Positions 1 to 64,000 of a stretch of DNA of 64,000 nucleotides are shown here, one piece after another. The stretch lies in NCBI GenBank assembly GCA_007376385.1, contig VMGC01000003.1:32001-96000 (forward strand), written 5' to 3'. The position numbers were made by a program, and so were the translations under genes. Source of the stretch: Parcubacteria group bacterium Gr01-1014_8. Lineage in GTDB: Bacteria; Patescibacteriota; Minisyncoccia; Phycocordibacterales; UBA2100. Under the pieces are notes generated by a model. It was given only the letters and a program-made list of their open reading frames with translations, searched no databases and was not told where the DNA came from. Position 1 is the stretch's first letter. Each line of letters begins with the position of its first letter.

Positions 1-32
1 ACAATAGTATCACTCACACTTACGGGTGCGGA

Positions 33-1076
33 TCAATTAATGTGCGAGAGAGAATGAGGCTTTCCTTCTGCGATAGAAGCATGCGTGATACGGATGAATA
101 CCGCTTTTTTATGAAATTCCGGGATAGTTTTTGCACCAACGTAACCCATACCTACCTGCAATCCTGAAGCAAGATCAGCGATTATCTCTGAAACAGGTCC
201 TTTGTACGGAACAAGCGCTTCAACTCCTTCCGGCACAGCTTTACGCCCATGTGTAAAGTAGCGTTCAGCACCTGATGCTCCGGAGATGACCGCTTTAGAG
301 CCCATGCCGCGATACTCTTTGAATTTTTCACCGCCTTTTTCTACCACCTTCCCTGGCGCCTCGTCAGTACCGGCGAAAAGATTGCCGCCCATCACCGCAG
401 ATGCTCCTGCTGCAAGCGCCTTTGCGACATCGCCCGATGTTCGGATCCCTCCGTCGGCAATGACCGGGATCTTTTTTTTCTGCGCAACAGAAGCAACATC
501 AATGATCGCAGAGAGCTGAGGAACGCCAACTCCCGAAATGATCCGCGTCGTGCAGATGGAGCCGGGACCGACTCCGACTTTTACGGCATCCGCAAATTTG
601 CACGCTTCTTTTGCCGCCTCGGCAGTAGCGATATTGCCAAATATGAGTTTGGAGTGCTTCAGGCCTTTCTTTATCTTCCGTGCGCTATCGAGTACATTCA
701 GATTGTGTCCGTGCGCGCAGTCAATAACAATCGCGTCACATCCCACATCATCAAGCGCTTTTGCGCGGTCAACGGCAAAAGGACCGCATGCCGCGGCTAC
801 TTTGACACCAACTTTTTTTACCTCTTTTACCATCTTCACTTGCTCCTCAATTGAACAATTCCGATGCAAGACACCAAGGGCGCCAAGCTTCCCCAGCGCA
901 ACAGCCATAGCGCTGTCAGTCACCCTGTCCATCGCAGCAGAAATGAACGGCAGCGAGAGATTGATACCGGCGATCTTTGTTTTTAGAGACGCCTCCGATG
1001 GTTCCATCCTGCTAGCGGCAGGACGAATGAGAACGTCGTCGAATGTAAATCCTTTTACGTAAAGCTTTACTCCCAT
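33..1076 (-). CDS. IMP dehydrogenase / GMP reductase family enzyme (short form with no CBS pair)
   Basis: 347 aa. TIM-barrel IMPDH signature around the catalytic Cys loop (GSICTTR). Conserved GVPQLSAI and IADGGIR motifs. Confidence 0.75.
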
Positions 1077-1110
1077 GTCCTACCGTAGCACAAATATCGT
1101 GGTTTGTACA

Positions 1111-1863
1111 CTAACGCTTTTTTATTGTTGCGACCACCGCGCAATGGTCGCTGACACCATCTTCAAGAGAGACGTTTGACGCCGTATATGCAGGCGTCGT
1201 AAAAAGCCCGTCGACCATCTTGTCCGCTATCTCATTTCGCTTTGTTCTTGCTGCCCGATGCAGAGTGAGGTCAATACTCGTTTTATATTCGAGTGGAATG
1301 TTGTCTGTGTACCTCCTCGCAAATTCTGAAAATATTTCCCCTCCGCGTGGCGCGTTAAAATCCCCAGTGAGAACAAACTCCCCCGCCGCGTCGAGAATGG
1401 GAAGTAGCGCGGCGAGATCTTTTCTCTGATATTCGTCAGGTTTTCCATTAGGTGTCCAGCCGAAATGTGTCGTTCCTATCGTGTACGATGTATTGCCGGT
1501 ATGAATGGTGCCGAAAAGCACCATTGCGTGCTCGCTTTCAAACTTGCTTTTTGAATCTGGAAAGTCAAATGTTTTAGGAGGAGAGCCAGCTATCCCACGA
1601 TAGTAGTGTACGTGCGTATCCATTGGAAAACGAGATAATATCCCAAGACCAGTTGGCGCAGGATGGCCTTCCGAAGGATGGATACTCATCGGCACAAACG
1701 CAAAGTGCCGCATCGAAAGTGCATCCAGAAATCTCGGAATGTCCGGTTCGCGCAATTCCTGCAGGCAACACACATCAGGCTTTCGTTCTTTCAAAAATGG
1801 AAGAACGGTATCCAAATGGAGCGCTCGCTCAATGTTGAGGGAGACGAGTCGTATGCTCGCCAT
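1111..1863 (-). CDS. Endonuclease/exonuclease/phosphatase (EEP) family protein
   Basis: 250 aa. EEP-like pattern with a C-terminal SDHCAV motif. No signal peptide seen. Confidence 0.6.
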   Translation of the reverse strand: MASIRLVSLNIERALHLDTVLPFLKERKPDVCCLQELREPDIPRFLDALSMRHFAFVPMSIHPSEGHPAPTGLGILSRFPMDTHVHYYRGIAGSPPKTFDFPDSKSKFESEHAMVLFGTIHTGNTSYTIGTTHFGWTPNGKPDEYQRKDLAALLPILDAAGEFVLTGDFNAPRGGEIFSEFARRYTDNIPLEYKTSIDLTLHRAARTKRNEIADKMVDGLFTTPAYTASNVSLEDGVSDHCAVVATIKKR

Positions 1864-1866
1864 ACC

Positions 1867-3534
1867 TTACTTCCCTTTCTTGCTAGCCGCTTTGATGAAC
1901 GCCGTAAAGAGAGGGTGCGGAGTAAGCGGCCGAGCACGCAGCTCCGGATGATATTGAGTACCGACGTAGAATGGATGGACATTCTTCGGCAATTCCGCGA
2001 TTTCCATCAAATAGCTCCTGTCCGGCGAGACCCCAGAGAATACAAGTCCTGCTTTTTCCAACTTCTCGACGTACTCCGGATTTATCTCATAGCGGTGGCG
2101 ATGACGTTCTGAAACTTCCTTCACGCCATACGCTTCTCGAACCACCGAACCCTCTTTCAAAAGACAAGGATACGCACCGAGTCTCATAGAGCCTCCATAA
2201 TCGCTACGCGCCAATTTTTCTTTTTGCTCTGGAAGAATATCTATGACCGGATACGGAGTGTTCGGGTTTATTTCCGTCGTATTCGCATTCTCCATGCCGG
2301 CCTTGTGCCTCGCATATTCAATAACGAGCATATGAAGGCCGTAACAGAGACCAAAATATGGAATGTTGTTCTCGCGCGCAAATTTCGCAGCTTGGATCTT
2401 TCCCTCAATCCCAGTCTCACCAAACCCCCCCGGGACTATGATGCCGTCATACTGACTCAATTCCGAGACAGACATCTTTCCGTTTTGAATATCTTTTGCA
2501 TTTATCCATGCAATCTTCGGTTTCACTCCGAGTTCATATGAAGAGAATTTGATGGCTTCAATAACGGAAAGGTAAGCGTCTGAAAGTACAAAATCGCCTG
2601 TATCAAAATATTTCCCGACAATACCGATGTTCACGACATCACGGCCGTTATGCGCATGTTCCGCAAATTTTTTCCATTCATTCAAATCGGATTCACCTCG
2701 TGCGCGTTTTCCGAGAGCTTTCAACAAAATATCGGAGAGGCGGTCACGTTCGAAATTCGACGGCACATCGTAAATAGAATCTACGTCTGGAGCAGAAATT
2801 ATATTATCAGCATGCACGTTGCATGATATCGCCAACTTTTCTTTTCGCTTATGGTCAAGCGGCATACGACTTCGCGCAATAATGATGTCAGGCTGGACTC
2901 CGTATGAGTTCAGCATTCTGACAGCATTTTGAGTTGGCTTGGTTTTCATCTCCCCTACCGTTCCCGGTATCGGCAGATATGACACCATCACGAAAAGAAC
3001 ATTTTCCGGACGTTCAAGGTGCATGACTCGCGCGGCATCGATAAAGAGGGCATTTTGAAAGTCGCCCACTGTTCCACCGATCTCGATCACAGAAACATCG
3101 GACTTTGAGAGTTTTGCCGCACGTTTAAGTCTATCCATTATCTCATCGCGTACATGCGGTATCGCCTCCACACACTTTCCGTCATACCCAAGATTTCTTT
3201 CTCTCTCTATCACTGACTTATAAACCATCCCGCTCGTCATATAATCTTCCGGCCCTAGATCGCGGTCTAAGAATCGCTCATAGTTCCCCATATCTTGGTC
3301 TGTCTCAAGTCCTGAATCGAGCACAAACACCTCTCCGTGCTCTATCGGATTCATCGTACCCGCATCCACATTGAGGTACGGGTCTATTTTTACGAGATTT
3401 ACCAAAAGTCCCCGAGCGGAGAGGATCTTTCCTATGGACGCGGTCGCTATGCCCTTCCCGACGGCTGACATAACACCTCCGATGACGAAGATGTACTTGT
3501 GTCCATCTTTTTTACGCGCACGCGGTGCAGGCAT
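1867..3534 (-). CDS. pyrG: CTP synthase
   Basis: 555 aa. N-terminal synthetase domain (KYIFVIGGVMSAVGKGI) and C-terminal glutamine amidotransferase domain (GLCYGLHML). Confidence 0.95.
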   Translation of the reverse strand: MPAPRARKKDGHKYIFVIGGVMSAVGKGIATASIGKILSARGLLVNLVKIDPYLNVDAGTMNPIEHGEVFVLDSGLETDQDMGNYERFLDRDLGPEDYMTSGMVYKSVIERERNLGYDGKCVEAIPHVRDEIMDRLKRAAKLSKSDVSVIEIGGTVGDFQNALFIDAARVMHLERPENVLFVMVSYLPIPGTVGEMKTKPTQNAVRMLNSYGVQPDIIIARSRMPLDHKRKEKLAISCNVHADNIISAPDVDSIYDVPSNFERDRLSDILLKALGKRARGESDLNEWKKFAEHAHNGRDVVNIGIVGKYFDTGDFVLSDAYLSVIEAIKFSSYELGVKPKIAWINAKDIQNGKMSVSELSQYDGIIVPGGFGETGIEGKIQAAKFARENNIPYFGLCYGLHMLVIEYARHKAGMENANTTEINPNTPYPVIDILPEQKEKLARSDYGGSMRLGAYPCLLKEGSVVREAYGVKEVSERHRHRYEINPEYVEKLEKAGLVFSGVSPDRSYLMEIAELPKNVHPFYVGTQYHPELRARPLTPHPLFTAFIKAASKKGK

Positions 3535-3629
3535 AGAACTTCGGTCTCTACTCTAACACATTGAATTGTACATGGCACGCTGCTGAAAAATCGACCTACG
3601 CCCTGTGGAGAACAACGCCGAAGGTCAGA

Positions 3630-4571
3630 TCACGACCGCAGATACCTCCTTACTGCCAGATAACTGGAAAGCGCGCCAAGTCCCATACCTACTGCCGTAA
3701 GAACAACAAAAAGGAGTGCGAAATTATCGACATAGTAGGCGAAAGAGTCAAAAGAGCCGAAAAGAACTTCGGAAGACGCATCGAGACCCACCAGTACCGG
3801 GTAAAAGAGAAGGACGGGATACAGAAGCACAAGAACGACGATCGCGGAAATGACGCCATACAATACTCCCGCAATTACGAACGGGCCGCGCACATACCAT
3901 CGGCCGGCGCCTACCAAATTCATAACCCCTATCTCATCTCTCGATGTGTATATGGCAAGCCTTATCGTATTAAATGTTATCAACAATGAAGACAGGGCCA
4001 TGACGATCTCTTTCGCGATGCCGTTCTTTCTCGATGTATCGATTATTTCCGATAGACGATCAATCGCGGTCTTATTTTGGTGATAGTTAACTTTGCTGAT
4101 CGCGGAACCATCTTGCGAGGCCTGCTGCGCTTCGAGAAACTTAGCAACATTCTCATATTGAGACGTCTGTTTCGCCTGAACAGCGAGCGATGCCCCGAGC
4201 GGATTGTCAGTTAATTGGTCAAGCGCTTGTAGAGTCAATTGATCATTTTTGTGCCGCTCGCGAAATTCCGTTAGAGCTTGCTCGCGGCTTGTATACGTCA
4301 CGATCGCAACCTCCGGAAGCGCCTCAAGTGCCTTCTTAATGTTCATAACCTGCTCCTCCGATGCGTTTGTTGCAAAATAAACGTTTACGTCAACTTTTTC
4401 CGTAAGCTGACGGAGAGTCTCATTCATCGCCGCATCGGAAATTATTACATTGGTGAGCACAAATAACGTGACGCTCATCATGAGAACGGCACTGAACGAC
4501 ACGAACCCATTGCGGATGAATCCGATCAATCCATATCGCGCGACTCTTTTTGTTGTTACCCAAGACGACAT
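3630..4571 (-). CDS. ftsX: Cell-division ABC transporter permease FtsX
   Basis: 313 aa. N-terminal TM, large extracytoplasmic loop, C-terminal TM bundle. Lies immediately downstream of ftsE. Confidence 0.8.
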   Translation of the reverse strand: MSSWVTTKRVARYGLIGFIRNGFVSFSAVLMMSVTLFVLTNVIISDAAMNETLRQLTEKVDVNVYFATNASEEQVMNIKKALEALPEVAIVTYTSREQALTEFRERHKNDQLTLQALDQLTDNPLGASLAVQAKQTSQYENVAKFLEAQQASQDGSAISKVNYHQNKTAIDRLSEIIDTSRKNGIAKEIVMALSSLLITFNTIRLAIYTSRDEIGVMNLVGAGRWYVRGPFVIAGVLYGVISAIVVLVLLYPVLLFYPVLVGLDASSEVLFGSFDSFAYYVDNFALLFVVLTAVGMGLGALSSYLAVRRYLRS

Positions 4572-4580
4572 ATATGCATT

Positions 4581-5270
4581 CTACAGTATGTATTTTCCTT
4601 GTTTGTCATCGCGTACCACTCTTCCCAGCTCAAGCGTTACAACGCGGCGTCCTACATTATCAACAACTGATTTATTGTGCGTTGTGAGGAGCACTGTCGT
4701 GCCAAGATCGTTGATCTTTTTCAAGATTTCCACGACATCGTGAGTGTTTATCGGATCGAGATTTCCTGTTGGCTCATCTGCGATGAGAACATCGGGTTGA
4801 TTCACGAGCGCGCGAGCGATGGCAACACGCTGTTGTTCGCCTCCCGAAAGCTCTTTGGGAAAGTTCCACATTTTTTCCGAGAGGCCTACAAGGTCGAGAA
4901 CATGCGGGACATCGGCTTGAATATCTTCGTCAGTTCTGCCCGAGACTTCCATCGCGAACGCGACATTCTCATACACATTTTTCGTCGGCAACAGCCTGAA
5001 GTCCTGAAATATCGTGCCGATGCTTCGACGAAGTTCGAGCAATTCTTTATCGCTGAGACCTGCTATTTCGCGTGAGCCGAAATAGACCGCGCCTTCAGTC
5101 GGAAATACCTCTGCAAAAAGCATCTTTAAGAGGGTTGTTTTCCCTGCACCCGAGTGTCCGACTATCGAAACGAACTCTCCCGGTTCTATTTGGAGTGTAA
5201 TGTCCTCTACTGCTGCTCTTCCTCCATTGTAAAATTTCGTGACTTTGTCGTAATAGATCATGGTAGACAA
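4581..5270 (-). CDS. ftsE: Cell-division ABC transporter ATP-binding protein FtsE
   Basis: 229 aa. Walker [13 protein letters not shown] signature LSGGEQQR, Walker B ILIADE. Confidence 0.9.
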
Positions 5271-5353
5271 GCGCTTAAGCTTACTTAAAGACGTTACCTC
5301 AGACCTCCTTTCGTTTCCGGACTTTCAACCAATGTGAGCCATTATACCCTGTC

Positions 5354-6238
5354 CTAGCGGGCATCCAAGGACTTTTCTGCATCAATGAAGGATTGTATGT
5401 CCCCTCCGAGCACTTTTTCAACGTCCCTGCGTTCATGCTCCGTTCTGTGGTCCTTCACCAATTGATATGGATGGAGCGTGTATGAACGGATCTGACTTCC
5501 CCATTCTATCTTTGTCGAAGTGCCTGCCGAAAGTCCTCGCGCCTCCTTATCTTGTGCTTCTTGCCGCATTTTAAACAGTTTCCCTCGAAGCATTTCAAGC
5601 GCTTTTTCTCGATTTTGGAGTTGACTCCTCTCGCTCGTGACATGCACGGAGATTCCAGTCGGTTTATGTGTCATTCGCACCGCCGTGTCCCGCTTGTTCA
5701 CATTTTGTCCGCCTGGACCACCTGAACGTGCAACGGTAATTTCAAGCTCTTGCTCAGGAATGTGCGATTCGCCGACATCGGGTAATTTCGGCAATATCTC
5801 AACTAACGAAAAAGAAGTTTGCCTCTTACCTGCAGAATTAAACGGGGACATGCGGACGAGTCTATGAACGCCTGCCTCTCTTTTTAAAGCTCCGAAAACA
5901 CCGGAGCCCGCTATCTCAAACGAGACGCTTCGGTATCCTCCCATTGTATTTTGATTTGAATCAATAAGTCCTGCCTGCCATCCTTTAGATGCCGCATACT
6001 TTCCATACATTTCAAAAAGAATGCGCGAGAAATCCTCCGCATCGTCTCCCCCAGCTCCAGAAACTATCGACACTATCGCATCCCCTTTGTCGTAGCCTTC
6101 ACTCCCTGCAAGCTGTTGTTTCAAATGTTGATACTCCTTCAATATTTCCTGCGCTTTATCTTTATTGCTCCAAAAGTCCGGCGCTCTCATCGCTGTCTCA
6201 ATATCCCCAATTCTTTTTTCGATAAGTTCTTTTTGCAT
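5354..6238 (-). CDS. prfB: Peptide chain release factor 2 (N-terminally short form)
   Basis: 294 aa. SPF tripeptide (RMSPFNS) and GGQ motif ([10 protein letters not shown]). The start codon lies 2 nt from the tRNA-Thr 3' end, so there is no room for the frameshifted N-terminal exon found in canonical prfB. Confidence 0.85.
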
Positions 6239-6239
6239 A

Positions 6240-6315
6240 TGGAGCCACCTCCCGGGCTTGAACCGGGGACCTACCCCTTACGAAGGGGTTGCTCTACCAA
6301 CTGAGCTAAGGTGGC
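6240..6315 (-). tRNA. tRNA-Thr (anticodon CGU), CCA encoded
   Basis: Minus-strand sequence GCCACCTTAGCTCAGTTGGTAGAGCAACCCCTTCGTAAGGGGTAGGTCCCCGGTTCAAGCCCGGGAGGTGGCTCCA folds as a cloverleaf. Anticodon loop is TTCGTAA. Confidence 0.85.
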
Positions 6316-6411
6316 GCAGGCCAATCCTACGGCAATATAGCCACATTTTCAACGCAAACACTTTATACACCGTTGACACCGTATCCGATTGTACTCGGTT
6401 ATACTTACTAT

Positions 6412-6708
6412 ATGACTGATCGTAGTCGTATTAGACCTCTCGAACAAAAACATGCATATAAGTTTGGTGATCTGGTTCGCTTAAGCTCCACAATTCCAGG
6501 ATCAGTGCTACCACTTGTAACAGATCGCTTCCAGCCTGGAAAACCATACCGCGTCGTAGCAGTAAAAGAGCCGATGATCTACCTTATGCACCCAAACATC
6601 GAATTGAACCGTGCTATCAATTTTAATCCTGATACTGATGTAGATAAGCCACGGTACGGATTTATCAGAAACATCGGCATCAACCTTATTGAGCCGATGC
6701 CCAACTGA
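6412..6708 (+). CDS. Hypothetical protein (orphan ORF in a low-GC islet)
   Basis: About 98 aa from the ATG at 6412 (MTDRSRIRP...); the track ORF starts earlier at a TTG. No recognisable motifs. GC is lower than in the flanking genes. Confidence 0.35.
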   Translation: MTDRSRIRPLEQKHAYKFGDLVRLSSTIPGSVLPLVTDRFQPGKPYRVVAVKEPMIYLMHPNIELNRAINFNPDTDVDKPRYGFIRNIGINLIEPMPN

Positions 6709-6793
6709 CAAAGCGGAGCACCTCCACCCTCAGTCACAGGATGAGTTTTAATACACCGTCTTTTCTTTCTCATGAGCCACCATCCCATAAGGA

Positions 6794-6820
6794 CCGCCCG
6801 CTCAACTGAGCTAAGGCGGC
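6794..6820 (-). pseudogene. tRNA fragment: degenerate copy of the 5' acceptor/D-arm of tRNA-Thr
   Basis: Minus-strand GCCGCCTTAGCTCAGTTGAGCGGGCGG matches the first 18 nt of the tRNA-Thr(CGU) gene 500 bp upstream. The D-arm is malformed and there is no 3' half. The flanking TCCTACGGCA motif is also duplicated (6325 and 6832). Confidence 0.4.
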
Positions 6821-6890
6821 AACTTCGTTATCCTACGGCAGATTGGACTAATTTCCAATTTTCGGAACAGAGACTTTCAATTGGTCTTAT

Positions 6891-7838
6891 CTATTCAGAA
6901 AGAACCTTCATGACACGGTCGACCACCGTGGCCCTTGTACCAAGAGCATAGTGTCCTACGCCTTCGATTACGAAATACGGGACTTTGTTTTCTTTCAACG
7001 CAGGCCCTAGGAGATCGCTCGGATATAAATGATCCTTGTCCCCAATCCCGGCAGAGACGCGAACTCCCTTTTCGATAAGCGCCCTTACCATCGGCGCGAC
7101 GTAAGTTACTGCGACCTCGTCAATTTGTGCTTCAGCACCGAGATCTCCACGCATGGTCTGTTGCATTCCGAACATCTCGTAATCTATCTCGGCGCTCGGC
7201 AAAAAAGACTTGTCGTGCTCCCCGCCTGGCATCATCCCCAACTGCCGTAATTTACTCTTGAGAAGGACCCCGAAATTAATCGATGCCGTCTTAAGACGAA
7301 GTGGGTCGTCGCCCTCAATCATTCCAGCAGGAGCATAGAGAAAGATCTTTCGAAAGAGCTCCGGTCGGAGCGTGGCGGCCAGCACTGCAGACACGGCACC
7401 CGCAGAATGGGCTATGACATCTATGGGTTGTGGTATGGCCAGGTTTTCCAACATCTCTATCGAACCAATGGCTCGTTTCACTTGAGCATCAGAAAAGACG
7501 CACTTTTCTTTTTTCCACTTCGCTAATTCCTTTTTCGCATTTTGTAATTTTTCTTCTCCTTTGAGCTTATTCTTCGATCCGAACTGGTCAATTTCTACAT
7601 TTTCTGCAGCAAAAAAAGATTTTCCCTTATTGTAAAGGCTTTCTAGAAATCCCTTATAGGTGGTGTATGACAATCCTAGGCCGGGCAAGAAATATACTGT
7701 GGGATCGCTGGAATTTTCTGCTTGCATTAAAGTGTATCTGATTTCTTGATCGCCCACTCGAACACTATGTGTGCACTTGTGAAAGAGATCTCTGAAAGGA
7801 TCTCCTAATGATTGCGGTTGTTCAAGTAGTGTGTGCAT
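6891..7838 (-). CDS. Alpha/beta-hydrolase fold protein
   Basis: 315 aa. GXSXG nucleophile elbow (AHSAGA). Central K/E-rich coiled segment. Confidence 0.55.
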   Translation of the reverse strand: MHTLLEQPQSLGDPFRDLFHKCTHSVRVGDQEIRYTLMQAENSSDPTVYFLPGLGLSYTTYKGFLESLYNKGKSFFAAENVEIDQFGSKNKLKGEEKLQNAKKELAKWKKEKCVFSDAQVKRAIGSIEMLENLAIPQPIDVIAHSAGAVSAVLAATLRPELFRKIFLYAPAGMIEGDDPLRLKTASINFGVLLKSKLRQLGMMPGGEHDKSFLPSAEIDYEMFGMQQTMRGDLGAEAQIDEVAVTYVAPMVRALIEKGVRVSAGIGDKDHLYPSDLLGPALKENKVPYFVIEGVGHYALGTRATVVDRVMKVLSE

Positions 7839-7995
7839 ACATTGAAATATTTGAGTCTCAATTGTACTCCACTCGAACCTATTTTGCCGAACACTGCTGA
7901 TGTCGCGTGCTCCGCGCGCGGAAATCCCATTCCCCCCTACGCGGCGCTTCGCGCCGCGCGTATTTCGGCCTCTGAAAAGCCATTGAGTTTGATTC

Positions 7996-8280
7996 TGGAG
8001 CCGATGTCCGGGATTGAACCGGAGACCTCGTTCTTCGCTTACACCTCTCCTTTAGATATTCGAGAGGGCTAGACTGTATCTTCCCCCCACTTTTTTTGAA
8101 TTCTTAAAGTGGGGGACCCTTGTCAGTCGTTCGGGCGAATCAAGCAAAATGCTCGTCGCCACGGTCTGAACCTTTCGAGGCCTTTAACCGTAATTCGGGA
8201 TTCATTCAGACGTTACCGCCCGAATGGGCAGGGGTCTGCGACCCACCAAGAACGTGCTCTACCAACTGAGCTACATCGGC
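7996..8280 (-). tRNA. tRNA-Thr (anticodon GGU) interrupted by a group-I-like intron after position 36
   Basis: 5' exon 8280->8245: GCCGATGTAGCTCAGTTGGTAGAGCACGTTCTTGGT. 3' exon 8035->7999: AAGAACGAGGTCTCCGGTTCAATCCCGGACATCGGCT, followed by CCA. Joined, the exons give a perfect cloverleaf (acceptor GCCGATG/CATCGGC, anticodon stem CGTTC/GAACG, loop TTGGTAA). The gene is 87 % identical in its arms to the neighbouring tRNA-Thr(CGU). Confidence 0.75.
8036..8244 (-). ncRNA. Putative self-splicing group I intron (about 209 nt) within tRNA-Thr(GGU)
   Basis: The 5' exon ends in U and the intron ends in G (omega-G). An internal AAGATACAGTCTAGCC resembles the Tetrahymena P7/P9.0 segment AAGAUAUAGUCGGACC, with a CAGACCG partner. 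A P8-like hairpin is present (CCCCCAC...GTGGGGG). No ORF inside. Size and insertion site match the Azoarcus tRNA-Ile intron. Confidence 0.6.
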
Positions 8281-8408
8281 TAAAACATTTGCTCCGCAAA
8301 TGTTCGCCCGAACATTCGGGATTGAATGTTTTAGGGCCTATTGCGCTTATATCAGCGCAAATCGATACTAGCACGCACCCTCTAATTTCTCCATGATAAA
8401 ATTGCCAT

Positions 8409-8630
8409 ATGACGGAAATAGAGAAACATCCGCTCAAATATTTGAGCGAAAATATGGGCGTCGCGCTTGGGCTCGTCTTGATATGGCGTGGCCTGTGGTA
8501 CGGGCTCGACGCGATAGATATGTGGGTGTTTGGAGGTACGCACATGTTCACTGCTATTTTCGGCGTGCTGCTCGGGGTCCTTATTTTGTATCTTCCGCAT
8601 CGCGATCTGAGTGCTCTTGAACGGCTGTAA
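8409..8630 (+). CDS. Small predicted membrane protein
   Basis: 73 aa with two hydrophobic helices. Sits immediately upstream of gdh. Confidence 0.35.
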   Translation: MTEIEKHPLKYLSENMGVALGLVLIWRGLWYGLDAIDMWVFGGTHMFTAIFGVLLGVLILYLPHRDLSALERL

Positions 8631-8666
8631 TATCTCTTTTCACGAAGTTGTCGTAAGATACTCCGA

Positions 8667-9908
8667 ATGGCTGTCGTAAATCCGTTCACGTCATATATTG
8701 AACGCCTCGCACGCGCTGCGCGCGCCTTGGGACTCTCGGAAGTCGAAAAAAAACGATTGTCAGAGCCAAACAACATTGTAGATACTCAGATAGAACTTAC
8801 GCGTGATAATGGAACAGTAGAAAGACTCCGCACCTACCGCGTACAATTCAATAATGCACGCGGGCCGTATAAAGGCGGGATCCGCTTTCACAAGGCGGCG
8901 GACTTAGACGAAGTAAAGGCGCTGGCTGCGGCCATGGCAATAAAGTGTGCGGTAGTTGATATTCCGATGGGAGGCGCTAAAGGAGGTGTCCAATTTGACC
9001 CAAAGCAATATTCAGAAGCGGAAATAGAGCGAGTCGCACGAGCATTCATCCGAGCTATGGGTGATGCAATCGGCGCCGACAAAGATATTCCCGCGCCAGA
9101 CGTATACACCAACAGCAACATAATGGGCATCATGCTGGATGAGTTTCAAAAAATGCACGGCCGAAATGAACCCGCCATGATAACGGGAAAGCCGCAGGGA
9201 CTCGGCGGAATAGTCGGTCGTGACACAGCTACAGCACAAGGCGGTGTGTATGTGCTCGATTACTTTGTGAGTGCTCTTGGTTTCAAGAAAAAAGGTCTGC
9301 GCGTCGCAATACAAGGGTTTGGGAATGCGGGGGCTACCGCTGCAAAGATCTTGAGCGGAGATGGACACAGTATCGTCGGCATTTCCGATAGCAGCGGAGC
9401 TCTCCTATTCGAAACTGGGCTGGACATAGACAAACTCCTTCTTGAAAAAAACAAAAGCGGCGAGTTAAAAGATACGCGTGCAAGAATCGCAACAAATCAG
9501 GAGCTATTAGAAACGGACTGTGATGTTTTGATACCTGCCGCACTCGACAATCAACTGACCGTTGAAAATGCGCCTCGGGTAAAAGCAAAAATAATACTGG
9601 AATTGGCCAACGGGCCAACTACTCCGGAGGCGGACGTGATTTTCGGGCAACGAGACATTACTGTCATCCCCGATGTACTAACTAACGCGGGGGGAGTTAC
9701 CGTATCCTATTTTGAATGGCTGCAAAATCGGGAAGGAAGCATCTGGTCGGAAGAAAAAGTACGCGAGCAATTGAAAGAAATAATGACAAAAGCATCCGGC
9801 GTTCTATGGAAAAAATCAAAGGAACTGAATGTCCCCCTCCGAGATGCGGCGTTCCTTCTTGGCGTTGAACGAATTGTGAGTGCTATGAGGACCCGGAGGG
9901 CTGTCTAA
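8667..9908 (+). CDS. gdhA: Glutamate dehydrogenase (Glu/Leu/Phe/Val dehydrogenase family)
   Basis: 413 aa. Catalytic-Lys motif KGGIRF and the conserved DIPMGGAKGG box. C-terminal Rossmann GFGNAG. Confidence 0.9.
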   Translation: MAVVNPFTSYIERLARAARALGLSEVEKKRLSEPNNIVDTQIELTRDNGTVERLRTYRVQFNNARGPYKGGIRFHKAADLDEVKALAAAMAIKCAVVDIPMGGAKGGVQFDPKQYSEAEIERVARAFIRAMGDAIGADKDIPAPDVYTNSNIMGIMLDEFQKMHGRNEPAMITGKPQGLGGIVGRDTATAQGGVYVLDYFVSALGFKKKGLRVAIQGFGNAGATAAKILSGDGHSIVGISDSSGALLFETGLDIDKLLLEKNKSGELKDTRARIATNQELLETDCDVLIPAALDNQLTVENAPRVKAKIILELANGPTTPEADVIFGQRDITVIPDVLTNAGGVTVSYFEWLQNREGSIWSEEKVREQLKEIMTKASGVLWKKSKELNVPLRDAAFLLGVERIVSAMRTRRAV

Positions 9909-10031
9909 CGCGCGAGTGAAGGGACTTTTTCTCCCCCGCTTTGCATTTGCAAAGCTCCTCCGAAACCGGCCGCCCTCGCTCGAACCAGTGGCGCTCGGGT
10001 CGGCTTCAAGTCCCGTTTTGCATAGCAAAAC

Positions 10032-10058
10032 AAAAGAGTCCCATAGTGGGACTCTTTT
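10032..10058. terminator. Bidirectional intrinsic terminator hairpin
   Basis: AAAAGAGTCCCA-TAG-TGGGACTCTTTT: a 9-bp GC-containing stem flanked by A- and T-tracts. Lies downstream of both gdh (+) and tRNA-Asp (-). Confidence 0.6.
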
Positions 10059-10067
10059 GTCTCGCTG

Positions 10068-10141
10068 CGCGAGTGAAGGGACTTGAACCCTCGACCTTTC
10101 CCGTGACAGGGGAACGCTCTAACCAGCTGAGCTACACCCGC
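10068..10141 (-). tRNA. tRNA-Asp (anticodon GUC)
   Basis: Minus-strand GCGGGTGTAGCTCAGCTGGTTAGAGCGTTCCCCTGTCACGGGAAAGGTCGAGGGTTCAAGTCCCTTCACTCGCG. Anticodon loop CTGTCAC. CCA not encoded. Confidence 0.9.
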
Positions 10142-10229
10142 AAGTGAGGAACAAAGAGATGCGTGCACGCTCTTTTTCCGGACGCCGCGGGTGCATCCTA
10201 AACACATCCCGCAAGGCCCGTACAATATA

Positions 10230-10493
10230 TCACTTACGCCTCTTTTTCAAACCTTTATGACCTAAGAGATATTTAACGACATCGATACCCGAAACAGCGG
10301 CCCACACGCTATTTGTGAGCATGAACGGAACTACTCCTTGATCATACGCGTAGACGAAAAGACCTACCCCACTCACAAAATTGATGAAGTCATACCAAAA
10401 ACTTTCCGCCTTAAGTTTGCCGTACTCGTTGGCGATAAACGCGGAAAGAGTAAGGAGGGCAGATGCAATGCCCAGGATTTCTATGCTACTCAC
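10230..10493 (-). CDS. Small predicted membrane protein
   Basis: 87 aa with two or three hydrophobic helices and a basic C-terminus (KGLKKRRK). Confidence 0.45.
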   Translation of the reverse strand: MSSIEILGIASALLTLSAFIANEYGKLKAESFWYDFINFVSGVGLFVYAYDQGVVPFMLTNSVWAAVSGIDVVKYLLGHKGLKKRRK

Positions 10494-10512
10494 CTTAGTA
10501 TTCTACTACAGG

Positions 10513-10586
10513 TGCTGGGGGACGGGATCGAACCGTCGACCTAGCGCTTATGAAACGCTCGCTCTAACCGACTGAGCTACCCCAGC
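10513..10586 (-). tRNA. tRNA-Met (anticodon CAU), elongator type
   Basis: Minus-strand GCTGGGGTAGCTCAGTCGGTTAGAGCGAGCGTTTCATAAGCGCTAGGTCGACGGTTCGATCCCGTCCCCCAGCA. Position 1-72 is paired. Loop TTCATAA. Confidence 0.8.
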
Positions 10587-10790
10587 GTTTCGCCAGAATA
10601 GCATTTTTGACAGGCGACTCAACTATTTTGTTGCGGGGGCGGGCTTGGTCAGGAATAATTCGCTTGCCGACGCAAGCGAATTTTCACGACCCTGGCTCGC
10701 AGTCTCGCGCGCGCTCGACATCGCTCCGCCTTGCAAGTCCCGACGAGAAGTGCGAAGGCACTTCTCTCCCCCGCACAACCCGATCACAGC

Positions 10791-10817
10791 AAAAAATCCG
10801 CGCGAGGCGGATTTTTT
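10791..10817. terminator. Intrinsic terminator hairpin downstream of tRNA-Met
   Basis: AAAAAATCCGC-GCGAG-GCGGATTTTTT: a symmetric A/T-flanked GC stem. Confidence 0.6.
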
Positions 10818-10827
10818 GCTGTACTTG

Positions 10828-10899
10828 TTGCGGGGGCGGGACTTGCACCCGCGACCTTCAGGTTATGAGCCTGACGAGCTACTACTGCTCCACCCCGCT
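10828..10899 (-). tRNA. tRNA-Met (anticodon CAU), initiator-like
   Basis: Minus-strand AGCGGGGTGGAGCAGTAGTAGCTCGTCAGGCTCATAACCTGAAGGTCGCGGGTGCAAGTCCCGCCCCCGCAA. Near-identical to the bacterial tRNA-fMet framework (GCGGGGTGGAGCAG...CTCATAACC...CCCCCGCAA) with an unpaired 1:72 position. Confidence 0.8.
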
Positions 10900-11096
10900 A
10901 CAGATGATGATACCGCGATTGAGACTCCGAACGCAAGCGAATTTTATTTGCGACGTAGAGCGAGTGAAATGCAAAAGAGCACTTTTGCATTTCCGAGCCG
11001 AGGAGCAAACACAGGTTCAATACCTCGCAGCTTTGCTGCGAGACAGGGCGAGCGAAGCGAGCTCCATAATACCTCGGGGCTTGCTCCGAGGGACCT

Positions 11097-11786
11097 TTAT
11101 TCAATATATTTGAATTCTCTAAAAACGCGCTCATACATTCGTATCACGCGTTTTGCTTCGCGCGCATCAAGCTGAACATTTGCACTATCGTGCACAACAC
11201 GATTTCTTATTTTGTGAGCTTCCCACGCGAAATCGATCGAATTGAATGCCTCAATAGGAATTTGCTTCATTTTATCTGCCATTGTTTCCCCTTTATATCC
11301 GAGCACATCCAAGAGGTCATTCAGCATGATATCCGCTTCAAGTATGGCAAGCCGCCATTTTTCCACATCTTCTGAATTCACCTGCTCCCAAATTCGACGC
11401 CAGCGAAGCTGTGTCCTAGACAGATCTTGGCTGACAATTGGTCGAGCACCGGCAGCCATAGCTGTTCGCTCAATGCGGCGTATCTGCAGGATGCGCACAA
11501 CGCAATAGATGATGCCGGCGCCAAGGACAAGTGAAAGAAATGTTGCAAGGGGAAATATCGGCCCCCAGAAATTTAGGATCGTATCGACTGACCAGCCGGT
11601 CGTCACCTCCTGCTGTATCGACTGCACGATTGGCGTTGGCTCCGGATAGACACTGGGATCATAGGTAAAGGGCGAGGGCGGCGGTGCGTCTCCGTAGCCC
11701 GCATCATAGAACCACGCCAAGGTAACGCTCTCAAAAAAATGAACTACTGCCCAGTAGGCATCTCCAAGTGAACTTCCTCCATTCAT
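11097..11786 (-). CDS. Hypothetical membrane protein
   Basis: 229 aa. Pro-rich N-terminal segment, one TM helix (IFPLATFLSLVLGAGIIYCVV), soluble C-terminal domain with no recognised motif. Confidence 0.5.
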   Translation of the reverse strand: MNGGSSLGDAYWAVVHFFESVTLAWFYDAGYGDAPPPSPFTYDPSVYPEPTPIVQSIQQEVTTGWSVDTILNFWGPIFPLATFLSLVLGAGIIYCVVRILQIRRIERTAMAAGARPIVSQDLSRTQLRWRRIWEQVNSEDVEKWRLAILEADIMLNDLLDVLGYKGETMADKMKQIPIEAFNSIDFAWEAHKIRNRVVHDSANVQLDAREAKRVIRMYERVFREFKYIE

Positions 11787-11795
11787 TCGCCTATT

Positions 11796-13211
11796 CTACC
11801 GCGTTTGTTCAATATCCTTGCCGATTGTAAACAACATCTCTTCCCCACCATGCGAACCAATGGCTTGAAAGCCTACTGGGAGCTCTTTCCCATCGCGAGT
11901 GACAGTACCCGCGGGCACAGATATCGCAGGAACGCCTGCAAGATTTACAGGTACGGTGAAAATATCTGCCGCGTACATAGCGAGAGGATCGTCCGATTTT
12001 TCTCCGATCTTAAACGCGGGAATTGGCGATGTGGGTGTTGCAACAGCATCAACCGATTCAAATGCTTTTTTAAAATCCTCACGGACGAGGGAGCGAACAG
12101 CACGAGCCTTACGATAGTACGCGTCAGCGTAACCCGATGAGAGCACAAATGTTCCTACTAAGATCCGGCGCCTGGCTTCGGGACCGAATCCACGTCCTCG
12201 CGTTTTTGTGTATACATCTCCTATTGTTTCTGCGGGTTCAGAAAGACCATAACGTATACCGTCAAAGCGCGCCAGATTCGTAGACACTTCGGCCGGATTA
12301 ATAATGTAGTACACAGCAAGAGAGTATGTGAGATTCGGCAATTCGATGTCTCGGATCTCATACCCTGCTTTCCGCAAATTATTGAGCACACTCTCGAACC
12401 GCAAAGATACATCTTTTTCCACTCCACTTGAGACGAACGCGCGAGGTACCCCTATCACCTTCGGCTTTTTTACGTACACAGCTGTATCCGGAAGCGACGT
12501 ACTGTCGTTAGTATCGTGCCCTCGTATCGCGTTAAACACAGCCTCAACATCGCCGACTGTTTTGCCGATGGGGCCGATCTGATCAAGAGATGACGCAGCT
12601 GCCATTAATCCGAAGCGCGACACTGCACCGTACGTTGGTTTCAAACCGACAACACCGCAAAGAGCCGCGGGCTGGCGAATTGAGCCGCCAGTGTCACTTC
12701 CGAGACCGACCAGAGCCATATTCGCCGCAACCGCCGCCGCAGGTCCTCCCGACGTCCCGCCAGCAACACGCGATGTATCGTACGGATTCTTGGTTACGCC
12801 ATACGCTGAATTTTCCGTCGAGGAGCCAAGAGCAAATTCATCCATATTTGCTCGTCCCAAAAATACCGCTCCCTCATTTTTTAGCTTTGTTGTTACGGTT
12901 GCATCATACGAAGCTACATAGCTCTCCAATATCTTGGAGGCAGCGCTCGCATGTCGCCCTTTTATTAAAATATTGTCTTTTATCGCAACAGGAATTCCAG
13001 TAAGAGATAATGCATTGCCTTCTCGTATGCGTTCGTCCGCTTCTTGTGCTTCAGCGAGCGCTGTTTCCGCCCATACTTCTAAATACGCATGAATATCAGG
13101 GTCGCGCAGGGCTATCTCTTTTAAATAGGCTTCGGTTAGTTCTCTCGCTGAAAATTTCTTGGCATCGAGTGCGCGTCTGGCCTCCATAACCGTAAGTGCT
13201 GATAGTTCCAT
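11796..13211 (-). CDS. gatA: Glutamyl-tRNA(Gln)/aspartyl-tRNA(Asn) amidotransferase subunit A
   Basis: 471 aa. Amidase signature GGSSGGPAAAVAA...GSDTGGSIRQPAA. Confidence 0.95.
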   Translation of the reverse strand: MELSALTVMEARRALDAKKFSARELTEAYLKEIALRDPDIHAYLEVWAETALAEAQEADERIREGNALSLTGIPVAIKDNILIKGRHASAASKILESYVASYDATVTTKLKNEGAVFLGRANMDEFALGSSTENSAYGVTKNPYDTSRVAGGTSGGPAAAVAANMALVGLGSDTGGSIRQPAALCGVVGLKPTYGAVSRFGLMAAASSLDQIGPIGKTVGDVEAVFNAIRGHDTNDSTSLPDTAVYVKKPKVIGVPRAFVSSGVEKDVSLRFESVLNNLRKAGYEIRDIELPNLTYSLAVYYIINPAEVSTNLARFDGIRYGLSEPAETIGDVYTKTRGRGFGPEARRRILVGTFVLSSGYADAYYRKARAVRSLVREDFKKAFESVDAVATPTSPIPAFKIGEKSDDPLAMYAADIFTVPVNLAGVPAISVPAGTVTRDGKELPVGFQAIGSHGGEEMLFTIGKDIEQTR

Positions 13212-13213
13212 AC

Positions 13214-15534
<2,321 letters not shown>

Positions 15535-15586
15535 TTACAAGGTAGAGCCTGTCGATGCCAGTAGCCAATGTAGGGTCGAAAAACGC

Positions 15587-15997
15587 CTAGTACCGCAATT
15601 CGACGGAACGCTGAAGCGCACGAGCACTCGTCCCAATAGAAGCACAGCTAGTGCTGTATCCGTCCGAGTGAATAGTGGTCCGAGGATAAAAGTTTCGTTT
15701 CGTTACAACTACTCTCACGCAGCGCCCGTTTGGTTCGAATTCGTACGAGAACGTCACCGTCCACGGAGCATACGATGCCTGGCTATAGTACGAGCCTTCG
15801 GCGTAGTAAGAAGACTGGCTGTAGTACGTGCTTTGCGAATAGTATGTTGATTGACTGTAGTATGTACCTTGAGAATAGTACGTCCCCTGCGAATAGTATC
15901 CGCCTTCACCATACGCAGCGTATGCAAAAAAGGGCACCGCGCTCAACAAAAAGACAAGAGCAAACAGAAACTTCTTCTTTTGTTGCGATACGTTCAT
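15587..15997 (-). CDS. Secreted protein with tandem YYSQ(G/S)T repeats
   Basis: 136 aa. N-terminal signal peptide (FLFALVFLLSAVPFFAYA). Six to seven tandem hexapeptide repeats (GTYYSQ / STYYSQ) encoded by an 18-nt DNA repeat at about 15780-15900. Confidence 0.6.
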   Translation of the reverse strand: MNVSQQKKKFLFALVFLLSAVPFFAYAAYGEGGYYSQGTYYSQGTYYSQSTYYSQSTYYSQSSYYAEGSYYSQASYAPWTVTFSYEFEPNGRCVRVVVTKRNFYPRTTIHSDGYSTSCASIGTSARALQRSVELRY

Positions 15998-16002
15998 GTA
16001 CT

Positions 16003-16287
16003 CTATTGAGCTTGGGTCGTTACGTTAACGGTTTGACCATCGCACGTTATTTGCTCAGGCGGAGATGACGTTGAAAATAGCTCATGACGAATATCCCAAT
16101 AGAGCGCACATTCTGCCCCAGTGTCTGCAGCGTAAAATGCGAATTGCGAATCTCTTCCTATGGAAGAAAGAATGACGCTTTTACGCGCGATGGTTACGAT
16201 AGCCAGTCCCAGCGCGAGTGAAAGCGAGGCGATAAGAGCCGAAAGAAGGAGTGTAAAACCGCGGCTTTTTTCCTTTGGAAATTTCAT
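16003..16287 (-). CDS. Prepilin-type N-terminal domain protein (minor pilin / pseudopilin)
   Basis: Basic leader followed by GFTLLLSALIASLSLALG. Start at the internal Met gives 94 aa. Confidence 0.55.
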   Translation of the reverse strand: MKFPKEKSRGFTLLLSALIASLSLALGLAIVTIARKSVILSSIGRDSQFAFYAADTGAECALYWDIRHELFSTSSPPEQITCDGQTVNVTTQAQ

Positions 16288-16297
16288 ATCAATATCA

Positions 16298-17068
16298 TTA
16301 CAACGCGCTGCCATCTTCTACCCAGCGGTATAAGTTCTCGGAGATGGTGAACGAACGCGGTTGAAACGAACCGCTACGCCACTGTACAGTCACGCTGACC
16401 CTTATTTCGTCTGGTGCATTTATGAACTTGACATGCGCGGTACGCGTAAAGCGCGTTGCAGTCCATCCCGACAGGCCTCGGCCATACCCATACAAATTAC
16501 CATCTGTCTCTAGCGGTGGACATGTGCCGGATGTACATACGCTTGCGTCCATGTAATTGTCGCGTGTATCTATAACGAACGGGGCATCATTCGGGATGCC
16601 TTCAAGCAAGTCTACAGCTGTGCCCAAAGCGTTCTCTAGTATGTGCCCGTCACGTACGGATCGAACTGATTCAATCGCCTCTTGTGCCAGATGGAACGCC
16701 GTTATCTGATCTCTCGCATAGAAAGCAGTGGCCAGACTTTGCGCGACGAGTCCCATCGGAACCACGATAGCTATTGTGAGGAGCGAGATCGCTACCAACG
16801 TCTCAATGAGCGAGAACCCCGAACTGTCAGATGCTCTTTGCGGATCACGCAATAAAAAAGCCCGCCCCGCCGTTCCTCGCCTCATAGAGGCGAGGTATTC
16901 CGCGGGACGGGACCAGGCTTTTGTTTTGGAATAGGAATCGACCACCGTCGATTCGAGTTTAGTGTGCATCCCCGCAGCAAGCTGCGGGATATTGCACGCC
17001 AATAAAAGACCGGACATCGGTTTTCCTTGACTTGAAGCGCGTGAACCTGGACGCAGATGCTTTATCAT
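16298..17068 (-). CDS. Prepilin-type cleavage/methylation domain protein (minor pilin)
   Basis: Class III signal G|FSLIETLVAISLLTIAIV preceded by a long leader. ATGA overlap with the upstream gene. True start uncertain. Confidence 0.65.
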   Translation of the reverse strand: MIKHLRPGSRASSQGKPMSGLLLACNIPQLAAGMHTKLESTVVDSYSKTKAWSRPAEYLASMRRGTAGRAFLLRDPQRASDSSGFSLIETLVAISLLTIAIVVPMGLVAQSLATAFYARDQITAFHLAQEAIESVRSVRDGHILENALGTAVDLLEGIPNDAPFVIDTRDNYMDASVCTSGTCPPLETDGNLYGYGRGLSGWTATRFTRTAHVKFINAPDEIRVSVTVQWRSGSFQPRSFTISENLYRWVEDGSAL

Positions 17069-17703
17069 AGGTCTAGTATTCGCTGCGCCGCCGTCGCTTG
17101 TATGGAATAGGTAGTCTTTGTTTTTACTTTTGCTGCACCAGCAATGCCTTTCACGACAATAACGACTTTAGGCTGAACAGTATCACCCGGCGTAGTGCCC
17201 ACTACGTAAAACGCCATCTCTTCAATACTGACCTCTTCTGCCGTTATGGGAAATTCTGTTCCCCCTCCATTTTCAGATTTATATATTCGTTTCGTTTCTG
17301 CATCATATCGGTACCTCCACTGGTCATTAACATCACTTGAACTTCCGCCGAAAGGCTCGAACGCGAAGGACGTACCGGGAGTATCCGCGCAATCCTGCGG
17401 GATTGTCTGCGTCCCGCTGCCGCAATGATAGGTACTGCCCATGCGGATAGCGCGCACCATGCCATCAAGGGCTATGTTCAAATTATTCATCACTGATTCG
17501 AGCGCCCGAGCTTTTCTGTTGGCATCAATGAGAGAAACGAGCGCCCCGAGACCAACGAGCATAACGATCGCAAAGAGCCCCACTGAGACGACCATTTCGA
17601 CAAGCGAAAATCCGGGGGAGTGTCCTCCATGGAATACAGAACGCGAGGAATGAGGGTGAATCCCCTTTTTTTCCGTACTCCTTGCCGTTGATCTTGGTTC
17701 CAT
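17065..17703 (-). CDS. Prepilin-type cleavage/methylation domain protein (minor pilin)
   Basis: 212 aa. G|FSLVEMVVSVGLFAIVMLV motif after a roughly 30-aa leader. Confidence 0.7.
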   Translation of the reverse strand: MEPRSTARSTEKKGIHPHSSRSVFHGGHSPGFSLVEMVVSVGLFAIVMLVGLGALVSLIDANRKARALESVMNNLNIALDGMVRAIRMGSTYHCGSGTQTIPQDCADTPGTSFAFEPFGGSSSDVNDQWRYRYDAETKRIYKSENGGGTEFPITAEEVSIEEMAFYVVGTTPGDTVQPKVVIVVKGIAGAAKVKTKTTYSIQATAAQRILDL

Positions 17704-17704
17704 A

Positions 17705-18406
17705 CTATCGTACTGAGATCTGCCCTGTCGCTTCGACGATGATCGACTTCGTATCTCCTCGAGGTGAACGAACGACTATCCGCGCGTTCTGCTGACAATT
17801 CGCGAGTGAGAGAAGACACGAGAGATCATTCGCACTTATAAGCGCATCCGGTTCCGGTCGTCTAAAGAGAATATCCAACTTCGAGACCGCCGTACATGTG
17901 CTTGCGTCCGCACCTGCGGGTACGCAAAGCCTGCCGACCGAAAATCCACCTGCAAGCGTCGATGCTTGCTGCAGCTCGCACGTCGCTGAAGAACTGGAAT
18001 CAGGACAATCATACAAACCATTCTCGATGACCGCGTCCGCAAAGATCTGGTAGGACGTAGGGTCAGAACTCGCGAAATGCATTCCATAGGATGCCCCGAA
18101 ATTACCGGCGCCGAAGCGCTGCACGGCGATGCCATAGACTTGCGTCTGGCTTACGGAGAGGGCGACATCATACGTCAAATTTTCCAACGTTATTGCCGCC
18201 CCGAATTTTGAATAATTTGCCAGGAGAATTGATGAAATGATCACAAAGATTGCCGTAACAACCATGAGCTCGATCAGCGTGTATCCTCCATCAGAAGATG
18301 CTTCCGCCGCGTCAGAACCTTTTTTTGAACGCGTTCGTTCACTTCCCCGCACAACGCTTCCTACGGAAGAAAAGGAATGGATATGCCGTATACGTTCAAT
18401 TGCCAT
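17705..18406 (-). CDS. Prepilin-type cleavage/methylation domain protein (minor pilin)
   Basis: GG|YTLIELMVVTAIFVII motif. I trimmed the track ORF (to 18802) to the Met at 18406, because its N-terminal 130 aa are Cys/Arg-rich nonsense overlapping pilD. Confidence 0.6.
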   Translation of the reverse strand: MAIERIRHIHSFSSVGSVVRGSERTRSKKGSDAAEASSDGGYTLIELMVVTAIFVIISSILLANYSKFGAAITLENLTYDVALSVSQTQVYGIAVQRFGAGNFGASYGMHFASSDPTSYQIFADAVIENGLYDCPDSSSSATCELQQASTLAGGFSVGRLCVPAGADASTCTAVSKLDILFRRPEPDALISANDLSCLLSLANCQQNARIVVRSPRGDTKSIIVEATGQISVR

Positions 18407-19170
18407 ACTAGTATGCAGCTTGCGATGAGAAAGGGACCAAAGGGAACCTCGCTCTCCATTGTAAAGCGCGGAGCGCCCCTGCTCAATGGAGTTATCCCAA
18501 TCTTCTCCGCATACGCAAGAAGCACAGGAAGCGGGAGTAAGATACAGACACTTACGACGGCACCGATAATGAACGCACATAGTATGGCAAAAGGACCCGC
18601 GATGGGTCCTAAAAGAAAACCAATAGTAAATGCAAGTTTTACGTCGCCGAGTCCCATCCATTTGCCTCTCGACACAAGCCACAGCGAAAAAAGCGGCGTT
18701 GCAGTGGCAAGAGCGCCAAGAACTACGTATGTAATTTGGGACGCCTCTTCCATCGCAAGGAGGCCATACACAAATGCGACTACGCCCGCTGCATAGCTCC
18801 ACACATCAGGAATAACTGTGTGGTATATATCGTACACAGTGATCGCTACAAAGAGTGCCATGATGAGCACTCCTAAGATCTTTAATTCGATAGGAAGCGG
18901 GGAAAGACCCACCAGAACAAAAAGTAGCGCCGTTCCTATTTCAACCAGTGGATATTGCAAAGATATGCGATTCTTGCAATAGCGACATGCGCCCCCTAAG
19001 TAGACAAAAGAAAACACGGGTACGAGATCGACAACCTTGAGTACCGTCCGACACGAAGGACATGCGCTTCTTCCCATCAAATCCCGCTTCCCTTCTCGCA
19101 GGATAAGCACATTCACAAAACTCCCAATGATCAACCCAGATGCGCCAAAGAGGAATGCTTCGAGGACCAC
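18361..19170 (-). CDS. pilD: Prepilin peptidase (A24 family)
   Basis: 269 aa. N-terminal Cys-X-X-Cys...Cys-X-X-Cys zinc box (CPSCRT...CRYCKN). Multi-TM C-terminus with catalytic Asp-containing loops. Confidence 0.85.
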   Translation of the reverse strand: MVLEAFLFGASGLIIGSFVNVLILREGKRDLMGRSACPSCRTVLKVVDLVPVFSFVYLGGACRYCKNRISLQYPLVEIGTALLFVLVGLSPLPIELKILGVLIMALFVAITVYDIYHTVIPDVWSYAAGVVAFVYGLLAMEEASQITYVVLGALATATPLFSLWLVSRGKWMGLGDVKLAFTIGFLLGPIAGPFAILCAFIIGAVVSVCILLPLPVLLAYAEKIGITPLSRGAPRFTMESEVPFGPFLIASCILVWQLNVYGISIPFLP

Positions 19171-19246
19171 AGGGAAAAGAATAGCACAACGCCCCCTCCT
19201 TGGGGGCGTTGTGTATCCGCTCTTTTAGGCGGTAGAAGACTTTCCC

Positions 19247-19756
19247 CTACGGCTTCACGCAATACGACGGATCATCACATGTGGTAGCGCCACCTGCGAG
19301 CCCCGCCCAAAGTCCGTCAACGTCACCGAGTGGAACCGCGCTAGCGCCTCCTTCGATAACTGATTTAATGACGTAGCTAGAGCACGGCACTGCCGTACAT
19401 GCTGCACCTGCCCCGTCGGCAGAAGCATACGAGTACACGTACGAACCACTGTTCGTCGGGTCACTTGATATCTGTGAGATGAACTGCTCTGTGACAAGAG
19501 CCCCAAGTCCGCTGGCAGCACCCATGTCTGTTGTGCCAGACACACCACCCGCAACAACTGCTGGGTATGATTGGTGCGCATCGTAGTACAACTCAAGCGC
19601 TAACTGCATTTGCTTCATGTCCGCGATGCGGCGTGCATCACGTCCCTTCTTTCGCGCGCTGTTCAAGGACGCAAGAACGACGGACGAAAGAATACCGATG
19701 ATGGCGATAACCACCAATAGTTCAATGAGAGTGAAGCCTCTCGATGTTCGATTCAT
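19247..19756 (-). CDS. Type IV pilin (major pilin candidate)
   Basis: Start at MNRTSRG|FTLIELLVVIAIIGILSSVVLASL: canonical class III signal with Glu5. About 169 aa. Confidence 0.8.
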   Translation of the reverse strand: MNRTSRGFTLIELLVVIAIIGILSSVVLASLNSARKKGRDARRIADMKQMQLALELYYDAHQSYPAVVAGGVSGTTDMGAASGLGALVTEQFISQISSDPTNSGSYVYSYASADGAGAACTAVPCSSYVIKSVIEGGASAVPLGDVDGLWAGLAGGATTCDDPSYCVKP

Positions 19757-19791
19757 AAAATAAGATTTATTACTAATGTTACTAATAATGG

Positions 19792-20265
19792 CTAATTGCA
19801 ACCGGATCGAACGCTTCCGTTTGCATCAACGTATACCATTCCAGGGGTCGTCCGGGGCCCCGTTCCGACTTCCAGATATGCACACGCTTGCCAATTCTGG
19901 GTAGTCGCCCCCCCTGTTGAGAGATCCGCCTGCGTACCGATGGCATAATCGCATGCACTGCCCGATCCTTCAGTGCAGGCGGTGGTGGAGCCGGAGGGAT
20001 CTTTATATGCCGACAGATCTGGCGTCGTACACGTGCTGACTCGAGCTGCCCCTGATGTGCAACCTACAAAGGTCGTAGCAGCTCCACCCGTATCAGCAAT
20101 GGCAACTGCGTTGCCTATTTGGCGAAGATCCTCTACGCGGCGCGTATCGCGGCCTTTTTTACGAGCATTATTCAAGGACGCCAAAATGACCGAGGACAAG
20201 AGCCCAATAACCGCAATAACCACCAATAGTTCAATGAGAGTGAAGCCTCTGTTTTTTTCTTGCAT
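19792..20265 (-). CDS. Type IV pilin (major pilin candidate)
   Basis: 157 aa. MQEKNRG|FTLIELLVVIAVIGLLSSVILASLNNARKKGRD. Paralogue of the adjacent pilin. Confidence 0.85.
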   Translation of the reverse strand: MQEKNRGFTLIELLVVIAVIGLLSSVILASLNNARKKGRDTRRVEDLRQIGNAVAIADTGGAATTFVGCTSGAARVSTCTTPDLSAYKDPSGSTTACTEGSGSACDYAIGTQADLSTGGATTQNWQACAYLEVGTGPRTTPGMVYVDANGSVRSGCN

Positions 20266-20365
20266 AGCGGATCATTAACACAGCGTCTCCCCACTTTTCA
20301 CAGGGCGGCCGCCTAATTATACGGAATTATTGACGTCATTGGCGTCTGCCTGTGGATAGCTTCAT

Positions 20366-21574
20366 CTAGAGACCCGACGCAATGTTGTAGATAGGAACAA
20401 GAACAGCCGCGAGCAGTATTGCAACCCCAAGGGCGAGCCCTACGATCATCACCGGCTCGATAAGAGAAACAAGAGTATCTATTGCATTATTGACTTCCCG
20501 CCGATAGTAACGCGACATCGTGTCCAGAATATTGCCCATATTGCCGGTCTCCTCTCCTATCTTCATCATCGCGACGATGATACCCGGAACTTCCGGATGT
20601 TTGCGGAATGCTTCGGATACGGGGAGTCCCGCCTTCACATCGGTAGCAACTTCTGTTAATACTTTTTCATAGGTGACATCGCCCACAACGCTTGCAGTGA
20701 TCTCAAGCCCGCGCAGCATTTGAATGCCACTTTTTAACATTGTTGCGAGGTTGTCGGACATGCGGGAGAGGTAAAGCTTTCGATAAATGACGCCAATGAT
20801 CGGCATCTGCAATCTTGCTCGCGAGAGAAAAAGCATGCCGTTCTCGCTCTTGCCATATCGGAATATGAAAACGCCGCTAATAACAAGAAGGACCCCCAAG
20901 AGTAATATGTAGTTTGATAGAAATGTGCTTATGCCTATGACTATTCTTGTGTAAATAGGCACGGCCTGTCCTACCTCCTCAAGCATCAGCGCGAGACGCG
21001 GTATGACAAGAGTGAGCATAAGGATCATAACAACCACGAACGTAAGCAGAATGAACGCTGGATAGACGAGCGCATTTTTCGCTTTTTGCGTGATCTCATA
21101 GTTTCTGTCGAGGTACTCCGCAAGAAATGCGAACGTCTCGTCTAATTTACCCGTTTCCTCGCCGGCGCGAACCATGTTCACATAGAACGGCGAGAACACA
21201 TCTGGCTGACGCGAAAGAGCAGCCGCTATAGAGCTTCCACTTTGAATGTCATTCGCGACTTCAGTGAGTTTTTCGGCAAGCTTCGGTGTTCTCGCCTCAG
21301 CTGCTAGCAATCTGAATGCGCGAAGCGCAGATACCTGTGCTTCGAAAAGCGTGGTTATCTGGCGCGACACCATCACAAGATCGGAACTCTTTATCCTGTC
21401 AAATATCGCAACACGCGAAGTGAACGATTGCTTGATCTCAACCGGTTCTATGGAAGAGATGATCAAGCCTCTTCTCTGTATTGCGGTGATCGCAAGGTCT
21501 ATGTTCACCGCATCAATGGTGCCAGTGCGCTCTGTCCCGGTTTGATCAAGTGCTTTGTAAGAAAAAATTGCCAT
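20366..21574 (-). CDS. pilC: Type IV pilus assembly platform protein PilC (GspF family)
   Basis: 402 aa. Two GspF repeats and three TM segments. Confidence 0.9.
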   Translation of the reverse strand: MAIFSYKALDQTGTERTGTIDAVNIDLAITAIQRRGLIISSIEPVEIKQSFTSRVAIFDRIKSSDLVMVSRQITTLFEAQVSALRAFRLLAAEARTPKLAEKLTEVANDIQSGSSIAAALSRQPDVFSPFYVNMVRAGEETGKLDETFAFLAEYLDRNYEITQKAKNALVYPAFILLTFVVVMILMLTLVIPRLALMLEEVGQAVPIYTRIVIGISTFLSNYILLLGVLLVISGVFIFRYGKSENGMLFLSRARLQMPIIGVIYRKLYLSRMSDNLATMLKSGIQMLRGLEITASVVGDVTYEKVLTEVATDVKAGLPVSEAFRKHPEVPGIIVAMMKIGEETGNMGNILDTMSRYYRREVNNAIDTLVSLIEPVMIVGLALGVAILLAAVLVPIYNIASGL

Positions 21575-21595
21575 GAAAACAGAATATCGAGCTGT

Positions 21596-22657
21596 CTACA
21601 ACAACTTTTGCAACACATTCGGGTTTAGAGAATACTGGTACGCGCTTTCCACCGATATCTCCCCCTTCCCTACAAGTTCAGCGAGGGAACGGTTCATGTC
21701 TATCATTCCTTCAGTCGAGGATGTTTCAATGACCGTATTTATCTCATGAGTTCTCTTTTCGCGAATGAGGTTCGCGACCGCTTTATTATTTATAAGAAGT
21801 TCGTATGCCGGGATCAATCCGCCTGATATGCGCGGGATGAGACGTTGTGAGAAGATCCCGGCGAGAGACGCCGCAAGCTGAAGGCGTATTTGGTCTTGCT
21901 GGTTCGCAGGGAAAGTGTCAATGATACGGTCGATGGTCTGCGCGGCATTGTTCGTATGAAGCGTCGAAAAGACCAGATGACCGGTTTCAGCCGCTGTAAC
22001 AGCAGCGGCCATCGTCTCTGGTCCTCGCATTTCCCCTACCAAGAGAACGTCAACGTCCTCTCGGAACGCAGATAGAAGCGCGGAAGCGAAGTCTTTTGTG
22101 TCAATGCCAACCTCTCTCTGATCTATCAATGATTGTTTCGGAGTGTGCACATATTCTATCGGGTCTTCCACCGTGACGATATGTTCCATACGCTCCGTAT
22201 TGATGAGTTCGATCAAAGACGCAAGCGTCGTCGTCTTTCCTTGCCCCACCGGGCCTACCACCAAAAAGAATCCTTGTGATTTTCGCGCGAACGACTCCAA
22301 CACGTCGGGGAGATTCAATTCTTGCACGGAACGTATCGTCTTAGGGATAAGCCTCAGAGCGATGCCGACGGCACCGCGCTGAAAGAACGCATTACCTCTG
22401 AAACGGGTACCGTCCTCAGTCTGATACGCAAAATCTACTTCCTTGGTATCAAAGAATCGTTTCTGTTGTTCCGGTGTCAGGAGCGCTTTCGCGAACCCAA
22501 GCGTATCTTCCGGAGTTAGAACTGGTTCTTTCAACATTGGCGAGAGCGAGCCCGCTACGCGTATGGTGGGATGTGCTTCTGTTGAAAAATGAAGGTCAGA
22601 TGCACCTTCATGTATGACCACATTAATATACTTTGCCAGTGTTTGAGGATAATCCAT
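21596..22657 (-). CDS. pilT: Twitching-motility / pilus retraction ATPase PilT
   Basis: 353 aa. Walker A GPVGQGKTTT, Asp box, His box; PilT-type AIRNLIRE-like motif (ANLIREKR). Confidence 0.9.
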   Translation of the reverse strand: MDYPQTLAKYINVVIHEGASDLHFSTEAHPTIRVAGSLSPMLKEPVLTPEDTLGFAKALLTPEQQKRFFDTKEVDFAYQTEDGTRFRGNAFFQRGAVGIALRLIPKTIRSVQELNLPDVLESFARKSQGFFLVVGPVGQGKTTTLASLIELINTERMEHIVTVEDPIEYVHTPKQSLIDQREVGIDTKDFASALLSAFREDVDVLLVGEMRGPETMAAAVTAAETGHLVFSTLHTNNAAQTIDRIIDTFPANQQDQIRLQLAASLAGIFSQRLIPRISGGLIPAYELLINNKAVANLIREKRTHEINTVIETSSTEGMIDMNRSLAELVGKGEISVESAYQYSLNPNVLQKLL

Positions 22658-22913
22658 ATGAAATCCCTAAGAGGAAAGCGAGTGTGTTGCTCCCTTCTCC
22701 CGACTCATGCACGCTACACACGACATTGTAACCTATTTTTTGTACGCACATGAGGAACTGTGTGAAGAAGTGGGATTTCTGTTTATACCTCTAGCGAGTC
22801 CGGGTGCCGGATGCGGTTTGTAGGGACCCCGCAGCCGACAGACGAGGACTCGAGGATTTTTCTAGAAAGAAAAATCCGTGCCCGGAAAACCGCATCCGGC
22901 ACCCTGCGAGCGT

Positions 22914-23360
22914 CTATTTCTTTCCTATGGCCTCCATCGTCATCGTGACCACCTCCGAAGGTATCATGCTTGCCTTAACGACATACTTATCGACACCAAG
23001 CTTTTCCGCCTGCACTTTGTCACCATCATTGCTCTGATTCGTGAGGGCTATTGTTTTTGCACCCTCCGCTAATTTCTCTTCTTTGACTCTACTCAAGAAA
23101 CTAAATCCATCGTCCCCTGGCATGACAATATCGAAAAGAATAGCCGCAGGCTTAAGACCTCCTCGAAGCACCGTGAGAGCGTCCGCTGTAGACTGGCATG
23201 CCTCAACCGCAAATCCCTTCTGCATGAACTTCATACTGTACATATCAAGAAGGAAGTGGTCGTCATCGACTAGCAGGATGGTTCCATTCTGCCCCGGGGA
23301 GGACGCGGGCATAGATGGCTTTTGCGGCCCACTCGCGCTATTTTGTTTTTCTTCAGCCAT
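22914..23360 (-). CDS. CheY-like response regulator receiver protein (single domain)
   Basis: 148 aa. Acidic pocket DDD, phospho-acceptor Asp in ILFDIVMPG, conserved T and K. Embedded between pilB and pilT. Confidence 0.8.
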   Translation of the reverse strand: MAEEKQNSASGPQKPSMPASSPGQNGTILLVDDDHFLLDMYSMKFMQKGFAVEACQSTADALTVLRGGLKPAAILFDIVMPGDDGFSFLSRVKEEKLAEGAKTIALTNQSNDGDKVQAEKLGVDKYVVKASMIPSEVVTMTMEAIGKK

Positions 23361-23377
23361 ACAGGATCATTTCTCTT

Positions 23378-25123
23378 TTAAACATCTGTAGTCTCTGTTT
23401 CAGTTTTTGCTGCAACCTCCTTCTCGGTTTCATCTGCCAAAAGCAAGGTACTCAAGGAATCAATCTCAGAATAAGGAACCATTTTTGCGAACGACTTCAG
23501 CATAGCATCCTCTCTCATCGTGAGCATTCCCTGCGCGCGAGACACCCGCCACAATTCCGACTCGACGGGATTCTTTAGGACAATATGCTCGATGTCCGAC
23601 CCCATTTCCATGACCTCAAAGACTGCCATTCTTCCCTTTAATCCTGTCATGCAGCCGGGTGATTTCTCCGGTTCAAATATTGTGTCCGGTACCTTGAATC
23701 GGTATTTTTCCGGAAGACTTGAAAGCTGCTCTTCGATGTTCTTTCTGATAGATGGCGTCATGGGGACTTCCTTCCCTGTCCCTGCACAGAGTGTGCGCAC
23801 AAGCCGCTGGGCAACCGAAGCGATGAGAACAGGCGGAATAAGGTAGGGTTCCACGCCCATATCGATGAGCCTCGGAATCGTCCCAACTGCATCGTTCGTG
23901 TGGATGGTCGAGAGCACCAAGTGACCCGTAAGCGCCGCCTGCACGGCAAGTTTTGCCGTTTCTGCATCGCGGATCTCACCCACCATGATGATATCGGGGT
24001 CTTGTCGGAGTGTCGTACGAAGGCCAGTCGCGAAGGTGTATCCTATCTCAGGCCTGACTTGTGATTGCGTAATACCTTCCACGTAATACTCGATCGGATC
24101 TTCGAGTGAAAGCACGTTCTTATGTTCCCTGTCCAGCTCTGATAGCATTGAATACAACGTCGTCGATTTACCGCTTCCCGTGGGACCCGAGATGAGTACC
24201 AAGCCGTGCGGCTGTTTTATCGCGTTGCGTAACAATTTCAGATTTCTCTCCGAGAGTCCGATTGAATCGAGGGGAATAAATCCCTTATCACGGTCAAGGA
24301 TCCGAACAACAACCTTCTCACCATTGGATGAAGGAAATGTGGAAACACGAAAGTCTATCTGCCTTTGCTCAATAGAAGCAGAAAAACGTCCATCCTGTGG
24401 TTTTCGTTGTTCATCGAGCCGTATTGAGGCCAAAACCTTGATACGTGCGACAAGCGCTCGATGAGTATTTGCCGGCAGAATAACACTCGTATGAAGATCT
24501 CCATCCACTCGGTAACGAACGCGAACTCCCGTCGGTGTCGGTTCGATGTGGATGTCGGACGCATTACCATCAATGGCATACCTAAGGATAGTGGACACTA
24601 TCTTTATCGTCGGCGCATCCTCCTGAATGACTTGTGTCGGCCCCTCTTTCGGCTTTGCGTTCCCAAGGTCCAATAGCGCTTGATCCAATTCATCCGTCGG
24701 CGGCCGCGTGTCTGATTCAGTTTGCAAGTCAGACACCGCTTGGTCCACGTCACCACCGAGAACGCGATACATTGCAATGACCTTCTTGAGATCCTCTTCT
24801 GATATTCGGAACACTTTGAAAGGAACGCCGGTCTTTCGTGCGATGAAGTTCAACGCGTCGATGCCTTCGATATCATCCGGATCAACCATGCCGACTTCCA
24901 AGACTCCTTCTTCAAGAGAAACGGGGGCAAAACGATAGTGCTCCGCCGCTTCTTGCGGAATGAACTTCAACACTTCGTACGGGATTTTGGTGTCTCCGAG
25001 AGCCTTTGAAGGAATATCAACAGATATATCCCCCGCGGCTCCTGGGGAAAAGTTGCTCGGTACCGGATTTGTTACTATCGGCTGGATTATGGTCATACTA
25101 CGTTCATCAACGTCACGCTGCAC
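23378..25123 (-). CDS. pilB: Type IV pilus assembly ATPase PilB (GspE family)
   Basis: 581 aa. N-terminal GSPII domain. Walker A GPTGSGKST. Tetra-Cys zinc motif region. Confidence 0.9.
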   Translation of the reverse strand: MQRDVDERSMTIIQPIVTNPVPSNFSPGAAGDISVDIPSKALGDTKIPYEVLKFIPQEAAEHYRFAPVSLEEGVLEVGMVDPDDIEGIDALNFIARKTGVPFKVFRISEEDLKKVIAMYRVLGGDVDQAVSDLQTESDTRPPTDELDQALLDLGNAKPKEGPTQVIQEDAPTIKIVSTILRYAIDGNASDIHIEPTPTGVRVRYRVDGDLHTSVILPANTHRALVARIKVLASIRLDEQRKPQDGRFSASIEQRQIDFRVSTFPSSNGEKVVVRILDRDKGFIPLDSIGLSERNLKLLRNAIKQPHGLVLISGPTGSGKSTTLYSMLSELDREHKNVLSLEDPIEYYVEGITQSQVRPEIGYTFATGLRTTLRQDPDIIMVGEIRDAETAKLAVQAALTGHLVLSTIHTNDAVGTIPRLIDMGVEPYLIPPVLIASVAQRLVRTLCAGTGKEVPMTPSIRKNIEEQLSSLPEKYRFKVPDTIFEPEKSPGCMTGLKGRMAVFEVMEMGSDIEHIVLKNPVESELWRVSRAQGMLTMREDAMLKSFAKMVPYSEIDSLSTLLLADETEKEVAAKTETETTDV

Positions 25124-25222
25124 GCAAAAAACATGTATATCAGTGCTTCCCAGTATACCGCGCTTCGCTCGCTGTCACATTTCAACACTCAAGAACATCG
25201 AGACGGTCCCCTTCAAAAGCGG

Positions 25223-25585
25223 CTATCGGCGAGGCGACGTGCTTGTGGCCTGCTTTCCCTGTCCTGCATTGAGAGGAGCGAACGGATTCAAGCGTCCGAC
25301 TGGTTCAGGTATGATTTGACTCCCAAAATCCTGCAGCGTTTGGAAGGCAGGGTCTGAAAAAATGCTTCCCTCCAGAGCAACTGCACGTAGTTGAAGGAGT
25401 GTGGCAACGAGGTCTTTGTCAGACGCGGTGCCGGCCGTTGTAAAGTCTTCTGTTACCAACAGATCCGGCGAGCTCGAATCACCGCTGAGTCCAAACCACG
25501 CTCCCACGCCCACTATTATGGCGAGGCCGCCGATGACAATTTTGTTTCTAACTATCATTTCAAACATATTCATTATTTTAGCCAA
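25223..25585 (-). CDS. Small membrane protein in the pilMNO cluster (possible PilP-like component)
   Basis: 120 aa. One N-terminal TM helix, then a soluble Ser/Thr-rich region. The assignment rests on position only. Confidence 0.4.
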   Translation of the reverse strand: MAKIMNMFEMIVRNKIVIGGLAIIVGVGAWFGLSGDSSSPDLLVTEDFTTAGTASDKDLVATLLQLRAVALEGSIFSDPAFQTLQDFGSQIIPEPVGRLNPFAPLNAGQGKQATSTSPRR

Positions 25586-26136
25586 TACGTCCTCACCGTT
25601 ACGTCGTAGCGATACGTCGGATTGACCTGGGTCTGCTGCCCCTCAGCATTCATCGAGAGTGACACGAGATCAACGATGCGCAAACTTTTCTCCAATTCTT
25701 CCATGAATTGCACAAAGCTTTCGTACGAGCCGGAAGTCGTGAATTTGAATGTTAGGGAGTCAAAGGCGCGATTGCCGCCGCCTATCACGCCGCTCACGGT
25801 TTTTGTAGCTTCTGCTGGCGTGCCAATGACGACATTCTGGAGTCCGAGCCCGAATCTGCTTGCGATATTGTCGAGGTCCAGAACGAGTCGCACATTGTCA
25901 ACGTGATCCGGCAGCAATTTATGCAAGCGTTCTATGTCTTGCGGATCAAACGCATTGTAACGGGAGAGGAGAGATTGTTTTAATCGCTGCAATTCTCCCG
26001 CCTTGTCCAAGGCCTGGTTATATTCAGTTATTTGCGCTTGCAGGACACGGGTTTGATCGTACGTCGGTTTCGTATAAAAAAAGAAGATCGCAACGGACAT
26101 TGCAAGTCCCGCAATAGCTATAATGGTACGTGACAT
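25573..26136 (-). CDS. pilO: PilO-like type IV pilus inner-membrane component
   Basis: 187 aa. N-terminal TM, coiled-coil segment, C-terminal ferredoxin-like domain. Position between pilN and pilB. Confidence 0.55.
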   Translation of the reverse strand: MSRTIIAIAGLAMSVAIFFFYTKPTYDQTRVLQAQITEYNQALDKAGELQRLKQSLLSRYNAFDPQDIERLHKLLPDHVDNVRLVLDLDNIASRFGLGLQNVVIGTPAEATKTVSGVIGGGNRAFDSLTFKFTTSGSYESFVQFMEELEKSLRIVDLVSLSMNAEGQQTQVNPTYRYDVTVRTYWLK

Positions 26137-26141
26137 ATATC

Positions 26142-26819
26142 TTATTGCGCGTCGGTACTCTCCGGTAGTCCTTCAGGAGGAAGCGGGAGAGCGCCGGTTG
26201 GTTGTTGTTGCTCTTGCACCTCCGGAGCTGCTACTGCGCCAAATTGGCCATACCGCAAGGCTGAAGGGTTTACGAGTGCCCCAAGGTCAAAGTGTACGCC
26301 GTCTATTTGCCTATTGATGTTAGAAAATATGGGACTTGCGATGGCGCCGCTTTTGCTGAGGTAATCCGCCTGCAAGGCTATCGAGTTTACACTCATGGCG
26401 ATACCTCGCATTTTTACGTTCATGTTATGCGCATCGACTGCTTGAAAATCAAGATTGGTGAACGCAACTGTCTGAAGCGTCAGTTGCTCAAGCAAATGGA
26501 AAAAGATGGAAGGTGCGATGTGTTCAGAGAGCACCTGGTCGGCTGCACTCATGCGGTCGTCCAAACGCGTTAATTCCTGGATGAGCGCCGGTTCAAACGC
26601 AGCCTTTGCTCTCTCGAGTTGTTCAAGCTTGCTTGAAGTGGAGGTCTTCAAAAATTGTTCATAGAGAAACACTCCGACCGCCAAAGCGACAGACGCCACG
26701 AGCAGTACTATCGCGATGAGGACAAAAAGGTCGGAGAGACCAGGGCCGCGACTATACGATGGCGCAGCCGGAATGGTCGCGTCCCGAGGAATGAATGAAG
26801 ATTTAATGCCGGTTTCCAT
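26142..26819 (-). CDS. pilN: PilN-like type IV pilus inner-membrane component
   Basis: 225 aa. Short cytoplasmic N-terminus, single TM, periplasmic coiled-coil. Immediately downstream of pilM. Confidence 0.55.
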   Translation of the reverse strand: METGIKSSFIPRDATIPAAPSYSRGPGLSDLFVLIAIVLLVASVALAVGVFLYEQFLKTSTSSKLEQLERAKAAFEPALIQELTRLDDRMSAADQVLSEHIAPSIFFHLLEQLTLQTVAFTNLDFQAVDAHNMNVKMRGIAMSVNSIALQADYLSKSGAIASPIFSNINRQIDGVHFDLGALVNPSALRYGQFGAVAAPEVQEQQQPTGALPLPPEGLPESTDAQ

Positions 26820-26828
26820 AAAAACTGT

Positions 26829-27980
26829 TCAGCGGTGCTGCAACTCACGAAGCGCTAACCCCACCGCAACTGCAAACCCTGGACCGATCTCGCGAAGAAC
26901 CTTGTCGAGAAACGCAGGCGTCTCAGTTCTCGCGAACGGATTCGCTATCTCGACTTCTGTTTGCAATAGTTCGTTCGCGTGAGCGGCAAGGCCGGGAAGA
27001 GAAGCTCCGCCACCAGTAAGTATCGCGCGCGATACATTTTTGTTGTATCGCTTCCCGTAGCTCAATAGTACCCGATTCGCTTCCGAAAACACTCGTTCAA
27101 GTGTTGATAACAGAGCAACCTTTATTTTGTCGTTCTCATCAGCTGAAAATGCCGAGGCTTCCACAAGGCCATGTTCCCTTTTTATCCTCTCCGCCTTTTC
27201 GAAATCCCAGTTCAAGGAACGCGCAAGGTTCTCCGTCATATGCTGCCCCCCGTGTGTTACGAGATGTGTTACCCGCACGATGCCTTTCTCCACCACATAC
27301 ATCTTCGTTGTCGCAGCGCCTAGGTCTATGACAAGAACCGGAGCCATTCCATGGCCAAGAGATGAGCGTATCGCACTGAAGATCTCTATTTCATAGAATT
27401 TTATGGAGAGCCCCGTTTCAGATGCTATGGTCTGATATGCACGTACGGTCTCATTGTGTATCGCAACCAAGAGCACCTCCTGGCCCTTTGATTGCATCGG
27501 TGTTTTTTCGGTTATGCGATCAAATGCGGCTTCCTCAGCCTCATCTTGCGGTATAACGAACCAATCGAGCATAACTTCTGAAGCCGGCAACGGAATATAT
27601 TTGCGAGCCTCGATAGGGATCATTCGTTTTAACTGGTCCGAATCAACTTTTGGCATATCAAGCACCGAGACAAGGCTTGACGAGAATGGAATTGAAAGGC
27701 CCCCAGCGCGTGCTGTCACGTTGGCTTCGCGAATAAGATCGAGAATGGCTTCGGCGGTCTTTTCTGGCGTTAATTTGACGGCCTTCCCAATAGAAACGTC
27801 CCCATACGGTCCGAGGGCTATCTCGCCATATGTCTCAAGGATCGCAGCGCCATGGGCAGGCCGAAGTTGTACTATTTTTGCCGATGAGGCGCCAATATCA
27901 ATACCAAGTACACTTCCTGTTCCCGACTTGAATCCGAGTGAGGCACCTAGTTGCGAGAAGGATGGAAGTGAAAAAGCCAT
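26829..27980 (-). CDS. pilM: Type IV pilus assembly protein PilM (actin-like ATPase)
   Basis: 383 aa. Actin/HSP70-fold phosphate-1 motif (LGIDIGASSAKIV). FtsA-like architecture. Confidence 0.85.
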   Translation of the reverse strand: MAFSLPSFSQLGASLGFKSGTGSVLGIDIGASSAKIVQLRPAHGAAILETYGEIALGPYGDVSIGKAVKLTPEKTAEAILDLIREANVTARAGGLSIPFSSSLVSVLDMPKVDSDQLKRMIPIEARKYIPLPASEVMLDWFVIPQDEAEEAAFDRITEKTPMQSKGQEVLLVAIHNETVRAYQTIASETGLSIKFYEIEIFSAIRSSLGHGMAPVLVIDLGAATTKMYVVEKGIVRVTHLVTHGGQHMTENLARSLNWDFEKAERIKREHGLVEASAFSADENDKIKVALLSTLERVFSEANRVLLSYGKRYNKNVSRAILTGGGASLPGLAAHANELLQTEVEIANPFARTETPAFLDKVLREIGPGFAVAVGLALRELQHR

Positions 27981-28086
27981 ATACTTGCTAAAGAGTCCAG
28001 ACGTTAACAGTTATACAAAGAAGCATACGGCAACGGAAAAAAGCCGAATGGCACGTGAGCGAATTGTACCATGGCTAAAGCTGGCC

Positions 28087-28413
28087 CTATTCAATACCAT
28101 CTATCTTAGCAGCAAGAATGAAGTCGTTTTCTGATAGTCCATGCATCGAATGTGTCGAGAGTTCCACCCCAACCCCACCCCACTTCAAGACAATGTCCGG
28201 ATGATGACCTTCGGCTTCTGCAATTTCGCCAATTTTGTTCACAAACGCGAGTGCTTCCTTAAAATCCTTCAGCTTAAAGGAGCGGGACATCTTTTTTGCG
28301 TCATCCGACAGCCGCCACTCTGGAGTTTGTTTCCTCAGTGTCTCTGCCTCATCTCGCGTCAGCGGTACAGCGCCCACCTCGCATGGTATGCATTTTTTCT
28401 GCAGCAACGTCAT
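28087..28413 (-). CDS. Pterin-4a-carbinolamine dehydratase (PCD/DCoH)
   Basis: Conserved E-G-H-H-P-D motif (EAEGHHPDI). Trimmed to the internal Met, giving 109 aa. Confidence 0.8.
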   Translation of the reverse strand: MTLLQKKCIPCEVGAVPLTRDEAETLRKQTPEWRLSDDAKKMSRSFKLKDFKEALAFVNKIGEIAEAEGHHPDIVLKWGGVGVELSTHSMHGLSENDFILAAKIDGIE

Positions 28414-28427
28414 GACACAATAGTAGC

Positions 28428-29072
28428 ATGATGCGTTTTTTTCGAGCCATATTTGATGCGATTCTCCCGCAAAAAGCACGGGTCGCACGAACACAGACCT
28501 ACACATTGAAAGATTTGGAGCTTTCGCCTACGACTCACGAAGCATACGGAGTACAGATAACAACGCTGATGTCATATCGAACGAAAGCAGTTGAAGATCT
28601 CATCCGCGCTTTGAAATATGACGGGGCAAAACACGCATCACATGCCCTCGCAGAAGCACTTGGAGAATATCTGCAAGAAGAGATCGCCCACATCAAGCTG
28701 TTTTCCTCAAAATCAGTGCTTCTCGTTCCTATATCCCTTCACAGTGAACGTCTTCGAGAACGCGGATTTAATCAGATAGAAGTTGTGCTCAATGCATTGC
28801 CAGAAGAATTCAAGAACGGGAAGCTCACAACTCTCTCGCCTCGTACGCTCACGCGCATTCGCAACACCCCACAACAAACAAGGCTTTCAAGAAATGAACG
28901 TCTGAAGAACGTAGAAGGTGCGTTCGCCGTTTCGGACGAAAAGACGCTTCAAGATACGCATGTCATTCTCATTGATGATGTAACAACTACCGGAGCAACG
29001 CTTTCGAGTGCGGCACAAACACTCAAGAAAACAGGAGTATCATTTTCAATGATTGCTCTCGCACGAGCATAA
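28428..29072 (+). CDS. comFC: ComF family phosphoribosyltransferase-domain protein (competence protein ComFC-like)
   Basis: 214 aa. PRTase motif VILIDDVTTTGATL. ComFC-like core. Confidence 0.75.
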   Translation: MMRFFRAIFDAILPQKARVARTQTYTLKDLELSPTTHEAYGVQITTLMSYRTKAVEDLIRALKYDGAKHASHALAEALGEYLQEEIAHIKLFSSKSVLLVPISLHSERLRERGFNQIEVVLNALPEEFKNGKLTTLSPRTLTRIRNTPQQTRLSRNERLKNVEGAFAVSDEKTLQDTHVILIDDVTTTGATLSSAAQTLKKTGVSFSMIALARA

Positions 29073-29183
29073 ACTGCGGGCTTGGCGGGATTCAGACTTT
29101 GTAAGCGAGGCATCACAAGGGTATCTTAGCGAGTTTCTTGAGAGGTTATTGAGGTGTCTGGATCGCCCCAACTGTACGGCGTG

Positions 29184-29774
29184 TTATTCGAGTGACACAC
29201 CTATATCGCCATCAAACTGGCCCTGCTTTACGTTGATACTGTTTGCCTTGATGAAATTTCTGTAGACAAGTTTGCCAGCAATATCTAACTTATGGAATAT
29301 CTCCATATAATTCCAGAATATGCCTTTGCTATATTTCGAATACTGTTTTTGATGAAGAGTCTCATTTGCTGCTTTATCTTTTTTAATGTCGCCCCATAAA
29401 GTCGTAATCGCATTTTGAACATCGCTTGCAAAAGATGGCACGTAGATAAGAAGTCCCTGATTAAAGAAACCTAAATGTTCGCTCTGTGCAGACGGGTCCG
29501 CAGTAGGAACAACTGCGCCCTTTGCGACATAGCTATGCGATACTCCGTTTCGAAACAACTCATAAATCAATTCTGCAATTGGATGATATTGAGGCGGCAT
29601 GTACACACTCTTGCAAAAGGCAACAAAGTTATTCTTGGTAGTACCGGGCCCGGTTTTTCCTGTTATGAAACTCCCACACATTTCCATGGCGGTAAATACC
29701 GCACTTGCCCACAGGAGGGTGCCTTTTTCATTTGGGCCGATAGAGTTTACTAAGTCCTCGAAAAAGATTGCCAT
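29184..29774 (-). CDS. Hypothetical protein (no recognisable motif)
   Basis: 196 aa, soluble. Locally lower GC. Convergent with comFC and adjacent to tRNA-Ser. Confidence 0.45.
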   Translation of the reverse strand: MAIFFEDLVNSIGPNEKGTLLWASAVFTAMEMCGSFITGKTGPGTTKNNFVAFCKSVYMPPQYHPIAELIYELFRNGVSHSYVAKGAVVPTADPSAQSEHLGFFNQGLLIYVPSFASDVQNAITTLWGDIKKDKAANETLHQKQYSKYSKGIFWNYMEIFHKLDIAGKLVYRNFIKANSINVKQGQFDGDIGVSLE

Positions 29775-29992
29775 ATTGAAAATTGTAGCTCCGACTGTGC
29801 TCTTCGGGTACTCGGGTCAGTCCGATAAAAAAGTCTTCGGGCGGTGAGATATTAGTCTTTGCTCGAACCCACTTCGCACGCGCGGAGCGCGTGGTGGCTT
29901 GAAACTGAAGCGTACGCCCCGATTCCGCTGACTCTCGCCTCTGCCGCGCCGCTTTGCGGCGCGGCTCTGTCCGAACTCGAAGTTTCTATCTG

Positions 29993-30081
29993 CGGAGAGG
30001 GAGGGATTCGAACCCTCGAGACAGTTTTACCCGCCTAACACGTTAGCACCGTGCCGCCTTCGACCACTCGGCCACCTCTCC
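29993..30081 (-). tRNA. tRNA-Ser (anticodon GCU), long variable arm
   Basis: Minus-strand GGAGAGGTGGCCGAGTGGTCGAAGGCGGCACGGTGCTAACGTGTTAGGCGGGTAAAACTGTCTCGAGGGTTCGAATCCCTCCCTCTCCG. Closely follows the E. coli tRNA-Ser(GCU) layout. Confidence 0.85.
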
Positions 30082-30270
30082 CTCGATTCGCTTACGCGAA
30101 TCATATCGGAAGGAGGCCTCGCCCTTCGGGCTCCCTAAAGCCTGCTCGGCACTTGCCTCGCATTGGCTTTTTCCGCATTCGCGGAATCGGATGAAATAGA
30201 CGCCAGGTCATATTTCATGGCCACCTCTCCAACCGCACTACCCTATCATAGAACAATAGGGTTTTCTAAA

Positions 30271-30624
30271 TCACAAAACTTTGTGTATCAACCAAGAGAG
30301 AAGCGACAGAACGATGGCACCCAATACCGCACTCCAGAAACCTGCGATAGAAAATCCTGGCACTATCCACGTCATTGCATAAAAAAGAAATGCGTTCAAA
30401 ACAAAAGCAAACAGTCCGAATGTGATGAGAGTGATCGGGAATGTAAGGATCTGCAGAACGGGACGAATAACGGTTACAATGACTGACCATACGAGTGCGA
30501 CTAAAAGAACTGTCGTCCATCCGCCTGCAATTGTTATGCCTGGGACAATGTTGACGGTTAATAGCACCGCCGCGACGTTCCCTGCATATTTCAAGAGAAA
30601 GTGCATGCGTTCATGATACGACAT
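30271..30624 (-). CDS. YvlD / phage-holin-4_2 family four-TM membrane protein
   Basis: 117 aa. Four hydrophobic helices with the typical motifs ...NVAAVLLTVNIVPGI... and ...WIVPGFSIAGFWSAVLGAIVLSLLSWL. Confidence 0.6.
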   Translation of the reverse strand: MSYHERMHFLLKYAGNVAAVLLTVNIVPGITIAGGWTTVLLVALVWSVIVTVIRPVLQILTFPITLITFGLFAFVLNAFLFYAMTWIVPGFSIAGFWSAVLGAIVLSLLSWLIHKVL

Positions 30625-30985
30625 AAAGCACTCCCAGGCAAAACACCCGCCAGCTTTCGGCTGATGGGTGTCTTTTAGTTCCGAATTTCAGCGCTACTCC
30701 TGTTCTTCCTCTGCCATGCCTTCCAACAGGTCTTCATCCAGCTCTTCACTTTCCTCGGCTGGTTCATTCCCCTCATCATCGTTAGACATCATCATAGATA
30801 TGCAACGCTATCCTGATAACGAGCATTCGCTCGATATCGTGTCTTCGCGGGGATGACAATGAAAGCAAGCTTTCGCTTCGCATCCTCGCTAGCCACGATA
30901 ACACCGCTATCGTACCGATACCTACCCCGCGTGCAAGCGATAGGGGTGTGAATAACTTTTGGGGAGCATATAATTCCTCTACCTC

Positions 30986-33154
30986 ATGAACGCCTCCGAT
31001 ACCATCACCGCGCATTTTCGCCTCACTAAGCCACAAATTGCGGCTCTCCGACGACTTGGACTAATAACTATTGCTGATATCTTGCGCCATTTTCCTGCAC
31101 GCTATGAGAGAGCCGGCGAATCATCAGACATCTCCCATTTGGTAGCGGGACAAAAAGTAACCCTCTATGGAGAGTTATCGAAACTTGAAGCAAAGCGATT
31201 ATGGAAAAGTCGCCGCACAGCAACAGAAGGTATCTTCGAAGACGCGACCGGAAAAGTGAAAGTGCTCTGGTTCAATCAACCTTACATCGCAAAAATGGCG
31301 CCGCAAATGCAGCTTGTTAAATTAACAGGTTCCGTTGCCGGCAAAAACAAACCATATATCACTAATCCTGAAATTGAGACGTTGCCACCAGGCTTCATAC
31401 CTCCGGTGCAAAGTGAAAAATTGTTCAACGTGGCACGATCTGAACCAACACCAACCTCCATTTTCCCCGTCTATCCGGAAACGCGCGGTATTACGTCTCG
31501 TTGGTTCTTTCACGCCTTGGAACGCATTTTTGGATCGAACACACATATCACGCTCGAAGATCCTCTCCCAAGTAATGTACGAGAAAGATACCACCTACCC
31601 GATCTTTCTACATCGCTTATGTGGGCGCATAAGCCGGAAAAGGAATCGCATGCAGAAGTCGCGCGAAAACGTTTTGCGTTCGAAGAAATTTTTGTGCTCA
31701 ACGTCATGCGTGCGAAAGAACGCGCAGAAAATGACGCACTGCCTTCATTTCAAATAGATAATGCAAAAGAACATGCAGTGCATTTTCTCGAAAGCGTGTC
31801 GTTCAAAGCGACGCGCGCGCAGCATGTAGCGATAGAAGACATCCTCGCTGATCTTAAGAAAAATCACCCGATGGCACGGCTCCTCGAAGGTGATGTTGGA
31901 AGCGGCAAAACCCTTGTCGCCGCAGCGACTGCATATGCGATCGTAAATTCAAGACCTCGAGGACAGACCTTCGGCACGCTCCAGGTCGGTTATATGGCGC
32001 CGACCGAGATCTTGGCAACGCAGCATTTCCAATCGTTCATCGAATATTTCCGACATCTGCCGATTAATATTGCCCTCATCACTGGTAGTGGATGTAAAAA
32101 ATTCCCGTCAAGATCCCACCCCGAAAAAGCAACAGATATCTCACGCTCGCAATTGTTGAAATGGGTAGCGAGCGGCGAAATAGCGATGCTCGTCGGGACT
32201 CATACGCTCATCCAAAAGGCGGTTCAATTCAAACACCTCGCATATGCCATCGTAGACGAACAGCATCGGTTTGGCACAAAGCAAAGGCGTGAGCTCGCAC
32301 GAAAGGGCGACAAAACGCCACATTTCCTCAGTATGACCGCAACCCCCATACCGCGCACGCTGGCCCTCACGATGTACGGCGACCTGGATCTATCCATTCT
32401 GGATGAGCTACCGCCTGGACGCGCAAAAATAACTACCCGTATCATCAAACCGAACGAACGCAGCCTTGCATACGAGGCGGTAAGAACAGAACTTGCAAAG
32501 GGAAGGCAGGCGTTCATCATTTGTCCTCGCATCGAAGAGCCTGACCCGACAAAACTGAACGCACTGCAGGCAAAGTCCGCAAAAGCAGAGGCAAAACGAT
32601 TGAAAGCAGAGATATTCCCCGAGTACCGCATAGGCCTGCTTCATGGCAGCGTGAAAACAAAAGAAAAAGACGAGGTCATGCGAAAATTCGCCGCACACGA
32701 AATAGATATCTTGGTTGCAACATCCGTCGTAGAAGTCGGCATTAACGTCCCGAACGCAACCGTCATGCTCATTGAAGGAGCTGAGCGGTTCGGACTTGCT
32801 CAGTTGCACCAATTACGCGGACGCATCATGCGTTCCTCGCATCCGCCGCTGTGTTTTCTCTTGCCTGAGAAAAAGGGCGAAATGGCAATGAAGAGGTTAA
32901 AGGCGTTAGAAAAAAGCGATAACGGATTTGAGCTCGCAGAATCAGATCTCGAGACGCGGGGCGCAGGCGATCTCATAGGACGAAAACAATGGGGCATGAC
33001 AGACCTCGGTATGGAAGCGCTGAAGAACATCAAACTCATCCGCGCTGCGCGCATCGAGGCTGCTGCGCTCATCAAAGAGGACCCCGGCCTTTCAAAGCAT
33101 TCTGCACTCAAAAACCGTGTAGCGTCCACGTCTGCGACATCACATCAAGAATAA
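30986..33154 (+). CDS. recG: ATP-dependent DNA helicase RecG
   Basis: 722 aa. N-terminal wedge/OB domain. Helicase motifs I (GDVGSGKT), II (DEQH) and VI. TRG motif region. Confidence 0.95.
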   Translation: MNASDTITAHFRLTKPQIAALRRLGLITIADILRHFPARYERAGESSDISHLVAGQKVTLYGELSKLEAKRLWKSRRTATEGIFEDATGKVKVLWFNQPYIAKMAPQMQLVKLTGSVAGKNKPYITNPEIETLPPGFIPPVQSEKLFNVARSEPTPTSIFPVYPETRGITSRWFFHALERIFGSNTHITLEDPLPSNVRERYHLPDLSTSLMWAHKPEKESHAEVARKRFAFEEIFVLNVMRAKERAENDALPSFQIDNAKEHAVHFLESVSFKATRAQHVAIEDILADLKKNHPMARLLEGDVGSGKTLVAAATAYAIVNSRPRGQTFGTLQVGYMAPTEILATQHFQSFIEYFRHLPINIALITGSGCKKFPSRSHPEKATDISRSQLLKWVASGEIAMLVGTHTLIQKAVQFKHLAYAIVDEQHRFGTKQRRELARKGDKTPHFLSMTATPIPRTLALTMYGDLDLSILDELPPGRAKITTRIIKPNERSLAYEAVRTELAKGRQAFIICPRIEEPDPTKLNALQAKSAKAEAKRLKAEIFPEYRIGLLHGSVKTKEKDEVMRKFAAHEIDILVATSVVEVGINVPNATVMLIEGAERFGLAQLHQLRGRIMRSSHPPLCFLLPEKKGEMAMKRLKALEKSDNGFELAESDLETRGAGDLIGRKQWGMTDLGMEALKNIKLIRAARIEAAALIKEDPGLSKHSALKNRVASTSATSHQE

Positions 33155-33239
33155 AGGGAGGTCCCCTTTGTTGTCTCCTCGGCTCGGAAATACGAGAAGT
33201 TCTGCTCTCACATTCCTCTCGCAACGCTCGCCAATGGTC

Positions 33240-34565
33240 TTAGTAGACAATGCTCACGCCGACTGTGTCTGTTGACGAAAGATTAGAACCGCGCTTAAGA
33301 GTTATCGTATAGTTGCCAGCATCGGTATACGTATGCGAGAGCTGCTTGGTGACGGAACCGCTGCTACAGCTGCCTTGAGATTGACTCGCGTGCGTTGAAC
33401 CATCTCCCCAGTCCAGATCATACCTGGTACAACTGCTCGAGAGTTCAAAATCCGCCCGAACGCTGAACTCATCGCCACTACCTGACGGACTTACTGAGAA
33501 ATATCCTCCTCCCTGGCCAGTGCCTCCCCCAACAGCAATCGAGACATTCCGCAGCTCCGACGAACCAAGTTTCAACCGAGCAAGATAATTACTCGAGGAA
33601 TTATAGACATGATTTATTGAGAACGAGTTTGAACTGCAGTTATTTATGTTGATGTTCGTCGATTGTCCGTCGCCAAAATCGACGGAATACACACCGGGAT
33701 TGCAGGCACCCGCAGAATTGACGAGCCCAGAGAACATTACCGAAAGAGGTGCGTCCCCTGACGTTGGCGAAGCAGACAGTGAATCGCCAGACGGATTCGG
33801 GTTCGAGGAACCTGTTACGGCCACCGTGGCATTTATCTGCTGCGTCCCGGAGCGAAGCGTAACTACGAACGTCCCGCCGCTGCTGTATGTATGATTTATC
33901 AGCTGCCGGATCTCTGCGCACGCGTTCGCAGGCACGTTGATAGGCACGCGAGGAGCGCTATCGCCAAAGTCGAGCTCGTACGACACCGCGGCACATGATT
34001 TCGTCGTGTTGACAGTCACATCAACCGAAACAGGAAGCGGCGCTGGTCCTGATATCGGAGAAACGCGCATAAAGCCGCCTGCATTTGCGGTCGCATCAGG
34101 GCACTGCAGTGCAAGGAGCGCAGCGGTACGTGGTCCAGTAACACCGAATCCCGTCTCCCCCGGGGAGCCATCGCACACGATCTTATTTTTGCATTGGAAT
34201 CGTTTGATGGCCGCCTCTGTGAGAGGACCATAGTAGCCGCTCACCTGCGCTTCTGGGTATACGGAAGGATCAAGCGCAAGGAATCTCTGTAGGCGCGCCA
34301 CATCATCGCCGGAGCTGCCAAGTTTGAGCGAACGCGAAATATAAGGACACTGAACATTACCCGATTGGATCGGGGCGCCGCCCGTTGGCTGTGCCTGCGG
34401 ATTGACGCCAAGCTGAGTTTGGAGTGCTTCTATCTGTCTAAGAAGCGCTTCGATCTGGACGCGAAGTTCATCTGCCGTGAGCGCATACGAAACTAGAGGC
34501 AAAGACACGAGGAACAGGAACGCGAGCGCCATCTTCTTCATCCCCCTCATTGTCGCATGCCACAA
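33240..34565 (-). CDS. Secreted protein with a peptidoglycan-binding domain and three PKD-like repeats
   Basis: 441 aa. Signal peptide, coiled-coil. PG_binding_1-like segment (GDDVARLQRFLA...YYGPLTEAAIKRFQ). Three repeats of the pattern Y.(L/V)DFGD...H.Y...G.Y.V.L. Confidence 0.7.
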   Translation of the reverse strand: MWHATMRGMKKMALAFLFLVSLPLVSYALTADELRVQIEALLRQIEALQTQLGVNPQAQPTGGAPIQSGNVQCPYISRSLKLGSSGDDVARLQRFLALDPSVYPEAQVSGYYGPLTEAAIKRFQCKNKIVCDGSPGETGFGVTGPRTAALLALQCPDATANAGGFMRVSPISGPAPLPVSVDVTVNTTKSCAAVSYELDFGDSAPRVPINVPANACAEIRQLINHTYSSGGTFVVTLRSGTQQINATVAVTGSSNPNPSGDSLSASPTSGDAPLSVMFSGLVNSAGACNPGVYSVDFGDGQSTNININNCSSNSFSINHVYNSSSNYLARLKLGSSELRNVSIAVGGGTGQGGGYFSVSPSGSGDEFSVRADFELSSSCTRYDLDWGDGSTHASQSQGSCSSGSVTKQLSHTYTDAGNYTITLKRGSNLSSTDTVGVSIVY

Positions 34566-34597
34566 CCGACGCGCAATAAGAAATACACACTATAACC

Positions 34598-34936
34598 TTA
34601 AAGCTTAAAATACTTTTTAACCGCCGCAACATCCCCCGCTATCGCGGCTTTCAGGCTTTCTTCTGTATCAAATTGCGTTGTCTCCCGAATTTTTTCGCGT
34701 AGTTCGACGGAAATCTCTTTACCGTATAGATCACCGCTGAAATCAGGCAAATATGCTTCGAGCACTTTCCTTTCCTTATTCGCAAAGACGGCCGCAACAT
34801 ACGTCCTTCCATCTACGCGTACCTGAGCAGCGTAAACGCCGGAGAAATCGCCCTCAAGCGGAATATTGGCCGTAGGGAATCCAAGGGTGGCACCATACCC
34901 CTTTCCTTTTTGTACGATGCCGGAGAATTTTTTCAT
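34598..34936 (-). CDS. Riboflavin kinase domain protein
   Basis: About 112 aa from the internal Met. Motifs GYGATLGFPTANI and the E...R..E C-terminal pattern of RibF/riboflavin kinase domains. Confidence 0.65.
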   Translation of the reverse strand: MKKFSGIVQKGKGYGATLGFPTANIPLEGDFSGVYAAQVRVDGRTYVAAVFANKERKVLEAYLPDFSGDLYGKEISVELREKIRETTQFDTEESLKAAIAGDVAAVKKYFKL

Positions 34937-35182
34937 AACAATCCGCCCACAAGGACACTTTGGAAACACCACAAGAGTACTTCAGAAAATATACTCGTGC
35001 CACTCGTTATTTTCTTGGTCACACCTCAAGGGTACTTCCATTTTTCTAAGCCGGAGTACCGGCAAGAAAAATTGGTCGCCCACGGTTTTCCAACGGGCTT
35101 CGCCCTGCCTTCCTCCACGGGAAACAAAGTGTTTCCCCGACCCCCTTCCTGTCCAAGCGGGCGTCCATTCATTTCATTCATG

Positions 35183-35256
35183 TCCGCCCGCTTGGACTCG
35201 AACCAAGGACCCTCGAGGTATAAGCTCGATGCTCTAACCAACTGAGCTACGGGCGG
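35183..35256 (-). tRNA. tRNA-Ile (anticodon UAU)
   Basis: Minus-strand CCGCCCGTAGCTCAGTTGGTTAGAGCATCGAGCTTATACCTCGAGGGTCCTTGGTTCGAGTCCAAGCGGGCGGA. Anticodon stem TCGAG/CTCGA, loop CTTATAC. Confidence 0.8.
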
Positions 35257-35374
35257 AAGTGAGGAGCAATGTGCCAGCTCTTGAGCTCGCATATTGTCCG
35301 AACGCCCCGTCCGTATGGATTTCGTATACGGGCGGAGTGAACTCACGGATTATAGTCAGCCTGCGCCACTCGCG

Positions 35375-36343
35375 CTAGCGTATCAACTCCGAAAGCGACT
35401 TGCCTTCGTGCAACCGTTCGATCCCCTGCGCAACGAGTTCCGCAAGAGGAAGCACCGTAATTTTCACGCGTTTTGATTTTAGAAGTTCCGGGTCATGAGG
35501 AATCGAATCGGTAACGATAACTTCATCGACGGCAGAATCGTCAAAAGCTTCAATGACCTTCCTTGGATTCGACGCGAACACGGCATGCGTTGCGTAGCAG
35601 AAGATCTTTTTTGCGCCCGCTTCTTTTGCCGCCTCTGCATCGGCAATCATCGTGCCGCCCGAATCGATTATGTCATCTACAAATAGCACGTCTTTCCCCT
35701 CAACAGAGCCGATTATTTTTATAGACTCACGCTTTACCTGTCCGGGAGCAGAACGGCTTTTAGAAAAGACCACGAAATCTTCATGCCCGAGCCTTCTGGC
35801 GTACGCTTCTGCGCGCACCGCGTTTTTATCAGGAGACGCCACGATTGAAGACTCCGAGAGAATATTTTTCAAATATGGAACCGTCACTGACGACGAATAG
35901 AGATGATCAACCATCAGAGGATGAAAAAAACCAGCGGTCGGTTCCGAATGAACGTCAAAAAGAAGTGCTCTATCGGCGCCTGAATGCGCGAGGAAATCGA
36001 TGATGACCCTTGCGCTCGTCGCGACACGCGGCCTGTCTTTGCGGTCTTGCCGATTATAGCCAAGGTAGGTGGGAACAAGCGTGATCCTTCCGGCTGACGA
36101 ATCGTGCGCGGCTTCCGCAAGAAGCACCATCTCAAGGATGTTTTCTGCAGGCGGGTTAGTCGGGTTAATGATGAATACATCCGTGTCTCGCACGTTCTCC
36201 AGTATCTGCACGCGCACCTCGCCGTCATTGAACCTCGCGACCTGTGCTTCGCCGAGCTTAATACCAAGGCGCTTACACACTGCCTCTCCCATCGCTTGCC
36301 CGGCAACTCCGGTAAATATTTTGATGGGCCTGTCGTGGTTCAT
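35375..36343 (-). CDS. prs: Ribose-phosphate pyrophosphokinase
   Basis: PRPP-binding motif (VLFVDDIIDSGGT) and Prs N-terminal domain. Start trimmed to MNHDRPIKIF. Confidence 0.9.
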   Translation of the reverse strand: MNHDRPIKIFTGVAGQAMGEAVCKRLGIKLGEAQVARFNDGEVRVQILENVRDTDVFIINPTNPPAENILEMVLLAEAAHDSSAGRITLVPTYLGYNRQDRKDRPRVATSARVIIDFLAHSGADRALLFDVHSEPTAGFFHPLMVDHLYSSSVTVPYLKNILSESSIVASPDKNAVRAEAYARRLGHEDFVVFSKSRSAPGQVKRESIKIIGSVEGKDVLFVDDIIDSGGTMIADAEAAKEAGAKKIFCYATHAVFASNPRKVIEAFDDSAVDEVIVTDSIPHDPELLKSKRVKITVLPLAELVAQGIERLHEGKSLSELIR

Positions 36344-36350
36344 GTACCCC

Positions 36351-37499
36351 TTAGCGTACCGCCTTTGCCACCTGCTTTGCAACCCGTTTATCGAACATAT
36401 CGGGGAGAATTTTTTGCGTTCCTGGTTTTTTTATGAGACCTGCAATGGCCTTCGCCGCTTTTATTTTCATCTCGTCGGTGATCCGTCTCACACGGTTGTC
36501 GAGAGCCCCGCGAAAGACTCCTGGAAACGCGAGTGAATTATTGACCTGGTTCGGGAAATCAGAGCGACCTGTTGCGATCACCTTTGCTCCTCCCTTTTTC
36601 GCTTCATCAGGCATTATCTCAGGCAACGGGTTTGCCATCGCAAAGATGATCGGGTCTCGCGCCATTTTCTTTATCATTGCTGCGTTGATAACGCCCGGTC
36701 TCGAAAGTCCCAGAAACACATCCGAATTTATGAGAGCTTTAGAAAGATCTCCTCCGCTCTCCGCAAAAATAGTCTTGTTTCTTATGAGCTCTTTCTTCGT
36801 GGAATTGAGGTCATCTCGCCCGCTCCAAACGATACCCGTACTGTCGACAGCGAGTATCTTCACTTTTGGCGCATATCGCTTCAACAGCCGCATCGTCGCA
36901 ACTCCTGCCGCACCAACGCCGCTTACCGTCAACGTGCATTTGTTCATATCTTTTTTCACGACTTTCATCGAATTGATGAGCCCTGCTAGTACGACTATTG
37001 CCGTTCCATGCTGGTCGTCATGCATGACCGGTATGTCAAGCGCGTCGATGACCCTCTGTTCGATCTCAAAACATTTCGGCGCCGCAATGTCTTCCAAGTT
37101 GATACCGCCGAATGCCGGAGCGATGCGGATCACCGTATCCACGATGGCATCCGCGTCTTGGGTATCGAGAACTATAGGTACAGCGTCGACATCTGCGAAC
37201 GTCTTAAAAAGCGCGCATTTCCCCTCCATCACAGGGAGCGCGCCCAGCGCGCCAATATTTCCCAGCCCTAGTACCGCCGATCCGTCTGATATAACGGCGA
37301 CCATGCGGCCTTTCATTGTATAGATGCGGGCATCCTGCTTATGCTTTGCTACGTGGCTGGATACCGCAGCAACACCCGGCGTATACACAAGGGATAGGTC
37401 GGCTCGATTCCTCACGGGAGCGGCCGGCAGTATTCGTATCTTTCCGCCAAGTTTCTTGTGAAGTGCGAGAGCCTTTTTGGCGTTGTCATTTTTTTTCAT
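36351..37499 (-). CDS. NAD(P)-dependent malic enzyme (short form)
   Basis: Malic-enzyme N-terminal domain (YTPGVA). NAD-binding Rossmann GVGAAG. Start trimmed to MKKNDNAKK. Confidence 0.85.
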   Translation of the reverse strand: MKKNDNAKKALALHKKLGGKIRILPAAPVRNRADLSLVYTPGVAAVSSHVAKHKQDARIYTMKGRMVAVISDGSAVLGLGNIGALGALPVMEGKCALFKTFADVDAVPIVLDTQDADAIVDTVIRIAPAFGGINLEDIAAPKCFEIEQRVIDALDIPVMHDDQHGTAIVVLAGLINSMKVVKKDMNKCTLTVSGVGAAGVATMRLLKRYAPKVKILAVDSTGIVWSGRDDLNSTKKELIRNKTIFAESGGDLSKALINSDVFLGLSRPGVINAAMIKKMARDPIIFAMANPLPEIMPDEAKKGGAKVIATGRSDFPNQVNNSLAFPGVFRGALDNRVRRITDEMKIKAAKAIAGLIKKPGTQKILPDMFDKRVAKQVAKAVR

Positions 37500-37506
37500 A
37501 CCGAGA

Positions 37507-38901
37507 CTATATACGTTTTCCGCGAAAAAATACAGCCTCCACGCTTCCTGGCATTTCTCTGCCTTCAAGCGCTGACCATTTCACTTTTGTTTTGAGGTCC
37601 TCGCGCCGCACCTTTGTTTTTCTCTTTAGGTTCAACACAGTAAGGGAGCCGACAAAACCTTTTTTAACTTCACCGAACCCCTTCCCAAAATTTTGCTTTG
37701 GAAATTGTCTTTTTAGGAAAGGACTGACAAATTTCCCCGGATAGTATGCGGCTACCCGTGCGATATCTTGTGAAGTGAATCCACATTCGTTCATAAGCCA
37801 CGCGCAAACCAGTCCATACGTATCAAGCCACGGCGCTCCGCTGTGATTATTCTCGCAGCACGTGGCGAAAAACAATTCTTTGTCTTTCTTTTTTATGTTT
37901 TCTGCTATTTCTTTGTTGTTTTTTCCCGGATACTCATTTGTGAATTTAGTGAATGCAGAAAATTTCTCCTCTTCGGTGTGGGGCGCATGGTCTGTGGCAA
38001 GAAATTGGATAAACCCATCTTTCAGCCCTTTGATCAAGGCCTTCCGGTGCCCCGGCGCCTGTATAGCAGGGTTCATCTGAATTTTCGTCCATAACGACGG
38101 ATCAGCGTCGGTCATTGATGTATCGAACAGAAGGTGCAGCGGAGAAACTTCAAGCACAATGTCTGCTCCGCGCTTTCTTGCGGCTGTTATCATTTTGAAA
38201 CTTATCCCCCCGATGGACCAATGACACAGTTTCGCTCGAATGTTGTATTTTTCGATGAGCGGAAGCAGTATTTTTAACCCTTCGTTCACGCACTCAAGCG
38301 GACGCCGTTCAGTATGTGTCTTCCCTGCTACATGCGCCTGAACTATCGGTTCATACTCGACATGGAACGACACATAATGGTGTTTATACTTGGCAAGAAT
38401 TGCATCAAGCTCATCTCCATACGTTACCGTGAGGTCGCCTACTGATTTTCCAAAATATAATTTGTAGAAATTCTCCCCGGGCTTGCCGAGCGGCTTCGTT
38501 TTCGGATCGATGCCAAGATAATTCAGGATAGAAACGGGGTGCGCGAGCTGCTTAACCCTGGCTCTGTGCCATGTCCATTGTTCTTTGCCTACAACGGGAT
38601 TTGGGGTATTAGGCATCGCACTCACATGCACGACTCCTCCACTCAGCGCAGCATCCGCCGCTGTTTTGTAGTCTTCTTTATAGACCTGCTTTCCCGTGTC
38701 GTCCTCGCGGGCGTGTATGTGCACGTCTCCGAAACCAGCAAATAGTAAACAATCATCGTTGAAAATATAGGTCGCCTTTAAACCCTTTCCTCGCTTAGAG
38801 ACATTTAGTATGAGACCCGTCTTGCTATCAATTTCTACAACTCCCCGGTAAGGCTTTTTATCATGCCCTGCGATCATCCCCTCGATGGTGACCGTCTTCA
38901 T
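37507..38901 (-). CDS. Dihydroorotase-like cyclic amidohydrolase
   Basis: Metal-binding HxH (DVHIHAR), carbamylated-Lys region and DHAPH motif. Start trimmed to MKTVTIEG. Has a C-terminal extension relative to classical PyrC. Confidence 0.75.
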   Translation of the reverse strand: MKTVTIEGMIAGHDKKPYRGVVEIDSKTGLILNVSKRGKGLKATYIFNDDCLLFAGFGDVHIHAREDDTGKQVYKEDYKTAADAALSGGVVHVSAMPNTPNPVVGKEQWTWHRARVKQLAHPVSILNYLGIDPKTKPLGKPGENFYKLYFGKSVGDLTVTYGDELDAILAKYKHHYVSFHVEYEPIVQAHVAGKTHTERRPLECVNEGLKILLPLIEKYNIRAKLCHWSIGGISFKMITAARKRGADIVLEVSPLHLLFDTSMTDADPSLWTKIQMNPAIQAPGHRKALIKGLKDGFIQFLATDHAPHTEEEKFSAFTKFTNEYPGKNNKEIAENIKKKDKELFFATCCENNHSGAPWLDTYGLVCAWLMNECGFTSQDIARVAAYYPGKFVSPFLKRQFPKQNFGKGFGEVKKGFVGSLTVLNLKRKTKVRREDLKTKVKWSALEGREMPGSVEAVFFRGKRI

Positions 38902-38950
38902 TAGTCGCCATTTAAGCACAGCGCCGCAGCAAGTGCCACACGTGAAATTA

Positions 38951-39268
38951 TTACCCCCACCACGCTTCCCCTTTTTTAGGCTTGAACCCAACTTCAAGGG
39001 CGCGGTTATTTGCGATAGCACGCAACTCTTCTTTCGCCTGAAAATTAGTCATCAAATCTGATCTTAAAATGTCTCTCTTCAGAGCATCAAGCGCATGCAG
39101 CGTATGCGCCAGTTTCAATTTACCCGTGAAATCCTTTATATGACTCTGCACAGACTTTGAGTAGTTGTTATGGACAGCGCTGGCGAGAAACTCATCGGAA
39201 GGTTCGGGCATCGAACGATCAACCATGCTCAGAGTATACCCCGTGAGATAGAGATATAGCGATTGCAA
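38951..39268 (-). CDS. Hypothetical protein
   Basis: 105 aa with no motif. Sits between ftsH and the dihydroorotase gene. Confidence 0.3.
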   Translation of the reverse strand: MQSLYLYLTGYTLSMVDRSMPEPSDEFLASAVHNNYSKSVQSHIKDFTGKLKLAHTLHALDALKRDILRSDLMTNFQAKEELRAIANNRALEVGFKPKKGEAWWG

Positions 39269-39376
39269 TGAGCAGACGAGCTATTTCTGAAATAATTACT
39301 GGTGAAATATGACGAGCCGTTATCTCATGGGGTATACGCCCTATCGGAACCGGCTCACGCAGGGAAGTGGACAGTT

Positions 39377-41368
39377 TTAAACAAGCGGCTGATGCTCGAT
39401 GTCTTCCTTCTTTTTTGGAACAATTCCGTGCGCGATGAGGATCTTTTCGAATTCTTCTCGTTCGATGGTCTCGACTTCAATGAGTTGCTTTGCGATAGCG
39501 TCCAAAACCTTGCGATATTTCTTCATGACGTCTTCTGCCCGCTTGTATGCGCCCTCGACTATCTTTTTCACTTCCGAATCTATCGCGGCTGATACTTCCT
39601 CCGATAACTCTCCGGGTTCGATACCAGCACCAAAAAGTGTCCGGCCAGGCGCAGCTTCGAGCGCGACGGGCCCCATCTTGTCCGACATACCATACTTGGT
39701 GACCATGTCGCGCGCCAGCGCTGAGAGAACCTGCAGGTCATTTGATGCTCCTGTCGTGATGTCGTTGAAGATCATCTTTTCTGCGATGTACCCGCCAAGA
39801 GAAACAGCGATATCATCCAAAAATTCCAGTTTCGATTGCATGCGTCGGTCTTCAAGCGGAAGTTTGAGCGTGTATCCTGCAGCGCGCCCGCGCGAAATGA
39901 TAGAAACTTTGTGTACGGGGTCCGCATACGTCAAGACCGACGCAATGAGCGCATGTCCCGCCTCGTGATACGCCGTTATCTCCTTCTCTTTCTTGTTAAG
40001 CACGTGGCTCCGCCTCTCTGGTCCAAGCATCACCTTCTCTATCGAACGAATGAGGTCGTATTGTGTCACTTCCTTTCTGTCCTCGCGCGCAGCAAGGATT
40101 GCAGCCTCATTCATAAGATTCGCCAAGTCCGCGCCTGAAAACCCCGGGGTTCTCTCTGCAATGACCATAAGATTCGTATCCGGCCCCATCGGTTTCTGCC
40201 TCGCGTGTATCTTGAGGATCGCTTCGCGATCCGACCTGTCCGGCAGATCGATAGTTACCCGCCTGTCGAATCGCCCGGGACGAAGCAGAGCGGGATCAAG
40301 CACGTCCGGACGGTTCGATGCCGCCATGACGATAACTTTTTCATTCGGTTCAAATCCATCCATCTCGACGAGTATTTGGTTCAACGTCTGTTCGCGCTCA
40401 TCATTTCCCCCTCCCACTCCAGAACCACGAACTCGCCCGACAGCGTCTATCTCATCCATGAACACAATGGCCGGTGCGGCTTTTTTCGCGGTTTGAAATA
40501 AGTCACGTACGCGCGAAGCGCCGACACCCACGAACATCTCCACAAATTCAGAACCGGATATTGAAAAGAAAGGAACACCTGCTTCACCCGCAACCGCTCG
40601 TGCTAAGAGCGTCTTTCCTGTTCCAGGCGCGCCCATCAAGAGAACACCCTTGGGGATACGCGCGCCTATCTGAATGAACTTTTTTGGATTCTTCAAAAAG
40701 TCGACTATCTCTGCAAGTTCCGCTTTTGCTTCTTTTGCACCGGCAACATCTGCGAACGTAACTTTTTGAACCGTATCTTCCGGAGAAATAAGACGAGCCA
40801 TCGAGCGACCAAAAGTGAATGCTTGCATGCCGGCACCCCTCACCTGCCTTGAAAGGAACCACATGATGCCAAGAAGAAGCAAAACCGGGATTAAAAGCGG
40901 CGCGAGCGTGAGAAACCAAAAGCGCGCGCCGCCCTGGTCCTGTATCTCTATCTTTATTGCCGCAATCTCCTCCGGTGAAAGTCCGTAACGCGCTAAGGTC
41001 TCGGTAAGCGGCGCCTCTCCTTCCTTCTGCGAAGTTTTTTCACTTTCATCTTTGTATGTTGCCTTGATAGTGTCACCTTCAACGGTGAGAGACACTACTT
41101 TGTCATCGCGAATGTCATTGGCAAGCTGCGATATTGCTATCTCATCCGCCCCGCTCTCAATATATTTGCGAACTGCCGAATAGCCCGCTGAAAGTACGAG
41201 AAAAACTGCGAACGCAACTGCTAGCTGCATCCAAATACCCGGTCCTTCCGACGGAGGAACGGCGGGTTTTTTCCCTTTTTTTCCGTGCAGATCGCCCGGA
41301 GTCATTTCTTCGGACATAGACAGCGCATTATACATAAATAGCTTGTCGCAGCTAGTTTGCGGCGACAA
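39377..41368 (-). CDS. ftsH: ATP-dependent zinc metalloprotease FtsH
   Basis: 663 aa. Two N-terminal TM helices. AAA+ Walker A GAPGTGKT, Walker B, second region of homology. Zn motif HEAGHAL. Confidence 0.95.
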
Positions 41369-41424
41369 GAAAAGATAAAGAAAATGGTAAAGAAATTACC
41401 TGTAGTTCAGGTTATAGTGTCGTC

Positions 41425-41868
41425 ATGTCGCTGATAGATAACAAGCGCGGGCTCTTCGATTACTCGGTTCTTGAAGAACTCGAGGCTGGTATCGAGTTGT
41501 TTGGCTGCGAAGTGAAATCTCTTAGAAACAAACAAGGCTCCTTGAAAGGCGCTCGCGTCGTTGCGCGCGGCGGCGAAGCATATCTTGTTGGCGCTACCAT
41601 ACCTGCATGGCAAATGGCGAACGCCCCCAAGAGCTATGATCCGGAGCGACCGCGCCGATTGCTCTTAAATCAGAAGGAAATCGCCCATATTGCCTCCGCA
41701 GAGGGGGAAAAGGGATTGACAGCAGTGCCGATTTCAGTGTATAATAGAGGGCAACGATTGAAGCTCGGCATTGCTATCGCGCGCGGGAGGAAAAAAGAAG
41801 ATAAACGTCATACAATACGTGCGCGCGAGGAGGAAAGAAGGATCGAGAGAACGAAAAAGCGGAAATAG
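41425..41868 (+). CDS. smpB: SsrA-binding protein
   Basis: 147 aa. SmpB core, followed by a basic C-terminal tail. Confidence 0.9.
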   Translation: MSLIDNKRGLFDYSVLEELEAGIELFGCEVKSLRNKQGSLKGARVVARGGEAYLVGATIPAWQMANAPKSYDPERPRRLLLNQKEIAHIASAEGEKGLTAVPISVYNRGQRLKLGIAIARGRKKEDKRHTIRAREEERRIERTKKRK

Positions 41869-42159
41869 TTTGCGGATTTGGATGGACACTGAGGGAGACT
41901 GAAGATGGACGACGAACTGCTGTTTATACTCATCGTTATCGTAGGAATCCTACTCTGTGTGGCATCTCCTTGGTGTATAGAGATATACACCTGGGTTAAG
42001 GGGAAGAGCGAATCTCTTTTCCGGGTCTTGCGACTAAAAGAGTAGCCCGTGCGGACGATCGAGGGCCACCCGGTCGTCTGCCTGTCCAAATTCGGAAACA
42101 GTTCTTTGAAAATTAAACAGCCAGTCCCCACCTCTGAACCTGAATCAGGTTCAGAGGTG

Positions 42160-42547
42160 GGGGGTGACTGGTTTCGACAGGAAATTCAATGTGCTTGTGT
42201 GCAAGACGGAAGTGAGAACCTTCCTAAAAAATCTCAAACTCTAAGTGCAAACAAAACTGCACGGGGGGTTCTTTCGCCGATTCAGGCGAAAGACCTCGGC
42301 CTCGTTTTCGCTTAATCGCCCAAACGACCGTTCGTTCAGCGGGTACTCGATACCGTTGACGCGAGCGTCATAACCATCGAGTCCGGTTTCTATTTCACTC
42401 CGAGTAGAGACTTAAAGAAAGAGAGTTAGCCGACGTATGCTTTCGTTCATCTTCTACATACATCGGCGAATCTTCAAGATGAACTACGTCTTGTAGACGC
42501 GCCTGTGCATCATTTCTTGGACTCGAGTTCAATTCTCGACACCTCCA
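42160..42547 (+). ncRNA. ssrA: tmRNA (SsrA)
   Basis: 5' GGGGGTGACTGGTTTCGACAGG pairs with 3' ...CACCTCCA, including the G3:U70 alanine identity pair. T-arm TTCAATTCTCGA. Internal reading frame GCA AAC AAA ACT GCA ... GTT TTC GCT TAA, where the resume-codon context (GTGCAAAC) resembles E. coli (GTCGCAAAC). Lies directly downstream of smpB. Confidence 0.8.
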
Positions 42548-42604
42548 CTCGATTCGCCTCTCGCTAACGCTTGAGGCTCGCTCGTGGCAAGCCACCAGTC
42601 AATA

Positions 42605-42633
42605 CAAAAACCGCCAAAGATGGCGGTTTTTGT
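42605..42633 (+). terminator. Intrinsic terminator after tmRNA
   Basis: AAAAACCGCCAAAGATGGCGGTTTTTGT: GC stem followed by a T-tract. Confidence 0.65.
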
Positions 42634-42830
42634 ATGTGAACACGTTAATTTCACTCCTCGATCTTCGAGCGATTTGTGGGGCACGACTTACCGCATCCAG
42701 AACACGAGCCATCTCCCGGCTTGCACGTGCTGTGTTCTCCGCAATCACATTCGTCTGGATTCATACTAGTTAACGACTGTTATGAATAAACTACTGCAAT
42801 CGTATACCCGTATATTTCTCTGTAAAGATG

Positions 42831-43385
42831 CTACAACTCTATTCCCACGGTCACGCTCACCGTTCCATCTCCCGCATCCTGAATGTATGCAGCAAACGTC
42901 CGAGTATCTTTCTTAGCGGCAATAACGTTCGTGCCTGCCATGTTCGCAGAGGCGTCGATTGTCCAACCCTCTGCTTTCAAGCGCGAATTGTAATAGTCGA
43001 GGATGCTCTGCGCCGATGCTTTCGTCGTGTAAACAACCGCAGAGCCAGCCGCACCGGTCGCTGGATTCGTCGAACCGGAATACATAATCGTTGCTCCCGA
43101 ATATACAGGAGGTGCATCTGATGGCCAATTGCTAGGCATGCCTGCACCGCTTCCGACTGTCACGCTTCCTTCACCCGTATTATACGTAACTGTGCCATCA
43201 GAGTTTCTGTCAACATCGGCACCATTCACTCCAGGAAGATAAGCCGAACCAATAGAACCGCCTCGACCTCCCACACCTCCGAAGATGGCTACGAGCAATA
43301 AGACAACTGCTACCCCGCCGACTATCCAGAGTATTTTCTTGTTTTTGCCAGCCGGGGCCGGCGTTGCGCTTGTTCCTTCATCCAT
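42831..43385 (-). CDS. Membrane-anchored hypothetical protein
   Basis: Start at MDEGTSATPAPAG..., then one TM helix (ILWIVGGVAVVLLLVAIFGGV) and a Gly/Ser/Thr-rich extracellular domain. The upstream part of the track ORF is unlikely to be coding. Confidence 0.5.
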   Translation of the reverse strand: MDEGTSATPAPAGKNKKILWIVGGVAVVLLLVAIFGGVGGRGGSIGSAYLPGVNGADVDRNSDGTVTYNTGEGSVTVGSGAGMPSNWPSDAPPVYSGATIMYSGSTNPATGAAGSAVVYTTKASAQSILDYYNSRLKAEGWTIDASANMAGTNVIAAKKDTRTFAAYIQDAGDGTVSVTVGIEL

Positions 43386-43490
43386 AATATATATGTGTCT
43401 ATAAATAAGTACCCGCAGTCTCTCATCGGTCGCATTCCTGTGCAAGGCTGCATGGGGTAATGTTCCCCACTGCTTGCCGTCCTCAATGAT

Positions 43491-44795
43491 ATGAGACAAT
43501 TGCCGGACAATACAAACCCGCATATGCAACGAGCGAATTGGTGGAAACACGCGAAAATTTACGAACTCTATATCGATAAATTCGCAGGCACTATCAGCGG
43601 TCTTACGTCAAAGTTGGACTACTTTACGCATTTGGGAATAAACACTCTGCACGTTCTTCCGCACTATCCTTCCCCGATGGTCGACGATGGGTATGACGTG
43701 ACAGATTATCAGAATGTACGTCCGGAATTAGGCACGCTCGATGATTTCAAGAAATTCCTCAACGAGGCACATAGCCGGGATATATATGTCATCGTCGATT
43801 TTGTTCTAAACCACGTCTCGAGTGAACACCCCTGGTTTGTCGAAGCGCGCGCGACCAGAGAAAACCCCAAACGCAATTTCTTTCTGTGGAGTAACACCGG
43901 TCAAGAATTCAAGAACGCGCGGAATGCGTTCGTGGATATTAAGCCATCGAATTGGATAAAGAACGAGTTAACGGAAGATTATTACTACGCAACATTCTAT
44001 CCGGAACAACCTGATCTGAATTGGGACAACCCGCTCGTTTTTGAAGAGATGCTCCAATATGCGAAATTTTGGGTGGATCTGGGTGTCGACGGCTTTCGTT
44101 TGGACGCCGTGCCGTTCCTCATTAAACGTGAAAACTCACCTTCTCTTGGTCTACCAGAGACGCATGCGATCTTGAAAAAGATACGCGCGCAGCTCGATGA
44201 AAAATATAGCGGCCGGATCGCGCTCCTTGGAGAGGCACATCAGGAACTGAGAGACATGATGCAGTACTTTGGCGATGGCGACGAATGCCACATGCTGTAT
44301 CATTTCCCCATGATGGAACAAATGCTTCTTGCACTGATGCGAAATGATGATTCTGCGGTTCGCACAATGGTTCAAGCATCGTCCGACATTCCCCCTTCAT
44401 GTGAGTGGGCAGTGTTTGTGAGAAATCACGACGACATCTCTCTCACAACGCTTCCAGATGCCGACCGTATGGAACTCGTTGATTTTCTTGACCCTCAACA
44501 TCGCTATCCATTCAGCAATCACACGACGACTTCGATGCGCTTGGGAAGCATTTTTGAGAATCATTCTTCTCGCGTTCTTGAGGCGCTTGAATTGCTGTAT
44601 TCAGTGCCGGGAGTCAAAGTTCTTTACTACGGCGACGAGATCGGGATGAAGAATCTCCCTCTTCAGGAAGGCGTGCGCGATTCGCGCGTGTATGTTCGCG
44701 GGGAATTCGATTGGAACAGCGCAAATACGATGCTTGCAGACCCCGATTCGCTTTTAAACAAGGTCGCGAGATGTATCAAGCGCAGTGCTGCCTGA
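43491..44795 (+). CDS. Alpha-amylase family (GH13) enzyme, trehalose-synthase / amylosucrase-like catalytic domain
   Basis: 434 aa. Conserved regions I (DFVLNH), II (GFRLDAVPF, nucleophile Asp), III (LLGEAHQ) and IV (FVRNHDD). Confidence 0.8.
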   Translation: MRQLPDNTNPHMQRANWWKHAKIYELYIDKFAGTISGLTSKLDYFTHLGINTLHVLPHYPSPMVDDGYDVTDYQNVRPELGTLDDFKKFLNEAHSRDIYVIVDFVLNHVSSEHPWFVEARATRENPKRNFFLWSNTGQEFKNARNAFVDIKPSNWIKNELTEDYYYATFYPEQPDLNWDNPLVFEEMLQYAKFWVDLGVDGFRLDAVPFLIKRENSPSLGLPETHAILKKIRAQLDEKYSGRIALLGEAHQELRDMMQYFGDGDECHMLYHFPMMEQMLLALMRNDDSAVRTMVQASSDIPPSCEWAVFVRNHDDISLTTLPDADRMELVDFLDPQHRYPFSNHTTTSMRLGSIFENHSSRVLEALELLYSVPGVKVLYYGDEIGMKNLPLQEGVRDSRVYVRGEFDWNSANTMLADPDSLLNKVARCIKRSAA

Positions 44796-44869
44796 TCTGC
44801 GATCCTCTCTTTCCTGCCGGCGAACTGTTTCGTGTACACAAGCCCTTCTTGATATACTTGCCGCACATG

Positions 44870-46033
44870 AAGTTGGCAGTAGTAGCAAGCATCGATAAGA
44901 CAACGACGCCAAGCAGCAAAGGCGGGATGGAAGTTTGGACCTCCAATTTTGTCTTGGAAAGTTCGAAGCGAGGCCACCACATAGATCTGTACGCGACGGA
45001 GGGTTCGATACACGGTGAACGCGTCCGTCTCATCCCATCCCTGGATCGCCCGCTAAACGATTACTTTTCCGACGAATATTTCACTGAAAATCCAGGAGAT
45101 TTCGACAAGCGCAAGGAGAAATTCATGTCGACCGTCTACGCATCATTGCTCAAAAAAGTCCGCGATCAGGAAGATGGCTACGACATAATAGTCGATAGCG
45201 TCGCGTATCCTTCATTCTCTTTCAATACAAATACATTTCATAAGCCGGTTCTGACGATCGGACATTTTCCTGTTGAGTTCATGCTGAAATTTTATGTCAA
45301 AACACTTGGCTGGCCGGAAAATAATACCGTAGTCTTTCCTTCTCGGTTCCAGAATGACCACGCCACCTTCTTACCTGAATCAAAAAGGCACGTCATTCCT
45401 CACGGCATCGATGAGGCATCGCTGACCTTCAGTCCGGAAGGGGGGAGTGGCATGCTCTGGATGGCGCGAGTACACCATAAATTCATGAACAAGGGTCTCG
45501 ACGACGCGTTGACGGTCGCGAACACTCTTAAAAGACCGATATATGCCACGGGGTTCATTGAACGCTCTTCTCGAGCGTATTTTGATGAGATCATACGCCC
45601 GCTCCTCTCAGAGTATGCAACATTCGATGAACAAGGTATGGCAACTCCAATCGATAAAAGCCACGTGTTCGGAAACGCAAAACTTTTTCTTTTCCCTCTC
45701 AAATGGGAAGAAGCATTCGGTTTGGTCATGTTGGAATCGCTTGCCTGCGGGACACCCGTCGTGGCGTACGCGCGCGGCGCTGTTCCCGAGATAATCGAAG
45801 ATGGCACCACGGGATTCATCGTAAATTCCAGCGCGGATGATATTCGAGGCGCATTCACCATACAAAAAACTGGCCAGGAAGGTCTTTGCGAAGCAGTTGA
45901 GCGTATATATGCCATGAGCAAAGCAGACTACGCCGAAATGAGACGAGCTTGCCGTGCCCGCATCGAGAAATCGTTCACACGTAGAAGAATGTTCGATGGC
46001 TACGAACAGCTTTTCACGACGATCACAACTTAA
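44870..46033 (+). CDS. Glycosyltransferase family 4 (GT-B fold)
   Basis: E-x7-E region EAFGLVMLESLACGTPVVAYARGAVPEII and the characteristic C-terminal domain. Start trimmed to MKLAVVASID. Confidence 0.8.
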   Translation, partial: KLAVVASIDKTTTPSSKGGMEVWTSNFVLESSKRGHHIDLYATEGSIHGERVRLIPSLDRPLNDYFSDEYFTENPGDFDKRKEKFMSTVYASLLKKVRDQEDGYDIIVDSVAYPSFSFNTNTFHKPVLTIGHFPVEFMLKFYVKTLGWPENNTVVFPSRFQNDHATFLPESKRHVIPHGIDEASLTFSPEGGSGMLWMARVHHKFMNKGLDDALTVANTLKRPIYATGFIERSSRAYFDEIIRPLLSEYATFDEQGMATPIDKSHVFGNAKLFLFPLKWEEAFGLVMLESLACGTPVVAYARGAVPEIIEDGTTGFIVNSSADDIRGAFTIQKTGQEGLCEAVERIYAMSKADYAEMRRACRARIEKSFTRRRMFDGYEQLFTTITT

Positions 46034-47337
46034 CGTACTTCACCAAGACTGGGGATCGCAAGACGGCGGCGGGCAGTCCCTCCTTTGAAGAGTTGCGTTG
46101 CGCGTTCTGGCAGGTCACCTCGTTCACCAAGATGAGCGCCAAATTTCATTGCCTCGAAACTTGAGCCCAAAAACACGACATGCTTCCCGTATTTCTCTGA
46201 AAGTTCATCTACGCTTTCGAACACCTGCTTCAAACCCTCCTTTGCATGAACAGCCCCAAAAAGATCGAGCTGAACCGGAGCGTGTTTCTTTAATTTCATG
46301 AGCGTGATGCCGGTTGCACGATAGAACTCTCCTTTTTTGAACACGTTCGGAAAGTATTCTGCGACTGTTCGCACAATATCCTGCGGCAGATTTGTGTGGT
46401 GTGAGAGCTTAATTTCGCATCCATGATATTTGAAATCCTGTGTTTTAAGAAAAAAGAAGATCTCAAGCGTGGAGAGATCCCATTTGCGCACCTTTATACA
46501 TGCATTTTCTATATTTTTTGAGAGTTGAGAAAACACGAATTTTTGGTCGCGGGAAGGAGGCGTAAAAGTTTTCGTCTTGCTGATGGATCGGTATGATTCC
46601 TTGCGTTCGGTTGTTATCTCATATGTCATTTCACCTCGCAGCTCGTGCCAGATCTCAACATATGGTTTAGAAAGCATCGCTGTTACCCACGTCTCTTCTT
46701 TGTTCACGAGATCTTGTATGCTTCTGACCCCGTATTTATTGAGATACTGGGCAGTGTTCGGTCCAATGCCCCATACAGAGCAAATGGGAAGCTTCTCTAA
46801 AAATTTATGTGCATCTCTAAGCGGGATCGCGGTGCATCCGTCCGGCTTCTTCCATTTCGAGCCGATCTTTGCGAGCACTTTCGTCGCCGAAAGTCCGATC
46901 GAGAATGTCATGCCGAGTTCTGTATCAAGTTCGCGTTTTATCTGCAATGCCGTTTCAGGATAATTCATCTTATTCACGCGGCGCATGCCGGTAATATCAG
47001 CAAAGCACTCATCGATTGAATACTCTTCAACTGCCGGCGTATAACGGCGCACGATCTCATACATGCGCTCTGAGAAAAGCGAGTACGTTTCGTAATCGGA
47101 TGGCAAAATGACTGCCTCGGGGCACAATTTTCTTGCTTCTCCTAATTTCATCCCGCGCTTTACGCCCCGCGCCTTCACGTCGTACGTGCATGCTGAGACG
47201 ATGCCGCGTTCTTTTCCCGTAATGACTGGTTTCCCTCTCAGACGCGGATCTTTTGCCACCTCACATGCTGCGAAAAAAGAATCTCCGTCAATATGAAGAA
47301 TGGCATGAGGAAAAGAAGCTGAGATCCCCCATGTCAT
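46030..47337 (-). CDS. dinB: Y-family DNA polymerase (DinB/UmuC-like)
   Basis: 435 aa. N-terminal catalytic motif HIDGDSFFAA. Palm, fingers and little-finger layout. Immediately downstream of lexA. Confidence 0.85.
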   Translation of the reverse strand: MTWGISASFPHAILHIDGDSFFAACEVAKDPRLRGKPVITGKERGIVSACTYDVKARGVKRGMKLGEARKLCPEAVILPSDYETYSLFSERMYEIVRRYTPAVEEYSIDECFADITGMRRVNKMNYPETALQIKRELDTELGMTFSIGLSATKVLAKIGSKWKKPDGCTAIPLRDAHKFLEKLPICSVWGIGPNTAQYLNKYGVRSIQDLVNKEETWVTAMLSKPYVEIWHELRGEMTYEITTERKESYRSISKTKTFTPPSRDQKFVFSQLSKNIENACIKVRKWDLSTLEIFFFLKTQDFKYHGCEIKLSHHTNLPQDIVRTVAEYFPNVFKKGEFYRATGITLMKLKKHAPVQLDLFGAVHAKEGLKQVFESVDELSEKYGKHVVFLGSSFEAMKFGAHLGERGDLPERATQLFKGGTARRRLAIPSLGEVR

Positions 47338-47344
47338 ACGCGTA

Positions 47345-47947
47345 TTAATATTTGCGCACTACTGCAGTGACCACGGCTTCGATGCGAAACGATTCTTTTG
47401 GATAAAGCGCTCGGTAACGCTTATTCGCCGGCTCAAGATAGTATTGTTCTCCTGCCTGCGCCGCGAAGCCTCGCGTCGCGGCAGGCAGGCCCCGCTTCCG
47501 AAGATATTTCATCGTGTACTCGCTATCTATGCACGCAATAACTATTTGCCCCGGCTTGTAAGCACTCCTGCGCTCGACAATGACCATGTCGCCCGGTTGT
47601 ATCCCCGCTTCTATCATGGAATCTCCTTTTACTTTCAGAATGTAGCTCATCTCTTTATTCGGCGTGAGATATTCATCGAAATTCATCACGTCGAGAAGCT
47701 CTTCCTCTGCAGCTGAAGGAAAGCCAGCCTCTACCAACCCGAGCATCTTTACGCCTTCTTCTAGGTTCTGTGGCAGAAGTTTCCCCGAGCCGTCCTTTGA
47801 GATAACACCCTCTTCTATGAGCGCTTCGATGCGGTAGTTGACCGCGCTCTTTGTTTTGTACCCCCACAACTTCATCAATTCAGAGAATGTGGGCATCCTT
47901 TGCCGCGAACGATAAAACCCTGCCAGCTTTTCCTTGAATTTTTCCAT
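47345..47947 (-). CDS. lexA: LexA repressor (S24 peptidase)
   Basis: 200 aa. N-terminal wHTH. Ala-Gly cleavage region. Ser-Lys dyad motifs (VKGDSMIEAGI...K). Confidence 0.85.
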   Translation of the reverse strand: MEKFKEKLAGFYRSRQRMPTFSELMKLWGYKTKSAVNYRIEALIEEGVISKDGSGKLLPQNLEEGVKMLGLVEAGFPSAAEEELLDVMNFDEYLTPNKEMSYILKVKGDSMIEAGIQPGDMVIVERRSAYKPGQIVIACIDSEYTMKYLRKRGLPAATRGFAAQAGEQYYLEPANKRYRALYPKESFRIEAVVTAVVRKY

Positions 47948-47961
47948 TCCCCCAGTCTATA

Positions 47962-47973
47962 GAACGTTCGTTC
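47962..47973. promoter_or_regulatory. Candidate SOS (Cheo-type) box, GAAC-N4-GTTC
   Basis: AGAACGTTCGTTCT: a perfect inverted repeat AGAAC/GTTCT lying 15 bp upstream of the lexA start. Confidence 0.55.
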
Positions 47974-48002
47974 TGTAGTCAAGCGGGGCTAGCGGAAAAA
48001 AT

Positions 48003-49190
48003 CTAGTTGATCACACCAAATTGTTTGCCTACTTTTGCGAATTTTTCGACTGCGGTCTTGATGTCTTTCGTCGTATGTGCAGCTGAGACCTGTACGCGGA
48101 TACGCGCTTTACCTTTAGGAACAACGGGAAACGCGAATCCAATAACATAAATCCCCTCCTTGAAAAGCGCGGCAGCCATCTCAACTGCCTTCTTTTCGTC
48201 GCCGAGCATGATAGGCGTGATGGGGTGCTGCGCATCTGGTACTCGAAAGCCCTTTTCTTTCATGAGCTTTCTAAAGAGGTTGGTGTTTTCCCAGAGTTTT
48301 TCGCGATGTTCCGGATGTTTTTTAAGATATTTAATGACATCGAGTGACGTACCGGTAACGGCGGTATCGAGGGCATTGGAGAAGAGGTATGTTCGCGAGC
48401 GATTGCGTAGATATTCGACGATCTCTTTTTTTCCAGCCGTGAACGCACCGCCAGCGCCTCCGAGCGCCTTTCCGAACGTGCCGGTCAAAAAGTCGACGCG
48501 GTTCTCGACGCCGAAATGTTGCGGAGTTCCTCCGCCCTTTTTACCCATGACACCGTTCGCGTGCGCATCATCCACCATCACAAGCGCGTCGTATTTGTCG
48601 GCAAGATCGCAGATCTTGTCCAGGGGCGCAATGTCCCCGTCCATACTGTATACGCCGTCTGTCGCAATAACGCGAAGCCTTTTTTCTTTAGTCGCTTTCA
48701 ATTTTTCTTCGAGGTCCGCCATGTCCATGTGCTTGAATACGTGCCGCTCGGATTTCGCGAGGCGCACCGCATCAATAATGGAGGCGTGATTCAATTCGTC
48801 ACTTATTATTGCATCTTGGTCAGTAAAAAATGTCTGGAACAACCCCACATTCGCCATGAAGCACGACGAATATGTTATCGCATCCTCCATGCCAACGTAA
48901 TCTGCCACCGCTTTTTCCAGTTCTTTGTGGATAGTCTGCGTGCCGCAAATAAAACGGACTGACGCGAGGCCGTATCCCCATTTTTTTACGGCTTTTTCGG
49001 ATGATTTTTCTACAAACTTCGTCCCCGCAAGACCGAGGTAATTGTTCGAGCAGAAATTCAGATACTTTTTTCCTCCGACCTTGATCTCCCTATCCTGTTT
49101 CGATCGTATAACGCGCTCCGTTTTATACGTTCCATTCTCCCGCATTTGAGCAAGTTCTTCCGCCAACATTTCCTTGAATTTTCCGTACAT
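48003..49190 (-). CDS. kbl: Glycine C-acetyltransferase (2-amino-3-ketobutyrate CoA ligase)
   Basis: 395 aa. Alpha-oxoamine synthase family with a PLP-Lys region (GTFGKALGGAGG). Adjacent to tdh. Confidence 0.85.
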   Translation of the reverse strand: MYGKFKEMLAEELAQMRENGTYKTERVIRSKQDREIKVGGKKYLNFCSNNYLGLAGTKFVEKSSEKAVKKWGYGLASVRFICGTQTIHKELEKAVADYVGMEDAITYSSCFMANVGLFQTFFTDQDAIISDELNHASIIDAVRLAKSERHVFKHMDMADLEEKLKATKEKRLRVIATDGVYSMDGDIAPLDKICDLADKYDALVMVDDAHANGVMGKKGGGTPQHFGVENRVDFLTGTFGKALGGAGGAFTAGKKEIVEYLRNRSRTYLFSNALDTAVTGTSLDVIKYLKKHPEHREKLWENTNLFRKLMKEKGFRVPDAQHPITPIMLGDEKKAVEMAAALFKEGIYVIGFAFPVVPKGKARIRVQVSAAHTTKDIKTAVEKFAKVGKQFGVIN

Positions 49191-49192
49191 AT

Positions 49193-50404
49193 CTATCCGC
49201 TTATCTTGAAAATGATCTTTGGGTGCTCGTTCATAGCTTTCTCAAAACTTTCGGGGGTAAATTTATGGAAATCCAGTAGTGTTCCCTTGCCGCTTTTCAA
49301 AATGACGTTCCACATATCATCTTGTATACCGTTCGACTTATCCGAAAGCATTCTCTGTGCTATCTGCCACGTCGCAAATATGCGCCTGCCAATAATGCCA
49401 TGTAGTGTGAGGCCGCGTACCACTACTTTCGGGGAGAAATTCGGGATGGTCATCGCGCCGTCTTTAATGCCGAATGCGATGACGTGACCGCCCCGGCGGG
49501 TCGAGAGAATGCAGTTATTCAATGAAGCCGCGGGGCCCGCCATTTCCATTGAAACATCGACGCCTTTGCCATAGGTTAACTCCATTATCCTGTCGATGAC
49601 TTCTGCATCGTGCTCCCATTCGTGTTCTTTCTTCTTCTTTCTGACGAGAATCGTCTCGTGAGCGCCCAAGCTCTTCGCCATTTTTAAATTCGCGGGATTC
49701 ACGTCCACTGCAATTATCTTCACCGCACCGAAACTACGCAAAAGCAATATCGCGAACATGCCGATGGGGCCGGCACCCATGACCGCAACTCTCTGACCGC
49801 GAAAATCAACAACCGTCGTCGAATGTACGGCATTGCCTATCGGATCAAGGATAGAGGCTATTTCCGGCCGAATGCGGCTTTGATCGATTGCCCATAGATT
49901 CTTGGCGGGGATCTTCACGTACTCCGCGAAAATACCATCGATTGAAATACCAAGGATGGCCTCATTCATACACACATGATCCTCGCCAATACGACACTGA
50001 AAGCAACGACCGCAGGTTACATGCGAGTCTCCCGACACAAGCGCGCCGACCTCGATCTTTACAGGGTTATTCGGGTCTAGGTCGTTGTACAAACGCTCGA
50101 CCATTGAACCCATCTCAACAACCTCGCCGACAAATTCATGGCCCATGATGCGCATCGTCTTTTTTTCCCGTTTCAGTGAGTCGTGCACAAGGTCGCGGAA
50201 GGCAGCGCGATTCCACATCCCTCTATCGGTACCACACACACCCGCGTATTTTATTTTCAAGATCACGGAGAGTGCGTCCTCAGGGTTTTTCCTTTCGTCC
50301 AGAACCGGCATCGGCACTTCCCGCATCACAAAGCCCCTGCTTTTCTGCCATCCGTCCTTGTTCGTATCGAACGTTAGAGCGCGAATAGTGTTCTTTTTAG
50401 CCAT
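49193..50404 (-). CDS. tdh: L-threonine 3-dehydrogenase (Zn-dependent MDR family)
   Basis: Catalytic Zn motif GHEFVGEV. Cys-rich structural Zn loop (CGRCFQC). NAD Rossmann GAGPIG. Start trimmed to MAKKNTIRAL. Confidence 0.85.
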   Translation of the reverse strand: MAKKNTIRALTFDTNKDGWQKSRGFVMREVPMPVLDERKNPEDALSVILKIKYAGVCGTDRGMWNRAAFRDLVHDSLKREKKTMRIMGHEFVGEVVEMGSMVERLYNDLDPNNPVKIEVGALVSGDSHVTCGRCFQCRIGEDHVCMNEAILGISIDGIFAEYVKIPAKNLWAIDQSRIRPEIASILDPIGNAVHSTTVVDFRGQRVAVMGAGPIGMFAILLLRSFGAVKIIAVDVNPANLKMAKSLGAHETILVRKKKKEHEWEHDAEVIDRIMELTYGKGVDVSMEMAGPAASLNNCILSTRRGGHVIAFGIKDGAMTIPNFSPKVVVRGLTLHGIIGRRIFATWQIAQRMLSDKSNGIQDDMWNVILKSGKGTLLDFHKFTPESFEKAMNEHPKIIFKISG

Positions 50405-50475
50405 GGTACTGAACACTGTAGCTCAAACACCGAGGCAATGGAAGCGCTCAACATCTAAAATATTCCTGAGAAAAC

Positions 50476-53127
50476 CTACCGAGGCCGCGTTCCGGACTCC
50501 TTGGCTATGTACGAGGCAAGGCCGCCAGGTCTCGAGTAAGCGTACACGTCTTTTATTCCCATATCGTGGGCGAGCATCAAAACCATCTCTATCAATTGAC
50601 TCGAAACCGGTGCATCCGGCGTTATCACGATATCGTCCGAAGGAGTCGGATATTTGAGAAGCATGTTGTATCCAAGAGAGCTTTCGTCTTCCGGTCTGCT
50701 ATTAGGAATAACATCAACAAGTGACGCGCCCTCCCTCTGTCCGCCTTTTGGTTTCTTGTGGAATCGCATGACCGGATCATGCCCGGCATGAAGGTACTTT
50801 CGAACCTCCTCGGCATTTAGGGTACGCGTTACTTTTGGGATCGGCTTTTGCTGATAATCGGACGAGCAGATAGATATGCAGACGAGAGCATTGCCATGAG
50901 GATCGAGAACGGCAGGCGTCAATAATGCATCATAGGTCGTATGCAAGAGTGCGTTGGCTGAAAGGCTTGTGCGTGCGATCGCTATCTGCCCAAGAAGGTT
51001 ATCCTTTTCATCAGCGGCAAGAATGACAAGATGCTTCTGTATGTTCTTTTCATACTCGCTCTTCTCCGGCGAAAGATTGTCCCAGCACTGTCGGTACAAC
51101 TCATACGAGGGAGCCATCCATCGTGAATATCGGTGAAGAATGGTAAACCGGATTATCGGTTTCTGGACTCCTCGGCTCGGAGATGTGGAAACTGTGTTTT
51201 CCCACCTCCCTCGCTCTACGTCGCCGGTAAAACGACGTGCCGGCATTTTGAGAAGTCCGAATATTGATTCAAAACGCTCGTAGGGCAATGTCTTCTTCAA
51301 AACGCTCCGCTGCACTTTGCCCGTCGACGTCATCGGCAATTCGTCAGCGGAAAAAGAGGTGAGATACTTCGGCGTCTCATATGCGCTTAAGTACGCCGTG
51401 CCGAATAGAAGCGACAACTTGAGCCGACGTTTGGCCTTCTTCTCATCTGTACCCGCTTTCCAGCAAATGACCGCGCCCGCCTCTTCTCCGTAGCGCTCAT
51501 CGGGAACAGCAACAACGTACACCTGGTCGATCTCAGGAGATATCTTTTTCAAGGCATTCTCAAGAGCAACGGGCGAGATGTTAACCCCGCCCTTGATGAT
51601 GATCTCCCGCTTGCGGCCCTTCAGATAGAAGAATTTCTGCTCGCCAACGACCTTAAAATATCCGATGTCGCCCGAGAGAAAATATCCGCCTGCCTGCCGC
51701 GTCCGACCAGCGCTATATTCACGTCTTAACCATTTTCGACCAAACCCTGTTTTTAAGTTTTTCTCCCGCTGTACCGCTTCTTTCAACGATGGAAATTCTT
51801 CGTGGTGAATAATTCCTATCGGTTTATGCTTTTTGGTGTGCTCGGCGGCTATACCGTTATAATGTTGTCGCCATCGTTCATGTATATCTTGAGTTTGACC
51901 GATATAAAATGAACCATCATCACACTTGATGACATAAACATAGAACATTTCTGGTCGCGGCGCAGGCAGGTCACGGATGGCCGGCTCATTCGTAACATAC
52001 CCCTCCATAACGGCAGGCCCGCGTATCACCAGTTCACCTTCTTCTCCTTCACCGAGAAAGTTTCCTTTCTCATCCGATATCTGCACGTCGGCCCATGACA
52101 TTGCCGAGCCAATAGAATTTTCCTCTATCAGTTTCTCGTATAGACCAGGGGGCAGTCCCATAGGTACCCCGGTAACGCGAAGCGCTGTTTCAGTCTGCCC
52201 ATATCCTTGGTAGAGCGGAATATCGAATTTCGTCATGAACTCTTGCATCGTATGCACGACCACAGGAGCCGAGCCTATTTGGATGCGATTGAGCCGCAAT
52301 CCTTTTTTAACGAGCGCGTAACTCTCGGAGCGTCCTACTTGATCGAACAGGATGGATTGCACTATTGATGTGCAGGTTGCCTGACTTTTCGCAGCCTGCT
52401 GCCAGAAATGTGAGTTTGAGTAATTCGGCGTGATCGCAATGCTGCCGCCTGCGAGAAGCGCCGACAGGCAAAATGTGGTGGAATTTATGTGGTGCAACGG
52501 GAGGTTTACCAGAAACCTGTCTTCTTCTGTCATGTGAAGCCATTCCTTGATGCCTTCTGCGTTCACAACAAGGTTATTGAGAGTCAGTTTTGCTCCTTTT
52601 GGATACCCTGTAGTCCCTGATGTAAATAAAATAAGGGCACAATGTGAAAGACCGGATTCCCAGGCTACCGGTCTATCTGTAATATCGGCAAATCCCGCAA
52701 ATTCCTGGACTTTGACTTCTTTCAAAAAAATACTCTCAATATTTTTAAGCGCCTCCTTTTCTGCTATCAATAATGTTGCGTTGTTTATTTTTAATTTGTA
52801 TTGATACAACTCGCCGGTATCTCGCTTAGTATCGAGTGGAACAGTTACGACTCCGATACTCCACGCAGCCCAGCTTATTATGAGGAGTTCGGGCGAATTC
52901 TTAAATGCGAGAGCTACTCTATCGCCTCGTTTGATATCAAGCGCGTATAAATAGAGCGCAGCCTGTTTGATTTTCTGCAGCAATTCTTTGTACGTGATCT
53001 CCCCCGAGATCGTTCCTTCGTGATCACACGAGAGGAGCGCGACTTTTCCCGGATTCTTTTGCGAGAGAGCAGAAATGTGCGAGTAGAGGCTTTGTATGGA
53101 AGCATGCTGCATAACAATCATCCTCAA
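50476..53127 (-). CDS. Multidomain protein: AMP-binding (acyl-CoA synthetase-like) enzyme with an inserted YhbQ-type GIY-YIG domain and an uncharacterised C-terminal domain
   Basis: 883 aa in one frame. Adenylate-forming motifs LFTSGTTGYPKGAKL (A3), YGQTE (A5), ...SGDIGYF (A8) and PMTSTGKVQR (A10). Residues about 386-478 (FYVYVIKCDDGSFYIGQTQDIHERWRQH...EFPSLKEAVQREKNLK) match the GIY-YIG/YhbQ fold and sit exactly at the N/C-domain hinge. Residues about 620-883 have no known motif. Confidence 0.7.
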   Translation of the reverse strand: MRMIVMQHASIQSLYSHISALSQKNPGKVALLSCDHEGTISGEITYKELLQKIKQAALYLYALDIKRGDRVALAFKNSPELLIISWAAWSIGVVTVPLDTKRDTGELYQYKLKINNATLLIAEKEALKNIESIFLKEVKVQEFAGFADITDRPVAWESGLSHCALILFTSGTTGYPKGAKLTLNNLVVNAEGIKEWLHMTEEDRFLVNLPLHHINSTTFCLSALLAGGSIAITPNYSNSHFWQQAAKSQATCTSIVQSILFDQVGRSESYALVKKGLRLNRIQIGSAPVVVHTMQEFMTKFDIPLYQGYGQTETALRVTGVPMGLPPGLYEKLIEENSIGSAMSWADVQISDEKGNFLGEGEEGELVIRGPAVMEGYVTNEPAIRDLPAPRPEMFYVYVIKCDDGSFYIGQTQDIHERWRQHYNGIAAEHTKKHKPIGIIHHEEFPSLKEAVQREKNLKTGFGRKWLRREYSAGRTRQAGGYFLSGDIGYFKVVGEQKFFYLKGRKREIIIKGGVNISPVALENALKKISPEIDQVYVVAVPDERYGEEAGAVICWKAGTDEKKAKRRLKLSLLFGTAYLSAYETPKYLTSFSADELPMTSTGKVQRSVLKKTLPYERFESIFGLLKMPARRFTGDVERGRWENTVSTSPSRGVQKPIIRFTILHRYSRWMAPSYELYRQCWDNLSPEKSEYEKNIQKHLVILAADEKDNLLGQIAIARTSLSANALLHTTYDALLTPAVLDPHGNALVCISICSSDYQQKPIPKVTRTLNAEEVRKYLHAGHDPVMRFHKKPKGGQREGASLVDVIPNSRPEDESSLGYNMLLKYPTPSDDIVITPDAPVSSQLIEMVLMLAHDMGIKDVYAYSRPGGLASYIAKESGTRPR

Positions 53128-53130
53128 GCA

Positions 53131-53817
53131 CTATTTCCTCCGCTGGAACGAGACTTCCTGTGGCCCAACAGCGTATGGACCAACCTGATACTCTTGGAAA
53201 ATAAATATCACAGAATCTGCGTTCACGATAAAGGTCGCATAATTTTCCCTTTTTTCCTCAGTGCCCTCCGGAAAAAACGACCCTTCAAGCATTTTACTCA
53301 ACTCGCTTCGTGCCTTTTTCGCTACATCATTCAGCGAGAGATCAATGAGCTTCAGCGCGTCGTCCAGTGTGAGCTCCCGACCGCTTTCGCGTTCAAAATT
53401 TAATCCTCTGATATCCGTGAGCGGATGCATGCCGCCCATATATGTGGAGATTGCAAGCCGAGCACTTACGATGTCAGGGCCAATGTACGTTGAATCGTAG
53501 ACAGACGAAAGATCATACGGAACATCTGTATCAGTATTATCCAAACCGTATGGCCTGAATCCCAGTATGACCTCATCTATTTTTGCCGTAATGGCAGTAT
53601 CGATGGCTGCGAGCCCAAAATTCGGATATTTCATGGTTATCGTAAATCCTTTTGCATCTTCCTTGACGAGTTTTGCTATCAGATGGGCTGTTTCCCGATT
53701 GCTATCATTCTCTTCTGCGGGCGTATCTATAGAAGTTCTCTGGTACCGTGAGATCCCATAGCCGCCGAGAGCGGCTACAAGTAGTACAACCACTATGAGA
53801 ATTGCGCGTGAGTTCAT
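53131..53817 (-). CDS. DUF3298/DUF4163-like (RsiV/PdaC-type) membrane-anchored protein
   Basis: One N-terminal TM helix. C-terminal motif ...FIVNADSVIFIFQEYQVGPYAVGPQEVSF typical of DUF3298. Start trimmed to MNSRAIL to avoid overlapping thrC. Confidence 0.5.
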   Translation of the reverse strand: MNSRAILIVVVLLVAALGGYGISRYQRTSIDTPAEENDSNRETAHLIAKLVKEDAKGFTITMKYPNFGLAAIDTAITAKIDEVILGFRPYGLDNTDTDVPYDLSSVYDSTYIGPDIVSARLAISTYMGGMHPLTDIRGLNFERESGRELTLDDALKLIDLSLNDVAKKARSELSKMLEGSFFPEGTEEKRENYATFIVNADSVIFIFQEYQVGPYAVGPQEVSFQRRK

Positions 53818-53830
53818 ACGGTAAATAGTA

Positions 53831-55237
53831 CTACACGTGCGCCTGTATATATTTCTTAATTTCCTCCGCATCCGGTTCAAGAACGTCGAAACGCTCCATC
53901 AAGCCCTCCAGCTTTGCAAAGGAAGCAGGCCTATCTGGCTCTATACCTATTGCTTCTCGTATAGTCTCCGAGAATTTAGCAGGCTTGGCGGTTTCAAGAC
54001 AAATAAGAGGAATTCCTTTCTCCCACATTTGCATGCCAACCTGTACTCCATCCGCAGTATGCGGATCAATAATGACATTGTATGCCTTATGTATAGCTCT
54101 GATCGTCTGCAATCTATTTTGATGAGTGCTTGAGCCAGCGACAATACCTGTCTCCTGTATCTGTTCGAAATCGCGCGTACCGCTTATGTCGAAAGCACCA
54201 TTCTGCTCCAAATTTTCCCATAGTTCCTGCATGCGGACCGCATCGCGATGCACTAGATCGAATATGTATCGCTCGAAATTAGATGCCTTCGAGATATCCA
54301 TGGATGGACTCGAGGTGACAGAAACTTCCTTGCTCTTGCGAGGTCTATAGACACCTGTCTGAAAGAATTCTTGGAGTACGTTATTCTCATTCGTCGCCAG
54401 AATAAGTCGTTTGATAGGAACACCCATTTGACGCGCGACGAATCCTGCAAGAATGTCGCCGAAATTGCCCGTTGGTACTGCGTAGCTTACAAATTCGCTG
54501 TTTGTTGACGTAGCTTTAAAATATCCATACGCATAATAGACAACTTGGGCGGCAATACGCGCCCAATTTATTGAATTAACGGCACCGAGCGAGAATCTGC
54601 TTTTAAAGACGCCATCTTCGTTCACTTTCTTAACGACATCTTGGCAGTCATCGAACACGCCTTTTATCGCGATGTTGAAAATGTTTGTATCCTGCAGAGT
54701 ATACATTTGTTTCCTTTGGAATTCGCTCATGCGACCCAGAGGAGAAAGCATGAATACACGAATGCCCTTTAGTCCACGCAGGGCATATTCTGCTGCGGAA
54801 CCGGTATCTCCTGAGGTTGCCCCAAGAATATTGAGGGTGCCCCCGCTTTGAGAGAGTGCATACTCAAATAACCGCCCGAGAAGCTGAAGCGCAAGGTCTT
54901 TGAAAGCAAGCGTCGGACCTTCTGATAGCCCGAGAAGGTAGAGCCCGTCGTCGAGTCTTTTAAGAGGAGTGATGTGCTCGCTTCCAAATAATTCCGCAGT
55001 GTATGTTGCAACAATCAATTGTCTCAATTCCTCCGACGGAATGTCATCGATGAACTTCTCAAGAATGAAATGAGCAAGTTGCGCATAACTCATCGAACGC
55101 ATCGCATCCAGGTTTGCATCGGTGAACTTCGGGTATCCGACTGGCACATATAGCCCACCGTCAGGCGCAAGACCTTCAAGAAGGATGTTCATGAACGACC
55201 GAGGTTCCGAGAGGCCGCGAGTCGAGATATAGTGCAT
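53831..55237 (-). CDS. thrC: Threonine synthase
   Basis: 468 aa. PLP-Lys motif (PTLAFKDLA). Long-form ThrC N-terminus. Confidence 0.9.
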   Translation of the reverse strand: MHYISTRGLSEPRSFMNILLEGLAPDGGLYVPVGYPKFTDANLDAMRSMSYAQLAHFILEKFIDDIPSEELRQLIVATYTAELFGSEHITPLKRLDDGLYLLGLSEGPTLAFKDLALQLLGRLFEYALSQSGGTLNILGATSGDTGSAAEYALRGLKGIRVFMLSPLGRMSEFQRKQMYTLQDTNIFNIAIKGVFDDCQDVVKKVNEDGVFKSRFSLGAVNSINWARIAAQVVYYAYGYFKATSTNSEFVSYAVPTGNFGDILAGFVARQMGVPIKRLILATNENNVLQEFFQTGVYRPRKSKEVSVTSSPSMDISKASNFERYIFDLVHRDAVRMQELWENLEQNGAFDISGTRDFEQIQETGIVAGSSTHQNRLQTIRAIHKAYNVIIDPHTADGVQVGMQMWEKGIPLICLETAKPAKFSETIREAIGIEPDRPASFAKLEGLMERFDVLEPDAEEIKKYIQAHV

Positions 55238-55240
55238 ACG

Positions 55241-55666
55241 CTACAGTTCGATGCTATATACGTTCGTCTCTTTCCTTTGGAAACCTAATTTTTGATAGAG
55301 CTTATTTGCCGCGATGCGGGCCGGCCTTGTCGTGAGATACACTTTTTTTATATGTTTCTTTCGCGCAACATCCAAAAGAAATTGCATGAGCTTTTCGCCT
55401 AAACCTTGTCCCCTATATGCATCGTCGACGACAACATCTTCCACATGTCCGGATCGTTTGCTTATTTTCTGTATCGTGTACAGAGTCCCGATGCCAACGA
55501 TGCGCTCTCCATCCTTCGCAACGATGAGTGCGGTGTTGTCATTGTTCACAACGGCTTCCAGCTCTGAAAGCACCCCGTTGCCTCCCTCATCCCTCAGCTG
55601 CTTCAGCAATTTGTTTATATCAGAAAGCGCTTCACCCGTTGCACTCCTCAACTGTTCAATGATCAT
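55241..55666 (-). CDS. GNAT family N-acetyltransferase
   Basis: 141 aa. Acetyl-CoA binding motif RGQGLGEKLM. Confidence 0.8.
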   Translation of the reverse strand: MIIEQLRSATGEALSDINKLLKQLRDEGGNGVLSELEAVVNNDNTALIVAKDGERIVGIGTLYTIQKISKRSGHVEDVVVDDAYRGQGLGEKLMQFLLDVARKKHIKKVYLTTRPARIAANKLYQKLGFQRKETNVYSIEL

Positions 55667-55725
55667 AGAGATGGACGCATCATACGCGCATCTTCTGTTT
55701 CGCTCAACACGCTACAATATCTAGC

Positions 55726-56544
55726 ATGCATGCGTTCTATATTGCGCTTCTCGCTCTCGTCATTCTCGCCCTGACCGTGGCGACAACATGGTACCCGCCC
55801 TCATCGTCGAATAGCCAGCTCGCATCGCCATCTCTAGAAACTGTCGCGCCGGAGACAGAAATGTCGGAAGCGACGGAAGGAGAGAAAAAAGAGACATATC
55901 GGGTGGTAAAGGTTGTCGACGGCGATACGCTCGCTCTCGAAATGGGCGGAAACAGCGTCACGGTGAGACTTATTGGTCTTGATACGCCTGAAACACTCGA
56001 CCCCCGTAAACCCGTGCAATGCTTTGGAAAAGAGGCGACGGAACATGCGAAAAAATTACTAGAAGGAAGGCGTGTGTCTATCGAAAAGGACCCGACACAA
56101 GGAGAATTGGACAAATACGGCCGCCTGCTGGTCTATGTGTATTTACCCGACCTGCCTGCCGAAGCCTCGGCGCAGGCAGGTGGCTTGATGTTCAACGAAC
56201 AAATGATATCGGAAGGTTACGGGCATGAGTACACATATAATATTCCTTACAAATATCAAACGGAATTTAAAGCCGCGGAAAATAAAGCGCGAGAGAGGAA
56301 ACGAGGTCTCTGGGCTGATAATGCGTGCGCCGAGGAATCAATGCGTGCACCAACCACTGCTGAAAAACCTATCGTGGTTGTGCCGTCGGGAAATTATGAC
56401 TGCACTCGCAATACATATAATTGCTCAAGTTTTAGAACGCAGACCGATGCGCAAGCCGCCTTTGGATCGTGCGGCGGGTCGGAGAACGATATACACAAAC
56501 TTGATAGTGATAAAGACGGGACTGTGTGCGAGAGCCTTCCGTAA
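55726..56544 (+). CDS. Secreted thermonuclease (SNase-like) with a C-terminal Excalibur Ca-binding domain
   Basis: 272 aa. N-terminal TM/signal. SNase core (VVDGDTL...RLIGLDTPE...YGRLL). C-terminal DxDxDGxxCE motif (DSDKDGTVCE). Confidence 0.75.
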   Translation: MHAFYIALLALVILALTVATTWYPPSSSNSQLASPSLETVAPETEMSEATEGEKKETYRVVKVVDGDTLALEMGGNSVTVRLIGLDTPETLDPRKPVQCFGKEATEHAKKLLEGRRVSIEKDPTQGELDKYGRLLVYVYLPDLPAEASAQAGGLMFNEQMISEGYGHEYTYNIPYKYQTEFKAAENKARERKRGLWADNACAEESMRAPTTAEKPIVVVPSGNYDCTRNTYNCSSFRTQTDAQAAFGSCGGSENDIHKLDSDKDGTVCESLP

Positions 56545-56603
56545 CTTCCACAAAGTGCGAAACCTTGGCACGATACCGACATTTGACTGCTATACTTTTG
56601 ACA

Positions 56604-57821
56604 ATGTACAAGGCGTTCAGCCGTGTCCTTGGGATCTTGATCGTTGTCATTCTCACGTCGGGAACATGGGCGTTTGCCACTCTGCCAAAGACAGTGGAGT
56701 TCGGCGGAGTAAAAATAAGCGAGGATACTGCAAAACATTTGAAAGGGGGGTGCGAGTACGACCCGTATGCAAAATTATATGAGCTGAAAGCCGTCTCGAG
56801 TGGGGCGAAAGTCACGCCCACGCTCATCGATGGAGCGTTGAAAGACGGCCTCGATCCAGCGCTCGTCTGCCGGCTCACAAAACTAATTGAATGGGCACAG
56901 GGTCGTGGCTGTGTCCCTATGATAATCTCCGGTTTTCGTACATACGCTCAACAGGCTTCGATAGTGGCAAGAGGCAGATCAAAGGCGGGGCCAGGAGGTT
57001 CCTGCCATAATTTCGGACTGGCAGTAGACATGTCGAACCGTTGCCAAGGGGCGATGCAGGAGGCGGCACCGCAATTTGGACTGAAAAGCGGATTCCCCGG
57101 ATATCCAAATCCGATCCACTTTCAATGCATCGAGCACAGCGCAGGTGCCGGACGATCTTCAGGGTGCAGAGGGTCGTGCAACGGAGGTATGGAAATCGCG
57201 CCAGACCCTACGATACTTTCCAATATCCCAAATAGCTCAGCTCCATTGGGCCTCGGAGATGCGTTTAGACAGAACACGGGATTGGGTCAGCAGGATCCGC
57301 CGTCACCTGCTATTCCCCCGCAGTATGCAACCGCACAACCTCAGCAATTTTTTCAGCCAACCCAGACGGGACAGCCCGGTCAGACCGGACAGCCGACGAC
57401 CATAGGAACACCGACGGGAGGAAGTACTATACCGACCACTGGAGAGCCTCCGCCGTCAGTAGGAGATAAATTGTTGAATCTAGCCTACGGAACTTCAACG
57501 ATAGGCGGCCCAGTCAACATTGCAACGACAGTTCCTATTATCGTTACAAGCAAAGATGCAACAGGTCTGCCCGCAAAATCCACGAGCACACGATCAAAAG
57601 GATTCTACGGCACAACAACATCGCCGCTACACTTTGAGGAGACGTTCGGGACGAGTGAATATGAAGACAACGGAACGTCCTCCGAGGTCGCAAGCAGAAA
57701 TTGGATGGTACGGATACTCGCAGAATTGCGGGCCACACTTCTTATGATACTTGAGATACTCCGACCCTTTGGCATTCGTACGATCATTGACGCCGAGACA
57801 TACGAGATCCACGATGAATGA
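56604..57821 (+). CDS. Secreted peptidase M15 (VanY/D-Ala-D-Ala carboxypeptidase-like) domain protein with a Pro/Gln/Thr-rich linker
   Basis: Signal/TM MYKAFSRVLGILIVVIL. M15 motifs SGFRTYAQQ...SCHNFGLAVD. Low-complexity P/Q/T linker. C-terminal domain unknown. Confidence 0.6.
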   Translation: MYKAFSRVLGILIVVILTSGTWAFATLPKTVEFGGVKISEDTAKHLKGGCEYDPYAKLYELKAVSSGAKVTPTLIDGALKDGLDPALVCRLTKLIEWAQGRGCVPMIISGFRTYAQQASIVARGRSKAGPGGSCHNFGLAVDMSNRCQGAMQEAAPQFGLKSGFPGYPNPIHFQCIEHSAGAGRSSGCRGSCNGGMEIAPDPTILSNIPNSSAPLGLGDAFRQNTGLGQQDPPSPAIPPQYATAQPQQFFQPTQTGQPGQTGQPTTIGTPTGGSTIPTTGEPPPSVGDKLLNLAYGTSTIGGPVNIATTVPIIVTSKDATGLPAKSTSTRSKGFYGTTTSPLHFEETFGTSEYEDNGTSSEVASRNWMVRILAELRATLLMILEILRPFGIRTIIDAETYEIHDE

Positions 57822-57872
57822 TGATTAGCAGGCTGATTCAGCGCATGCTATACTCGCGAAACTAAATAGGAT

Positions 57873-58496
57873 TTGTCCAAAATGGGATTCACTAAATACA
57901 CCTCTCAAAAGGAACAAGTGCGCGTGCGCATGAATGAAAGCATACGCGCGCCACAGGTACGAACTCTTGGCCCAAATGGCGAAAACTATGGTGTTCTCTC
58001 TCTCAAGGAAGCGCTCGGTAAGGCACAGGAAGCGGGACTCGACCTTATAGAGATCTCTCCAAATGCGACCCCGCCCGTCGCTAAAATTACTGACTACGGG
58101 AAATTCAAGTACGAGCAGAAGAAGAAGGATAAAGAGGTAAAGTCCAAGGCTCGCGTCACCGAAACCAAAGAAGCACAGGTAAAAATAGGCACTAGCTCGA
58201 ATGATATGAACATCAAGGCCTCTAAGATAGCGGGGTGGCTCAAGGAGGGTCACCGGGTCAAAATAGACCTCTTTTTATGGGGTCGGTACAAGTATATGGA
58301 GTTCAACTTCCTTAAGGAGAGGCTTGAGCGTTTCCTTGCAATCATCCCAGAATCGTATAAAATCGCCGACGAGATCAAGAAGAGCCCGAAAGGCCTCTCG
58401 GTCGCCATAGAGGGGACGACCTCGAAGAAGCCTGCATCCAAGCCAAAAATGGCCACTCCGGCTTCCGAATCTCAAACTCCCGAAGGATCCATATGA
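57873..58496 (+). CDS. infC: Translation initiation factor IF-3 (with a K/S/P-rich C-terminal extension)
   Basis: IF3 N-terminal domain (INESIRAPQVRTLGPNGE...PPVAKITDYGK) and C-terminal domain, plus about 35 extra residues. TGA stop. Confidence 0.85.
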   Translation: MSKMGFTKYTSQKEQVRVRMNESIRAPQVRTLGPNGENYGVLSLKEALGKAQEAGLDLIEISPNATPPVAKITDYGKFKYEQKKKDKEVKSKARVTETKEAQVKIGTSSNDMNIKASKIAGWLKEGHRVKIDLFLWGRYKYMEFNFLKERLERFLAIIPESYKIADEIKKSPKGLSVAIEGTTSKKPASKPKMATPASESQTPEGSI

Positions 58497-58672
58497 AATC
58501 AAACAAATCATATTCAAAGCGTCTTCGCGTCACGAAGAAGGGCAAGGTTGTCGCGCGTACGCCAGGGCATAACCATTTCAATGCAAAAAGAAGCGGTGGC
58601 GAGAGACAGCGCCGCAAGCGTGCAGACTCTTTGAACATGACCTCGCAGGACAGAAGCCGCTTTCTAAATTAG
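58493..58672 (+). CDS. rpmI: 50S ribosomal protein L35
   Basis: 59-aa basic peptide (MKSNKSYSKRLRVTKKGKVVARTPGHNHF...). ATGA overlap with the infC stop. Followed by rplT. Not in the ORF track because it is shorter than 60 aa. Confidence 0.65.
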   Translation: MKSNKSYSKRLRVTKKGKVVARTPGHNHFNAKRSGGERQRRKRADSLNMTSQDRSRFLN

Positions 58673-58673
58673 T

Positions 58674-59021
58674 ATGGCAAGGGTAAAGAGAGGAACACTG
58701 AAAAATAAGCGACGCAAGAATATCCTTGCGCAGACCAAGGGCTACCGATTCGATCGTTCGTCAAAGGAACGCGTCGCAAAAGAAGCCATTCTTCATGCCG
58801 GCTCTCACGCATTCCGCCACCGTCGCACGAAAAAGCGTGAATTCAGACAACTGTGGACCATTCGGCTGAACGCAGCTCTTCGACAGGGTGGGTTTGCTTC
58901 GTATAGCAAATTCATCGGCTCTCTAAAGAAAAAAAATATTTCGCTCGACCGCAAATCTCTCGCAACGCTCGCGAAAGATCATCCAGAAACATTCGCGCGA
59001 CTCGCGAAACAGCTCGCTTAA
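58674..59021 (+). CDS. rplT: 50S ribosomal protein L20
   Basis: 115 aa. MARVKRG...KNKRRKNILAQTKGYR, the canonical L20 N-terminus. Confidence 0.9.
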   Translation: MARVKRGTLKNKRRKNILAQTKGYRFDRSSKERVAKEAILHAGSHAFRHRRTKKREFRQLWTIRLNAALRQGGFASYSKFIGSLKKKNISLDRKSLATLAKDHPETFARLAKQLA

Positions 59022-59026
59022 GTTGC

Positions 59027-59058
59027 GAACCGCGATATATCGGCGGTTCTCCTTTTTC
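59027..59058 (+). terminator. Intrinsic terminator after rplT
   Basis: GAACCGC-(GATATATCG)-GCGGTTC followed by TCCTTTTTC. Confidence 0.55.
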
Positions 59059-59113
59059 ACCTCCTCCTTTCAATATCCTGTTTCTAGATCTTGGGGGCGA
59101 GCATATACGTGCC

Positions 59114-59806
59114 TTACAAGATTATTTCCGCCTTCTTCCCTGTTGCGCTCCACCCATCATGATTGTTGAAGACCGGGCTGTGTTCCGCTCTATCTTTCAT
59201 AACGCGCTCTATCAATTTTTCGACAAGCGCTTTCGGATCAGAGTCAAAATAGATGGCATCATTCGGCCTGTGGGCTAGATTGATGATGTAACGAAGCTCC
59301 TCATCGGTTTTCCACGTGCCTTCCAGAATGCCTATCGGACGTCTATCTTCAAACGAGACGGCAAATTCATTGATGGTCCCGATGCGCCCGCAGCCTATGA
59401 TCATCGCATCGCACGAGCGCACCAACAGAAGGTCTCGCCCTGCGTATCCAAATCCGGTATACACAATGACGTCAAGATATTCGAGGGGAAGCTTATATAC
59501 ATCAACATGCTCTCGCTCTGTGGACGCTGGAGAAAAACCTATTGAAAAACCGCATTCATCCTTCGCGCCCATCGCTGCATACATCGGAAAGCCTGTGGTC
59601 GCTCCGGTGACGATAATACCGCCTTGAACGGCGATCTCGCGGCCAACTTCTTTTGCTTTCTCGAACGCGTCCAGACCGCAGTGCCCAGTTTCCGCTGCAC
59701 CCGACACGCCGATCTTTACGACACCGTATCCGCTCGGGAGACGACAGAAATTTTTCGGCACCGCTGTGTGGTTTGGATGTATCGTTCGCATCCTTTTATC
59801 GGTCAT
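59114..59806 (-). CDS. LOG/TIGR00725-like Rossmann-fold nucleotide-binding protein
   Basis: 230 aa. Motifs VSGAAETG...GGIIVTGATTG...PIGILEGTW, resembling the LOG / YvdD-like family. Confidence 0.5.
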   Translation of the reverse strand: MTDKRMRTIHPNHTAVPKNFCRLPSGYGVVKIGVSGAAETGHCGLDAFEKAKEVGREIAVQGGIIVTGATTGFPMYAAMGAKDECGFSIGFSPASTEREHVDVYKLPLEYLDVIVYTGFGYAGRDLLLVRSCDAMIIGCGRIGTINEFAVSFEDRRPIGILEGTWKTDEELRYIINLAHRPNDAIYFDSDPKALVEKLIERVMKDRAEHSPVFNNHDGWSATGKKAEIIL

Positions 59807-59826
59807 ACCTCGCTGATTTTACCATG

Positions 59827-60225
59827 CTATTCGTGTACATCCACATTGGCGGCTGAAAACAGAGCAGTTTTTCGACGTACAAAATACATCGCAGCGAAAC
59901 TGCCCGCAACATCCATCAACAGATCAAGCGATGTATCAGGCCGATAATTTGATTCACGGGGCGCGCCAATAACAAATTCAAATATCTCCCACAAAACGCC
60001 GATAATGATCACCAAAGAGATCACGTGAGCCCATCGCGGCGGTATTTTGTACATCGCAAAAGACCACATCACCGCGAGCGCTGCCCATGCACCTCCTAAA
60101 AAATGCAGCACGATGTCATACCACCAGAACACCCAGTGAAGATAGAGAAAGAAACCGAGAAAATAAAGAAAGGCTGTTATGAGAAGAATGATGCTTTGGG
60201 CAAACAATAACTGCCGAACACTCAT
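59827..60225 (-). CDS. Hypothetical integral membrane protein
   Basis: 132 aa with four predicted TM helices, rich in Trp/Phe. Confidence 0.45.
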   Translation of the reverse strand: MSVRQLLFAQSIILLITAFLYFLGFFLYLHWVFWWYDIVLHFLGGAWAALAVMWSFAMYKIPPRWAHVISLVIIIGVLWEIFEFVIGAPRESNYRPDTSLDLLMDVAGSFAAMYFVRRKTALFSAANVDVHE

Positions 60226-60472
60226 ATGAAAATTTTAACATCGCCAGCAGCTCCAACGCTGGCGCGAAACAGCCCCGTCAGAGAGCGCATTGGCGCAATC
60301 TCGCGGGGCAACTTCGGCGCGGCAAGTACGGCAAGCCTGGGGTTGATGCCAGGTGGGTCTCCGCATCGTCGCGCCAAGGCGCGAAGAAATGTAGGAATCC
60401 CTTTCTTGTACCAAGCAGGTTTAAGTACCAGCCGCTGCCCGCAAGTATAGCACTACAGTCTTTGGCACACTA

Positions 60473-61084
60473 CTATTCAAGAATCCCGTCCAGGTTCACA
60501 TCGTACAAAATTTCTTCATGAATGATGCGATAGTTCGTCAATTCCTCCGGTTTGAACCAATGAGCTATCTCCACGTTCGCCTCCTCAACCGAGCCAGAAG
60601 CGTGGGCAAGGTTTCGGACGGCACGCCCGTCTTCATCCGCCATCTGGTATGAATCCAGGACGAAATCGCCTCGAATCGAGCCAACGTCTGATGTCAGCGG
60701 CTCTGTGCCTCCCGTCAGCTTCCGTACTATCTTAACGGCGTGAGCTCCTTGCAAGACCATCGCAACAACAGGTCCCGAGGAAAGATACTTCTTTAAGTTT
60801 GTAAGAATTTTCGCGGTAATTTCAAGTGGGTCCTGTGAAGGAGGTGTCATCCCCTTGTCCAAATACCCCTTGATGGTCTTTTCTCCCGTGACCTTTCTCC
60901 AGTTTGGATCGAGCGTGTAGTGCGTTTCGACATGCTCTGGTGTTGGCACCATCATTTTCATGCCGACGAGCTTTAAGCCCGAAGACTCGTAGCGATTGAT
61001 TATCTCTCCTATCAAAGAGCGTTGAACCGCATCTGGCTTAATAACAACGAGCGTGCGTTCTTTGCTGTGATGGTCTTGCGGCAT
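60473..61084 (-). CDS. ndk: Nucleoside-diphosphate kinase (long form with an insertion)
   Basis: 203 aa. ERTLVVIKPDAVQRSLIGEII at the N-terminus and catalytic NxxHxSD-like region (NLAHASGSVEEA). Confidence 0.8.
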   Translation of the reverse strand: MPQDHHSKERTLVVIKPDAVQRSLIGEIINRYESSGLKLVGMKMMVPTPEHVETHYTLDPNWRKVTGEKTIKGYLDKGMTPPSQDPLEITAKILTNLKKYLSSGPVVAMVLQGAHAVKIVRKLTGGTEPLTSDVGSIRGDFVLDSYQMADEDGRAVRNLAHASGSVEEANVEIAHWFKPEELTNYRIIHEEILYDVNLDGILE

Positions 61085-61103
61085 GTATGTACGAAATTAA
61101 TTA

Positions 61104-63929
61104 TTAGTAGGACGGCATCAAAGGATCTGCATACGGACTGCTCTGCGCTGCTTGATCACCTGCATATTTCTTTTTTATCTCGTCTTCAACTTCCTTGCGA
61201 TCCCTGCCGTACGTACGATACGAAAGTTCTTTCAGCGCGTCAACTGGAGTGTAATCTAAAGATGGCATCTTCACTGTCTTGATAGTAAATGGTCTCGCGG
61301 GCACCCCGTTCACAAGAAGTGCGACGCTTGCGTGGTAGTTCTGTTGATTCTCGAGGTCATGCCGCGTAAACACAGGATGGAATTGTTTTTCAAGGAATTC
61401 CGCGTCGGTCGTACCGATGCGAAAGACCATTTTTGTACCGACGTTACCGATAACAGCATCTCGTATTTTCTCTTCGAGCTGTGCAATGAATTGGTGCGCA
61501 ATTGTCAGCGAGAGTTTGTATTTACGAGCTTCGGAAAGGATGGTCCCTATGGACGGCGTCGCGAAGTTTTGGAATTCGTCGATATAAAGATAGAAAACCG
61601 GAAGGTCTGCAGATTTCGCATCAACGCGTGAAAATGCCGCTTGCAGGAACTTTGATACGAGAACAAGACCAAGAAGCGACGTATTCCTATCGCCAAGCCT
61701 GCCTTTCGAGAGGTTCGCGAGAAATATTTTCTTTCCATCAAGGATCTCCCGGAAATCGAACGCAGATTTTTCTTGCGCTACGATCGGACGCATGATGTCG
61801 TTGGCGAGGAAAACGTCGAATTTGCTGGTAATGTACGGTGCGACGTTCTCAAGCGATGGATCTCCTCCCGCTTTTTCCGCGATGCCTCTCCAGAATTGGA
61901 CGATAACGGGGTTGGGACACCGTGAAAGTTTCAAATTCCGGAATCCTGGATCTGCAAAGATGCGTGGGATCTCGAGGAATGTTGAGCCGGAATCCGGGTC
62001 TTCGACAACGAGCTGCACCGCATTTCGGTAGTACTGCTCGAACATTGGACCGAATGCTTCAGGCACATCGGCGTACAGCTTTCGGAAGATTCCGTACACC
62101 TCGTCCACGACAAATGTTTTCATTTCCGGCTTGTTGCGGTCATATTCAAGCATATTTAGTCCCATCGGCCGTGCCGTATGCGCAGGATCGAAATAGATGA
62201 CATCTTTCGCCCGCTCTGGCGGAACCGATGCAAGAATATCCTCAATATCGGTGCCATGCGGGTCTATGTAGGCAACGCCGTCGCCATTTTTCATGTCCTG
62301 CATGATCATATTCTTCAGAAGCGACGTTTTGCCCGTACCTGTTTGCCCTATGACGTAACAATGACGCAGCCGATCCGCAGTGCCGTATTTCACCTCCCTC
62401 TCTTCTGCGCCGTAATGGTTGATACCAACGACTATGCCATCTTCCGGCATCTCAACAGGGGAAGGCGCTTGTTTTGCGTATGATTTCTTCAACTCGCGCG
62501 ACGTCGTGACACGTTGTGCTGTGAAGTGGAACATTGATGTAATTTCCGATAACGAGAGAGGTATCGCGTACGAATCGTTATGAACACGATATGTAAAATC
62601 GCGCAGGAACCCGGACAAGTTCCAGCGCGATATGCGATTGAATATCAAGTGATTGCCCCGCGGGTCATCAAGTTGATTGAAAGGCGCTTCGAGATTCTTG
62701 AGAAGATCCGTCGCTCTCTCTTCCGTAGGGGCAGACGCAACAATACGAACGACTGTAGGAGCGATGCGGCTTTTTATCTTGCGCCCGAATTCTTCATTCG
62801 CAACTTGGTCTGGATTTCGTCTGAATGTGCGGTCTTTTTCTTCTTTTATGTAGTTCTCCGATTTAAAAGAAACCTCTGCTATTTCTTTAATGGTATCTAG
62901 AAAGTAACTCTCCGGGGTCTTCAGAGCTTTGTGCAAGATCTTCCCTCTCTCCAGCTTCCGGATTATCCGCTTATAGTGCTCGTTGTAGCGGTCGCCGTCA
63001 TTTCCAACGACTATTTGAACCGCAGCACCTTCACCGTGCTTCGCAATCTTCGCGAATGCCGCAAGCATGACGTTCATTGGGTCATGTTCGAACATTTCGG
63101 GCGTTTTAAGCGGATACGCCGGGTGCTGCATCTGCGTGGCATATGCCGCAGCATGATAGCCTTCATAATTAAAAATGTTGTAATCTCCGCGGCATTCGCT
63201 GATGAGCGCATTGGGAAAGACAGAAGAAAGAAGACGCTCGGCAAGGGCCTGCCGCGCACGCGGTACGGCAAGGTAGAGTGTCGCTTCTTCCGTACCCTCA
63301 CCGACGGCTATCTCAAGAGAAAATCCTTCATTTTTGCCAAGCAAGGGAAGAAGCCCCGCATACAACTGTTCCGACGATGAAAGCACTTGTTCCAATTTTT
63401 GCTGCTGCTCACTTTCCTTCGTGCCCTCGCTATGCGCCTGAGGATGTATCTCAAAGAGTACGAGGTGCAACGCTTTGATTATCTTCTCTGGCGGTTTTGC
63501 GCCCTTTTGCGGAAGTCCCTGCGCAATGTACCGTATCAGTGCGCGATGAAGGTCATCCTCCAGATGCACATTTTTCATTTTAGCGACGATGGTGAGTGCA
63601 TTTCTGACGCCGTGCTGCTCAACTATCTTCAGGAGTTCATCTATCTGGGTGTCGTGGGTTTCCGGTTCGAGTTGGAGTGCCTTTCGCATTGCTTCGTACT
63701 CGGGCATGACAACTGCCTCGTGTAGCACTGATGCGGCGGGAGTTGCCGCATACTCCGCGACTTCACGTTTTGCGATGCGTTCTTGTTCTGCAATGTTACC
63801 GGCTGTTTCGAGTTCTTGCTCTTTTTCTTTCACTTTACCCCGCAAATAAGCAAGCTCCTCTTCTGGAGTATGGAATTTTTTTGGAGCGGCCACACGCAAC
63901 CGCTCTCCTACCGCAGAGTGAGGAGACAT
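61104..63929 (-). CDS. VirD4/TraG-like (type IV coupling protein-type) P-loop ATPase with a large N-terminal domain of unknown function
   Basis: 941 aa. Walker A GQTGTGKTS at about residue 530. Walker B-like LYIDEFQNF. C-terminal ...ARKYKLSLTIAHQFIAQL... resembling the TraG/VirD4 C-terminal region. No N-terminal TM helices. Confidence 0.6.
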   Translation of the reverse strand: MSPHSAVGERLRVAAPKKFHTPEEELAYLRGKVKEKEQELETAGNIAEQERIAKREVAEYAATPAASVLHEAVVMPEYEAMRKALQLEPETHDTQIDELLKIVEQHGVRNALTIVAKMKNVHLEDDLHRALIRYIAQGLPQKGAKPPEKIIKALHLVLFEIHPQAHSEGTKESEQQQKLEQVLSSSEQLYAGLLPLLGKNEGFSLEIAVGEGTEEATLYLAVPRARQALAERLLSSVFPNALISECRGDYNIFNYEGYHAAAYATQMQHPAYPLKTPEMFEHDPMNVMLAAFAKIAKHGEGAAVQIVVGNDGDRYNEHYKRIIRKLERGKILHKALKTPESYFLDTIKEIAEVSFKSENYIKEEKDRTFRRNPDQVANEEFGRKIKSRIAPTVVRIVASAPTEERATDLLKNLEAPFNQLDDPRGNHLIFNRISRWNLSGFLRDFTYRVHNDSYAIPLSLSEITSMFHFTAQRVTTSRELKKSYAKQAPSPVEMPEDGIVVGINHYGAEEREVKYGTADRLRHCYVIGQTGTGKTSLLKNMIMQDMKNGDGVAYIDPHGTDIEDILASVPPERAKDVIYFDPAHTARPMGLNMLEYDRNKPEMKTFVVDEVYGIFRKLYADVPEAFGPMFEQYYRNAVQLVVEDPDSGSTFLEIPRIFADPGFRNLKLSRCPNPVIVQFWRGIAEKAGGDPSLENVAPYITSKFDVFLANDIMRPIVAQEKSAFDFREILDGKKIFLANLSKGRLGDRNTSLLGLVLVSKFLQAAFSRVDAKSADLPVFYLYIDEFQNFATPSIGTILSEARKYKLSLTIAHQFIAQLEEKIRDAVIGNVGTKMVFRIGTTDAEFLEKQFHPVFTRHDLENQQNYHASVALLVNGVPARPFTIKTVKMPSLDYTPVDALKELSYRTYGRDRKEVEDEIKKKYAGDQAAQSSPYADPLMPSY

Positions 63930-64000
63930 AGGCTAATTATAGCCTAACGAAGCGAGTGAAGTGGGAACCTGTTCACACTTCCGAGCGAGTGACGGCTAGA

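Follow-up and report, generated by a model that had tools for sequence, protein, structure and literature searches.

What interrupts the tRNA-Thr(GGU) gene of this genome, and is the insert of a kind that could remove itself from the transcript? In the window, by which we mean the whole 64,000-nt stretch of DNA that was analysed, two tRNA halves lie on the minus strand, 209 nt apart. The 5′ exon (GCCGAUGUAGCUCAGUUGGUAGAGCACGUUCUUGGU, 8280–8245) holds tRNA nucleotides 1–36 in 36 nt, ends in CUUGGU with the anticodon G34 G35 U36, and was aligned with its counterparts in 133 homologues. The 3′ exon (AAGAACGAGGUCUCCGGUUCAAUCCCGGACAUCGGCU, 8035–7999) holds nucleotides 37–73 in 37 nt, starts with AAGAACG, and is completed by an encoded CCA at 7998–7996, extending the exon to 7996..8035. 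Joined, the exons make a 76-nt tRNA, CCA included, which ARAGORN calls tRNA-Thr(ggt) with a perfect cloverleaf: the acceptor pairs GCCGAUG with CAUCGGC, the anticodon stem pairs CGUUC with GAACG, and the loop reads UUGGUAA. An earlier note on this DNA had described the two halves, their 209-nt separation on the minus strand and the flawless tRNA-Thr(GGU) that they form when joined, all of which we find again with the same coordinates and sequences. The same is true of a second, intronless tRNA gene, tRNA-Thr(CGU), 1.7 kb from the split gene, which lies at 6240–6315 (minus strand) and is followed by prfB-ftsE-ftsX-pyrG. The top matches of the joined tRNA in E. coli are annotated as tRNA-Thr, and among the tRNAs of the window the exon halves are closer to tRNA-Thr(CGU) than to any other. 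The split gene is detected neither by ARAGORN with default settings nor by the Rfam tRNA model. Threonine codons ACU and ACC account for 348 of the 920 threonine codons in the window (38%), and the related loci described below (932 kb) contain 42 tRNA-Thr(CGU) and 26 tRNA-Thr(UGU) genes and no intronless tRNA-Thr(GGU).

The insert (8036..8244, minus strand) is 209 nt long, starts with GGGUCG and ends with AAGCG. It has no sense-strand ORF of its own; a mechanically called ORF of 187 aa (8213–8776, minus strand) overlaps exon 1 and has no Pfam match. The folding energy is −81.6 kcal/mol (z = −5.1 versus shuffles). A search with the Rfam model Intron_gpI (RF00028), which had been proposed as a check, gave a divided answer: at a relaxed threshold there is a partial match that spans P8, J8/7, the 3′ strand of P7 and P9, with AAGAUACAGUCUAGCC aligned to the J8/7-P7-P9 part of the model and GAAGAUACAGUCUAG aligned to the consensus gAAGAUAUAGUCua, and its score of 15.3 bits (E = 0.2) is below the gathering score of 50. 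No other Rfam family reaches its gathering score in the intron either. The RF00028 seed holds no bacterial sequences (Williams 2020). Requiring a significant RF00028 match would wrongly discard the finding, as this intron class is known to score below threshold. Since neither the Rfam score nor the folding z-score decides on group I identity, relatives of the locus were sought.

Species-representative genomes were searched with a pattern made of the tRNA-Thr D-arm, the anticodon loop and the J8/7 motif, and metagenomes with an intron-only pattern (P7-J7/3-P3′ plus J8/7). The genome pattern returned 22 loci, nearly all labelled Saccharibacteria, Paceibacterota, Nomurabacteria, Moraniibacteriota or Taylorbacteria (CPR), and the metagenome pattern returned at least 120 contigs. 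Altogether 142 homologous loci were collected, the closest of which is at most 72% identical to the window copy; with the window they make 143 regions and 134 unique sequences. The metagenome pattern preset both P7 strands and the 3′ side of P3; the genome pattern left them free, and in the sequences found with it they are still invariant. One genome locus is labelled Bdellovibrionales (L007, 676–959); a Saccharibacteria MAG of that study, ERP113451, has an identical locus (L012, 2775–3058), and the contig is therefore probably a mis-binned CPR contig. All 143 regions were aligned to a profile HMM (hmmbuild/hmmalign/nhmmer). A profile of the 133 homologues, with the window excluded, matched 8280–7999 end to end with 222 bits (E = 1.6e-67). 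The RF00028 scores of two relatives, 24.7 bits (L009) and 21.4 bits (L073), are likewise below 50; the model aligns L009 end to end (model positions 1–253, E = 2e-4 on 300 nt) in the canonical P1–P9 order, and it places P3 in the same spot as the comparative model presented here.

A MAFFT alignment of 20 sequences was folded with RNAalifold, which yielded the four tRNA stems, P1, P2 and P4–P9; the pseudoknotted P3 and a P9.0 of 2 bp were added. Standard pairs fill 96% of the cells in this alignment, 40 of the 72 pairs show changes on both sides, and the covariation score is 0.41, versus 0.14 for shuffles (reached in 0 of 500) and 0.05–0.11 for slid partners. Compensatory changes are found in P1, P2, P5, P6, P8, P9.0 and P9, and across the 134 sequences P5, P6, P8 and P9 each show several pair types. 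P3 (CCC/GGG), P4, P7 (GACUG/CAGUC) and J8/7 are essentially invariant among the 134 sequences, P3 consisting of three invariant C-G pairs, so that the catalytic core is backed by conservation and topology and not by covariation. In the exons of the 20-sequence alignment the tRNA pairing is kept, and its acceptor, anticodon and T stems covary; most metagenome copies carry A32 in the tRNA. The group I hallmarks to which the earlier note had pointed, namely a U before the insert, a G at its end, the P7 core, the P8 hairpin and the lack of an ORF, are upheld by the 134 unique homologues.

The splice junctions were read from the same sequences. The copies that include both ends have the form (A/U)UGGU, intron, AA without exception, and a terminal intron G is present in every sequence that reaches the 3′ end. 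This uniformity indicates that the host is always tRNA-Thr(GGU), inserted at 36/37, with an exon-final U and an intron-final G. We consider it very likely that the locus is the genome's tRNA-Thr(GGU) gene, in a Patescibacteria host, with a compact, ORF-less group I intron at 36/37 that would be removed by guanosine-initiated splicing.

A P1–P9 secondary-structure model, which had also been suggested as a check, was built for the window, and all of its pairs were examined and are canonical (coordinates are on the minus strand throughout). The 5′ strand of P1 (8242..8247) joins exon G34 G35 U36 to intron G1–G3, with the 5′ splice site between 8245 and 8244, and its 3′ strand is the internal guide CCUGCC (8227..8232, intron 13–18), in which G16 wobbles with U36, the U at position −1. 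Across the family this U36·G wobble is kept in 130 of 130 sequences; the pairs below it are G34-C and G35-C, and the three intron pairs above it covary (GU/AU/UA/GC). Only G34–U36 of the exon enter P1, which allows the anticodon stem to persist and to align the exons. The minimum-free-energy register of the 5′ hairpin (G1–C13) was replaced by the comparative register, which extends the exon-guide helix. The guide is followed by P2 (8203..8226, intron 19–42), a 10-bp hairpin with a GUAA (GNRA) loop in which 9 of 9 counted pairs have changed on both sides. The invariant 5′ strand of P3, CCC (8197..8199, intron 46–48), pairs with GGG (8117..8119, intron 126–128) and thereby forms the P3/P7 pseudoknot. 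A longer P3, GACCC(9–13)/GGGUC(126–130), was tried and rejected, since the UAU-type members do not conserve it and P1 already uses positions 13–15.

The P4-P5 domain (8161..8191, intron 54–84) consists of P4, ACGGUU/GACCGU (8186–8191 with 8161–8166), invariant except for a U·G/C-G switch, which encloses the A-rich J4/5 and J5/4 and the P5 hairpin (8169–8182), whose pairs covary. It is followed by the P6/P6a hairpin (8134..8160, intron 85–111), also with covariation at base pairs. The 5′ strand of P7 (8124..8130, intron 115–121) is an A, a bulged C and GACUG, invariant in 134 of 134 sequences; it pairs with 8071–8076, which leaves C116 bulged beside the pair G117–C173. From the canonical layout of group I P7 helices, G117 (8128) is the predicted partner in the guanosine-binding pair. 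P8 (8083..8116, intron 129–162) is a GC-rich hairpin of 11 bp. The invariant J8/7, AAGAUA (8077–8082), matches the RF00028 consensus gAAGAUAUAGUC and continues into the 3′ strand of P7, CAGUCU (8071..8082 together, intron 163–174). P9.0 pairs GC (8068..8069, intron 176–177) with GC at 8038–8037, next to the terminal ωG at 8036 (8036..8038), and the 3′ splice site lies between 8036 and 8035; these two pairs are formed in 133 of 133 sequences, with the types GC/AU/UA/CG and CG/UA/UG. P9 (8044..8067, intron 178–201) carries a 12-nt loop and not a GNRA tetraloop. The 3′ exon shows no evident P10 pairing.

The periphery suggests tertiary contacts. In IC3 introns the L2 tetraloop docks into a receptor in P8 and L9 docks into P5, P5 is simple, and P2.1 is absent. 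Among the Thr introns, the type of L2 co-varies with a motif in P8: GAAA loops occur with CUA[AC]...[UC]A[UC]G in 48 of 74 cases and other L2 loops (GYAA, GCGA, GGAA) in 0 of 52 (Fisher p = 4e-16, kinship ignored). By its sequence, this asymmetric P8 motif resembles the 11-nt GAAA receptor. The window copy combines L2 GUAA with a plain G-C helix in P8 and the 12-nt L9, for which a contact with P5 is uncertain. By analogy, the L2-P8 logic of the Thr family resembles the Azoarcus-type IC3 architecture.

Could the same insert be something else, or be spliced in another register? ARAGORN in intron mode (-i) reports the native locus as tRNA-Arg(gcg) i(35,209), that is, a tRNA-Arg(GCG) with its intron between 34 and 35, two bases more 5′, and in the window this intron would likewise end in G. 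In that register, however, the exon-final base would be G34, which pairs with a C in P1, and the conserved U36·G would fall inside the intron; the base two positions before ωG is A in about half of the family, so the terminal G would be lost in these members. The second anticodon base would alternate between C and U on a constant tRNA body, which is itself Thr-like, and P9.0 stops exactly one base before G209. The call is a documented error of the program, which assigns two of the three published Thr introns to Arg(GCG) at 34/35 (Nakagawa et al. 2026, Table 1; PMC13011429), and we give the Arg register practically no chance. The failure of every Rfam family to reach threshold would also be compatible with an insert that is not group I at all, for instance a bulge-helix-bulge intron of the archaeal type or a miniature mobile element lodged in the anticodon loop. 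Yet the P1–P9 order, the P3/P7 pseudoknot, the J8/7 consensus, the U·G at position −1 and ωG with P9.0 all fit group I; the insert has no terminal repeats, and the profile search finds a single copy in the window. The site 36/37 differs from the canonical 37/38 of bulge-helix-bulge introns, of which no motif was found here. The comparative structure effectively refutes this explanation, which we hold to be hardly credible.

The intron might instead be decayed and no longer spliced, the gene being a tRNA pseudogene, with ACU and ACC read by tRNA-Thr(UGU). The sub-threshold Rfam score and the very short P3 could be taken in this sense, and tRNA-Thr(UGU) genes are present in the relatives; an unmodified U34 is able to read four-codon boxes. 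Against decay, all core elements are intact in the window, and the many compensatory changes by which the 134 sequences keep their pairing require that the RNA fold be under selection. The exons, too, hold perfect tRNA pairing with covariation in three stems, and no related locus has an intronless Thr(GGU) nearby. A pseudogene is therefore very improbable. A true group I intron could also be a poor self-splicer that needs a host protein in vivo, a chaperone or a maturase-like factor. The 3-bp P3 and the minimal periphery could leave the fold marginal, and the Thr family has been described as divergent (PMC13011429). No ORF with a relevant domain lies in or beside the intron, however, self-splicing is on record for bacterial tRNA introns of similarly small size (literature cited in PMC13011429), and the co-variation of tetraloop and receptor suggests a fold stabilised by RNA only; we regard dependence on a protein as unlikely.

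The group I fold of the intron is thus supported by comparison of sequences, and its chemistry would be that of the established group I pathway. In the proposed route, exon G34-G35-U36 and the first three intron bases would pair with the guide CCUGCC to form P1, with the U·G wobble at the cleavage site, while the anticodon stem of the tRNA would remain formed and hold the exons together in lieu of P10. The core P3–P9 would then assemble from the P4-P6 stack, the P3/P7 pseudoknot and J8/7. A free guanosine would dock in P7 at G117–C173, beside the bulged C116, and attack the bond after U36. The two-base P9.0 would next bring the terminal G209 into the same pocket, and the 3′-OH of U36 would attack the bond before A37, which would release the intron and leave the 76-nt tRNA with the loop UUGGUAA. 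Self-splicing of the tRNA-Thr intron family is accordingly a prediction from the modelled fold.

Introns of this kind in this tRNA, at this site and in this phylum are already on record: the class received its name in 2018, a model in 2020 and an entry in a published table in 2026. The term "divergent group I introns" is credited to Castelle et al. 2018, and Nakagawa et al. 2026 list in their Table 1 tRNA-Thr(GGU) introns at 36/37 in three complete Patescibacteria genomes, GCA_001029635.1, GCA_016700375.1 and GCA_030583745.1 (PMC13011429). [quoted passage not shown] The earlier note had called a group I intron in tRNA-Thr of an apparently CPR-like genome unusual; as a claim of novelty this does not hold in view of that table. 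Going by the published description, the window intron shares with the published ones the tRNA and anticodon, the site 36/37 and the phylum, and it behaves alike with the tools, being missed by RF00028 and called Arg(GCG) 34/35 by ARAGORN.

The site 36/37 is the classical one of bacterial tRNA-Arg and tRNA-Ile2 introns (PMC13011429; Williams 2020), so that the match in site with proteobacterial tRNA-Ile/tRNA-Arg introns proposed for this locus is confirmed. With the Arg(CCU) and Ile2(CAU) introns the window copy shares the position after the third anticodon base, a length of about 200 nt and the lack of an ORF. These introns of the Agrobacterium/Azoarcus type, which Reinhold-Hurek and Shub are said to have described in 1992, reportedly lie at 36/37 and belong to IC3. 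The Thr family as a whole has in common with them a short P1, a guide followed directly by a P2 hairpin with a GNRA loop, the L2-P8 tetraloop/receptor logic, and the absence of P7.1/P7.2. The two groups differ in tRNA and phylum, no primary-sequence likeness was detected between them outside J8/7-P7, and P3 is reduced to 3 bp in the Thr family, unlike in the Arg/Ile2 introns. The tRNA-Leu(UAA) intron of Anabaena and other cyanobacteria and of plastids (IC3) is likewise a group I intron in the anticodon loop, and it self-splices; unlike the window intron it sits at 34/35 and has 249 nt, and it gave no significant profile match. It is the anticodon stem that keeps its two exons in place (Zaug et al. 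1993, cited in PMC13011429).

The Patescibacterial Asn, Asp and Tyr introns share with the Thr family the phylum, the anticodon-loop setting and the general lack of ORFs, and they differ from it in the site (35/36) and the tRNAs; in the Asn introns a further hairpin separates P7 from P3′, which is absent from the Thr family. A comparison of the Thr-family profile with eight published introns gave the Doudnabacteria tRNA-Tyr intron as the best match (P3–P9, 11.6 bits), which fits the published grouping with Patescibacterial introns. In the published intron tree the Thr introns, which have a long branch, group with other Patescibacterial introns within the IA clade and not within IC3, a placement drawn from that tree only (PMC13011429). 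The IA traits P7.1 and P7.2, which lie between P7 and P3′, are absent in 134 of 134 sequences, the spacer in that place being the four bases ACAA only. With the invariant 3-bp P3 and an Azoarcus-like L2-P8 periphery, this absence would speak against the IA affiliation in the literature and for a distinct minimal group I class, which would have been inherited vertically in much of Patescibacteria, its host being the sole tRNA-Thr(GGU) gene there. We put this forward tentatively, as an unlikely reading; if it were true, maturation of tRNA-Thr(GGU) would be obligatorily coupled to guanosine-dependent splicing, which could serve as a growth-state checkpoint.

What is new here is a wider census, which takes in at least 22 species-level genomes and at least 120 metagenome contigs, always with the same tRNA and site, and an explicit P1–P9 model backed by covariation, with precise splice sites and candidate tertiary contacts. 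The model applies to a predicted ribozyme family of roughly 190–215 nt, which is much commoner than the three published cases suggest. As the gene is missed by standard annotation, the genome would seem to be without a tRNA-Thr(GGU), or would gain a spurious tRNA-Arg(GCG), and split genes missed in this way affect the completeness estimates of CPR genomes.

The flanking genes point to the lineage of the host. The prfB, ftsE, ftsX and pyrG products of the window are 76–83% identical to, and in the same order as, those of a Candidatus Paceibacterota MAG (L004), and exact copies of the GDH protein of the window are found on an ENA metagenome contig and a Logan contig. Judged by its sequence, the host is a Patescibacteria member with a Paceibacteria-like genome, and the earlier description of the genome as CPR-like was right, given the flanking proteins and gene order shared with L004. 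In the collected loci (L001–L142), prfB lies beside the intron-bearing tRNA-Thr(GGU) in 37, and genes for tRNA-Thr(CGU), Met, Trp, Asp and Tyr are frequent neighbours; this recurrent synteny suggests a tRNA/translation-factor cluster conserved across CPR lineages.

Some features close to the split gene were also noted. The leader directly 5′ of the tRNA (8284–8329, minus strand) holds two adjacent hairpins, to which the weak Rfam match Pox_AX_element at the same position is a spurious, chance fit. One of these hairpins carries AAUCCCGAAU, which is identical to the J2/3-P3-J3/4 segment of the intron (8193–8202); there are 2 matches in the window versus 0.30 expected, and 2 are reached in 6 of 100 shuffles. 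The repeat could be due to chance, or the leader could compete with P3. A scan for promoters and terminators near the gene gave nothing above the shuffle expectation, with no convincing promoter upstream. About 40 nt 3′ of the tRNA-Thr(GGU) end, at 7940–7958, lies a GC-rich hairpin, CGCGGCGC-GAA-GCGCCGCG, and a relative of it with 3 mismatches is found at 29945–29963, some 30 nt 3′ of tRNA-Ser(GCU). Two unrelated metagenome contigs (L077, 2466–2484; L095, 2913–2931) have the identical 19-mer 3′ of their intron-bearing tRNA-Thr, and in the window there are 3 matches versus 0.04 expected. This hairpin may be a terminator that lacks a T-tract or a processing hairpin of tRNA genes.

Other translation genes of the window have features of their own. 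The release factor 2-like ORF (5354–6238, minus strand) has 294 aa only and starts right after tRNA-Thr(CGU), and the usual prfB frameshift leader would not fit in; its PCRF match starts at profile position 86 of 194, so the N-terminal domain seems shortened, and the length is the same in L004 and L112. A tRNA-Ile with the anticodon UAU is called by both ARAGORN and Rfam at 35182–35256 (minus strand). In most bacteria AUA is decoded by a CAU tRNA modified with lysidine, and tRNA-Ile(UAU) is uncommon. A one-piece standard tmRNA lies at 42160–42550 (plus strand, 139 bits), and its predicted tag, ANKTARGVLSPIQAKDLGLVFA, is rather long.

Follow-up and report, generated by a model that had tools for sequence, protein, structure and literature searches.

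Description of the locus

The stretch of DNA analyzed here (the window, 64 000 nucleotides in length) comes from Parcubacteria group bacterium Gr01-1014_8 (NCBI taxid 2017174); coordinates given without a locus name refer to it. Seven RNA genes were identified in the window using ARAGORN, comprising six tRNAs and one tmRNA. One of them is a tRNA-Ile gene with the anticodon UAU, located on the minus strand at 35183–35256. The gene immediately upstream on the same strand, at a distance of 118 bp, is prs (ribose-phosphate diphosphokinase; 35375–36382, minus strand; NCBIfam). Two genes served as synteny anchors: ftsH (39377–41368, minus strand; NCBIfam TIGR01241, 785 bits), which is divergent from smpB (41425–41868, plus strand; NCBIfam SmpB) in an arrangement that is conserved in relatives, and recG (30986–33154, plus strand; NCBIfam RecG). 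A promoter and terminator scan around the tRNA-Ile gene gave nothing above chance; it recognized no consensus promoter in the interval that separates the gene from prs, so that co-transcription with prs is possible. Also beside the tRNA, at 34598–34972 on the minus strand, is a gene for only the flavokinase (C-terminal) half of RibF (112–124 residues). In E. coli ribF lies directly upstream of ileS; the adjacency of the RibF half to the tRNA-Ile gene is not conserved in relatives and may be a coincidence.

The contig was extended by 10 kb to the right and ∼1.6 kb to the left, which added a ribosomal-protein operon. The same organism is represented in an ENA assembly (k139_135950, 90.7 kb; window coordinate = record coordinate + 10611) and in a Logan assembly. 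The window FtsH is 100% identical to the FtsH protease recorded for Parcubacteria group bacterium Gr01-1014_8, which is encoded on a 133 kb contig. The nearest named relatives of the window FtsH are metagenome-assembled genomes (MAGs) of Candidatus Kaiserbacteria, Paceibacterota and Minisyncoccia (77–92% identity), and the host is a Kaiserbacteria-like member of the Parcubacteria (CPR/Patescibacteria). The gene content of the window, with type IV pilus genes, a VirD4/TraG-like coupling protein and sparse metabolism, fits a CPR bacterium. A placement in the Saccharibacteria, suggested by some MAG labels and a weak PamR match, was rejected in view of the 100% FtsH match, the named near relatives (Kaiserbacteria/Paceibacterota) and the different labels carried by near-identical loci. 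Two such loci, L006 and L007, are labeled ‘Candidatus Saccharibacteria’ and ‘Candidatus Paceibacterota’, respectively, despite near-identical tRNA-Ile and tmRNA tags. NCBI organism labels are thus unreliable for clade placement, since closely related loci carry conflicting ones.

The tRNA-Ile(UAU) gene

The tRNA forms a perfect cloverleaf with stems of 7, 4, 5 and 5 bp and has U33, the anticodon UAU, A37 and A73, with a seven-nucleotide anticodon loop (CUUAUAC). Read directly from the sequence, its 5′ half is CCGCCCG UA GCUC AGUUGGUUA GAGC A UCGAG CUUAUAC CUCGA, which is followed by GGGUC CUUGG UUCGAGU CCAAG CGGGCGG A. The acceptor stem opens with an unusual C1–G72 pair and contains C4–G69, and U12–A23 is present in the D stem. 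ARAGORN reports the gene as tRNA-Ile(tat) at 35182–35256 on the minus strand, and the Rfam family RF00005 matches 35183–35256 on the same strand with 70.4 bits (E = 2.4e-13), above the gathering score of 29. ARAGORN, Rfam and direct reading therefore agree on the UAU cloverleaf with loop CTTATAC that the original prediction had placed here, and 62 distinct homologous sequences support the assignment. The TAT anticodon is identical in the independent ENA assembly of the same organism (loci L001 and L003). The 3′-terminal CCA is not encoded in the window copy and is encoded in only about six of the 62 sequences.

Two Rfam families that are described as plastid untranslated regions match tRNA genes of the window in antisense. 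RF04354 (Plastid-ycf2 5′UTR) matches the strand opposite the tRNA-Ile(UAU) gene (35182–35256, plus strand), and RF04351 (Plastid-psbI-rps4 3′UTR) that opposite tRNA-Ser(GCU) (29993–30046, plus strand). The RF04354 consensus is obtained by reverse-complementing plastid trnI-CAU, so that these ‘cis-regulatory’ families consist largely of tRNA genes read in antisense.

Conservation of the tRNA in relatives

Relatives were collected around the two anchors. The recG-anchored set, with one genome per GTDB species, comprises 12 CPR relatives, the ten closest of which have RecG proteins that are 51–58% identical to that of the window. Nine of these ten carry tRNA-Ile(tat) beside or near recG, and in the tenth the contig stops before the site. 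The ftsH-anchored set consists of 80 JGI metagenome loci with FtsH 62–89% identical to the window protein. Here, tRNA-Ile(tat) was found in 56 loci, 41–6191 bp downstream of ftsH, among them every one of the 42 loci with 3 kb or more of sequence beyond ftsH; the 24 loci without it all end less than 3 kb from ftsH.

The relatives yielded 62 distinct tRNA-Ile(UAU) sequences. When these are laid on the standard cloverleaf, 99.7% of the 1302 base-pair cells are Watson–Crick or G–U, and sliding the 3′ partners as a control lowers pairing to 29–47%. Changes on both sides of a pair (compensatory changes) occur at 17 of the 21 pairs and in all four stems. The covariation score is 0.711, compared with 0.175 in shuffled alignments, none of 500 of which scored as high. 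C32, U33, U34, A35, U36, A37 and A73 are invariant in all 62 sequences. The comparison shows that the members of a deep clade share this tRNA-Ile(UAU), with its sequence, structure and place in the genome preserved. Judged by this pattern, it is a genuine tRNA under selection and, as far as the sampled loci represent the group, a clade-wide feature of Kaiserbacteria-like Parcubacteria.

Isoleucine identity and origin

The isoleucine identity elements of E. coli, reportedly described by Nureki in 1994, are said to be A73, C4–G69, U12–A23, A38 and C29–G41. A73 and U12–A23 are present in 62 of 62 tRNA-Ile(UAU) sequences and C4–G69 in 58, the window copy included. The remaining two elements differ: position 38 is C (56 sequences) or U (six), and pair 29–41 is variable (G–C in 31, C–G in 25, A–U in three and U–A in three), being G–C in the window. 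This mismatch weakens the isoleucine identity only slightly, because A38 and C29–G41 are specific to E. coli.

Scored in antisense against RF04354, the UAU tRNA of the window reaches 41.3 bits, compared with 24.1 bits for the elongator-type and 16.1 bits for the initiator-type CAU tRNA of the window. In a related locus that has both kinds of gene near ftsH (L098), the UAU tRNA scores 35.8 bits and the CAU tRNA 26.1 bits. As measured with this single model derived from plastid trnI-CAU, the scores hint that the body of tRNA-Ile(UAU) may be Ile2-like. They would fit an origin from tRNA-Ile2(CAU) by a change of C34 to U, a model that has been proposed previously (PMC3575796).

AUA usage and meaning

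The codon ATA occurs 399 times among the 18 386 codons of 55 window coding sequences (CDS), i.e. at 21.7 per 1000 codons and as 33.5% of isoleucine codons, and it is present in 54 of the 55 CDS. The GC3 of these CDS is 0.51, and the ATA share is about that predicted by neutral base composition; with usage near this expectation, AUA is not avoided. In the adjacent ribosomal-protein genes, 27 of 86 isoleucine codons are ATA, and the median ATA share of isoleucine codons in 78 related loci (GC content 30–59%) is 0.25.

The meaning of the codon was read from protein alignments. At the positions of the window FtsH that are encoded by ATA, an alignment of 87 sequences contains ATT or ATC in 53%, ATA in 24%, valine in 16% and methionine in 0.1%; the ATG positions, by contrast, align to methionine in 55%. 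RecG gives the same picture, such that for the two proteins ATA positions align to methionine at 0.1–1.2% and ATG positions at 38–55%. On these alignments, AUA is a standard and frequent isoleucine codon and not a methionine codon. Such frequent use calls for efficient decoding, and by its anticodon tRNA-Ile(UAU) is the obvious candidate for this role in the host.

CAU tRNAs of the window

ARAGORN reports two tRNA(cat) genes in the window, at 10511–10586 and 10827–10899. The latter (10828–10899, minus strand; Rfam 60.8 bits) is of the initiator type, with an A1×A72 mismatch, A11–U24 and the pairs G30–C40 and G31–C39 at the base of the anticodon stem. Pair 29–41 is A–U, which leaves two rather than three G–C pairs; bacterial initiator tRNAs usually have C1×A72 and three G–C pairs at this site. 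The other tRNA (10513–10586, minus strand; Rfam 69.3 bits) is of the elongator type with a fully paired acceptor stem and has G4–C69, as opposed to the C4–G69 that is kept in the UAU family. This pair and the low RF04354 score make it most likely to be tRNA-Met rather than tRNA-Ile2. With a permissive threshold (E ≤ 0.1), Rfam detected no further tRNA anywhere in the window. ARAGORN, Rfam and the sequences themselves therefore uphold the count of two CAU tRNAs, of which one is of the initiator and the other of the elongator type, and the absence of a third CAU tRNA within the 64 kb window. Two CAU tRNAs in 64 kb do not, however, imply that tRNA-Ile(CAU) or TilS is lacking, as a window cannot show the absence of a gene from a genome; judging from the near-complete contigs of relatives (0.55–0.86 Mb), this one is probably less than 10% of the host genome.

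Search for the lysidine system

Apart from a few published exceptions, TilS is regarded as an essential protein that nearly all bacteria have, and it has been suggested as a target for antibacterial drugs. In ∼77 kb of the host genome (the window and ∼13 kb of flanks), neither tilS nor ileS was found, and there was no third CAU tRNA. The search was extended to ∼110 related loci (∼1.3 Mb), which are concentrated around recG and ftsH. ORFs with the PP-loop motif SGGxDS were absent from the window, flanks and related loci apart from one evidently spurious case, and phmmer searches with E. coli TilS and IleRS against the window and all related loci gave no match. Pfam and NCBIfam annotation of essentially all window genes revealed no PF01171 domain, and annotation of the window and its flanks revealed no tilS. 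A gene at 28428–29072 that was considered as an hpt remnant of a TilS/HprT fusion proved to be ComF.

In the cultured CPR bacterium Southlakia epibionticum ML1, tilS lies directly upstream of ftsH and is essential in Tn-seq; the genome has three CAU tRNAs and a single gene annotated as tRNA-Ile, i.e. a canonical system (PMC10633639 supplement). In the clade studied here, tilS was not found beside ftsH in ∼90 loci. The nearest conserved gene upstream of ftsH is smpB, on the opposite strand and directly adjacent in most relatives whose contigs reach that far. Two loci have room for additional ORFs between ftsH and smpB, and the ORFs examined there as possible tilS genes encode patatin-like and GtrA-like proteins in one case and a CHAP-domain protein in the other. 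The tilS-less neighborhood of ftsH fits a loss of the gene, but its relocation would leave the same picture.

Proposed decoding of AUA

CCA would be added to the transcript post-transcriptionally by a CCA-adding enzyme, a step proposed because CCA is not encoded, and A37 would probably carry t6A, as in other tRNAs that read ANN codons. IleRS would charge the tRNA through A73, C4–G69, U12–A23 and the anticodon. Enzymes adapted to U34 have Arg or Lys at the position of E. coli Trp905 or are IleRSs of the eukaryotic type. On the ribosome, U34 would pair with the A of AUA. Along the lines suggested for Mycoplasma mobile, misreading of AUG may be limited by one or more of three factors: competition with tRNA-Met, ribosome properties and the loop context provided by the conserved C32 and C38. 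Speculatively, the invariant C32 together with C or U at position 38 is a candidate tuning element against AUG. The original prediction held that a UAU anticodon requires a modification of U34 to avoid misreading AUG. This does not hold for M. mobile, in which U34 is unmodified and the ribosome prevents AUG misreading, with discrimination relying on both the cognate ribosome and competing tRNA-Met (PMC3575796).

Alternative explanations

Could the gene be a relic or an artefact, i.e. a pseudogene or a tRNA-Ile2(CAU) or tRNA-Met gene in which a sequencing or assembly error turned C34 into T? Nothing specific favors this beyond the fact that bacteria as a whole rarely have TAT anticodons. TAT is found in all 62 distinct sequences, which come from independent samples, the independent ENA assembly concurs, and conservation, covariation and the invariant anticodon together rule out that the gene is a pseudogene, that its cloverleaf arose by chance or that a C was misread as T; we regard this as the least probable of the explanations, with a chance close to nil. 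The original prediction had named a pseudogene or negligible AUA usage as grounds for refuting it, and both fall away given compensatory changes in all four stems, ATA at a third of isoleucine codons and its presence in 54 of 55 CDS. It is also very improbable that the tRNA is charged with methionine or another amino acid and that AUA no longer means isoleucine, as in many mitochondria. The anticodons UAU and CAU differ by a single base and C38 departs from the E. coli isoleucine set, but A73, C4–G69 and U12–A23 are retained, and the FtsH and RecG positions encoded by ATA align to isoleucine (ATT/ATC), ATA and valine and hardly ever to methionine, whereas ATG positions do so frequently.

The explanation that carries the most weight beside replacement is that tilS and tRNA-Ile(CAU) are kept elsewhere in the genome and that tRNA-Ile(UAU) is a second reader of AUA, in what has been called a ‘transition state’. 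The tilS search covered ∼77 kb of the host genome, and another CPR bacterium, S. epibionticum, does have TilS and requires it. Co-occurrence of tilS and tRNA-Ile(UAU) is documented in Lactobacillus casei, Cyanothece PCC 7424 and Ferrimonas balearica (PMC3575796), but these are sporadic species and not deep clades. Two relatives have an additional, unclassified CAU tRNA immediately upstream of ftsH (L090, 1832–1905, plus strand; L098, 2439–2512, plus strand), such that in L098 ftsH is flanked by a CAU and a UAU tRNA; on the trnI-CAU-derived model, however, the L098 CAU tRNA scores below its UAU neighbor (26 versus 36 bits). Redundant tRNA systems would be unexpected in strongly reduced genomes, AUA is at its neutral expectation even in ribosomal-protein genes, and the ∼90 ftsH neighborhoods are devoid of an adjacent tilS. 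We therefore consider a redundant decoder to be unlikely, although it deserves to be taken seriously. The reading that we prefer, to which we assign a probability of about 0.65, is that the UAU tRNA has replaced the ancestral system of tilS and lysidine-modified tRNA-Ile(CAU) in this clade and does not merely supplement it. This weighting reflects clade-wide conservation, genome reduction and unsuppressed AUA usage on one side and the near-universality of TilS on the other.

Comparison with known systems

The kind of system is already known, from M. mobile and the hemoplasmas, from Bifidobacterium and Neorickettsia, and from the cases of coexistence. Nine species in three clades were known as of 2013 to lack tilS and to have tRNA-Ile(TAT) (Taniguchi et al., 2013; PMC3575796), and clade-wide UAU tRNAs (hemoplasmas/M. 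mobile, Bifidobacterium and Neorickettsia) accompany tilS loss (PMC3575796). In tRNADB-CE, TAT tDNAs were counted in 19 bacterial species in 2013–2014, in addition to 371 distinct metagenomic ones (PMC4013482; PMC3575796).

The closest counterpart is tRNA-Ile2(UAU) of M. mobile, also found in M. haemofelis and M. suis (PMC3575796), which likewise has an encoded UAU anticodon, A37, a role in decoding AUA, a reduced host genome and an Ile2-like body. Loss of tilS, unmodified U34, Arg865 of IleRS and ribosomal rejection of AUG have been demonstrated experimentally for M. mobile. M. mobile belongs to the Tenericutes and the present host to the CPR/Parcubacteria, the clade is far broader (FtsH identity to the window down to 62%) and AUA is a major codon here at ∼50% GC. 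Bifidobacterium and Neorickettsia, which have no tilS, share a clade-wide tRNA-Ile(TAT) gene (PMC3575796); their IleRS is of a eukaryotic type that was acquired horizontally, and the window and related loci contain no ileS for comparison. L. casei, Cyanothece PCC 7424 and F. balearica also have a tRNA-Ile(TAT) gene, and the present host would be in the same state if tilS lies elsewhere in its genome; there, however, the gene is sporadic at the species level, whereas here it is syntenic and conserved across a deep clade.

The canonical lysidine system of E. coli and S. epibionticum performs the same task of reading AUA as isoleucine without reading AUG, but does so with a CAU anticodon; with UAU, lysidine would not be needed. 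S. epibionticum has tilS upstream of ftsH and three CAU tRNAs, whereas the window has smpB at this site and two CAU tRNAs. AUA is also read without a modified cytidine, by tRNA-Ile with U34 or pseudouridine-34, in Nanoarchaeum equitans, in Korarchaeum and in eukaryotes (ΨAΨ). The Bacillus subtilis suppressor of tilS, tRNA-Ile1(G34U), is another U34 reader of AUA, but is a laboratory suppressor (PMC3919564). These archaeal, eukaryotic and suppressor decoders have different tRNA bodies and synthetases.

A deep CPR/Parcubacteria clade with a syntenic, universally conserved tRNA-Ile(UAU) and with AUA as a major codon appears to be unreported; full-text literature searches returned nothing linking CPR lineages with tilS, lysidine or UAU. 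A ‘lysidine synthase’ in the supplement of one CPR paper was set aside as mis-annotated and from a different Patescibacterium. In its broader form, which we hold to be fairly probable but slightly less so than replacement as such, our reading is that Kaiserbacteria and their relatives are a species-rich lineage that lost both tilS and tRNA-Ile(CAU) and reads AUA solely with the syntenic tRNA-Ile(UAU). The sampled members of this lineage have FtsH proteins 62–92% identical to that of the window and come from groundwater, soil, sediment and wastewater metagenomes. If this is correct, AUA decoding without lysidine would have arisen independently in bacteria for a fourth time, in a lineage much larger and deeper than any of the others and the first with AUA as a major codon at ∼50% GC. 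The lineage would also have a clade-specific answer to AUG misreading, for example the loop with C32 and C/U38, an unusual CPR ribosome or an adapted IleRS. How cells distinguish AUA from AUG is a long-standing question about the genetic code, and few exceptions to TilS have been published. A deep and environmentally abundant CPR clade that relies on tRNA-Ile(UAU) and encodes a third of its isoleucines by AUA would be a natural test bed for the adaptation of IleRS and the ribosome to an anticodon composed entirely of A and U with U34. There would be consequences for marker-gene estimates of completeness (TIGR02432, a model of the TilS N-terminal domain, is one of the GTDB bac120 markers), for tRNA annotation in CPR genomes and for the expression of CPR genes in E. 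coli, in which AUA is rare.

Other features of the window and related loci

Several further features were noted during annotation. Three related loci contain a well-formed class II tRNA-Ser with the anticodon ACU, i.e. with A34 (loop UUACUAA): L011 (8670–8755, plus strand), L070 (17963–18050, plus strand) and L082 (15095–15184, minus strand). In each it adjoins a normal tRNA-Ser(GCU), and the three copies differ from one another by compensatory changes in the stems. To our knowledge, anticodons that start with A, other than ACG, are very rare in bacteria. This tRNA-Ser could also read AGA if A34 were deaminated to inosine.

The tag encoded by the tmRNA of the window (42160–42548, plus strand), ANKTARGVLSPIQAKDLGLVFA, is long and atypical and has VFA in place of LAA at its end; the tags of relatives are quite different, for example AKSVASPYFSANQFSFAYARA. 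Release factor 2 (5354–6238, minus strand) has 294 residues that cover positions 111–350 of the 353 of the prfB profile and is without the N-terminal domain 1. Its start abuts a tRNA-Thr(CGU) gene (6240–6315), so that a frameshifted N-terminal exon could not be accommodated, and the same 294-residue gene is called in the independent assembly (L118). Some FtsH homologues of the clade, ∼1090–1105 residues in length (P0006, P0025 and P0037), contain an intein domain (PF14890), which the window FtsH does not have. At 50476–53127 on the minus strand, the window encodes an 883-residue AMP-binding (acyl/aryl-CoA ligase-like) protein in which an in-frame insertion, a GIY-YIG nuclease domain, separates the AMP-binding domain from AMP-binding_C, and a free-standing GIY-YIG gene of 85 residues lies ∼12 kb from it (L116, 8340–8597).

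Follow-up and report, generated by a model that had tools for sequence, protein, structure and literature searches.

The window analysed here, a 64-kb stretch of one contig of Parcubacteria group bacterium Gr01-1014_8, carries on its minus strand a single uninterrupted frame of 883 amino acids (50476..53127, TTG start). Its translation, its place in the list of open reading frames, Pfam, NCBIfam and its homologues identify it as an ANL enzyme of the acyl-CoA synthetase type, joined to a GNAT-like domain and holding an in-frame cassette. As an earlier note on this DNA had recognised, the ANL core motifs are all there: the superfamily features PF00501 and PF13193 are present with motifs A3, A5, A7, A8 and A10 in order, TSGTTGYPKG, GYGQTE, SGD, GRKREIIIKGG and STGKVQR are legible in the translation, and Pfam matched AMP-binding at residues 23-377 (6e-61) and AMP-binding_C at residues 523-604. 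The part of the catalytic unit that lies 3' of the cassette (51316..51687, minus strand), comprising A7 (SGD), the A8 hinge (GRKREIIIKGG), the C-terminal subdomain and A10 (STGKVQR), was delimited by AMP-binding_C and by alignment to residues 386-500 of the oxalate-CoA ligase 5IE0. The nearest solved structures to the host enzyme are oxalate-CoA ligase, feruloyl-CoA synthetase, FadD13 and MenE. We retrieved 860 homologues, the best 120 of which are 633-807 aa long and come from CPR bacteria, and aligned 15 orthologues with 50-69% identity to the window protein. All residues invariant across these 15 sequences are kept in the window protein, and the host enzyme most likely stays functional despite the cassette.

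The C-terminal GNAT-like domain (about residues 658-883; 50479..51156, minus strand) was modelled separately from the cassette, each apart from the full-length protein, and its superposition on GNAT domains revealed a GNAT fold, likened to the GNAT-like domains of CurA, GphF and SxtA. The tail had previously been described as a novel domain; a Pfam scan of about residues 620-883 indeed gave no match, but the novelty did not survive, since the GNAT-like domain is kept in all aligned orthologues and is thus not special to the window protein. The fusion of an ANL domain to a GNAT-like domain defines a CPR-specific family. The neighbouring genes had been named correctly (Tdh-like, Kbl-like, ThrC, GNAT) and their order inverted: transcription of the ANL gene runs along the minus strand, which puts tdh-kbl downstream of it and thrC and the GNAT gene upstream. 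The order ANL-tdh-kbl is kept at one orthologue locus and missing from another; this gene order is the one basis of the new ligase chemistry that had been proposed, which is unrelated to the insert.

Comparison with the orthologues, contiguous at the site in all 15 sequences (...EPAFRD|GYFLTGD...), gave the window protein 94 extra residues (387-480, LPAPRPEM...GRTRQAG). They are encoded by 282 nt, or 94 codons (51689..51970, minus strand), running from the third codon position of Asp386 to the second of Gly480, and the same length and termini recur at 34 other loci. Since 15 of 15 aligned orthologues are without it, the insert is no ordinary loop common to family members, and the absence of PF01541 from the best 120 of the 860 homologues contradicts the permanent nested domain of the enzyme family that the earlier note had allowed. 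That note had also placed the insert at the A8 hinge; it actually sits about 20 residues N-terminal to the hinge, between motifs A6 (GELVIRGPAVMEGY) and A7, where it replaces what in 5IE0 is a 5-residue connection between residues 380 and 386. The host frame is open throughout the cassette and stop codons occur in the five others. GC content is 44.7% in the cassette and 38.8% in its core vs 49.2% in the rest of the gene, as the suspected lower local GC required, and these direct figures support a foreign origin. The GC profile along the gene dips more deeply elsewhere than over the insert, and a dip alone is not decisive.

Most of the cassette is a GIY-YIG catalytic core of the Slx1/UPF0213 type (residues 394-462; 51742..51948, minus strand), recognised by Pfam, by invariant columns and by an AF2 model with Foldseek, and framed by linkers of 8 and 7 residues. 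PF01541 matched with E=5e-15 (55.9 bits) in the full protein and 2e-16 (60.3 bits) in the insert alone, for a cut-off of 22.6 bits. The invariant residues of the cassette family (Y, Y, G, R, H, E, E) are all present in the window copy, which has Y12, Y22, G24, R32, H36 and E69, invariant across 27 cassettes. The AF2 model (topology E-E-H-H-E-H-H, pLDDT 90.6) retrieved 1ZG2, Slx1 (7CQ3, 6SEH, 4XLG, 7CQ2, 7CQ4) and 1YWL as its top seven Foldseek hits, with identities to the cassette of 33% for 1ZG2, 32% for 1YWL and 24-28% for Slx1, and UvrC at rank 12 (E=0.9). Judged by this model, the nuclease belongs to the Slx1/UPF0213 (YhbQ) branch rather than to UvrC or I-TevI, in agreement with the first assignment of the segment. 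Cassettes show dN/dS values of 0.11-0.26 (six pairs); from these values, the intact invariant residues and the fold, the cassette is predicted to encode a functional nuclease.

The two ends of the cassette, 5'-CCTGCCTGCGCCGCG...CGCGGCAGGCAGG-3', are complementary to each other (inverted repeat I4). The 5' arm (51951..51970, minus strand), which encodes (D)LPAPRP, consists of CCTGCCTGC (outer stem), GC (bulge), CGCG (middle helix) and ACCAG (inner stem); the 3' arm (51689..51710, minus strand), which encodes AGRTRQAG, consists of CTGGT (inner stem), CGGA (bulge), CGCG (middle helix) and GCAGGCAGG (outer stem), so that the window copy shows the canonical end-to-end pairing of 9 + 4 + 5 bp. Conservation and covariation over 32 elements delineate both arms, and the fold also the 5' one; the family ends read CCTGCCTGC-GC-CGCG-stem ... 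stem-CGGR-CGCG-GCAGGCAGG, CGGR being the consensus of the 3' bulge. The outer 13 bp are invariant in the 32-element alignment, an invariance that is partly a product of how the loci were selected. At codon positions with four-fold degeneracy the inner stem covaries (GC13/AU8/CG4/UA2/GU1, 4 unpaired, over 32 elements), with a covariation score of 0.090 vs 0.050 ± 0.008, reached by 0 of 500 shuffles. The RNA fold of the whole insert is not significant (z-score -1.4), its meaningful part being the terminal stem only. A palindrome in the host flanks (ATCCG...CGGAT) was weighed as a component of the element or of its target and rejected, its pairing of 31% over 32 loci being at chance level.

An exhaustive HMM profile search returned 138 cluster representatives at E<1e-30, in most of which the cassette was matched internally in proteins of 200-1100 aa; the nearest relatives have LPAPR...RQAG in common and different flanks. 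The cassette is exactly 94 aa long in 48 of 67 cases. Both ends carry the exact 9-mers in 48 of 82 genomic loci, from many phyla, and termini are imperfect or different in 34. Lengths of 282, 285, 300, 306 and 309 nt were found among the 45 canonical copies, all multiples of three. In 94% of the 82 copies, vs 19% in control frames, 20 codons or more are open to either side; no copy has a stop codon before its 3' end (0/82), and none of 72 has a Met near its start. The lack of stops in its own frame, the 3n length and the lack of a start codon in nearly all copies point to read-through with the host. Searches of plasmid and E. coli collections gave no match to the cassette, and phages only distant free-standing GIY-YIG genes (37-39% identity). 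These figures also bear on an assembly chimera or frameshift artefact in which the ligase gene was joined to a free-standing GIY-YIG gene, which we regard as extremely improbable. Assemblers can be confused by repeated hairpin sequences, but the junctions match, to the base, element termini in more than 40 independent assemblies, the host resumes in frame with residues neither lost nor gained relative to its orthologues, and free-standing copies of the cassette are essentially nonexistent.

Could the terminal stem instead serve RNA? The ends might join as exon ends, with the cassette cut out and the exons rejoined, either in the style of the archaeal bulge-helix-bulge or by RNase III and RtcB; the host protein would then be restored and the nuclease made from unspliced transcripts only. 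Pairing ends with covarying synonymous sites are the expected look of an RNA excision signal, one position of the inner stem is rich in G-U pairs (7 GU vs 3 AC), and essential single-copy genes are among the hosts. Canonical archaeal bulge-helix-bulge motifs have two 3-nt bulges on opposite strands with a 4-bp helix between them; the arrangement seen here, a 4-bp helix between a 2-nt and a 4-nt bulge on opposite strands, is reminiscent of that motif and is not canonical. Cleavage in the bulges, however, would not restore the host sequence but leave more than 20 nt behind as a footprint. Moreover, a 3n length (45/45) and a stop-free design (0/82, and the miniature derivatives described below stop-free in six frames) would be unneeded in an insert removed before translation, which argues against RNA-level removal. 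Rfam covariance models of introns (groups I and II) and other structured RNAs did not match the cassette and its surroundings (51500-52150, both strands, E<=1), the fold z-score of the whole insert is unremarkable, and splicing endonucleases are not known from bacteria of these phyla, which we count against this explanation. Altogether, we consider removal from the RNA unlikely.

HsdS was the host in 64 of 101 cases, the others including DUF1156 methylases, HsdM, HsdR, pseudouridine synthase, trigger factor, RNR, TatD, QueC, TrmD and ArgRS. LeuRS, ArgRS, AlaRS, UvrB, TrmD, MGMT, RecO, MsrB and two others were confirmed as hosts on healed proteins, with a Pfam match spanning the healed junction for AlaRS, TrmD, MGMT and MsrB. 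The finding of a 94-aa insertion in single-copy essential genes (aminoacyl-tRNA synthetases, UvrB, TrmD) raises the question whether it can be tolerated in every host. A domesticated, functional nested domain is very unlikely in our judgement. Purifying selection acts on the cassette, a nuclease would plausibly be useful in the DNA-binding restriction-modification subunits that dominate the hosts, and the same UvrB site keeps a cassette in two species. Nevertheless, more than 20 unrelated protein families, tRNA synthetases and MsrB among them, share this cassette together with its DNA termini, and the domain is absent from the best host-enzyme homologues, as described above. The host genes are older than the cassettes, miniature derivatives of non-coding size exist, and nothing at the protein level would explain why the ends are conserved and covary as nucleotides.

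Copies at homologous sites allowed the age of the element to be compared with that of its hosts. Cassettes of one pair (L068/L069) were 94% identical in nucleotides vs 59-67% for their flanks, and those of the UvrB pair (L013/L016) 94% vs 72-84%, while dS was 0.15 against 1.1; the MsrB pair (L027/L041) was left out of the flank comparison owing to indels. As such copies are far more alike than their host genes, the sequences indicate that the cassette moves between genes: at homologous sites it postdates its host genes and is discordant with them. No target-site duplication was found, healed hosts aligning without duplicated or lost residues. The cassette contains no transposase, its sole encoded protein being the GIY-YIG nuclease, and GIY-YIG domains are not known to perform recombinase or transposase chemistry.

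A DNA pattern search of the window uncovered two miniature derivatives with termini identical to those of the cassette, one within 5 kb on either side of it and both stop-free in all six frames. One of 39 nt (47451..47489, minus strand) lies in frame in a LexA-like gene, as RKRG[LPAATRGFAAQAG]EQYY; it consists of the cassette's 9-nt termini, the GC bulge, the CGCG helix and a short loop, and the alignment of E. coli LexA to the LexA-like protein ends exactly there. The other, of 30 nt (56151..56180, plus strand), keeps the frame of the staphylococcal-nuclease-like gene that holds it (YLPD[LPAEASAQAG]GLMF) and lies under an 11-residue gap of the SNase alignment at the SNase Asp-Gly turn. The ends CCTGCCTGC...GCAGGCAGG are common to the 282-nt cassette and to miniatures of 30, 33, 36 or 39 nt, in the window and at nine other loci, the miniatures lying inside long open reading frames and being stop-free in all six frames. 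Miniatures reduced to the termini, beside full copies, fit a pairing of autonomous and non-autonomous elements.

The earlier alternative of a permanent domain or a fossil mobile insertion was right as to a mobile-element insertion and was not borne out as to "fossil". A dead relic, i.e. an old insertion now tolerated as a loop, inactive and immobile in this genome, would agree with the modest identity (only about 70%) of the window cassette to its nearest known relative, with no very recent transfer documented for this copy, with the lack of a second full copy in the 64-kb window (tblastn) and with decayed termini at many other loci. Such a relic would hardly be expected to keep canonical 9 + 4 + 5-bp termini, all invariant residues and a length of exactly 282 nt, with two miniatures of identical termini nearby and a family-wide dN/dS of 0.11-0.26, and we hold it to be very improbable.

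Thus, residues 387-480 are probably a copy, apparently intact, of a widespread selfish DNA cassette that is translated through with its host. Whether this copy represents a hitherto unrecognised class of autonomous prokaryotic mobile element (hairpin-ended, stop-free, host-translated, mobilising itself through cleavage of the terminal stem and mobilising the miniatures too) is a further claim, for and against which we see the balance as even. We infer the following mechanism of mobility. Paired with each other, the ends would give the element the shape of a panhandle or hairpin. The cassette would be read as a stretch of the host gene, by transcription and translation alike, with the downstream host frame preserved; on the further claim just named it would have no promoter, ribosome-binding site, start or stop codon and be expressed only as a nested domain. 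No splicing step would follow; the nuclease domain would protrude from a turn on the surface of the host protein, in this case the Asp-Gly turn that lies between ANL motifs A6 and A7. The nuclease might be a structure-specific enzyme whose substrate is a hairpin, panhandle or cruciform made by the termini or else an unoccupied target, and cleavage might start copying into homologous sites in a homing-like manner, with occasional jumps to new sites showing a 5'-GA preference. On the further claim, the miniatures (30-39 nt) would be mobilised by the full cassette's structure-specific cleavage of the terminal stem.

Several known systems share part of this picture. Inteins with homing endonucleases are likewise in-frame selfish insertions in conserved and often essential genes that carry a nuclease, depend on host translation only and recur at homologous sites. 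The cassette differs in having inverted repeats as DNA ends, a GIY-YIG nuclease rather than LAGLIDADG or HNH, and no Hint or splicing domain (no Hint/intein Pfam match, as the earlier note had also stated); its first residue is Leu, and the +1 residue is Gly here and E, G, Y, K or A in other copies, not Cys, Ser or Thr. Without a Hint domain and a +1 Cys, Ser or Thr, the insert would stay in the protein. GIY-YIG homing endonucleases (I-TevI and the Seg proteins, intron-encoded or free-standing) belong to the same catalytic superfamily, lead a selfish life and spread into homologous sites, but those of the I-TevI type add a linker and a DNA-binding domain (about 245 aa) and have their own start and stop codons, whereas the cassette is a bare catalytic domain of ~80 aa with two short linkers (94 aa), without translation signals. 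Slx1 and the UPF0213 proteins (YhbQ, BH0048, EF2693) are its closest relatives in fold and sequence; they are free-standing genes or, for Slx1, combined with a RING domain, are not nested and have no flanking inverted repeats. Slx1 cuts branched and hairpin DNA, which by analogy suggests how the cassette termini might be recognised.

Among palindromic elements, those of Rickettsia (RPEs), reportedly described by Ogata et al. in 2000, are 100-150 nt long and confined to Rickettsia, and are not known to encode an enzyme. A review of prokaryotic MITEs also mentions them (PMC10969869). Like RPEs, the miniatures are palindromic, lie inside open reading frames and have a length and sequence compatible with read-through, and 94% of the cassettes are nested in frame; here, in contrast, the miniatures have a full-length partner that codes for a nuclease, members of the family come from many phyla and the termini have no sequence relation to those of RPEs. 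MITEs with autonomous partners and IS200/IS605 elements also have long and mini forms with common terminal sequences, and their end secondary structure is probably recognised, but the cassette lacks both a target-site duplication and a transposase of the DDE, HUH or serine kind, pairs between its two ends rather than within each, and is translated inside open reading frames. As candidate identities, an intein, a group I intron, an I-TevI-type endonuclease and a transposon with terminal inverted repeats and a transposase each fail on a defining feature. In the literature searched, which excludes most subscription journals, a description as an element was not found, and one anecdotal case only: a GIY-YIG insertion in the HsdR protein MCA0838 of Methylococcus capsulatus was judged "very recently inserted", and the authors asked whether such GIY-YIG domains are molecular parasites (Dunin-Horkawicz et al. 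2006, PMC1564403). By its description that case resembles ours, as a single instance in which boundaries, inverted repeats, family, host range, miniatures and frame logic were not recognised (PMC1564403).

If correct, this interpretation would add a new strategy of selfish elements: introns splice RNA, inteins splice protein, and the cassette would splice neither, avoiding harm to the host by its stop-free sequence, its 3n length and its placement in surface turns. It would explain puzzling database architectures (HsdS, HsdR, tRNA synthetases, UvrB, TrmD or a ligase "with a GIY-YIG domain"), from which inferring function, as was done at first for this locus, would be a mistake. The cassette would naturally drive the insertion of domains, into essential proteins too, across many phyla, with CPR bacteria and Type I restriction-modification genes the foremost cases. 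It would offer a concrete route to new multidomain proteins and would map, in nature, the sites at which essential proteins tolerate an insertion, and a 94-aa nuclease module with a defined 13-18-bp DNA stem might find practical use, as a hairpin-specific nuclease in an internal fusion.

The host protein carries a second window-specific in-frame insertion, of 29 aa (87 nt; 51157..51243, minus strand), recognised from the orthologue alignment in the linker that joins the ANL domain to the GNAT-like one. It does not belong to the cassette family and is missing from 14 of the 15 aligned orthologues, the remaining one (P0077) having an unrelated 16-residue insertion there; locally, the DNA there folds into strong hairpins (-47.9 kcal/mol over 117 nt). 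The CPR-specific ANL-GNAT enzyme itself is of secondary interest, as an uncharacterised fusion that is at times linked to threonine degradation genes.

In the ANL-GNAT gene of the window, the nested GIY-YIG domain described in the earlier note proved real: the single 883-aa frame was recovered at 50476..53127 as proposed, with the strand corrected to minus, and Pfam assigned AMP-binding to residues 23-377 (E=6e-61), GIY-YIG to residues 394-462 (E=5e-15) and AMP-binding_C to residues 523-604 of this acyl-CoA-synthetase-type enzyme. The 94-residue insert on its own also matched GIY-YIG (2e-16). Consistently with the lack of an intein splicing domain claimed from the sequence, the protein had no Pfam match to an intein/Hint family, and its last 273 residues had no Pfam match at all, as had likewise been said. 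The nearest NCBIfam models were fatty-acid, o-succinylbenzoate and malonyl-CoA ligases, all under equivalog cut-offs, and the new ligase chemistry suggested for the enzyme is unsupported.

A search of 5.8 billion proteins returned 860 homologues of the ANL-GNAT protein, of which the best 120 (633-807 aa; Kaiserbacteria, Parcubacteria and other CPR bacteria) all lacked PF01541. The 15 orthologues that we aligned (50-69% identical) ran uninterrupted from ...EPAFRD into GYFLTGD... at the cassette site, where the window protein carries a further 94 residues (387-480) while retaining every residue invariant among these orthologues. The C-terminal domain, previously called novel, is not specific to the window protein, unlike the insert. 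The two halves of the protein aligned to residues 291-380 and 386-500 of the solved oxalate-CoA ligase 5IE0, and thus the cassette takes the place of a 5-residue connection. The insertion point falls between motifs A6 (GELVIRGPAVMEGY) and A7 (SGD), about 20 residues ahead of the A8 hinge (GRKREIIIKGG) to which it had been assigned. Since its invariant residues are intact and the insertion is at a surface turn, the host enzyme presumably stays functional; translation through the cassette would yield the junction peptides ...AIRDLPAPRPEM... and ...RTRQAGGYFLSGD....

As a DNA element, the insert is discrete and widespread; its ends are conserved at the nucleotide level, and it is absent from the orthologues. 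Searching with its 94 residues returned six proteins, 55-60% identical, which shared the GIY-YIG core and the boundary peptides (D/N)LPAPR... and ...ARQAG, with different flanks in each. Exactly at both ends of the window insert lies an inverted repeat whose 9-nt core (CCTGCCTGC / GCAGGCAGG) is perfect, and these ends were paired in the MFE and centroid folds; moving the boundary by one base defines an element whose length is exactly 282 nt (51689-51970, minus strand), which begins at position 3 of the Asp386 codon and finishes at position 2 of the Gly480 codon. In genomic context, the first two copies looked at were in-frame insertions in an HsdM-like C-terminal tail and an N6/N4 methyltransferase tail, and their DNA termini matched those of the window copy, synonymous positions included. 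Exact 9-mers were found at both ends in 48/82 loci, with lengths of 282 (34 loci), 285 (9 loci), 300, 306 and 309 nt, each a multiple of three; most remaining loci had 1-3 terminal mismatches, and a Bacteroidota subgroup had different flanks.

From the outside inwards, the paired termini comprise an outer stem (9 bp), a helix (CGCG, 4 bp) and an inner stem (5 bp); a GC bulge on the 5' arm separates the first two, and a CGGR bulge on the 3' arm the last two. The outer 13 bp owe their invariance partly to the choice of loci, while the inner stem, which is free of that bias, gave a covariation of 0.090 vs 0.050 ± 0.008 when shuffled (0/500 reached it), above all slid controls. One inner-stem pair joins the third positions of the Arg codon of LPAPR and the Gly codon of AGR, both four-fold degenerate, and was found as GC (13), AU (8), CG (4), UA (2) or GU (1), with 4 unpaired. 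Host flanks do not pair (31% paired across loci), so that the palindromic flank of the window copy is a coincidence. The main rival explanation, excision at the RNA level guided by the terminal stem, would draw on this pairing and its bulge-helix-bulge-like geometry, but we consider it improbable, since it leaves the stop-free design in multiples of three unexplained and would not restore the host sequence. A lone CCTGCCTGC half-site was also present at 5970-5978 of the window with no partner within 330 nt, and probably arose by chance or from the decay of an end.

When 1.84 billion cluster representatives were searched exhaustively with the cassette profile, 138 proteins matched at E<1e-30 and as many as 3367 at E<1e-10, and most of the top 150 matches were proteins of 200-1100 aa in which the ~100-aa match was internal. 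The literal LPAP[RK]...RQAG was present in 67 of 149 inspected proteins, in 48 of which it measured exactly 94 aa. The preceding residue was D, G, A, R, N, T, S or H, all with NNC codons, as expected if the element's first base C is codon position 3. A Pfam census of 101 hosts found HsdS in 64, together with DUF1156 methylases, HsdM, HsdR, type III methylase, pseudouridine synthase, trigger factor, ribonucleotide reductase, TatD, QueC, TrmD, ArgRS, SNF2 and SET. Scanning one genome per species yielded 80 loci in Saccharibacteria and other CPR, Desulfobacterota, Nitrospirota, Verrucomicrobiota, Planctomycetota, Bacteroidota, Acidobacteriota, Gammaproteobacteria and one archaeal MAG; that the cassette is an artefact of assembly is less likely than RNA-level excision. 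The cassettes closest to the window copy (57-70% identical) were in CPR housekeeping genes, and their healed host proteins (host sequence with the cassette deleted) matched LeuRS (editing domain), ArgRS, UvrB, AlaRS, TrmD, MGMT, RecO, MsrB, an ELP3-like radical-SAM protein and RibD_C. Because the domain match crosses the healed junction in AlaRS, TrmD, MGMT and MsrB, the insertions are precise, with host residues neither duplicated nor lost. At the nucleotide level, GA was preferred before the element (38/45 each) and Y-G-R after it, with an Asp-Gly or Asp-Glu junction as a frequent outcome in the protein.

A variant subgroup without LPAPR/RQAG termini (loci L051, L052, L056, L059-L061, L065, L067, L074, L076, L079, L083 and L084), mostly from Bacteroidota and also from Thermodesulfovibrionales, Acidobacteria and Victivallaceae, shared one conserved context in long ORFs (...FMAWPVCVQRTGRKSADG[core]AGRNKPYF...EIEIKASKKS...) and represents a fixed fusion or else a distinct family of terminal repeats; L083 belongs to the cultured Tangfeifania diversioriginum DSM 27063. 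At loci L001-L003 (positions 1-246), the HsdM-like host of cassette P0121 was truncated upstream, apparently by an IS30-type transposase fragment, and the cassette was kept in a gene remnant adjoining a DUF1016/YhcG nuclease gene. At locus L004, an in-frame stop (~3985-4000, between GKWIK and ISDGEVEF) preceded the P0122 cassette by ~30 codons in its methyltransferase host; thus, some host genes are interrupted or re-initiated.

Cassette length is always a multiple of three, and cassettes are open in frame with their hosts and under purifying selection. In 94% of 82 copies, the cassette frame continued open for 20 codons or more on each side vs 19% for other frames (medians of 240 and 184 codons beside cassettes), and the other five frames of the window cassette are interrupted by stop codons. 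Met was absent from the first 12 residues in all 72 database cassettes, the window copy (Met394) being the exception. From the lengths in multiples of three, the absence of stop and start codons and the stop-free miniature forms, we infer that the cassette is translated through as a nested host domain. Values of dN/dS were 0.11-0.26 in six cassette pairs, placing the nuclease under purifying selection, and all residues invariant across 27 cassettes were kept in the window copy; a dead relic is a less likely reading than RNA-level excision. The cassette structure model (pLDDT 90.6) had GIY-YIG topology and was nearest to BH0048 and EF2693 (UPF0213) and to Slx1, in agreement with the UPF0213/YhbQ-type fold recognised in the earlier note.

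The cassettes are younger than their host genes. Two copies within one Bacteroidota genome had 94% nucleotide identity vs 59-67% for the surrounding HsdS-like genes; in UvrB of two species the cassette was 94% identical vs 72-84% for the flanks, with synonymous divergence of 0.15 vs 1.1; and in a RibD_C pair the figures were 77% vs 53-64%. This discordance in age is the mark left when cassettes are transferred between homologous sites in genes that had already diverged. The Slx1-like nuclease may act on the terminal structure or on empty sites, driving copying. A domesticated functional domain, the remaining alternative to such a mobile cassette, is likewise less likely than RNA-level excision.

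Full-length cassettes are accompanied by miniature forms, which we found with a pattern search for short hairpins with the same 9-nt termini, GC bulge and short GC-rich helix. A 39-nt mini at 47451-47489 lies in a LexA-like repressor gene (47345..47947, minus strand), where it reads RKRG[LPAATRGFAAQAG]EQYY in frame, and the E. coli LexA alignment ends exactly at it; LPAATRGFAAQAG sits in a turn of the S24 peptidase domain. A 30-nt mini at 56151-56180, in a staphylococcal-nuclease-like ORF (55726..56544, plus strand), reads YLPD[LPAEASAQAG]GLMF in frame and coincides with an 11-residue gap in the SNase alignment, at the SNase Asp-Gly turn. Nine other loci carried minis of 19-36 nt, seven being 30-36 nt, and the 30-, 33-, 36- and 39-nt forms were stop-free in all six frames. 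Compound arrangements were also seen: protein P0124 has a mini (LPAPPSEATRQAG) fused directly behind a full cassette, locus L028 has a mini-like palindrome (CCTGCCTGCGCCTGCCTGC-TCA-GGCAGGCAGG; 2952-2983) 17 nt upstream of one, and L036 (also protein P0127) has two full cassettes (2617-2904 and 3001-3282) in a single HsdS gene.

Like inteins, the cassette is in frame, reliant on host translation, nuclease-bearing and located in conserved genes, but it has neither a Hint domain nor a splicing nucleophile. It resembles Rickettsia palindromic elements in being palindromic and apparently translated through, and MITE/transposon pairs in having long and short forms that share ends, although it has no transposase and no target-site duplication. 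It falls outside the defining features of all three. A 2006 survey of the superfamily called one HsdR GIY-YIG domain 'very recently inserted' and left as a question whether such domains are molecular parasites (PMC1564403); in the searchable full-text literature, which leaves out most subscription journals, we found no earlier mention beyond that HsdR case. We place the cassette with selfish in-frame elements, and there is a substantial chance that it deserves the status of a new class.

A second in-frame insertion specific to the window ANL-GNAT gene (87 nt, 29 aa; 51157-51243, minus strand; residues 629-657) lies in the linker between the ANL and GNAT domains; among the 15 aligned orthologues, 14 lack it. 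At the DNA level it folds into hairpins that are local and strong (-47.9 kcal/mol for 117 nt), and it may represent a different type of in-frame palindromic insert. Lineage-specific in-frame insertions were also present in the orthologues P0048 and P0051 (both Liptonbacteria), P0022, P0077 and P0004, among them a 16-aa DSFDKLSVNPKRNLRI 7 residues ahead of the cassette site, QGDAK right at that site in P0004, and a repeated VEPPVVSK within the GNAT-like domain of P0077; in-frame inserts seem to accumulate in this CPR protein family. In the window, threonine-dehydrogenase-like and 2-amino-3-ketobutyrate-CoA-ligase-like genes come after the ANL-GNAT gene (50476-48003), and the same two genes follow a 67%-identical orthologue at locus L085 (6001-10698) and are absent at the orthologue locus L086; the gene order in the window and L085 points to a possible functional link of the ANL-GNAT fusion to threonine/glycine/acetyl-CoA metabolism.
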